A DNA stretch of 10,555 nucleotides, taken from an uncultured Fibrobacterota bacterium. GTDB lineage: Bacteria > Fibrobacterota > Chitinivibrionia > Chitinivibrionales > WJKA01. The stretch lies in NCBI GenBank assembly GCA_964571815.1, contig CAZNDN010000137.1:1-10555 (forward strand), read 5' to 3'. This document shows, piece by piece, positions 1 to 10,555 of this stretch (positions within the stretch are counted from its first letter, which is position 1; the number at the start of each line of letters is the position of its first letter). The notes under the pieces were generated by a model. It searched no databases and was not told the DNA's origin. It worked only from the letters and a program-made list of their open reading frames with translations. Made by a program: the position numbers and the translations under genes.

Positions 1-405
1 CCAAAGTGGATACCGGATTACATCAAGGTGCAGACTGGCTTTGCCTTGGATTGGGGACGGACTATGTTTTATATCTTAACGCCTGAGGCGAGAGAGTGCG
101 ATACGGTATCCCGCCGCTGCACTCCCTCAGCGGAGGTGTTGATTCCACAGCCGGGGGCGAGAACTCCGGGCTGGTACTTCCCGCCCCTTCCCGGCTTCGC
201 AAAGTTCGCCGCGGCAGGCTACACCTACGACCTGTACTCCACCAACTCGATTACGAGGACGCGCACGCCTGTCCCGGGCATGTCGAAGGGAGCACGACTC
301 AGACTAACGTTCGCTGCCTTCGGCTCTCGCGTCTCCCGGTTTCGTAGACCGAGCCGCGGCAAGCTGCCTCCTGTGTCCCTCTTTCGGGTCCTTTGAATTT
401 TACTC

Positions 406-434
406 TTGACATCCCGGGAAAAATGTTGTATATT
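406..434 (+). promoter_or_regulatory. Sigma70-type promoter for the GntR-led operon: -35 TTGACA (406-411), 17-nt spacer, -10 TATATT (429-434)
   Basis: Seen in sequence: a perfect TTGACA hexamer, a 17-nt spacer, and a TATATT hexamer (4/6 to TATAAT). It lies about 40 nt upstream of the first ATG of the regulator gene and 10 nt after the last in-frame stop of the upstream region. Confidence 0.6.
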
Positions 435-437
435 GCT

Positions 438-461
438 ATTGTACTGGTTAACCATAACAAT
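438..461 (+). promoter_or_regulatory. Putative GntR-family operator: 24-bp imperfect palindrome ATTGTact-GGTTAACC-ataACAAT, centred on a perfect GGTTAACC core
   Basis: Seen in sequence: the 8-bp core is a perfect palindrome and the flanking ATTGT/ACAAT arms are a perfect inverted repeat. The GT...AC arrangement matches the generic GntR operator pattern. The site starts 4 nt after the -10 hexamer, so it overlaps the expected transcription start and would support autorepression. Confidence 0.5.
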
Positions 462-475
462 CGAACAGTCGGACA

Positions 476-883
476 ATGACCATGGCATTCACGTTTTCAC
501 TCAACAGCTCAAGCGGGGTTCCGTACTATCGGCAGATAGTCAACCAGGTGATATTCGGCATTGCCAACGGCATGCTCAAACCCGGGCAGCGGCTCCCCAC
601 GGTTCGCCAACTGGCCGTCGACCTCCAGGTGAATCTCAATACTATTGTCAAGGCCTACAACGAACTTGAGCTTCGGGGCATTATCAACACGCAGCAGGGA
701 ACCGGAACGTTCGTGGCGGAAAGCGGCGATGAAGTCGATCCCGTGGAGAAGCAGAAGGGAATCGAGCGGGTGTGCGGGGCGTTTCTCGATGAGCTGGCCG
801 CACTGGGGGTCGGCACGACCGAGGCGATTGCCACACTGAAAACCATAGAAAGCAAACGCAGGAACACTTCACAAGGGAGTTAG
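476..883 (+). CDS. GntR-family transcriptional regulator, short YtrA-like subtype (winged HTH plus a ~50-aa C-terminal tail)
   Basis: The translation PYYRQIVNQVIFGIANGMLKPGQRLPTVRQLAVDLQVNLNTIVKAYNELELRGIINTQQGTGTFVA is a textbook GntR winged-helix HTH. The short C-terminal domain is typical of YtrA-subfamily members, which are commonly the first gene of ABC-transporter operons. An alternative start ATG lies at 482. Confidence 0.8.
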   Translation: MTMAFTFSLNSSSGVPYYRQIVNQVIFGIANGMLKPGQRLPTVRQLAVDLQVNLNTIVKAYNELELRGIINTQQGTGTFVAESGDEVDPVEKQKGIERVCGAFLDELAALGVGTTEAIATLKTIESKRRNTSQGS

Positions 884-886
884 CCA

Positions 887-1861
887 ATGGGAGCGAAAAC
901 CAGGGAAAAGGAGTACGAAGAGCGGCGGGAGTTCAACCCCGTGCTGTGGAGCGTGAGAAAACGACTGTTTGCACTTCGGCGATACCGGATCAACCTGATC
1001 CTGCTGATCGCGGCCGTGGTTCTCGGTATCGGCCCGTGGACTCCGGGCGTGTCGCCGTGGGTGCGGCTTGCCGCGGCGGCCGTGGTCGCGCTGGTTGGTG
1101 TGTCGATACGCGTGGCGTTTGAATGGGAGCGTGTGCCCGTGCTTCGGTTCGGACGTTTCATCAAGATCAAGGGTCCGGGCCTGTTTTTCCTGATTCCGGT
1201 TGTCGATGTTGCCTACGACTACGTGGACTGCCGGATCAAGGTCACGGATTTCTCGGCGGAGAAGGTACTGACTCGCGATGCGGTGCCGATATTCGTGGAT
1301 GCGATCATTTTCTGGATGATCTGGGATGCGGGCAAGGCGAAGCTCGAGGTGGAAAACTACCATATCGCCGTGCCGCTGAGCGCCAAAACCGCTCTTCGGG
1401 ACATTATCGGCAAGACCACTCTGGCGCGGCTGCTCACCGACCGCGACGAGATCGGGCAGGAGCTGCAGAAGATCCTCGATGCCAGGACCAATCCCTGGGG
1501 GATTACATCGCTGTCGGTGGAGATCAAGGACATCGTAGTGCCGCCGGAGCTTGAGGATGCGATCAGCAGGGAGGCGCAGGCCGAGCGTGAGAAGAACGCG
1601 CGGGTGATCCTGGGATCGGCCGAGATCGAGCTTTCGGAGCAATACGCGGAAGCATCGCGGCGCTACAAGGGCAACGAAGAGGCGCTGACGCTCAGGTCGC
1701 TGAACCTGCTGCTGGATGCGCTCAAGACCAAGGGGTCGATGATACTGGTGCCCTCGGAGGTGCCGCACGTGATGAACAAGGCCGTGGCTGCCGCCATGGC
1801 CAGGAATGCGCGGGGTGAGGGCGGATCGGGTGTGGACGAGGGGAATGTGACGGTGGAGTAG
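887..1861 (+). CDS. SPFH/band-7 domain membrane protein (stomatin/prohibitin/flotillin-like), with two N-terminal hydrophobic segments
   Basis: The start is 3 nt after the regulator stop, with an AAGGGAG SD at 873-879. The translation has an N-terminal membrane anchor (INLILLIAAVVLGIGPW and LAAAAVVALVGVSI). It is followed by an SPFH core (VLRFGRFIKIKGPGLFFLIPVVD...KVLTRDAVPIFVDAIIFWMIWDAGKA...) and a Glu/Ala-rich coiled-coil tail (EAQAEREKNARVILGSAEIELSEQYAEASRRY). Confidence 0.85.
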   Translation: MGAKTREKEYEERREFNPVLWSVRKRLFALRRYRINLILLIAAVVLGIGPWTPGVSPWVRLAAAAVVALVGVSIRVAFEWERVPVLRFGRFIKIKGPGLFFLIPVVDVAYDYVDCRIKVTDFSAEKVLTRDAVPIFVDAIIFWMIWDAGKAKLEVENYHIAVPLSAKTALRDIIGKTTLARLLTDRDEIGQELQKILDARTNPWGITSLSVEIKDIVVPPELEDAISREAQAEREKNARVILGSAEIELSEQYAEASRRYKGNEEALTLRSLNLLLDALKTKGSMILVPSEVPHVMNKAVAAAMARNARGEGGSGVDEGNVTVE

Positions 1862-1893
1862 TGGGAGGTGCTCGACCCTTCGACGGGTACATG

Positions 1894-1915
1894 CTGAGCC
1901 TGTCGAGGGGCTCAG
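1894..1915 (+). other. GC-rich hairpin (CTGAGCC-8 nt loop-GGCTCAG) in the 192-bp SPFH-MMPL intergenic gap; no following U-tract
   Basis: Seen in sequence: a perfect 7-bp inverted repeat about 33 nt after the SPFH stop, followed by GATGAGTCCCGC rather than a T-run. This is not a canonical intrinsic terminator. It could be an mRNA processing or stability element, or a partial attenuator. Confidence 0.3.
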
Positions 1916-2053
1916 GATGAGTCCCGCACTGTTGCTTGGGACAGGCGTAAGGGTTGCGTTGGGTCACCGCGGAGGGTGAGTGTCTGAGAGTTTTTGGAAA
2001 ACCGCAAGAGTGCTCAAACATGGCCTTGGAAACAGGGGGTAGAGGAGACAATC

Positions 2054-5002
2054 ATGCGAACGAGACTGTATAGGTGGCTGGCCGGACTGGTGACCCGTCA
2101 TCCGGGCAAGGTCCTGATCGGATGTGCGGTGATGACCGTGTTGCTGCTGGCGGCCTCCGGGCGGCTGGGCATGAAAACGCAGTTTGCCGACATGCTGCCC
2201 GAGGATATCCCTCAGATCAAGGAGTTTCTGGAGATTGTCGAAGACTACGGTTCCGAATCCACGGTCATGATTACCGTGGAGAGCAGGGACAAGGACGTGA
2301 AAGGCATGCGGGCGTGCGCCGACGATCTGGCCGGACGGCTGGAGAAGATCTCTCTGCCGAAGCCCGTCGACGAAAGCAAACTCTCGATCGGACACAAAAT
2401 CGCTCTTGCCCGGGGGCGGTCCCCATCGGACATTGCCTGGGACACACTGCAGCTTGTCAAGCGTGTCGACTACAAGCTCGACAACGAGTTTGTCGCCGAG
2501 CACGGCCTGATGATTCAGAAGACCAACGACCTGGAAAGCATGATCGATATGTTCGGGTCGCTCGGGCTTCCGGGGCTTATCCGCAATATCAACGACAATT
2601 TCGAGAAGGAGTACATCGAAGACTCCGACAATCTTACCACCCTCGACGGTGAGGGGCAGGCGGTGCAGGGGCTGGAAGGCATACGCAGGTTCCTGATGAG
2701 CATCCGGCGGTATATCGACAATCCCGACTCCGAAGAGGTGGCGCGGGCCGTGGCCGATTTTGTCACCGGACCCCGGTATTTCGTGTCGCCCGACAACAGC
2801 ATGATCCTGCTCATGCTGCAGCCGACGATCAGTTTCAATGAATTCGAAGACCTGATGTATCTGGGGTACCGTATCGACGATACGCTGGGGGTGGTCCGGG
2901 AAGCGTATCCCGAGCTTGATCTGGGCCGCACGGGCGCAATGATGGTGCAGATTGACGAAAACTACGCTATGGCAAAGGACTTCGGCTGGCCGAGCCTGAT
3001 TATCCTGGCGCTTATCCTGCTGCTGTTGATCGGCTCGTTCCGCACCTGGAAGAACCCCTTCTATTCGGTCGCTACGCTGGTTGCGGGGATCGTGTGGACC
3101 GCCGGCATCCTGGCGCTGGTGCTTCACTACCTCAATATGATGTCGGCCGGATTCGGTATCGTGCTGATCGGGCTGGGTATCGATTTCGGCATACATTTCA
3201 TCTCCGGCTACCGCGACGGGCGCGAGCAGGGGATGTCGCCGAAGGACTCGATTTTCTACATGTACACGCGGGTCGGCGCCGGTGTCTGGACCGGAGCCTT
3301 GACAACCGCAATTGTCTTCTTCACCATGCCCCTGACCCGGTTCGAGGCGTACTCGCAGATGGGTCTTGCCATGGGAATCGGAATCGTCACGGTACTGATT
3401 GCCATGATGGTGATGCTGCCGGCGCTGATCGTCTGGGACAACAAGGGCTATTCGGTTGTCGGCAAGGCGCTGCGAAGACTGGGGCTCGGTTTCGTCGTCA
3501 CGGGCTGGAACGCCGCCGGCAGAGCGATTGCCGCGGTATTCCGCCTGCCGGTGTTCGGGTGGATCAGCGGCGTGTTCCAGTTCGGGTTCCTTTCGACGAT
3601 CGGGCGCCTGATCGGGCATCCCGTGGTTGCAGTCGGCGCGCTGGCGCTTAGCGGCGTGGTGGTGTACGTGTCGATCTCCGGCGGTATGAAGATGCAGTGG
3701 GAGTACGACATGATGGAGCTGTCGGCCAAGGGCGCCCTGGGGTATGTAACCCAGGAGAAGATTATCGATCACTTCGAATTCAGCCCCGACTATGCCATGG
3801 TCAAGGCCGGCAGTATTGAGGAGTGCCGCGAGATGGTGCGGGAGTACAAGAAGATCGGCAATCGCACCGGCCTGATCGGCCAGGTCGACGCGATCACCGA
3901 GTTTCTCCCGCCCCGGGACGTGCAGGAGGCCAACGCGGAGGTGATCCGACAGTTCGCGGACACGGTGCGCGCAATGCCGATCCCCGTATCCCTGGACACC
4001 GGCGGCATGCACGAGCTTTTACGGGAGCTGGAGCGGCTGCACCGGAATATCGTCGAGATCGGCGCGCTTTCGGTGATGAGCAGCGGCGAGAACAACAAGA
4101 TCGTGCGCAAGTGCGACCGGATTGTGGGGAAGCGTGATGAAGACAGTTTCATTCTGGCCCTGGCCTCGGAAGTGGGTGGGTTGGATGAGAACACGCGGGT
4201 GATCGGCGCCTACCAGAGGATCATGGCCGGCGTGCTCAAGCGCAAACTGCTCGGCATGGCCTCGACCGACTGGGTGACGTTCGAGAGTCTTCCCCATGAT
4301 ATCAGGAAGCGGTATGTCAACCCGCGAAACGACGATCTTCTGATCAACGTCTATCCCAAGGGCTATATCTGGGATGAGAAAAACCTGAGCAAATTCAACG
4401 AGCAGACCGCACGGGTATCGGAGCGCATCACCGGCATGCCGGCCCTGATGCAACTGATGATGGGGTTGATGGCGGAGAAAGGGAGACTGGCGGTGATCTT
4501 CGGGGTGTGCGCGATCGCGGTATTCCTGCTGCTTGATTTCCGCTCGCTGTTCTACACCGTACTGGCGGTCATTCCCCTGGCGGTCGGCGCAGCCTGGATG
4601 GTCGGGTGCATGGCGATGCTGGGCATGAAACTGAGCATGGTCAATTTCATGGCGCTTCCGCTCATCATTGGAATCGGTATCGATGACGGCGTGCATGTTC
4701 TTCACCGGTATCGTATTGAAGGACGGGGTTCCATGCCCCTGGTGCTCACGTATACCGGTCGGGCCATACTGCTGACATCGCTGACCACCATGATCGGTTT
4801 CGGCTCCATGGGACTGGCATCGCATCGGGGTCTTGCGGGCCTGGGGAAGACCCTGTTTTTCGGTGTCGGCTGCTGTTTTCTCAGTTCGGTGATCGTGCTG
4901 CCGGCAATCATCACACTGTGGGAGCGAATATTCAAGGCCGGGAGGGTCCGAGCGACCGCATCGGATACACAGCGGCCGGAGCTTCACGGAAAGGAAGGTT
5001 GA
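2054..5002 (+). CDS. RND-superfamily exporter of the MMPL/COG1033 type (HpnN-like putative lipid transporter), 982 aa, 12 predicted TM helices with two large periplasmic domains
   Basis: ATG at 2054 with an AGAGGAGA SD 6-7 nt upstream. The ORF track starts at an unlikely TTG at 1994. Translation shows the RND 1+5 / 1+5 TM topology with periplasmic loops of ~250 and ~300 aa. Both TM4 and TM10 carry the conserved GxxxD-type motifs: GIVLIGLGIDFGIHFISGY and PLIIGIGIDDGVHVLHRY. Confidence 0.85.
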   Translation: MRTRLYRWLAGLVTRHPGKVLIGCAVMTVLLLAASGRLGMKTQFADMLPEDIPQIKEFLEIVEDYGSESTVMITVESRDKDVKGMRACADDLAGRLEKISLPKPVDESKLSIGHKIALARGRSPSDIAWDTLQLVKRVDYKLDNEFVAEHGLMIQKTNDLESMIDMFGSLGLPGLIRNINDNFEKEYIEDSDNLTTLDGEGQAVQGLEGIRRFLMSIRRYIDNPDSEEVARAVADFVTGPRYFVSPDNSMILLMLQPTISFNEFEDLMYLGYRIDDTLGVVREAYPELDLGRTGAMMVQIDENYAMAKDFGWPSLIILALILLLLIGSFRTWKNPFYSVATLVAGIVWTAGILALVLHYLNMMSAGFGIVLIGLGIDFGIHFISGYRDGREQGMSPKDSIFYMYTRVGAGVWTGALTTAIVFFTMPLTRFEAYSQMGLAMGIGIVTVLIAMMVMLPALIVWDNKGYSVVGKALRRLGLGFVVTGWNAAGRAIAAVFRLPVFGWISGVFQFGFLSTIGRLIGHPVVAVGALALSGVVVYVSISGGMKMQWEYDMMELSAKGALGYVTQEKIIDHFEFSPDYAMVKAGSIEECREMVREYKKIGNRTGLIGQVDAITEFLPPRDVQEANAEVIRQFADTVRAMPIPVSLDTGGMHELLRELERLHRNIVEIGALSVMSSGENNKIVRKCDRIVGKRDEDSFILALASEVGGLDENTRVIGAYQRIMAGVLKRKLLGMASTDWVTFESLPHDIRKRYVNPRNDDLLINVYPKGYIWDEKNLSKFNEQTARVSERITGMPALMQLMMGLMAEKGRLAVIFGVCAIAVFLLLDFRSLFYTVLAVIPLAVGAAWMVGCMAMLGMKLSMVNFMALPLIIGIGIDDGVHVLHRYRIEGRGSMPLVLTYTGRAILLTSLTTMIGFGSMGLASHRGLAGLGKTLFFGVGCCFLSSVIVLPAIITLWERIFKAGRVRATASDTQRPELHGKEG

Positions 5003-5004
5003 TC

Positions 5005-5220
5005 ATGTCTGATGTCGGGAACACGAACCGGTTGATGCGGTCGAAGTGCGATGGGCGCTTCTCCGCCGGCGCGGTGCGCCGCGCGCTGAGAGCGCTTTCC
5101 GAGCGGGCGTCGTCTCTTTCACCACGCGGGAACCGTCGGACGGTGAGCGCGTTCTACTGGGGTCTTCCGGAACATTGTCGCCTACCGGGCGGCGGCTTCA
5201 AGGAGGTGTATCATGATTAG
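5005..5220 (+). CDS. Possible small coupling ORF (71 aa, Arg-rich, no recognisable domain) bridging the MMPL and LolA-like genes
   Basis: ATG lies 3 nt after the MMPL stop, with a strong AAGGAAGG SD 6 nt upstream (inside the MMPL 3' end). Third-codon positions are mostly G/C, like the neighbouring genes. Its stop TAG (5218-5220) overlaps the LolA-like ATG (5213) as ATGATTAG. Weaknesses: it is a sub-ORF of the 4918..5220 ORF, there are no homology signals, and the composition (R/S/G/A) could be random GC-rich sequence. Confidence 0.3.
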   Translation: MSDVGNTNRLMRSKCDGRFSAGAVRRALRALSERASSLSPRGNRRTVSAFYWGLPEHCRLPGGGFKEVYHD

Positions 5221-5947
5221 GGCTTTGTTTCTCTCGATGCTTGCGGCGCTACCCGCGGGAGCGCTCACCGTGGATGAGATACTTGACAAGATGGAGGCCA
5301 ACGAGGAGGCGCGGACATCACGCATGGAAGCGACCATGGTGGTGTATGATGTCGCCGGCAAGGAGCGGACTTCGGAGCTTATCAGCTACGGCTGCGACAA
5401 GGGTGACAAGGGGCTCATGGAGTATGTCTCGCCGGCGCGGATCAAGGGCATGAAGATGCTGATGCTCAACGACGGGGACGATATCTGGGTGTATTTCCCC
5501 CGTACCGCACGCGTGCGCAAGATCGCATCGCACCAGAAGAAGCAGTCGGTCAACAACTCCGATTTCAGCTATGAAGACCTGTCCATGCGCGACAATCGCA
5601 AGGACTATCACTGCACGCTCGCCGGTGAAGAGACAAAAGACGGCGCGGCATGCTACAAGATTGTCATGAAGGCCAGGGACCCGGAGAAGACCTATCAGAG
5701 GATAGTCATGTGGGTGGACAAGGAAAGCTTCGTTTCCGTTGCCGCCGAGTTTTTCGATGAGGACGGGCAGTTGTGGAAGCAACTGGAGGTTGACGATGTC
5801 ACCCGGATCGGCGACTACTGGACGGCCAGGACAATCGAGATGAAGGATGTCCAGAAAGGGAGCCGCACGGTGATGAAGATGGACAAGATCGAGTATGATA
5901 TCCAGCTCGATGAAAGCATGTTCAGCGAACGGTATCTGAAGAAGTAA
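5213..5947 (+). CDS. LolA-like periplasmic protein (outer-membrane lipoprotein-sorting / LolA_like family, the kind genomically paired with MMPL exporters), with signal peptide
   Basis: AGGAGGT SD 5 nt upstream. N-terminal signal peptide MIRALFLSMLAALPAGA. The mature N-terminus LTVDEILDKMEANEEARTSRMEATMVVYD matches, by memory, the characteristic start of the LolA_like family found next to RND/MMPL genes. The rest is beta-rich, consistent with an unclosed beta-barrel carrier fold. No cysteine lipobox, so it is soluble periplasmic rather than a lipoprotein. Confidence 0.55.
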   Translation: MIRALFLSMLAALPAGALTVDEILDKMEANEEARTSRMEATMVVYDVAGKERTSELISYGCDKGDKGLMEYVSPARIKGMKMLMLNDGDDIWVYFPRTARVRKIASHQKKQSVNNSDFSYEDLSMRDNRKDYHCTLAGEETKDGAACYKIVMKARDPEKTYQRIVMWVDKESFVSVAAEFFDEDGQLWKQLEVDDVTRIGDYWTARTIEMKDVQKGSRTVMKMDKIEYDIQLDESMFSERYLKK

Positions 5948-5974
5948 ACCGCCGGGGGCGGAGGGGAGGCAGGT

Positions 5975-7282
5975 ATGAAAACCATGCTGTGGGTCGTTGT
6001 TGCGCTTTTGCCGGCGGCCGCCGGAACGGACAATCTCCGCTTCGGCGGGTATGTCGAAAACGGCACATCGGTGATGCTTGCCGACGAGGAGAGCATCTCC
6101 GATGCCGCATCGGTGCGGCTTGAAGGAGACTGGGATTTCGGCAAGCGGGGCGCTATCGAGACGCATGTCCTTCTCTCGGCGGCGCTTCAGCCGCTCGACC
6201 CGAGTATCGCGTTCCGGCGGAATTCCTTTCTTGCGGACATCATGGATGAGTTGGAGCAGGGGCTCATGGCGGAGGCAGCGGACGTGCTGGGGCAGGAACC
6301 TGTGGACACCAACGAAGTGGACTCCGCTCAGCTCCGCGAGCAGGCTCGCCTGCAGCGGAAACGGCGGAAGCAGGTGGACAATCTCCTTACCTACCTGCCC
6401 TATACATCGTTTTACCCGGTGGATCGGGTTCTTCTGGACCGGGCCTTGCTGAAGCTGTATTTCGAGGGTGCTGATTTGTATATCGGTCGCCAGACTATCG
6501 CCTGGGGCACGGGCTACGCGTTCAACCCCACGGATATCTGGAACAGGAAAAACCCTCTGGATCCCACTGCCCCCAAAGTTGGTGTCAACGCCCTGCGCGC
6601 GGAGATTCCGCTAGGCATGCTCAGCGGAATCTCCCTTGTCCTGGCCCCCGGCCCCGATTTCGATCACACGAGCGGGGGCATGCGGTTGAAAGGAAACCTG
6701 GGCGGGTTCGATCTGTCCATCTCGGGCATGCGTATCATGAATGCCGACCGGGAGCTGCTGGGGTTGCCCGAGAAATGGGCGATCGGCGCGGATATGGCCG
6801 GTCAGATCGGTGATGTGGGCGTGTGGACCGAGGCCGCGGTCAACAATCCCGTGTACGATGGCATGTCGTACACCGATTTGGATTCGTTGTACGTGCAGGC
6901 TGATGCAGGGGCGGATTACACGTTTGAGTGGGGCACGTACGTCATGCTGGAGTACTACTACAACGGCCCGGGGCGCGGCGATCCCGACGACTACGGCGTG
7001 CGGGATCTGCTGTATGTGTTCACCGGTGAAACCGCCGGCTTCGGACGTCACTACCTCATGGCCGGCACGCGGCATACCTTCGGCAATTATTACCGCGTGT
7101 CCGGTTTCGTACTGGGCAATATCAGCGATCGTTCGGCCATGCTGCTGCCCTCCATTGCCTACGATTTCTCGGACAACATGACAATAGAACTCAGCTCCCA
7201 GATCGGAATCGGCGACAAGAAGCGAACCGAGTTCGGCGCAGTGTTCGGCAACCTGATGCTGACGGTCACGGGGTATTTTTAG
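5975..7282 (+). CDS. Putative outer-membrane beta-barrel protein (435 aa), with signal peptide and C-terminal aromatic residue
   Basis: GGAGG SD 5 nt upstream. Signal peptide MKTMLWVVVALLPAAAG. The C-terminus ...FGNLMLTVTGYF ends in Phe, the OMP beta-signature. There are many alternating-hydrophobic strands with G/Y/N/D-rich turns (YYRVSGFVLGNISD, MTIELSSQIGIGD, YTFEWGTYVMLEYYYNG). It also has an unusual internal charged segment, QLREQARLQRKRRKQVDN. Family not recognised. Confidence 0.6.
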   Translation: MKTMLWVVVALLPAAAGTDNLRFGGYVENGTSVMLADEESISDAASVRLEGDWDFGKRGAIETHVLLSAALQPLDPSIAFRRNSFLADIMDELEQGLMAEAADVLGQEPVDTNEVDSAQLREQARLQRKRRKQVDNLLTYLPYTSFYPVDRVLLDRALLKLYFEGADLYIGRQTIAWGTGYAFNPTDIWNRKNPLDPTAPKVGVNALRAEIPLGMLSGISLVLAPGPDFDHTSGGMRLKGNLGGFDLSISGMRIMNADRELLGLPEKWAIGADMAGQIGDVGVWTEAAVNNPVYDGMSYTDLDSLYVQADAGADYTFEWGTYVMLEYYYNGPGRGDPDDYGVRDLLYVFTGETAGFGRHYLMAGTRHTFGNYYRVSGFVLGNISDRSAMLLPSIAYDFSDNMTIELSSQIGIGDKKRTEFGAVFGNLMLTVTGYF

Positions 7283-7324
7283 TGAAGGACAGCGTGTCTC
7301 ATCTGAAACTAGTGGGAGAATCTC

Positions 7325-8020
7325 ATGCCGACAACGCTTCAACTCAAGGCAATCACGAAGGATTTCAGCAAGGGTGAGCGCACGGTCCACGCGCTTCGGG
7401 GGGTGGATCTGACTATTGACAAAGGCGAACTCCTCGCCATAGTCGGACCTTCGGGGAGCGGCAAGACCACGCTGTTGAATATTGTCGGCTGTCTGGATAC
7501 GCCGTCGGGCGGTGAGGTGGTGTACGACGGGGCGAGGCTGGGAACCATGAAAGAGGCTGAGCTGGCGGAGTACCGCAAGAAGCATATCGCCTTCATCTTC
7601 CAGTCGTACAATCTGATTCCGGTGCTCACCGTGCGCGAGAATGTGGAGCTGCCCCTGGTGATCGAGAAGAGCGTGTCGCCGGAGGAGATGAGCAGGCGGG
7701 CCATGGCCGTGATCGAGACCGTGGGGCTGCAAGGCATGGAGGACCGTCTTCCGAGGGAACTCTCCGGCGGGCAGGAGCAGCGGGTGGCGATTGCCCGCGC
7801 GCTGGTGAAGAACCCCCTGGTGGTGCTGGCCGACGAGCCCACGGCAAATCTCGATTCGCACACGGCCGAGGATATCATGAAAGTGATGGAAGAGATGAAC
7901 CGCACTCATCGGACCACGTTCATCTTCTCCACGCACGATACCATGGTACGGGATCATGCGGCGCGGGTGGTGACGTTGCATGACGGCGGTGTGGAATCGG
8001 ACGAAAGGAAGCAGGCATGA
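7325..8020 (+). CDS. ABC transporter ATP-binding protein, LolD/MacB/FtsE subfamily
   Basis: GGGAGA SD 5 nt upstream. Walker [10 protein letters not shown]; Q-loop; signature [15 protein letters not shown]; Walker [13 protein letters not shown]; H-loop FSTHD. The short 231-aa single NBD is typical of the LolD/MacB-ATPase clade that partners with FtsX-fold permeases. Confidence 0.95.
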
Positions 8021-9270
8021 GAATGATTGCACGCATTGCGGTCAGGAATATCCTTCGCCACAAGCGCCGCACAATTACTTCGGGCATCACGATCGCCGTA
8101 GGGATGTGGTTTTACACGTTCATGGATTCGGTGATGGCCGGGCTTGACCGGGGGGGTATCGACAACATGATCGAGCTGACTTCATCGGCGGTGAAAATCC
8201 GGACCGCGGAGTACGATCGGGACAAGGAGGCGTTTCCCCTGAAGCACGGTATTCCCGACGTGGAGGCAGTGCGCGAGGAACTTACTCAGGATCCGCGTGT
8301 GAGGGGGGTTGCGCCGCGCACGCGTTTTGTGGGGCAGCTTTCCAATTACACCGAGGAAGTGCCGGTGGTGGGGACGGTGGTCGAGCCGGCGGTGGACAGC
8401 ACGGTCTTTTCGCTCACTGAATACCTGATCGGCGATTACTTCTCCGGAGACAGCCGGGGAGAGATCATTCTGGGCAGGCAGTTGGCCCGGGAGATGGGGG
8501 TTGACACGGGCGGCTACATTACGCTGTATGCGTTGACGCGGTATGAAAGTCGCAACGCCGATGAGTTCAGGGTGGTGGGGCTGCTTAACACGAGCGATCC
8601 GCGGCTCAACCGGAGTTCGGTGATGATCTCCTGCGACGCGGCCGGGGAGTTTCTCGATCTGGACGGGTTGGTGACCGAAGTCAACGTGGGGCTGGAGCGG
8701 CGGGTGAACCTGGCGGATATGAAGGCCGAAGCCCGGCGGGTGAAGGAGCGGGTCGAAGAGGCCTTTCCGGCTCTGACGGCGACCACGTTCATGGAAGCGG
8801 CCGCGAGTTTTCTGGAGCTTGCCAAAAGCAAACGCGCGTTCGGGATTGTGTTCCTGATGGTCATCCTTGTGATTGCCGGCGTAGGCATATTCAACTCCGT
8901 GCTCATGAGCGTGTACGAGCGTATCCGTGAGGTCGGCGTGCTGCGCGCCCACGGCATCAAACCGTCGGAGGTCTCGACCATGTTTGTGATGGAGGGATTC
9001 ATGACCGGCGTGTTCGGCTCGGTGCTGGGGTTGATCATGGGCGTGGCGACCAATGTGGTGCTCATCACCTACGGCTATCCGATCGACAAGATTGCCGGGG
9101 ATATCGCGATGGAGGGTTTCCCTTACTGGGGCACGATATATGGTGAGTGGAATGTCGGGACGCTGCTGTTCCTGCTCGTGTTCGGCATTCTGACGGCCAC
9201 GATAGCCGGGATCATCCCGGCGCGGAAAGCCGGAAAAATGGAGGTAACGCATGCGCTTCGGTTTGTATGA
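8017..9270 (+). CDS. ABC transporter permease, FtsX/MacB fold (LolC/LolE-like): N-terminal TM1, ~230-aa periplasmic domain, three C-terminal TM helices
   Basis: Its ATG overlaps the ATPase stop as ATGA, indicating translational coupling, with an AAGGAAG SD 5 nt upstream. The N-terminus [33 protein letters not shown] is the LolC/E-type start. The C-terminal TM block [21 protein letters not shown]... is the FtsX signature region. Confidence 0.9.
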
Positions 9271-9302
9271 GCATGCAAAACGCGCAATCTGTTGTTCATG
9301 TG

Positions 9303-9326
9303 CACGAGTACGAGTACGAGCACGAG
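9303..9326 (+). repeat. Tandem hexamer repeat (CACGAG TACGAG TACGAG CACGAG) in the 80-bp gap between the two permease genes
   Basis: Seen in sequence: 4 x YACGAG. A mini-ORF (ATG 9267 to TAA 9347, 26 aa, [26 protein letters not shown]) reads the repeat as HEYEYEHE. It has no convincing SD, and its ATG overlaps the upstream permease stop. Confidence 0.5.
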
Positions 9327-9350
9327 GACTATTCCGGACAGGACTAACGT

Positions 9351-10555
9351 ATGTGGTATTTTCTGAAGCTTGCGCTTCGTAACCTTCGCCGCAACAGGCG
9401 TCGGTCTTTGCTGGCCGTGTTGTCGGTGTCGCTGGCGATTACTTTCATCGTGTTTCTTCAGGGCATGATCGGCGGGTTCATGGGTTCGCTGGTGCGCAAT
9501 TACACGCGCAGTGAAACCGGTCATGTCCGGATTGCGACCCGGGATTTCGTGGACAAAATACGTTTCTATCCGGTGACCGAGAATATCGAGAATCCGCAAT
9601 CGATTATCGAGACGGTGCGGAGCGATCCGCGGATCGCGGAGCACGTGGAGATAGTCACGGAGCGGACTAATTTCGGGGTGCTTCTGAGCCACCACGGCAA
9701 CAACCGGAACGCGGTGGCCCTGGCCGGCGATCCGGAGACCGAACGGGACCTACTGCTTCTGCACAAGTCCATTCTTCCGGGCGGGCGCTATATCCAGGGT
9801 GAACGTGAGACGATTATGGGGGCGGCGCTGGCCGAGGCGCTTGATTACGAGGTTGGCGACACGGTGAAAGTCATGGCACAGGGAAGCGACTATGCGCTTC
9901 ATCTTCGAAAATTGGCGATTGTGGGCCTGTTCGAATCGGGACTCAGGGAGATGGATGAGCGCATTTTTCAGATGTCGCTCAGTGATGCCAGGGAGCTGCT
10001 GCGTATGCGCACGGCGACTCAGCAGATTGTTATCATGCTTGACGATTATCATCGTGCCGGCGCGGTTGCCGGGGCGTTGCAAAGCGCAATCGGCGACACG
10101 ACGCTGTCGATTCAGTCGTGGAGAGACGCGGGCATATACGGCGACTACGTCACCATGGCCTCGAACGTGTACGGGATCATCTACCTGGTGATTGCGCTGC
10201 TGGGAACGTTTATTATCGGCAATATCATGATGATGGTGGTGCTGGAGCGGCGGCGGGAGATCGGTGTGCTCAAGTCAATGGGCTTCTCGCGTCGTGGGAT
10301 CCTGGTTTTGTTCGTAATGGAAGGCTTGCTGCTGGGGCTGGCCGGAAGTCTGGCCGGCGTAATCGGCGGGACTGGGGTGTCGCTGTATTTTCATGTTTTC
10401 GGCCTTGACTTCACCAGCGCCCTCAGCTCGGTAAGCATGCCCATGGACAACGTGGTATACACCACGATCGAAGTCGGCGGTCTGATTCAGGCGCTTGTTC
10501 TGGGAACAATCGTTGCGGGCGTGGTCTCCTTGATCCCGTCATGGCAGGCCGCGAG
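9351..10555 (+). CDS. Second FtsX/MacB-fold ABC permease (LolC/LolE-like paralogue), 3'-partial: 401 codons seen and no stop within the window
   Basis: AGGA SD 7 nt upstream. It is absent from the ORF track only because it runs off the window. Translation starts MWYFLKLALRNLRRNRRRSLLAVLSVSLAITFIVFLQGMIGGF (TM1). A periplasmic domain follows, then the FtsX signature block IIYLVIALLGTFIIGNIMMMVVLERRREIGVLKSMGFSRRGILVLFVMEGLLLGLAGSLAG. No internal stops up to position 10553. Confidence 0.9.
   Translation, partial: MWYFLKLALRNLRRNRRRSLLAVLSVSLAITFIVFLQGMIGGFMGSLVRNYTRSETGHVRIATRDFVDKIRFYPVTENIENPQSIIETVRSDPRIAEHVEIVTERTNFGVLLSHHGNNRNAVALAGDPETERDLLLLHKSILPGGRYIQGERETIMGAALAEALDYEVGDTVKVMAQGSDYALHLRKLAIVGLFESGLREMDERIFQMSLSDARELLRMRTATQQIVIMLDDYHRAGAVAGALQSAIGDTTLSIQSWRDAGIYGDYVTMASNVYGIIYLVIALLGTFIIGNIMMMVVLERRREIGVLKSMGFSRRGILVLFVMEGLLLGLAGSLAGVIGGTGVSLYFHVFGLDFTSALSSVSMPMDNVVYTTIEVGGLIQALVLGTIVAGVVSLIPSWQAA

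Follow-up and report, generated by a model that had tools for sequence, protein, structure and literature searches.

The closest described relatives of the locus reported here are the proteobacterial clusters of DUF1302, DUF1329, BNR and RND (COG1033) genes, which cofit in several bacteria (bioRxiv 072470) and of which AmeABCD of Castellaniella defragrans gives tolerance to monoterpenes and reduces the accumulation of Nile Red (PMC6394551). Mutants of Pseudomonas putida in DUF1302/DUF1329 and in RND/BNR genes are defective on Tween 20 and on fatty esters such as butyl stearate, and in Thalassolituus oleivorans the genes TOL_3187/3188, for a fused MMPL-LolA protein and the porin-like protein next to it, show induction on C28 alkane that is either 42-fold or exclusive. 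Individual parts of the locus also recall LolA3 of Bacteroidota, treated in two LolA3 papers as an orphan Lol paralogue with no mention of an RND/MMPL context; the LolCDE-LolA-LolB pathway; the HAE3 RND transporter HpnN, which moves lipid from the inner toward the outer membrane and operates without a dedicated carrier or barrel (PMC6394551); and the Borrelia BBJ23-BBJ29 cluster, for which lipoproteins or another non-polar ligand have been proposed in silico as cargo (PMC13078400).

The window analysed here is the whole of a 10,555-bp Fibrobacterota contig, which ends inside the gene for a second FtsX-type permease (FtsX2); its features are listed in Table 1. Our reading, to which we assign a probability of about 0.6, is that of a repressor-controlled operon in which genes for a YtrA-type GntR regulator and a stomatin-like SPFH protein precede two parallel trans-envelope export modules of one plan, that is, two separate export systems for hydrophobic molecules adjoining behind one promoter, with the ABC-driven system incomplete in the window.

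Table 1. Features of the locus, by position in the window
Feature	Position	Strand	Evidence or remark
Sigma70-type promoter, TTGACA-17 nt-TATATT	406..434	+	11/12 consensus positions
Palindromic operator candidate, ATTGTACTGGTTAACCATAACAAT	438..461	.	inverted repeat directly 3' of the -10 box
Short GntR-family regulator, YtrA type, 135 aa	476..883	+	PF00392, 7e-15
Stomatin-type SPFH/Band_7 membrane protein	887..1861	+	PF01145, 2e-31
Spacer with one interrupted copy of a 98-bp repeat unit	1862..2053	.	192 bp
MMPL/RND inner-membrane transporter, HAE3-like, module 1 energiser	2054..5002	+	PF03176, 2e-32
Soluble periplasmic LolA_like carrier, LolA3 type, module 1	5213..5947	+	PF17131, 2e-60
Outer-membrane beta-barrel, 18-stranded, remote DUF1302 relative, module 1	5975..7282	+	
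ABC ATPase, LolD/MacB type, module 2	7325..8020	+	PF00005, 8e-36
FtsX/MacB_PCD permease 1 (FtsX1), module 2	8017..9270	+	Pfam FtsX and MacB_PCD
Short GTACGA/GCACGA hexamer run	9296..9332	.	inside the 80-bp spacer
FtsX/MacB_PCD permease 2 (FtsX2), module 2	9351..10555	+	Pfam; ~11 codons short at the contig end

The first-pass annotation had described eight co-directional genes in an operon-like layout behind a single sigma70-like promoter and operator, and the gene coordinates agree: the short junctions measure 3 nt, 27 nt and 42 nt, with one 4-bp ATGA overlap, and the long gaps 192, 210 and 80 bp. The count of eight is nevertheless a product of truncation, since the window is the whole contig. 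The claim that the gaps hold no convincing terminator is likewise borne out, in that the sole terminator-like site inside a gap (5092-5110) is weak and the 11 such sites in the window represent no enrichment over the 7.1 +/- 2.9 expected; promoter-like sites, sought in the intergenic gaps of the window, were found in none of them. All of the predicted domains, among them GntR, Band_7, MMPL, LolA_like, ABC_tran and two instances of FtsX plus MacB_PCD, were recovered with Pfam and NCBIfam. The 192-bp spacer has a fold z-score of -2.5 and matched nothing in an Rfam search or in the promoter and terminator scans; its repeat unit is present in 2.7 tandem copies at the equivalent position of the sister contig L085, and the equivalent junction of C. 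alkaliphilum is 21 bp long. The hexamer run is represented by ~30 copies at the matching site of L085.

The -35 box and the TATA of the promoter are invariant in an alignment of nine related loci, as are the TGTA...ACAAT columns of the palindrome, and both elements are conserved despite diverged flanks. The palindrome TGTACTGGTTAACCATAACAAT (440-461) occurs once in the window, against 0 occurrences expected from shuffles, and would be the binding site of the GntR protein. The proposal that this protein is a YtrA-like repressor is supported; its top NCBIfam matches are Rv1152 and PmtR, and its best solved relatives are Listeria regulators of 121-134 aa. The ytr operon of B. subtilis, which includes YtrF, is under YtrA control, and in that operon and in other YtrA-type pairs (PmtR, Rv1152) a short GntR gene comes first and the ABC transporter has an FtsX-type permease, as in the window. 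These systems belong to Gram-positive hosts and for that reason have neither a periplasmic carrier nor a barrel, and the window regulator scores below their family cut-offs. The SPFH/Band_7 protein, with a hydrophobic segment at its N-terminus, matches stomatin chains at 6e-39 and QmcA at 2e-28, and its gene and the GntR gene form a constant pair in loci of the Chitinispirillia type.

The energiser of module 1, whose gene is taken to start at ATG 2054 with a GGAGGAG ribosome-binding site (the ORF opens at TTG 1994), has two transmembrane bundles and two periplasmic loops of ~270 aa each, GxGxDxGxH motifs at residues 373 and 873, and intact RND Asp motifs. HpnN is both its best NCBIfam match (TIGR03480, 311 bits against a cut-off of 752; HAE3, TIGR00921, 211 against 352) and its closest solved relative (5khn, 8e-28), although in the PDB search a good alignment is confined to the C-terminal bundle, and no hopanoid biosynthesis genes are present at the window locus. 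The carrier has a secondary match to DUF1329 (3e-11), and inspection of its signal peptide found no lipobox Cys. LolA3 of P. gingivalis (PGN0947; 9tp6, 2e-33) is its closest solved relative and matches it over the whole mature protein; the Bacteroidota LolA3 proteins, which include Fjoh_0605 of F. johnsoniae, are soluble and have a type I signal peptide, as the carrier does, at ~28-29% identity (tblastn). The barrel matched no Pfam family; its predicted structure is an 18-stranded porin-like fold, and it is remotely homologous (hhalign 97%) to the DUF1302-type barrels adjoining Bacteroidales 'LolA3' genes. The LolA3 homologues of Porphyromonas macacae and Bacteroides zoogleoformans, whose two loci were examined, lie within MMPL-LolA3-DUF1302 trios.

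On the strength of this remote barrel homology, the module 1 trio is the equivalent, in the Fibrobacterota/FCB, of the DUF1302/DUF1329/RND (AmeABCD-type) cluster of Proteobacteria, and the locus, which the first-pass annotation had not recognised as a described system, corresponds in kind to a known one. Both encode an HAE3-type RND transporter, a LolA-superfamily periplasmic protein and an outer-membrane barrel together, and both families are often found near genes for the metabolism of hydrophobic compounds and under a local regulator. The proteobacterial cluster differs in having a BNR/Ycf48-like fourth protein, which is absent here, a DUF1329 carrier of ~450 aa (against ~245 aa for the PF17131/LolA3 form of the window) and a DUF1302 barrel of ~600 aa (against ~430 aa, 18 strands and no direct Pfam DUF1302 match), whereas the window has a Fibrobacterota host, the GntR and stomatin genes and a second, ABC-driven copy alongside.

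In module 2 the ATPase has intact Walker A, signature, Walker B and H-loop motifs, and FtsX1 has YtrF (3e-18), LolF (8e-18) and LolE (2e-15) as its best solved relatives. Within the window a single carrier gene and a single barrel gene lie between the two energisers, and one promoter and operator would be common to all the genes; it was on such grounds that the MMPL pump and the LolCDE-like ABC transporter could be pictured as one machine, both loading a shared LolA_like carrier that serves one barrel. The sister contigs L085 and L086, which are 87-94% identical to the window in nucleotide sequence, bear on this directly. L085 runs past the window end, where its 412-aa orthologue of FtsX2 is followed by two more genes, one for a LolA_like protein that is 32% identical to the first (E 1e-39) and one for a barrel that matches the first at 32% over 184 aa (E 6e-16). 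A second carrier gene and a second barrel gene come after the ABC block in L086 as well. With these two genes the locus would comprise ten, in the order GntR, stomatin, MMPL, carrier, barrel, ABC, two FtsX, carrier' and barrel', the last two being extrapolated from the sister contig. The second export system is therefore cut by the contig end, which argues against two motors sharing a carrier; moreover, in the rearranged locus L006 a LolA'-barrel' pair of its own comes directly after the ABC block, each module is also found alone in other genomes, and a rough NJ tree, of only 3 sequences, places the ABC-linked LolA_like proteins apart from those linked to MMPL. We regard the shared-carrier machine as very improbable, and the first-pass view, in which both energisers feed a single carrier and a single barrel, is not upheld.

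The modularity is also evident from the distribution of the parts. Of 80 genome loci, drawn from many phyla, 67 have all three genes of the MMPL, LolA_like and barrel trio, which usually lies behind a TetR gene, while ABC and FtsX genes adjoin a barrel of the window-barrel family in only 4 of the 80, in keeping with the earlier expectation that MMPL/LolA_like pairs normally have no ABC partner; the 8 loci with no MMPL or ABC match are every one cut by a contig end. The five-gene ABC module stands alone, in two gene orders, in Rhodothermales (L066, L073, L078) and in ~17 metagenome contigs. A TetR gene abuts the stand-alone module. Local one-component repressors are the rule for these loci: the single tested member (L003) of the gene cluster directly upstream of the trio in ~20 loci carries TetR_N, and the GntR and Band_7 genes take this place in the Chitinispirillia-type loci. 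The full synteny, whose recurrence the first-pass annotation had proposed as a check, is found again within the immediate lineage (L085-L088) and, in rearranged form, in L006, the only loci in which both modules are adjacent, but not elsewhere, the ABC block being absent from six otherwise syntenic GntR-Band7-MMPL-LolA-barrel loci of the Chitinispirillia type. These six loci, the TetR genes of the stand-alone ABC modules and a promoter-like site (10/12 consensus positions) at 7416-7443, just inside the ABC gene, might suggest that two unrelated transporter operons are incidental neighbours and that the ABC block has an unrecognised promoter of its own. That site falls downstream of the ABC start codon, however, the gap between barrel and ABC genes is merely 42 nt with no terminator, the ABC block here has no regulator gene in front of it, and in the independent locus L006 both modules are again linked behind a GntR-Band7 pair and a matching operator; incidental adjacency is accordingly quite unlikely in our estimation.

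For module 2 the best working analogy is the mechanism of LolCDE-LolA-LolB, in which heterodimeric FtsX/MacB_PCD permeases and a separate ATPase pass cargo on to a periplasmic carrier of the LolA fold. It is a further step to regard the locus as a paralogous Lol pathway, in which the ABC transporter would extract a subset of lipoproteins, the LolA_like proteins would chaperone them and the barrels would replace LolB or flip lipoproteins to the surface. LolD, LolCE and LolE are among the top NCBIfam and PDB matches of the ABC parts and the carrier has the LolA-superfamily fold, yet every Lol equivalog score lies far below its cut-off (LolD TIGR02211, 223 bits against 308; LolCE, 117-130 against 362; LolA, 23 against 112). 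The Borrelia cluster, whose proposed cargo would fit such a pathway, resembles module 2 in combining a type VII ABC transporter similar to MacB, a LolA-like protein and an outer-membrane beta-barrel, but its barrel is of the Omp85 (BamA/TamA-like) rather than the 18-stranded porin-like type, its permease is homodimeric, and it is plasmid-borne, with TPR proteins and without an RND module or GntR and stomatin genes (PMC13078400). In LolA3 of P. gingivalis the Arg of LolA and the Leu of LolB are missing, and the protein shows hardly any binding to LolB. A surface lipoprotein reporter is still exposed by a F. johnsoniae mutant from which every LolA/LolB homologue, including lolA3, has been removed; deletion of lolA3 by itself has no phenotype in that species. 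In contrast to the Lol pathway, the locus has a beta-barrel in place of the lipoprotein LolB, predicted repressor control and a patchy distribution of its modules, and TetR/GntR repressors fit an inducible rather than a housekeeping function. Most often the family is energised by an RND pump, and RND pumps are not known to move lipoproteins. A lipoprotein pathway thus seems to us rather improbable.

The direction of transport is a separate matter. The Tween 20 and fatty-ester defects in Pseudomonas and the C28 alkane induction in Thalassolituus can both be read as uptake. If long-chain fatty acids, esters or alkanes were taken up as nutrients, the barrel would admit them and the carrier would ferry them inward, and in L003 and L016 the genes after the trio on the same strand do encode beta-oxidation-type proteins (acyl-CoA synthetase, ETF, 3-hydroxyacyl-CoA dehydrogenase/enoyl-CoA hydratase and thiolase). 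Such neighbours are nevertheless confined to one lineage among the 80 loci, and the nearest solved relatives of the energisers are HpnN and LolCDE. RND/MMPL and type VII ABC transporters are exporters or extractors by mechanism. Deletion of AmeABCD, moreover, increases dye accumulation and lowers tolerance, an efflux phenotype (PMC6394551). Uptake is therefore judged unlikely.

Under the preferred reading of two export modules, module 1 would consist of a proton-driven HAE3-like MMPL/RND pump, a soluble LolA3-type carrier and a DUF1302-related 18-stranded barrel, and module 2 of a type VII (MacB/LolCDE-like) ABC transporter, with one ATPase and two FtsX/MacB_PCD permeases, and its own LolA_like carrier and barrel. 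Each energiser would draw its cargo molecule, hydrophobic or amphiphilic, out of the membrane or the periplasm and pass it into the hydrophobic cavity of its carrier, which would take it to the cognate barrel for insertion in the outer membrane or release outside; the GntR protein, bound to the palindrome at the promoter, would let go in response to a ligand or to a signal from the envelope. In this sense the first-pass idea of trafficking across the envelope by way of a carrier is supported.

The DUF1302/DUF1329/RND kind of system is known, if poorly characterised, and the ABC module is an energiser-swapped variant of its trio. The function of the locus is most likely the repressor-controlled, carrier-mediated export of hydrophobic cargo, and our best guess is that this cargo would be fatty-acyl or terpenoid-like compounds, such that the two systems might serve protective efflux or lipid homeostasis.

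ORF calls confirmed the eight-gene, + strand layout that the first-pass annotation had described, together with every junction listed in it, and Pfam and NCBIfam comparisons bore out its domain assignments (GntR, Band_7, MMPL, LolA_like, ABC and two permeases with FtsX plus MacB_PCD). That annotation can be retained for its parts list, its operon-like layout and its regulator; what has to be given up is its picture of a hybrid machine with two motors and one carrier, and of a system not described before.

Positions of the operon and its control region in the window
Feature	Position	Strand	Basis
Sigma70-type promoter, TTGACA-17-TATATT	406-434	+	consensus match
Palindrome, operator candidate	438-461	.	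inverted repeat abutting the -10 box
Eight ORFs	476 to contig end	+	ORF calls

The transporter genes lie downstream of a conserved palindrome that abuts the -10 box and is present once in the window, against 0 copies expected from shuffles. In an alignment of the regions upstream of the GntR gene from 9 loci with proteins of 50-85% identity, no variation is seen in the -35 box, the TATA or the TGTA...ACAAT half-sites, and the flanks vary; these unvarying sites are the phylogenetic footprint of a real promoter and operator. No promoter-like sites were detected within any intergenic gap of the window, and over the window terminator-like sites occur at background (11 found vs 7.1 +/- 2.9 expected). 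The regulator, which would bind the palindrome, is a protein of 135 aa with an N-terminal winged-HTH GntR domain (PF00392 over residues 18-80) and a very short C-terminal part, as is characteristic of the YtrA subfamily (total about 120-135 aa). Its short length, its best NCBIfam matches (Rv1152 and PmtR, both under equivalog cut-offs) and its top PDB matches (Listeria regulators of 121-134 aa) assign it to the YtrA type, in support of the YtrA-like repressor proposed initially. The Band_7 protein (PF01145, 2e-31) carries a hydrophobic segment at residues 27-72 as N-terminal membrane anchor and, in comparisons with solved structures, is nearest to stomatin (6e-39, vs 2e-28 for QmcA and 2e-9 for HflK), so that within the SPFH proteins it is placed with the stomatins and not with HflK/C or flotillin.

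The long gaps between some of the genes are not conserved, the matching junctions in C. alkaliphilum being 21 bp or overlapping, and in L085, a sister contig of the window, they are swollen by repeats (a 98-bp tandem repeat, x2.7, and a GTACGA-type hexamer, x~30). The 98-bp unit lies in the Band_7-MMPL spacer, where L085 has its 2.7 tandem copies, 97% identical (4517-4778), and the window has the unit once, interrupted (1862-2053; fold z-score -2.5); this intergenic repeat may be mobile or able to expand. Between the FtsX genes the GTACGA/GCACGA hexamer forms a microsatellite of ~5 copies in the window (9296-9332) and ~30 in L085 (12192-12369), and its copy number thus differs between close relatives; an 80-aa ORF called between the FtsX genes of L085 is this microsatellite miscalled as a gene. 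The fold predicted for the gap at 5003-5212 is no more stable than those of shuffled sequence (z -0.3), and no Rfam family was found, at the gathering cut-off or at E<=1, in the gaps or in positions 1-397 of the window, or in the L085 upstream region. Identity between the window and L085 begins at 398, 8 bp ahead of the -35 box, which places the operon in different upstream contexts in two ~90%-identical relatives. Positions 1-397 have no homology to L085 and are GC-rich; in frame +1 no stop codon occurs between the contig edge and 396, but the translation is not protein-like.

The MMPL protein (PF03176, 2e-32) has two TM bundles and two large periplasmic loops by hydropathy, a GxGxDxGxH motif in each half (residues 373 and 873) and the conserved acidic residues of TM4 and TM10, all as expected for the MMPL/HAE3 branch of the RND pumps. 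It scores below the curated cut-offs of TIGR00921 (HAE3; 211 vs 352), TIGR03480 (HpnN; 311 vs 752) and NF052374 (161 vs 1100), and is, as judged by sequence, a divergent HAE3/HpnN-like member that is not HpnN. An HpnN/hopanoid or BstA/sterol role was considered and rejected, with scores far under the cut-offs and the biosynthesis genes absent. The carrier matches PF17131 (LolA_like) at 2e-60 and has a secondary match to DUF1329 (43.6 bits vs a cut-off of 23.1); it is not a LolA equivalog (TIGR00547, 22.8 vs 112; Pfam LolA PF03548, 17.9 vs 23.6), and its nearest solved relative is LolA3 of P. gingivalis (9tp6, 2e-33).

The third member of the trio is a barrel with a signal peptide, a predicted 18-strand fold and a C-terminal aromatic beta-signal, features of the OprD/Occ, AlgE and Wzi class of monomeric outer-membrane barrels, and its closest named relatives are from Chitinispirillum and Chitinivibrionales. 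The window barrel has no direct Pfam match, and scans of 27 and then 41 members of its family returned no consistent Pfam family, with just 2 of the 41 weakly matching DUF1302 (PF06980). When the family profile was aligned by hhalign with the DUF1302-matching partners of Bacteroidales LolA3, a relationship became visible (97% probability, E 6e-11, 332 columns; 90% probability with a narrower first barrel profile), and a GRQxIxWG motif is common to the two groups of barrels. The relationship is seen by profile-profile comparison only, BLASTP of the window barrel against one Bacteroides DUF1302-type barrel being insignificant. In the Fibrobacterota barrels strand 3 is followed by an insert of ~60 residues that is predicted to be helical (window 6227-6403, residues ~85-143; pLDDT 60-74). 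Since relatives from other phyla align from ~residue 150 on only, this insert may be a lineage-specific docking or plug element.

In the second half of the operon the ATPase is of the LolD/MacB type with intact ABC motifs, and both permeases have FtsX and MacB_PCD domains; the nearest solved permeases are YtrF, LolF and LolE. The window is a complete contig of 10,555 bp from a Chitinispirillales-like MAG of the Fibrobacterota, and the second FtsX permease runs off its end. From position 398 on, the window is matched at 87-94% identity by L085, which has counterparts in other samples (L086-L088) and continues beyond the end of the window, in the order GntR-Band_7-MMPL-LolA_like-barrel-ABC-FtsX-FtsX-LolA_like'-380-aa protein. 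LolA_like' (246 aa; PF17131, 4e-53) and the window carrier are paralogues (32% identity, E 1e-39), as are the 380-aa protein and the window barrel (32% over 184 aa, E 6e-16). In L085, and presumably also in the genome of the window, the ABC transporter therefore comes with a carrier and a barrel of its own, and the layout of two energisers sharing one carrier and one barrel is an artefact of the contig end, with which the reading of the operon as a hybrid of two motors and one carrier is corrected.

The distribution of these modules was examined with a barrel-family profile, which detected >418 relatives in a collection of species-representative genomes, and the best 80 loci were surveyed by tblastn with the window proteins. 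The trio of MMPL, LolA_like and barrel genes, in the order MMPL-LolA-barrel or LolA-barrel-MMPL, is present in 67 of these best 80, and the 8 loci with neither an MMPL nor an ABC match are each cut by a contig end. The surveyed loci come from Fibrobacterota, Delongbacteria, Raymondbacteria, KSB1, Aminicenantes, Zixibacteria, Marinimicrobia, Calditrichota, Ignavibacteria, Bacteroidota, Desulfobacterales and Elusimicrobia, and an exhaustive profile search found 6,757 cluster representatives of the barrel family (3,765 at <=1e-10). Clustering of the neighbouring genes at the 80 loci placed a TetR regulator, so labelled from TetR_N in the L003 member of its cluster, directly upstream in ~20 loci, with a LuxR/MalT-like regulator in its place in Aminicenantes-type loci, and confined the GntR and Band_7 pair to Chitinispirillia-type loci. 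At five Aminicenantes-type loci (L035, L042, L046, L056 and L074) the LuxR/MalT-like regulator is of ~920 aa and stands, with a conserved 78-aa protein, ahead of LolA-barrel-MMPL.

ABC and FtsX genes adjoin a barrel of the window family at only 4 of the 80 loci. Three of these are stand-alone LolA_like-FtsX-FtsX-ABC-barrel loci in Rhodothermales-like genomes, one of which (L073) is contig-cut with FtsX-ABC-barrel visible. The fourth, the rearranged relative L006 (1-11344), reads MMPL ... GntR-Band_7-ABC-FtsX-FtsX-LolA'-barrel'-LolA-barrel, with a 73-codon MMPL remnant (70% identity) between barrel' and LolA, which points to insertion of the ABC block into an MMPL trio or to a rearrangement of the locus. 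A metagenome scan that started from the ABC-linked barrels added 10 loci with a LolA' and barrel' orthologous to those of L085, most of them contig-cut, 4 of which (L094, L097, L098 and L100) have the whole ABC-FtsX-FtsX-LolA'-barrel' order, and ~7 further contigs with the Rhodothermales-type order. The ABC gene of L097 and of L100 has a TetR gene as its direct neighbour, and MMPL, GntR and Band_7 genes were not found nearby. The conserved unit is an energiser, a carrier and a barrel, and it exists in RND-driven and ABC-driven forms. The eight-gene synteny, whose recurrence had been named as a check on the initial reading, is found again in the immediate lineage (L085-L088) and, rearranged, in L006. 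Nowhere else among the surveyed loci do the two forms stand side by side, and in both of these cases the GntR-Band_7 pair and the operator in front of them are the same. Co-evolution of barrels with their energisers is not claimed, since the ABC-linked barrels are not monophyletic in an NJ tree.

The published work on LolA3 of the Bacteroidota describes a protein that is without the diagnostic Arg of LolA and Leu of LolB and hardly binds LolB (PMC13103446). Deletion of lolA3 in F. johnsoniae gave no phenotype, and a mutant without any LolA or LolB homologue still displayed a surface lipoprotein reporter (PMC11885536); neither PMC13103446 nor PMC11885536 mentions an RND or MMPL context. We find LolA3 homologues in the order MMPL-LolA3-DUF1302 (420 aa) in Bacteroides zoogleoformans and TetR-MMPL-x-methyltransferase-LolA3-DUF1302 (411 aa) in Porphyromonas macacae. 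At the P. macacae locus (L089, 4552-13556) a 136-aa protein and a SAM-dependent methyltransferase are encoded between MMPL and LolA3, and downstream of the trio lie two genes for type IV (ABC_membrane) ABC exporters; this could be another RND module tied to an ABC system. LolA3-type proteins (P0101-P0220) from Porphyromonas, Bacteroides, Draconibacterium and Maribellus share 72-82% identity, a striking conservation given that no deletion phenotype has been reported.

Together, the remote profile-profile relationship of the barrel to DUF1302-type barrels and the trio context of LolA3 tie the trio to the proteobacterial DUF1302/DUF1329/BNR/RND (COG1033) cluster, and it is to clusters of this kind that the supposedly undescribed system corresponds. 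As in the AmeABCD-type cluster, a gene for a periplasmic protein of the LolA superfamily adjoins the RND gene, in the window and in 67 of the 80 surveyed loci; a BNR/Ycf48-like beta-propeller, the fourth part of that cluster, was found neither in the window nor among the Pfam-listed genes of the relatives examined. In Shewanella, Kangiella and Pseudomonas the genes of the proteobacterial cluster show cofitness, and export of a cell-envelope component has been proposed for them (bioRxiv 072470). Deletion of AmeABCD in Castellaniella lowers monoterpene tolerance and raises Nile Red influx (PMC6394551), the P. putida cluster, over which a LuxR-type regulator stands, matters on Tween 20 and fatty esters, and in Thalassolituus a fusion of MMPL and LolA is induced, with an adjacent porin-like protein, on C28 alkane (PMC6304351).

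Two better known systems resemble the ABC-driven form in part. The operon differs from the Lol pathway (LolCDE, LolA, LolB) in that its ATPase (223 vs 307.75 for LolD TIGR02211), its permeases (117 and 130 vs 362.45 for lolCE TIGR02212) and its carrier all fall under the equivalog cut-offs; no LolB-like gene occurs in the locus, where the outer-membrane partner is the barrel. With the MacAB-TolC pump it shares FtsX and MacB_PCD permeases and an ABC ATPase, but their partners are a LolA_like protein and an 18-stranded barrel, and neither the window nor L085 has a gene for an HlyD/MacA (MFP) adaptor or a TolC-type (OEP) duct. TP0789 of T. pallidum is the namesake of LolA_like in Pfam, and we take it to adjoin TP0790 from gene numbering only. 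A set of ABC, LolA_like and RND genes at TP0786-TP0790 was considered and proved wrong: TP0784-0786 have been modelled as LptC, LptA and LptB, and TP0790, the sole RND gene named in the source paper, as an AcrB-like RND pump. Among published systems BBJ23-29 of Borrelia comes nearest to the ABC-driven form; it was described in silico as a MacB-like ABC transporter, a LolA-like protein and an Omp85 barrel (PMC13078400).

We propose that the operon encodes two parallel export modules. The GntR protein would repress at the palindrome until released by a ligand or an envelope signal; each energiser would then hand a hydrophobic cargo to its own LolA-fold carrier, by analogy with the transfer from LolCDE to LolA and with HpnN-type lipid export; each carrier would dock on its cognate barrel, which might insert the cargo into the outer membrane or let it out; and the stomatin might organise or stabilise the inner-membrane components. 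We give this model as a whole a probability of about 0.6. Nearly all of the remaining doubt is over cargo and direction and not over architecture. The parts and what they are homologous to, the fold of the barrel, the modular build and the conservation of the regulatory site are shown by the comparisons above. The general presence of local one-component repressors of TetR, GntR and LuxR type, the varied neighbourhoods and the lack of conserved biosynthetic genes favour inducible efflux or lipid homeostasis over dedicated biosynthetic export. It seems improbable to us that the operon represents a dedicated pathway of surface or outer-membrane lipid assembly in the Fibrobacterota/FCB group and not efflux. 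In such a pathway the LolA3-type carrier and DUF1302-like barrel would form an energiser-agnostic route from periplasm to outer membrane, plugged in the course of evolution into an RND pump or a type VII ABC transporter, and the two versions would be co-expressed in this lineage to bring different components, e.g. a lipid and its lipidated or glycosylated partner, to one surface structure.

For the two-module export model, one neighbourhood bears on the cargo. In a Fibrobacteria MAG (L003/L016, 5686-21293) the genes downstream of TetR-MMPL-LolA_like-barrel, all on its strand, make up a full beta-oxidation set (acyl-CoA synthetase, ETF beta and alpha, FeS oxidoreductase, 3-hydroxyacyl-CoA dehydrogenase/enoyl-CoA hydratase and thiolase), which hints at fatty-acyl cargo. 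Taken with the Pseudomonas and Thalassolituus data, these genes keep a fatty-acyl-type cargo, and even uptake, in play.

Three aspects appear to be without earlier description in the literature consulted, namely the ABC-driven carrier and barrel module, its coupling in tandem to the RND form, together with a stomatin, under a repressor of the YtrA type, and the connection between LolA3 and MMPL/DUF1302 trios. The analysis joins three things that are treated separately in that literature: the "orphan" LolA3 of the Bacteroidota, a Pfam-less barrel family of many phyla and the proteobacterial DUF1302/DUF1329/RND cluster. The coupling of the same carrier-plus-barrel pair to inner-membrane energisers of two different mechanisms, the proton-driven RND pump and the ATP-driven type VII ABC transporter, provides a natural comparative system for how LolA-fold carriers load and unload, and the conserved promoter, operator and YtrA-type repressor offer, through the inducer, a direct experimental handle on the cargo.

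Follow-up and report, generated by a model that had tools for sequence, protein, structure and literature searches.

The closest described analogues of the locus presented here are the AmeABCD system (DUF1302, DUF1329 and a COG1033 RND protein) and the heme-starvation-induced PG1178-81 operon. AmeABCD of Castellaniella defragrans, which combines an HAE3 RND pump with DUF1329 and DUF1302 proteins, confers tolerance to monoterpenes and mediates dye efflux (PMC6394551). The DUF1302 protein forms an 18-stranded barrel and is predicted to bind DUF1329 (ipTM 0.84; PMC13499233). LolA3 of P. gingivalis (LolA3-PG) displays a hydrophobic groove in its crystal structure (PMC13103446).

The locus was found in a 10,555-nt stretch of DNA (termed the window) from an uncultured Fibrobacterota bacterium. 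It consists of a plus-strand run of genes for a GntR regulator, an SPFH protein, an RND pump, a LolA_like carrier, a barrel, an ABC ATPase and two FtsX permeases (Table 1). An earlier sequence-only reading had paired the RND and LolA_like genes as an HpnN/MmpL-like lipid export module. The pairing itself is confirmed and is far beyond chance; its interpretation is partly supported. The pump and carrier probably form two of the three legs of a relay that would carry a hydrophobic or amphiphilic molecule across the envelope. That reading did not take in the LolCDE-like ABC genes that follow, or the GntR and SPFH genes that precede, in the shared plus-strand run behind one conserved putative promoter.

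Table 1. Features of the window, with positions, strand and basis of assignment.
Position	Strand	Feature	Basis
406..434	+	Putative sigma-70-like promoter, TTGACA-17 nt-TATATT, 5′ of GntR gene	11/12 consensus match
438..461	.	Palindrome ATTGTACTGGTTAACCATAACAAT, directly 3′ of -10 hexamer	13-nt arms, 85% complementary
476..883	+	Short GntR-family regulator (YtrA/Rv1152/PmtR-like), 135 aa	PF00392 E 6.7e-15
887..1861	+	Membrane-anchored SPFH/Band 7 (stomatin/HflK-like) protein, 324 aa	PF01145 E 2.3e-31
2054..5002	+	HAE3-like RND/MMPL inner-membrane pump, 982 aa	12 TM, two ~270-aa periplasmic domains
3176..3196	+	TM4 motif GIDFGIH, aa 375-381	D377 invariant
4676..4696	+	TM10 motif GIDDGVH, aa 875-881	D877, H881, H884, R885 invariant
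5003..5212	+	210-nt spacer, lineage-specific	Sequence
5213..5947	+	Secreted LolA3-type LolA_like (PF17131) periplasmic carrier, 244 aa	Pfam, PDB search, AF2, Foldseek
5975..7282	+	18-stranded outer-membrane beta-barrel, 435 aa	Signal peptide, confident structure model
7325..8020	+	ABC ATPase, LolD/MacB-like, 231 aa	PF00005 E 7.7e-36
8017..9270	+	FtsX/MacB_PCD permease 1 (LolC/E-like), 417 aa	PF02687, PF12704
9304..9326	.	Hexanucleotide repeat (ACGAGT), 3.8 copies, between permease genes	TRF
9349..10555	+	FtsX/MacB_PCD permease 2, ends at contig edge	Translation; 412 aa in relatives

The pump open reading frame starts with an ATG preceded by GGAGGAG. A longer open reading frame starting at TTG 1994 is not supported because homologues measure 982–986 aa. 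The Pfam MMPL family (PF03176) matches the protein in two stretches (112.8 bits), and the hydropathy profile shows TM1, a loop of ~270 aa, TM2–6, TM7, a loop of ~268 aa, and TM8–12. Both the two large periplasmic domains and the Asp-containing TM4 and TM10 motifs of the sequence-only reading are borne out, with D377 and D877 invariant across 41 related RND proteins (identity down to 29%). The pump matches TIGR03480 (E 1e-92, NCBIfam), and HpnN (5khn, E 7.6e-28) is its best match among solved RND structures; the one HAE1 match has an E-value of 0.004. By these matches the pump groups with HAE3/HpnN-type RND proteins and not with HAE1, and to this extent the HpnN/MmpL-like label stands. As an HpnN or MmpL orthologue the pump is ruled out: it misses all curated NCBIfam cut-offs, HpnN and HAE3 included (HpnN equivalog scores of 311 vs. 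752 and 161 vs. 1100), and hopanoid genes are absent in related loci.

The carrier begins, as previously noted, with a hydrophobic signal sequence, which has no lipobox Cys. Its match to PF17131 (E 2.2e-60, 203.9 bits) had been placed at the mature N-terminus but covers residues 65–244, i.e. the greater part of the protein up to the C-terminus. A partial DUF1329 match (Pfam) is confined to residues 158–229. The closest PDB sequence is 9tp6 (E 2.3e-33, 32% identity). The AF2 model (pLDDT 87.1) consists of one N-terminal helix and 13 strands, and Foldseek gives TM scores of 0.81 to 9TP6 (LolA3 of P. gingivalis), 0.72–0.78 to 4Z48, 3BK5 and 3BUU, and about 0.45 to canonical LolA, with LprG among the weaker matches. 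The modelled protein has the LolA-superfamily fold, which agrees with the earlier reading, and is of the LolA3 type rather than canonical LolA.

The barrel gene, which starts 27 nt downstream of the carrier gene, had been missed; the LolA-superfamily partner of the pump-carrier module stands, but not its two-component scope. The product is confidently modelled as an 18-stranded outer-membrane barrel with a helical insert at aa 76–143, and its C-terminus reads ...TGYF. It carries a conserved motif, GRQxIAWGTGYAFNPTDIWN. The barrel falls in no Pfam or NCBIfam family (8458 cluster representatives), and PF06980 is touched by just 3 of 45 barrel-family members (E 4e-4 or weaker); the family is unannotated. 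With its RND pump, local repressor and outer-membrane channel, the gene run could also denote classical HAE1-type tripartite drug efflux (AcrAB-TolC-like). This is the least credible explanation. HAE1 membership of the pump is refuted by the E-value of its sole HAE1 match and by the absence from the window of any membrane-fusion protein or TolC-family gene, and the modelled outer-membrane protein is a monomer-type barrel, unlike the TolC trimer.

In 61 of 64 metagenomic loci the barrel gene has a LolA_like gene directly 5′ of it and in the same orientation; the three exceptions are ABC-type or interrupted loci. An RND gene adjoins this pair in 58 of 80 loci, in the order RND-LolA-OMP (17) or LolA-OMP-RND (41). 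Among the 21 fully flanked loci, RND is adjacent in 16 and ABC in one, and four have the pair with no nearby transporter. A LolCDE-like ABC transporter takes the place of RND in a few loci, e.g. the P0098 locus and L091. The RND-LolA_like-barrel triad is also found in distant lineages (Stahlbacteria L002, L012, with TetR, and L013), and a related locus, L001, keeps all ten genes together in a rearranged order.

The coupling of barrel to LolA_like in the 61 loci argues against a two-component HpnN/MmpL-type pump that has no outer-membrane component of its own and hands an endogenous lipid (e.g. hopanoid) to a chaperone in the periplasm. HpnN is the best match of the pump in both NCBIfam and PDB, and the fold of the partner would suit such a system; however, the equivalog scores given above are far under the cut-offs, HpnN is said to work without partners in the periplasm or the outer membrane (PMC6394551), and none of the related loci shows conserved genes for the synthesis of hopanoids or other lipids. 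We regard this explanation as highly unlikely. The window itself contains no biosynthetic genes (open reading frame translations, Pfam), as was stated earlier. The sequence-only reading had pointed to the flanks for lipid biosynthesis; no biosynthetic genes are conserved there in longer relatives, so inspecting the flanks will probably not disclose the cargo.

The downstream ABC module has the ATPase closest to LolD (TIGR02211, 223 bits, cut-off 307.75) and permease 1 closest to LolC/E (TIGR02212, 117 bits, cut-off 362). Permease 2 is present as a full-length gene in related loci L006 and L009 (95%–100% identity), where it is followed by a second LolA_like gene (246 aa) and a second barrel gene (380 aa). 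LolA1/LolA2 and OMP1/OMP2 form paralogous pairs, each with 32% identity. The ACGAGT repeat has grown to about 30 copies in L009 (positions 12192–12369), a relative with 90% identity.

These genes raise the question of lipoprotein sorting, i.e. LolA_like and ABC as the Lol pathway of the phylum (LolCDE and LolA) with RND a mere neighbour. The best scores of ATPase and permeases, the heteromeric layout with two permeases and the source annotations of the carrier family (“outer membrane lipoprotein-sorting protein”) agree with this, and Fibrobacter proteomics lists FSU_2598, which has LolA and LolA_like domains, under the Lol pathway (PMC6851124). Against it, all Lol equivalog cut-offs are missed (the carrier scores 22.8 vs. 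112 for LolA), and the structural similarity is to LolA3 rather than to canonical LolA. LolA3-PG does not bind LolB and is without the LolA Arg and LolB Leu signatures (PMC13103446), and deletion of lolA3 in F. johnsoniae gives neither a gliding nor a T9SS defect (PMC11885536). Moreover, each LolA_like is tied to a barrel, mostly with RND rather than ABC. Lipoprotein sorting is very unlikely.

The TTGACA-17-TATAnT sequence is kept in place in L001, L004, L005 and L009 while the intergenic sequence upstream diverges, which suggests a promoter. A TGTA...TACA palindrome is found at the same position in these four loci and in L015; it is probably the operator of the GntR regulator, which may bind there. 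The regulator has Rv1152-family and PmtR as top NCBIfam matches, both under cut-off. Its gene is directly 5′ of SPFH-RND in L004, L005, L009, L015 and L016, and is also present in the L001 locus. The SPFH protein has hydrophobic segments at its N-terminus, and its orthologues (72%–73% identity) adjoin the GntR gene in the relatives checked (L001, L004, L005). Gene spacing and the single conserved promoter and palindrome suggest that the run is likely to be one co-transcribed operon.

The spacer between pump and carrier genes has exactly the length given earlier; in L004 and L005 the two genes overlap without it. It contains a doubtful 71-codon open reading frame (5005–5220), which has GGAAGG as an RBS-like sequence, overlaps the carrier gene at ATGA and keeps its frame in L009 in spite of a 30-nt indel. 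Substitutions relative to L009 (21/16/26 by codon position; 10 synonymous vs. 30 non-synonymous) do not appear coding-like. An Rfam search of the spacer gave no match, and the RNA fold z-score is -0.30.

In the proposed relay, the HAE3-type pump would take up membrane-partitioned cargo in its periplasmic domains from the outer leaflet of the inner membrane, drawing on the proton gradient via the TM4/TM10 Asp-His relay, as its family suggests. Fold and synteny suggest that the soluble LolA3-type carrier would then receive the cargo in its hydrophobic groove. The carrier may dock on the barrel, in view of their near-obligate gene adjacency and by analogy with the predicted DUF1302-DUF1329 complex, and the barrel would free the cargo at the surface or place it within the outer membrane. 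The LolA_like and barrel outer leg could alternatively be driven by ATP via a LolCDE-like (type VII) ABC transporter. Both versions would be encoded in one GntR-headed run, i.e. RND with carrier 1 and barrel 1, and ABC with the off-window carrier 2 and barrel 2. The run, which would also supply an SPFH membrane scaffold, is probably repressed at the promoter-overlapping palindrome.

The direction is most likely outward, judging from family behaviour: to our knowledge, all characterised HAE3/MmpL RND pumps and type VII ABC transporters (MacB, LolCDE) move their substrates outward. This weighs against uptake, whereby barrel and carrier would import hydrophobic nutrients (long-chain alkanes, fatty esters, heme-like or iron-linked lipophiles). 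Neither the window nor the related loci have catabolic genes, TonB or inner-membrane importers, and loss of AmeABCD leads to more dye accumulation and less tolerance, which points to efflux (PMC6394551). The top structural matches of the barrel, however, include uptake channels with substrate specificity (Occ/OprD, ChiP, LamB). In addition, TOL_3187/3188 are up 42-fold, or expressed exclusively, on n-C28 (PMC6304351), Pseudomonas mutants in DUF1302, DUF1329 and RND genes lose fitness on Tween 20 and on butyl stearate (10.1101/2020.07.04.188060), and PG1178-80 and the Prevotella paralogues are up 13- to 220-fold under iron/heme limitation (PMC10434189, PMC13096392). Uptake is unlikely, if the least so of these alternatives. 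As to the cargo of the relay, a toxic or exogenous hydrophobe (solvent-, terpene- or fatty-acid-like) that is expelled is a serious possibility, short of probable; a self-made envelope lipid or amphiphile is a tentative choice ranked after it, and the remainder falls to uptake or lipoproteins. Efflux of hydrophobic toxins via the LolA_like/barrel route stays within the best explanation.

Of the known systems, LolCDE-LolA-LolB follows the same logic, in that cargo is extracted from the inner membrane, carried by a soluble LolA-fold protein and accepted at the outer membrane, and its layout of one ATPase and two FtsX permeases recurs in the window. The acceptor in the window is an integral 18-stranded barrel, however, instead of the LolB lipoprotein, and the main energiser across the family is the RND pump. 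HpnN (5KHN, 6WU0) shares with the pump the 12-TM topology, two periplasmic domains and acidic TM4/TM10 residues, but has no dedicated carrier or barrel (PMC6394551), both of which the window has; the window in turn has no hopanoid genes, and its pump scores far under the equivalog cut-offs. Mycobacterial Rv1410-LprG also pairs an inner-membrane transporter with an operon-encoded LolA-fold lipid carrier to the outer membrane (PMC6519032), but this is an actinobacterial system with an MFS transporter, a lipoprotein carrier and no barrel. In the gammaproteobacterium Thalassolituus oleivorans, the n-C28 alkane-induced TOL_3187 is a fusion of MMPL and LolA-like domains, which are separate genes in the window, and is followed by TOL_3188, a domain-less predicted porin (PMC6304351). 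By these descriptions, the fusion links the same three functions.

AmeABCD and the Pseudomonas and Shewanella DUF1302/DUF1329/BNR/COG1033-RND clusters have, like the window, an HAE3 RND, a LolA-superfamily protein and an 18-stranded barrel (PMC6394551, 10.1101/072470, PMC13499233). In both, Occ channels and AlgE are the best structural matches of the barrels, there is a local regulator but no MFP or TolC, and the cargo is, or would be, hydrophobic. The window differs in its carrier (244 aa, PF17131, vs. 451 aa, PF07044, in AmeABCD), in its barrel (435 aa with no Pfam match vs. 605 aa, DUF1302), in lacking a COG4447/BNR beta-propeller gene, in having GntR and SPFH in place of LuxR, and in that the gene run also encodes an alternative energiser, ABC, together with a separate carrier/barrel pair. 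P. gingivalis PG1181-PG1178 (TetR, MMPL, “outer membrane lipoprotein-sorting protein”, “porin”) and the Prevotella intermedia paralogues display the gene order of the window (PMC10434189, PMC13096392, PMC11018363), and PG1178 is likened to the barrel by gene order and annotation. The closest solved structure to the carrier is also from P. gingivalis, namely LolA3 (PGN0947; 9TP6). The regulator there is TetR with no SPFH gene, vs. GntR and SPFH in the window. ABC transporter genes, annotated merely as “ABC transporter ATP-binding proteins”, adjoin PG1181-PG1178 as in the window, and the PG1181-PG1178 operon is induced by iron/heme limitation or NO stress.

The window is one complete metagenome-assembled contig of 10,555 bp. 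All its credible genes lie on the plus strand, and the closest matches of their products are found in Fibrobacterota (Chitinispirillales, Chitinivibrionales and Fibrobacter). They are listed in the table, together with a second carrier/barrel pair present in two longer related contigs.

Genes of the window (window coordinates) and the second carrier/barrel pair of related contigs L009 and L006 (coordinates of those contigs)
Feature	Position	Strand
Short GntR regulator	476-883	+
SPFH/Band 7 protein	887-1861	+
RND/MMPL protein (pump)	2054-5002	+
PF17131 LolA_like protein (carrier 1)	5213-5947	+
435-aa secreted protein, no family assignment (barrel 1)	5975-7282	+
ABC ATPase	7325-8020	+
FtsX/MacB_PCD permease	8017-9270	+
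Second FtsX/MacB_PCD permease, continues past contig end	from 9349	+
Carrier 2 and barrel 2, paralogous to the first pair, in L009	13944-15823	
Carrier 2 and barrel 2, paralogous to the first pair, in L006	15271-15903	

The pump is a 982-aa RND protein, as the sequence-only reading described it. A start at ATG 2054, which a GGAGGAG ribosome-binding site precedes, gives it the length of its homologues. Hydropathy displays the order TM1, loop, TM2-6, TM7, loop, TM8-12, the two large periplasmic loops being ~270 aa each and their domains spanning aa 39-309 and 543-810, and the motifs GIDFGIH and GIDDGVH are present at residues 375 and 875. Pfam MMPL (PF03176) matches in two stretches with 112.8 bits (gathering cut-off 20.5). 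Across 41 aligned RND genes of related loci (29%–100% identity), D377, D877, H881, H884 and R885 are invariant (41/41), and H381 is found in 40 of the 41. Thus the proton relay, with its acidic residues in TM4 and TM10, is under selection.

The best curated matches of the pump are HpnN (TIGR03480), HAE3 (TIGR00921) and BstA, and all are below cut-off. The proposed HpnN-like identity does not extend to membership, with 311.5 bits against a cut-off of 751.85 for TIGR03480 and 161.2 against 1100 for NF052374; no hopanoid biosynthesis genes are present in the window or in the related loci L001, L004-L006, L009, L012 and L013. The match to HAE3 is 210.9 bits against a subfamily cut-off of 351.9 (a profile score, not a tree position), and a BstA identity was rejected at 204 bits. 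Among solved structures HpnN is the nearest (E = 7.6e-28), followed by Dispatched and MmpL4/5. A grouping with the HAE1 drug-efflux proteins was not seen: the strong profile matches are all of HAE3 type (HpnN, 2A067, BstA) and the sole HAE1 match is to OqxB (E = 0.004). An HAE1 tripartite efflux system (AcrAB-TolC type) was likewise rejected, there being no HlyD/MFP or OEP/TolC domain in any window protein. By its profile matches, the pump is classed as an HAE3-like RND protein, and as neither an HpnN orthologue nor a drug-type HAE1 protein.

The signal sequence of the 244-aa carrier is of the cleavable type and lacks a lipobox. The protein matches the LolA_like family, as had been proposed (PF17131, E = 2.2e-60; 203.9 bits with a gathering cut-off of 30), over positions 3–184 of the 184 in the model. 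A PDB sequence search yielded 9TP6 (E = 2.3e-33), 4Z48, 3BK5 and 3BUU. The AlphaFold model (33 homologues, pLDDT 87.1) displays an N-terminal helix and 13 strands, and Foldseek gives TM scores of 0.81 to 9TP6 (32% identity), 0.78 to 4Z48, 0.78 to 3BK5 and 0.72 to 3BUU. A non-LolA fold was thus not found; the carrier has a predicted LolA superfamily fold, and the hydrophobicity of its groove is taken from the crystal structure 9TP6. This structure is LolA3 of Porphyromonas gingivalis (LolA3-PG), a 13-stranded sheet with a hydrophobic groove (PMC13103446).

Lipoprotein sorting is kept as a rival function of the module. The carrier was rejected as a canonical LolA, with 17.9 bits against 23.6 for PF03548, 22.8 against 112 for TIGR00547, and a TM score of ~0.45 to LolA structures. 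Its closest homologue, LolA3-PG, binds LolB only weakly and has neither the Arg signature of LolA nor the Leu signature of LolB, and "a separate function" has been proposed for it (PMC13103446). Deletion of lolA3 in Flavobacterium johnsoniae gave no phenotype in gliding or type IX secretion (PMC11885536). The carrier belongs to a distinct LolA subtype, the LolA3 type. It also gives a match to DUF1329 (PF07044, 43.6 bits, cut-off 23.1), yet residues 158–229 alone align, with positions 276–348 of ~368 in the model; this likeness points to a related C-terminal region and not to full membership. Residues 107–124 (window 5531-5584) are the sole low-confidence stretch of the model (pLDDT 57–72) and are among the most conserved, with S112, S116, D117, F118, D122 and S124 invariant in the 33 homologues. 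This flexible yet conserved loop is a candidate lid or partner-docking element.

A gene overlooked in the sequence-only reading starts 27 nt downstream of the carrier gene. It encodes a 435-aa protein with a signal peptide, a C-terminal aromatic residue (…TGYF) and a predicted closed antiparallel barrel, the features of an outer-membrane beta-barrel. The protein has no Pfam or NCBIfam match. A search with its profile gave 8458 cluster representatives, among which 1162 score E = 1e-30 or lower, and 45 family members searched against Pfam gave only sub-threshold touches to Wzi (6) and DUF1302 (3, best E = 4.4e-4). The barrel represents a large outer-membrane barrel family outside the libraries used here (Pfam, NCBIfam), and annotation pipelines are at present blind to its thousands of members. 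Two non-strand segments are seen in the barrel model. Strands 3 and 4 are separated by a two-helix insert (residues 76–143, window 6200-6403), and residues 171–203 (6485-6583), between strands 5 and 6, form a highly conserved 30-residue segment, GRQxIAWGTGYAFNPTDIWNxKNPLDPxAPK, which by porin convention we take to be a predicted loop 3 that constricts the lumen. Membership in DUF1302 (PF06980) was rejected, as HMMER gave no match for the window protein; the barrel shares with DUF1302 an equal strand number and the best structural neighbours reported for that family (PMC13499233).

The carrier and barrel genes are closely associated elsewhere. A genome scan gave three loci only. A metagenome scan, a biased sample consisting of the best 80 matches to the barrel profile, shows a LolA_like gene directly upstream of the barrel on the same strand in 61 of the 64 loci having upstream sequence; the other three are ABC-type or interrupted. 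An RND gene adjoins in 58 of the 80 loci, in the order RND-LolA-barrel in 17 and LolA-barrel-RND in 41. Both flanks are complete in 21 loci; an RND gene is present in 16 of these, an ABC transporter in one and neither in four, and a search for a third energiser in three transporter-less loci (L064, L067, L070) found only unrelated genes. Coupling of LolA_like and barrel is very tight within this biased sample. The RND/LolA_like/barrel triad is also present in distant lineages: in Stahlbacteria (L002), in L012 (with a TetR regulator) and in L013. Among close relatives, Chitinispirillum alkaliphilum (L004) and L005 keep the order GntR-SPFH-RND-LolA_like-barrel, with the ABC genes absent. The order LolA_like-FtsX-FtsX-ATPase-barrel is seen in the P0098 locus and in L091. 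L013 has an additional gene (7274-9238) separating RND from LolA_like; its 654-aa product carries a peptide-N-glycosidase F C-terminal domain (PF09113, E = 1e-20).

Two longer relatives, L006 (near-identical, 15.9 kb) and L009 (90% identical), extend the locus past the second permease. There, carrier 2 (246 aa) is 32% identical to carrier 1, and barrel 2 (380 aa, ending in …VKF) is 32% identical to barrel 1 over 184 aa and has the GRQ..G motif in common with it. Since this pair lies just past the window end, the window truncates a ten-gene locus. The same ten genes are found together in a different order in L001, whose carrier is 61% identical. A Fibrobacter sp. also has a carrier (P0161), with 58% identity. 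The ABC genes of the window were rejected as LolCDE, with 223.1 bits against a cut-off of 307.75 for LolD (TIGR02211) and 117.4 against 362.45 for LolCE (TIGR02212). The short spacer between the two permease genes has an ACGAGT/ACGAGC hexanucleotide tandem repeat (9304-9326), with 3.8 copies in the window and ~30 in L009 (12192-12369). This is a variable-number repeat within a presumed operon.

A near-consensus sigma-70 type promoter-like site, TTGACA-17-TATATT, is at 406-434, and a 24-nt palindrome, ATTGTACTGGTTAACCATAACAAT, follows directly at 438-461. Both are kept upstream of the GntR gene in five related loci (L001, L004, L005, L009, L015), while the remaining intergenic DNA diverges; they persist in relatives with 56%–68% protein identity. 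This conservation suggests that the genes headed by GntR would be co-transcribed, probably as an autoregulated operon with the palindrome as predicted GntR operator.

The spacer between pump and carrier measures 210 nt, the length first given for it, and is lineage-specific; in L004 and L005 the two genes overlap. Rfam families were not found anywhere in the window, and the spacer shows no excess RNA structure (z = -0.30). A 71-codon open reading frame (5005-5220) fills the spacer; a GGAAGG resembling a ribosome-binding site is present, and its stop codon overlaps the start of the carrier gene in ATGA. Compared with L009 the frame is kept across a 30-nt indel, but the substitutions (10 synonymous, 30 non-synonymous) do not follow a coding pattern. 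DNA-level conservation is seen in the 3′ half of the spacer, and the open reading frame is absent where pump and carrier genes overlap. This open reading frame is doubtful; a small protein or a regulatory element may lie here.

With the identities of the components, their folds, the conserved catalytic residues and the synteny shown, the most likely mode of action is a proposed outward relay. The proton-driven pump would extract membrane-partitioned hydrophobic or amphiphilic cargo and load it into the groove of the soluble carrier of LolA3 type. This carrier would bring the cargo to the dedicated barrel, by which it would be inserted into the outer membrane or pass through it. The gene run would continue with a second, ATP-driven version in parallel. 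To our knowledge, the HAE3/MmpL pumps and type VII ABC transporters (MacB, LolCDE) characterised so far transport outward, and for this reason the outward direction is favoured; uptake, in which the same parts would carry cargo inward, is kept as a rival.

The flanking genes, to which the sequence-only reading had looked for a clue to the cargo, do not provide one: no biosynthetic genes recur around the module among related loci. L005 has, on the opposite strand after the module (11459-21287), genes for a short MMPL protein of 580 aa, an AMP-dependent ligase, an acyltransferase-like protein, a DUF3419 protein and a PEP-utilising enzyme. Together they resemble a cluster for lipid-like biosynthesis; among the related loci it was seen in L005 only, and so is not a conserved cargo clue. 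Homologous systems respond to widely differing cues: monoterpenes (PMC6394551), C28 alkane (PMC6304351), Tween 20 and fatty esters (10.1101/2020.07.04.188060), and iron/heme limitation and NO stress in P. gingivalis and Prevotella (PMC10434189, PMC13096392, PMC11018363). The local repressors, GntR here and TetR or LuxR elsewhere, suit an inducible system; thus we lean slightly to expulsion of membrane-active hydrophobes over housekeeping lipid export.

The pump-carrier pairing as first noted is ordinary annotation and no surprise to a transporter specialist. New here are the unannotated barrel family, its near-obligate pairing with a LolA3-type carrier, and RND and ABC energisers that are interchangeable and occur side by side; the value lies in this missing third component and in the dual energisation. 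Lipoproteins and LPS aside, the transfer of hydrophobic molecules through the periplasm to the outer membrane is poorly understood, and the locus offers a compact, repeatedly conserved parts list: a pump or ABC extractor, a LolA3-type carrier and a dedicated barrel. This list brings together in one testable model the orphan LolA3 paralogues of Bacteroidota, the strongly iron/heme-regulated operon PG1178-81, the cofitness clusters of DUF1302/DUF1329 and the solvent tolerance given by AmeABCD. A tentative and less probable proposal is that the carrier and the previously unannotated 18-stranded barrel (>8000 sequence clusters, many phyla) are a generic periplasm-to-outer-membrane leg that fits two energisers, an HAE3 RND pump driven by protons and a LolCDE-like ABC extractor driven by ATP. 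If so, this would be a distinct and widespread envelope trafficking route for lipids or hydrophobes beside Lol, Lpt and Mla, and would account for PG1178-81, the heme-starvation operon, as well as for the orphan LolA3 of Bacteroidota.

The locus or its parts failed membership in HpnN, HAE1, canonical LolA, LolCDE, DUF1302 and the four-gene Ame cassette, and the literature search found no paper characterising exactly this RND/LolA_like/barrel module. It probably corresponds to the PG1181-PG1178 operon of P. gingivalis, itself uncharacterised. Published systems support the proposed relay. In Thalassolituus oleivorans, MMPL and a LolA-like domain are fused in TOL_3187, and a predicted porin lacking known domains comes next (PMC6304351). 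In Castellaniella defragrans, AmeABCD (HAE3 pump, DUF1329 and DUF1302) provides tolerance to monoterpenes and efflux of dye (PMC6394551). The DUF1302 barrel has 18 strands and a predicted DUF1329 complex (ipTM 0.84; PMC13499233), and genes of DUF1302/DUF1329-type clusters cofit in several bacteria (10.1101/072470). The window has no COG4447/BNR beta-propeller gene, and its barrel and carrier are in other families than those of the AmeABCD cassette; common to both are an RND protein, a LolA-superfamily protein and an 18-stranded barrel. By analogy, the module would work like AmeABCD and the DUF1302/DUF1329 clusters.

Follow-up and report, generated by a model that had tools for sequence, protein, structure and literature searches.

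A type VII ABC transporter resembling Lol, and its conserved neighborhood of LolA-like and outer-membrane barrel genes, in an uncultured Fibrobacterota bacterium

Introduction

In diderm bacteria, the routes by which lipids and further hydrophobic molecules leave the inner membrane and reach the outer one are only partly understood. The closest described counterparts of the ABC transporter genes analyzed here are the Lol systems, represented by LolCDE-LolA-LolB of Escherichia coli and by the homodimeric LolDF of Acinetobacter and Francisella. These have a separate ATPase gene, type VII permeases with four transmembrane (TM) helices and a Sabre/Porter periplasmic domain, a LolA-fold partner, and no membrane fusion protein (MFP). 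The module described below shares each of these features, and resembles LolC/LolE further in having two paralogous permeases. It differs from the Lol systems in its sequences (19-22% identity, with scores below cut-off), in its carrier (PF17131 rather than the PF03548 family of LolA), in its outer-membrane (OM) partner (an 18-strand barrel rather than the lipoprotein LolB), and in an operon that stands under a putative repressor and is plasmid-borne in some hosts.

Other known systems resemble the module in part. Pumps of the MacAB-TolC and DevCBA types have the type VII permease superfamily and the ATPase family in common with it, but the module lacks a fused nucleotide-binding domain (NBD), an MFP, and a TolC-type duct, and MacB falls below Lol in every profile and fold ranking. 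In YtrEF of Bacillus subtilis (PDB 9o9x), as in our locus, a short GntR/YtrA-type regulator precedes an FtsX-type ABC transporter; the host, however, is monoderm, and there is no LolA-like or OM barrel partner. The only similar cluster that we found in the literature is BBJ23-29 of Borrelia (Nixon et al. 2026, PMC13078400), described by computation only. It too encodes an ATPase, a type VII permease, a LolA-like 'OM lipoprotein-sorting protein', and then a protein of unknown function, but it has a single (homodimeric) permease, extra TPR proteins, and an Omp85-family barrel. Literature searches on TP0789/PF17131 and on FtsX with LolA-like proteins turned up no experiments on the ABC-type module.

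A second group of systems combines an MMPL transporter with a LolA-like protein and a porin: P. gingivalis PG1175-81, operons of Prevotella intermedia, Thalassolituus TOL_3187/3188, and aryl-polyene clusters. The same logic is seen at 2054-7282 of our locus, and the carrier and barrel families of these modules are the families that partner the ABC transporter. The known MMPL modules differ in having a motor of the RND type, driven by proton-motive force (PMF), rather than an ABC motor, and TetR regulators rather than the GntR regulator found here. MMPL-type operons are up 13- to >200-fold under iron/hemin limitation (PMC10434189, PMC10470040), and TOL_3187/3188 is up 42-fold on C28 alkane; MMPL::LolA-like fusions exist, with a porin gene adjoining (PMC6304351).

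Results

Organization of the operon

The DNA examined, hereafter the window, is the complete 10,555-nt contig CAZNDN010000137.1 from the metagenome-assembled genome GCA_964571815.1 of an uncultured Fibrobacterota bacterium (WJKA01). A contig 99.5% identical to the window, L096, extends past its 3' end, and downstream genes are also readable in a close relative at 95%, L001. Among the other loci compared, L006 has an ABC-only operon and L008 an MMPL-only operon. An exact-sequence database look-up for permease 1 gave no match, and relatives were reached via homologues. Cultured Chitinivibrionia are not among the matches listed, which says nothing on whether they lack the module.

All genes of the window discussed here lie on the forward strand. 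The first two encode a short GntR-family regulator of YtrA-like size (476..883, 135 aa; PF00392, E=7e-15), with its HTH at residues 18-80, and an SPFH/Band 7 membrane protein (887..1861; PF01145, E=2e-31). The best NCBIfam matches of the regulator are both below cut-off: the Rv1152 family at 80.6 bits against 170, and PmtR at 59.8 against 200. An MMPL/HAE3-type RND transporter follows (2054..5002; PF03176, E=2e-32), the predicted motor of what we call module 1. Its ORF opens at a TTG at 1994, relatives begin at the ATG at 2054, and orthologues are called at 982 aa. It scores 311 bits against HpnN (TIGR03480, cut-off 752), 211 against HAE3, and 204 against BstA; such an HpnN/BstA/HAE3-like pump in the paralogous module is a hint of lipid. 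The predicted carrier and OM part of module 1 are a LolA-like periplasmic protein (5213..5947; PF17131, E=2e-60), which carries a signal peptide and lacks a lipobox Cys, and an 18-stranded OM beta-barrel (5975..7282) with a helical insertion at residues 85-143.

The ABC genes come next. An ATPase of LolD/MacB-NBD type (7325..8020, 231 aa; PF00005, E=8e-36), the predicted motor of module 2, is coupled by an ATGA overlap at 8017-8020, as the first-pass annotation had noted, to type VII permease 1 (8017..9270, 417 aa; PF12704 MacB_PCD and PF02687 FtsX). Type VII permease 2 begins at the ATG at 9351 and runs to the contig end (9351..10555; PF12704, PF02687), which cuts it after 401 of 412 codons; its full length and C-terminus, including the 11 missing codons, were taken from L096. 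The two permeases are 23% identical and have the same Pfam domains, and the description of the locus as one ATPase gene with a pair of paralogous type VII permeases, made at first sight, stands by gene content and by the presence of MacB_PCD and FtsX in both. The spacer between the permease genes, 81 bp, contains a putative 26-codon ORF (9267..9347), made up mostly of a GAGTAC/GAGCAC hexamer repeat, that is ATGA-coupled to permease 1 and stops 3 nt 5' of the permease 2 ATG. The small ORF between the permeases has 24 aa in L096 and 80 aa in L001. An Rfam search of the window found no RNA family, and a terminator scan of the window stayed at chance level, with no site convincingly inside an intergenic gap.

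The transporter is nearer to Lol than to MacB

The ATPase has intact Walker A, Q-loop, LSGGQ, Walker B/DEP, and H-loop motifs, and is 43% identical to E. coli LolD, 42% to the MacB NBD, and 37% to FtsE. It does not reach the LolD equivalog model TIGR02211 (223.1 bits, cut-off 307.75), nor do the permeases reach the LolC/E equivalog TIGR02212 (117.4 and 129.9 bits, cut-off 362.45). A profile of permease 2 orthologs, compared with PDB sequences, finds LolF at 7e-44, LolE at 4e-35, LolC at 5e-28, and MacB at 6e-18, and the profile ranking for the permeases runs from LolF through LolE and LolC to YtrF/MacB and finally FtsX. YtrF is among the best PDB sequence matches, covering the C-terminal half, and is the top match of permease 1 (3e-18) in a single-sequence search. 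The AF2 model of permease 1 (pLDDT 84) has four TM helices, with TM1 at residues 16-56 and TM2 at 263-303, and a periplasmic domain of ~205 aa, smaller than the ~230 aa first estimated. A Foldseek search with this model places LolE first (TM-score 0.68, E=5e-25) and LolC next, with MacB at 0.44-0.49 and YtrF at 0.45. The ATPase and two permeases make up a type VII ABC transporter nearer to Lol than to MacB.

Nearness to Lol does not appear to mean membership in it. A neighbor-joining tree that resolves only shallow clades groups E. coli LolC and LolE with Acinetobacter LolF at 92% bootstrap, and all module permeases lie outside this group. The N-terminus, initially read as LolC/E-type, turns out to be a generic amphipathic helix of FtsX/MacB type: its sequence, ALRNLxRNxRR, is found also in the E. 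coli plasmid homologue, whereas E. coli LolC and LolE have GLR(Y/F)xRGR. In LolC and LolF, a Hook hairpin recruits LolA; that of LolC (aa 167-179) is essential in vivo (PMC10865981). The permease 1 model has a hairpin at the homologous position, with strands 167-173 and 179-190, and the hairpin of both paralogues is uniformly 6 residues shorter than that of LolC and 5 shorter than those of LolE/LolF. The periplasmic domain resembles Hook-deleted LolC (TMt 0.72-0.74) a little more closely than intact LolC (0.64-0.71). The Hook is known to be variable in sequence; with a Hook 5-6 residues shorter in every member, docking of a LolA-like protein on a permease is putative. Taken with the sub-cut-off scores and the tree, the short Hook suggests that the module permeases are not LolC/E members. 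In the comparison proposed at the outset, the permeases are by profile and fold nearer to LolF, LolE, and LolC than to MacB, YtrF, or FtsX, but they sit outside the LolC/E/F clade.

Partner genes past the window and conserved gene order

The LolA-like protein encoded within the window is only 32-35% identical to ABC-linked LolA-like proteins. A second PF17131 LolA-like gene lies 3' of permease 2 in L096, and the downstream protein is 60-65% identical to the sole LolA-like protein of ABC-only operons; these identities rule out the in-window LolA-like gene as the partner of the transporter. A barrel gene comes after the downstream LolA-like gene in L001, L004, L006, L010, and others, and the transporter's own carrier and barrel genes are thus predicted to lie just past the 3' end of the window. 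LolA-like genes of the in-window type accompany MMPL in L008 and L009, and an orthologous operon in Chitinispirillum alkaliphilum has MMPL-type LolA-like and OMP genes with no ABC genes at the locus. The first-pass annotation had proposed the co-operonic LolA-like protein and OMP as partners of the transporter, a proposal that fails for the MMPL-linked pair in the window and holds for the pair downstream. Because the in-window LolA-like and barrel genes are paralogues that travel with MMPL, the operon consists of two modules in tandem, each of the form "motor + LolA-like + barrel". A GntR-SPFH pair stands ahead of them, together with a conserved promoter and a palindrome as putative operator.

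Synteny was counted over GTDB loci with enough sequence, 70 in all among the matches listed. A PF17131-type gene lies no more than 2.5 kb downstream of the permease gene or genes in 65 of these; the LolA-like neighbor, first taken for an unusual arrangement, is the rule for the family. Among the same matches, the synteny spans Fibrobacterota, Cloacimonadota, Spirochaetota, Myxococcota, Desulfobacterota, and Nitrospirota, and there are two permeases per locus in 47 cases and one in 23. The order ATPase, permease(s), PF17131 protein, barrel is kept across phyla.

An MFP gene just beyond the window edge, named at first as a possible sign of a MacB-type pump, was looked for and not found. Profile searches found none in the window, and none lies downstream in L096, L001, L004, or L006. 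With E. coli MacA as the phmmer query, the complete ORF set of L001-L089 yielded a single match; it lies in L034 and is part of a separate pump. Distinctness from MacB, asserted from the start, is upheld by this absence within and after the operon and by Lol outranking MacB in profile and fold.

The four-gene set is found also on plasmids of B. thailandensis (barrel E=1e-84) and E. coli (barrel E=5e-13). The E. coli module occurs in 2 of 5,426 complete genomes and is always plasmid-borne, with ketoacyl-synthase-like and crotonase genes as neighbors; E. coli lolCDE is chromosomal. Since the homologous modules are plasmid-borne in E. coli and Burkholderia, they are accessory in those hosts. Against the permease 2 profile, the permease of Borrelia anserina scores E=2e-42, which does not surpass LolF, and a Treponemataceae query reaches it only weakly. 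When the LolA-like protein and permease 2 of Chitinivibrionia served as queries, tblastn did not reach Borrelia lp38-type plasmids, and the module profiles did not detect the Borrelia LolA-like and unknown-function proteins. With its partners undetected and its permease scoring no higher than LolF, orthology to BBJ28/BBJ29 is not claimed.

Carriers and barrels

The window carrier scores 203.9 bits and the downstream copy of L001 180.1 bits against PF17131 (cut-off 30); the linked carriers match at 2e-60 and 4e-53. Canonical LolA families are not reached: 17.9 bits against 23.6 for PF03548, 22.8 against 112 for TIGR00547, and 31 against 100 for LolA1_Flavo. PDB entries related to PF17131 carriers (9tp6, 4z48, 3bk5, 3buu) are all uncharacterised.

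The barrel model is confident, with 18 strands in a porin/AlgE/Wzi-like fold. It is predicted to be monomeric and of the OprD/AlgE/Wzi class, with ChiP, the OprD/Occ family, and maltoporin as nearest folds. A LolB analogue as OM partner is ruled out by this porin-like barrel. Barrel families O435 and O380 align with an hhalign probability of 99.9%. The barrel family has ~8,300 cluster representatives and no domain model or annotation, and Pfam searches of the barrels at E<=5 gave nothing useful. BLASTP finds the barrel gene in only 23 of 59 loci, which may reflect divergence or a barrel that is not obligatory.

A shared promoter and candidate operator

The best promoter match in the window precedes the GntR gene: a sigma-70-like TTGACA-17 nt-TATATT with 11 of 12 positions matching (406..434, forward strand). 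Across five orthologous intergenic regions that otherwise cannot be aligned, neither hexamer varies. An inverted repeat, ATTGTACTGGTTAACCATAACAAT (438..461), with 13-nt arms that are 85% complementary, overlaps the predicted transcription start, and is kept in the window, L001, L010, the ABC-only operon of L006, and the MMPL-only operon of L008. It is probably a GntR/YtrA operator, and its position beside the -10 element fits autorepression by GntR. Promoter and palindrome precede ABC-type and MMPL-type operons alike. In loci of Chitinivibrionia and Spirochaetota, the SPFH/Band 7 gene comes after GntR and ahead of the transporter genes, and in loci of both groups other than the window the GntR-Band7 pair directly heads the ABC genes. 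The suggested link between a GntR regulator and an FtsX-type ABC operon is borne out by both observations.

Discussion

We lean toward reading the ABC genes of the window as an accessory Lol-like type VII extractor that feeds a PF17131 carrier and an 18-strand barrel, in tandem with an MMPL paralogue. The ATPase and two permeases would form a heterodimeric extractor of the mechanotransmission type, in which ATP hydrolysis moves the periplasmic domains and hydrophobic cargo is lifted from the outer leaflet of the inner membrane. Next in line would be the soluble PF17131 LolA-like carrier, which would pass the cargo on to the 18-stranded OM barrel. Module 1 (2054-7282), with its MMPL pump, LolA-like carrier, and barrel, would be the tandem paralogue driven by PMF, and the YtrA-type GntR protein would repress both modules from the single promoter and operator. 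The inner-membrane and periplasmic steps would be Lol-like, and the system itself accessory. By analogy, the four-part system of ATPase, permeases, LolA-like carrier, and OM barrel probably moves greasy cargo to the outer membrane; outward direction and a hydrophobic class of cargo are what that analogy suggests. A lipid or other non-protein amphiphile seems a more likely cargo than bulk lipoproteins, although a lipoprotein may be carried.

The best surviving alternative, which we consider unlikely, is a MacB/YtrEF-style pump that expels an antibiotic, peptide, or toxin under envelope stress, the LolA-like protein and barrel replacing MFP and TolC. YtrA-type GntR regulators are tied, as a family, to FtsX-type export and resistance operons, and the regulator here has a PmtR-like match; MacB-family pumps export peptides and toxins; the modeled barrel is channel-like; and YtrF is the top single-sequence PDB match of permease 1. 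An MFP is absent from every module, however, and a LolA-fold carrier, going by its family, is a shuttle for hydrophobic cargo rather than a sealed conduit. Lol also stands above MacB and YtrF in profile and fold rankings, and the paralogous module is powered by a lipid-type MMPL pump.

It is quite improbable that the genes are a highly diverged housekeeping LolCDE of the lineage that delivers every OM lipoprotein to a LolA of PF17131 type. The best NCBIfam matches of all three proteins are LolD and LolC/E, LolE is the best structural match, and the permease arrangement is heterodimeric; L004 has an lgt gene ~3 kb past the 3' end of the module, and a Fibrobacter succinogenes protein with LolA and LolA_like motifs has been listed as a Lol component (PMC6851124). 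Scores that fall far short of equivalog level (permeases 117 and 130 bits, cut-off 362; ATPase 223, cut-off 308) and of the LolA model (carrier 22.8, cut-off 112) argue otherwise, as do the position of all module permeases outside the 92%-bootstrap LolC/E/F clade, the repressor-type GntR regulator at the head of the operon, the absence of ABC genes from the orthologous C. alkaliphilum locus, and homologous modules that are rare plasmid cargo beside a chromosomal lolCDE in E. coli.

Least probable is inward transport, whether uptake or Mla-like retrograde traffic, in which a hydrophobic nutrient or displaced lipid would enter through the barrel, cross the periplasm on the LolA-like protein, and be inserted or retrieved at the inner membrane by the ABC or MMPL protein, even though the barrel is closest in fold to uptake channels, the Thalassolituus MMPL::LolA-like protein and adjacent porin are induced on C28 alkane (PMC6304351), and iron/hemin limitation, a typical inducer of uptake, induces the Bacteroidota MMPL-LolA-like operons (PMC10434189, PMC10470040).

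We put forward tentatively, as less probable than not, a broader proposal: that one carrier-barrel route accepts two unrelated motors, either the type VII ABC extractor resembling Lol or the RND pump of MMPL type, and that this operon has both side by side under one envelope-stress-type regulator. If true, LolA-fold shuttles would be general trans-periplasmic lipid carriers for dedicated OM barrels, beyond lipoprotein chaperoning. The locus offers a clean, testable case of a Lol-like extractor whose conserved partners, in place of LolA and LolB, are a LolA-fold carrier of non-canonical type and a dedicated barrel of 18 strands, and the same type of carrier-barrel pair also partners an MMPL pump. 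In oral Bacteroidota pathogens, the genes with the strongest induction under iron/hemin limitation include related MMPL versions, and ABC versions occur on E. coli and Burkholderia plasmids and in spirochaetes. The identity of the cargo would give function to thousands of 'hypothetical' genes, and could uncover a new pathway of envelope biogenesis or export.

A type VII ABC transporter beside an MMPL-driven module

The window spans an entire MAG contig (10,555 bp) with relatives among the Chitinivibrionales/Chitinispirillaceae (phylum Fibrobacterota), and ORF calls, Pfam and NCBIfam place every real gene on the plus strand. A 135-aa GntR regulator (476-883) and an SPFH/Band 7 protein (887-1861) precede an MMPL/HAE3-type RND pump (1994/2054-5002; HpnN 311 bits and BstA 204 bits, both below cut-off), a PF17131 LolA-like protein (5213-5947; E=2e-60) and a 435-aa protein without a family match, predicted to form an 18-strand barrel (5975-7282). 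The ABC ATPase (7325-8020), permease 1 (8017-9270), a 26-codon repeat ORF (9267-9347) and permease 2 (9351-10555) follow. Permease 2 runs off the end and lacks its last 11 codons, which are present in L096, a longer contig 99.5% identical across the whole window. The MMPL ORF opens at TTG 1994, orthologues are called at 982 aa from ATG 2054, and the first 20 codons (1994-2053) are probably untranslated.

The first-pass annotation had described the ABC genes as a LolCDE-like transporter served by the neighboring LolA-like and outer membrane protein genes. The observation stands, and so does the reading as a Lol-like extractor; membership in LolC/E and the partnership with those neighbors do not. 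The transporter is a genuine type VII ABC extractor, like Lol but not Lol itself, and is part of a widespread, uncharacterised four-part module, of which the window holds only the first three genes, and beside it lies a complete paralogous module driven by the MMPL pump.

Classification of the permeases

The annotation had correctly placed the ATPase and its ATGA overlap with permease 1. All catalytic motifs are present in the ATPase, whose sequence identity is 43% with E. coli LolD, 42% with the MacB NBD and 37% with FtsE. Both permeases, 23% identical to each other, contain MacB_PCD and FtsX domains. Their periplasmic domain, put at first at about 230 aa, comes to about 205 aa by AF2 modelling (pLDDT 84), and the N-terminal signature ALRNLxRNxRR, taken as LolC/E-type, is a general feature of FtsX/MacB-type permeases; its counterpart in E. 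coli LolC and LolE is GLR(Y/F)xRGR.

The best NCBIfam match of both permeases is LolC/E, at 117 and 130 bits against a cut-off of 362. Searched against PDB sequences, the permease 1 profile ranks LolF (5e-30), LolE (6e-28), YtrF (6e-27), LolC (4e-16) and MacB (6e-12), and that of permease 2 ranks LolF (7e-44), LolE (4e-35), LolC (5e-28), YtrF (6e-20) and MacB (6e-18). By Foldseek, the permease 1 model is closest to LolE (TM 0.68), then LolC (0.54), MacB (0.44-0.49) and YtrF (0.45), with HrtB, YbbP, BceB and FtsX next. The phylogeny that the annotation had proposed, run as a neighbor-joining tree of module permeases with genuine E. coli LolC, LolE, MacB and FtsX and fragments of LolF and YtrF, has a LolC/E/F clade at 92% bootstrap that leaves out all module permeases. 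The permease 2 orthologues group together at 79%, in a tree whose branching order is supported only for shallow clades. Among solved structures, Lol proteins are the nearest relatives, but the module permeases do not belong to the Lol family.

A MacB-type transporter would need a membrane fusion protein (MFP), and its gene might have lain just downstream. When all ORFs of the 89 loci retrieved were searched with MacA, the single match was part of an unrelated pump, and the sequence 3' of permease 2 in L096 and in L001, a relative with a 95%-identical permease 1, holds no MFP gene, in agreement with the absence reported earlier.

The LolA-recruiting Hook hairpin of LolC (aa 167-179) is essential for LolA recruitment, and its sequence tolerates many changes (PMC10865981). 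In every module permease the hairpin is 5-6 residues shorter by three independent alignments, a shortening common to both paralogues, to single-permease forms and to an E. coli plasmid copy; MacB lacks 11 residues at this position. The AF2 model of permease 1 retains a hairpin (strands 167-173 and 179-190), and by Foldseek the fit of the periplasmic domain to LolC lacking the Hook is marginally closer than that to the intact protein.

The small ORF between the permeases shares an ATGA with the permease 1 stop, and 3 nt separate its end from the permease 2 ATG. Most of it is a GAGTAC/GAGCAC hexamer repeat that specifies (E/D)(Y/H) dipeptides (repeat core 9304-9326). Its predicted product is 26 aa long in the window, 24 in L096 (about 13293-13367) and 80 in L001 (11245-11487), ends in EDYSGQD in all three, and is absent from more distant relatives. 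The ORF may be a spacer whose repeat number varies or, alternatively, encode an acidic, His-rich micropeptide.

An ABC module and an MMPL module in tandem

L096 reaches 953 bp further than the window and shows permease 2 complete at 412 aa, followed by a second PF17131 LolA-like gene; in L001, a gene for a 380-aa protein comes after the corresponding LolA-like gene. Three simpler relatives (L004, L006 and L010) have the order [GntR-Band7]-ATPase-permease 1-permease 2-LolA-like-barrel without an MMPL gene. Conversely, the operon of Chitinispirillum alkaliphilum, GntR-Band7-MMPL-LolA-like-barrel, is free of ABC genes, and MMPL-LolA-like-barrel occurs alone on another contig. The existence of ABC-only and MMPL-only operons implies that the window joins two self-contained modules in tandem. 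The downstream LolA-like protein of L001 is 60-65% identical to those of ABC-only operons, whereas the one within the window (5213-5947) is merely 32-35% identical to them. Identity and synteny therefore assign the in-window LolA-like and outer membrane protein genes to the MMPL module rather than to the ABC transporter.

The self-contained module of MMPL pump, PF17131 protein and 18-strand barrel spans 2054-7282 in the window, 5674-11287 in L008 and 4424-11263 in L009; in the last, a distant example, a 649-aa protein with an N-glycanase_C domain (7286-9235) is encoded between the MMPL and LolA-like genes. In one Fibrobacterota MAG (L013, 6552-8550) the MMPL gene lies 3' of the ABC module, as opposed to 5' in the window, so the modules were joined more than once or rearranged.

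The barrel family (window 5975-7282) has no Pfam or NCBIfam model, and in a library of 1.84 billion proteins 8,277 cluster representatives match it at E<=1e-3, 1,077 of them at E<=1e-30. The ABC-linked proteins of 365-402 aa are homologous to the window barrel (hhalign 99.9%, E=2e-34, 314 columns). A long helical hairpin (residues 85-143) is inserted between strands 3 and 4 of the barrel model; most of this hairpin appears to be missing from the shorter paralogues linked to ABC genes.

Distribution and regulation

A scan with the permease 1 profile, using one genome per GTDB species, found at least 80 loci, and the 70 listed loci with at least 800 bp of downstream sequence were the base of the synteny counts. 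Among the matches listed, a PF17131-type gene lies within 2.5 kb downstream in 65 of 70, and two permeases occur in 47 and one in 23. Of the 47 listed loci with enough upstream sequence, 8, from Chitinivibrionia and Spirochaetota, have Band7 immediately upstream, and 7 of these 8 have a GntR gene as well.

The only similar ABC-type cluster that we found in the literature is Borrelia BBJ23-29, for which a computational study proposes the same kind of function (PMC13078400). The Borrelia permease is a detectable homolog (E=2e-42); our profiles detected neither the LolA-like protein of that cluster nor the uncharacterised protein that follows it. Under iron or hemin limitation, expression of MMPL-type relatives rises 13- to >200-fold in P. 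gingivalis (PG1175-81) and Prevotella intermedia (PMC10434189, PMC10470040), and in Thalassolituus, where a single fused protein combines MMPL and LolA-like parts, induction is seen on C28 alkane (PMC6304351).

The best sigma-70-like site of the window (406-434; 11/12 positions, -35 TTGACA, -10 TATATT) lies just 5' of the GntR gene and is directly followed by a 24-nt palindrome (438-461), likely a GntR/YtrA operator, through which we infer that the GntR protein represses the operon. Promoter and palindrome are invariant in five orthologous regions that are otherwise unalignable, and they head ABC-only, MMPL-only and combined operons. Intergenic gaps in the window operon are short, or the genes overlap, and a terminator scan of the window found no credible terminator between genes. 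Together these features support the single regulatory unit that the first-pass annotation had suggested.

Accessory status and possible cargo

Indirect evidence favours an accessory over a housekeeping role for the ABC module, because the Lol equivalog cut-offs are missed and the carrier and outer membrane partner are non-canonical, because a GntR regulator heads the operon, and because homologous four-gene modules are plasmid-borne. One such module, with a barrel matching the window's barrel family at E=1e-84, is on a B. thailandensis plasmid (NZ_CP068711.1, 3165-8266); here the LolA-like gene comes first, the two permeases are fused (832 aa), and the order ends with the barrel and a UbiB-family kinase. 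The E. coli copy, found in 2 of 5,426 complete genomes and always plasmid-borne, contrasts with the chromosomal lolCDE of that species. On the IncK2/Z plasmid NZ_CP060062.1 (13114-26274) of a human-gut E. coli, genes for an ATPase, an FtsX permease, a LolA-like protein and a barrel sit among ketoacyl-synthase-like, PfkB kinase, crotonase and GNAT genes; the ensemble resembles a small biosynthetic cluster of lipid or polyketide type that carries its own exporter.

In the mechanism that we propose, the heterodimeric permease would extract a hydrophobic cargo from the inner membrane by ATP-driven mechanotransmission, the soluble PF17131 carrier would then take it over, and the 18-strand barrel would move it into or across the outer membrane. 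PF17131 carriers have signal peptides, and most lack a lipobox. The paralogous module runs on an HpnN/BstA-like MMPL pump, MMPL::LolA-like fusions adjoin a porin gene (PMC6304351), and the E. coli copy has a biosynthetic context; these comparisons point indirectly to a cargo that may be a lipid or other amphiphile, away from bulk lipoproteins.
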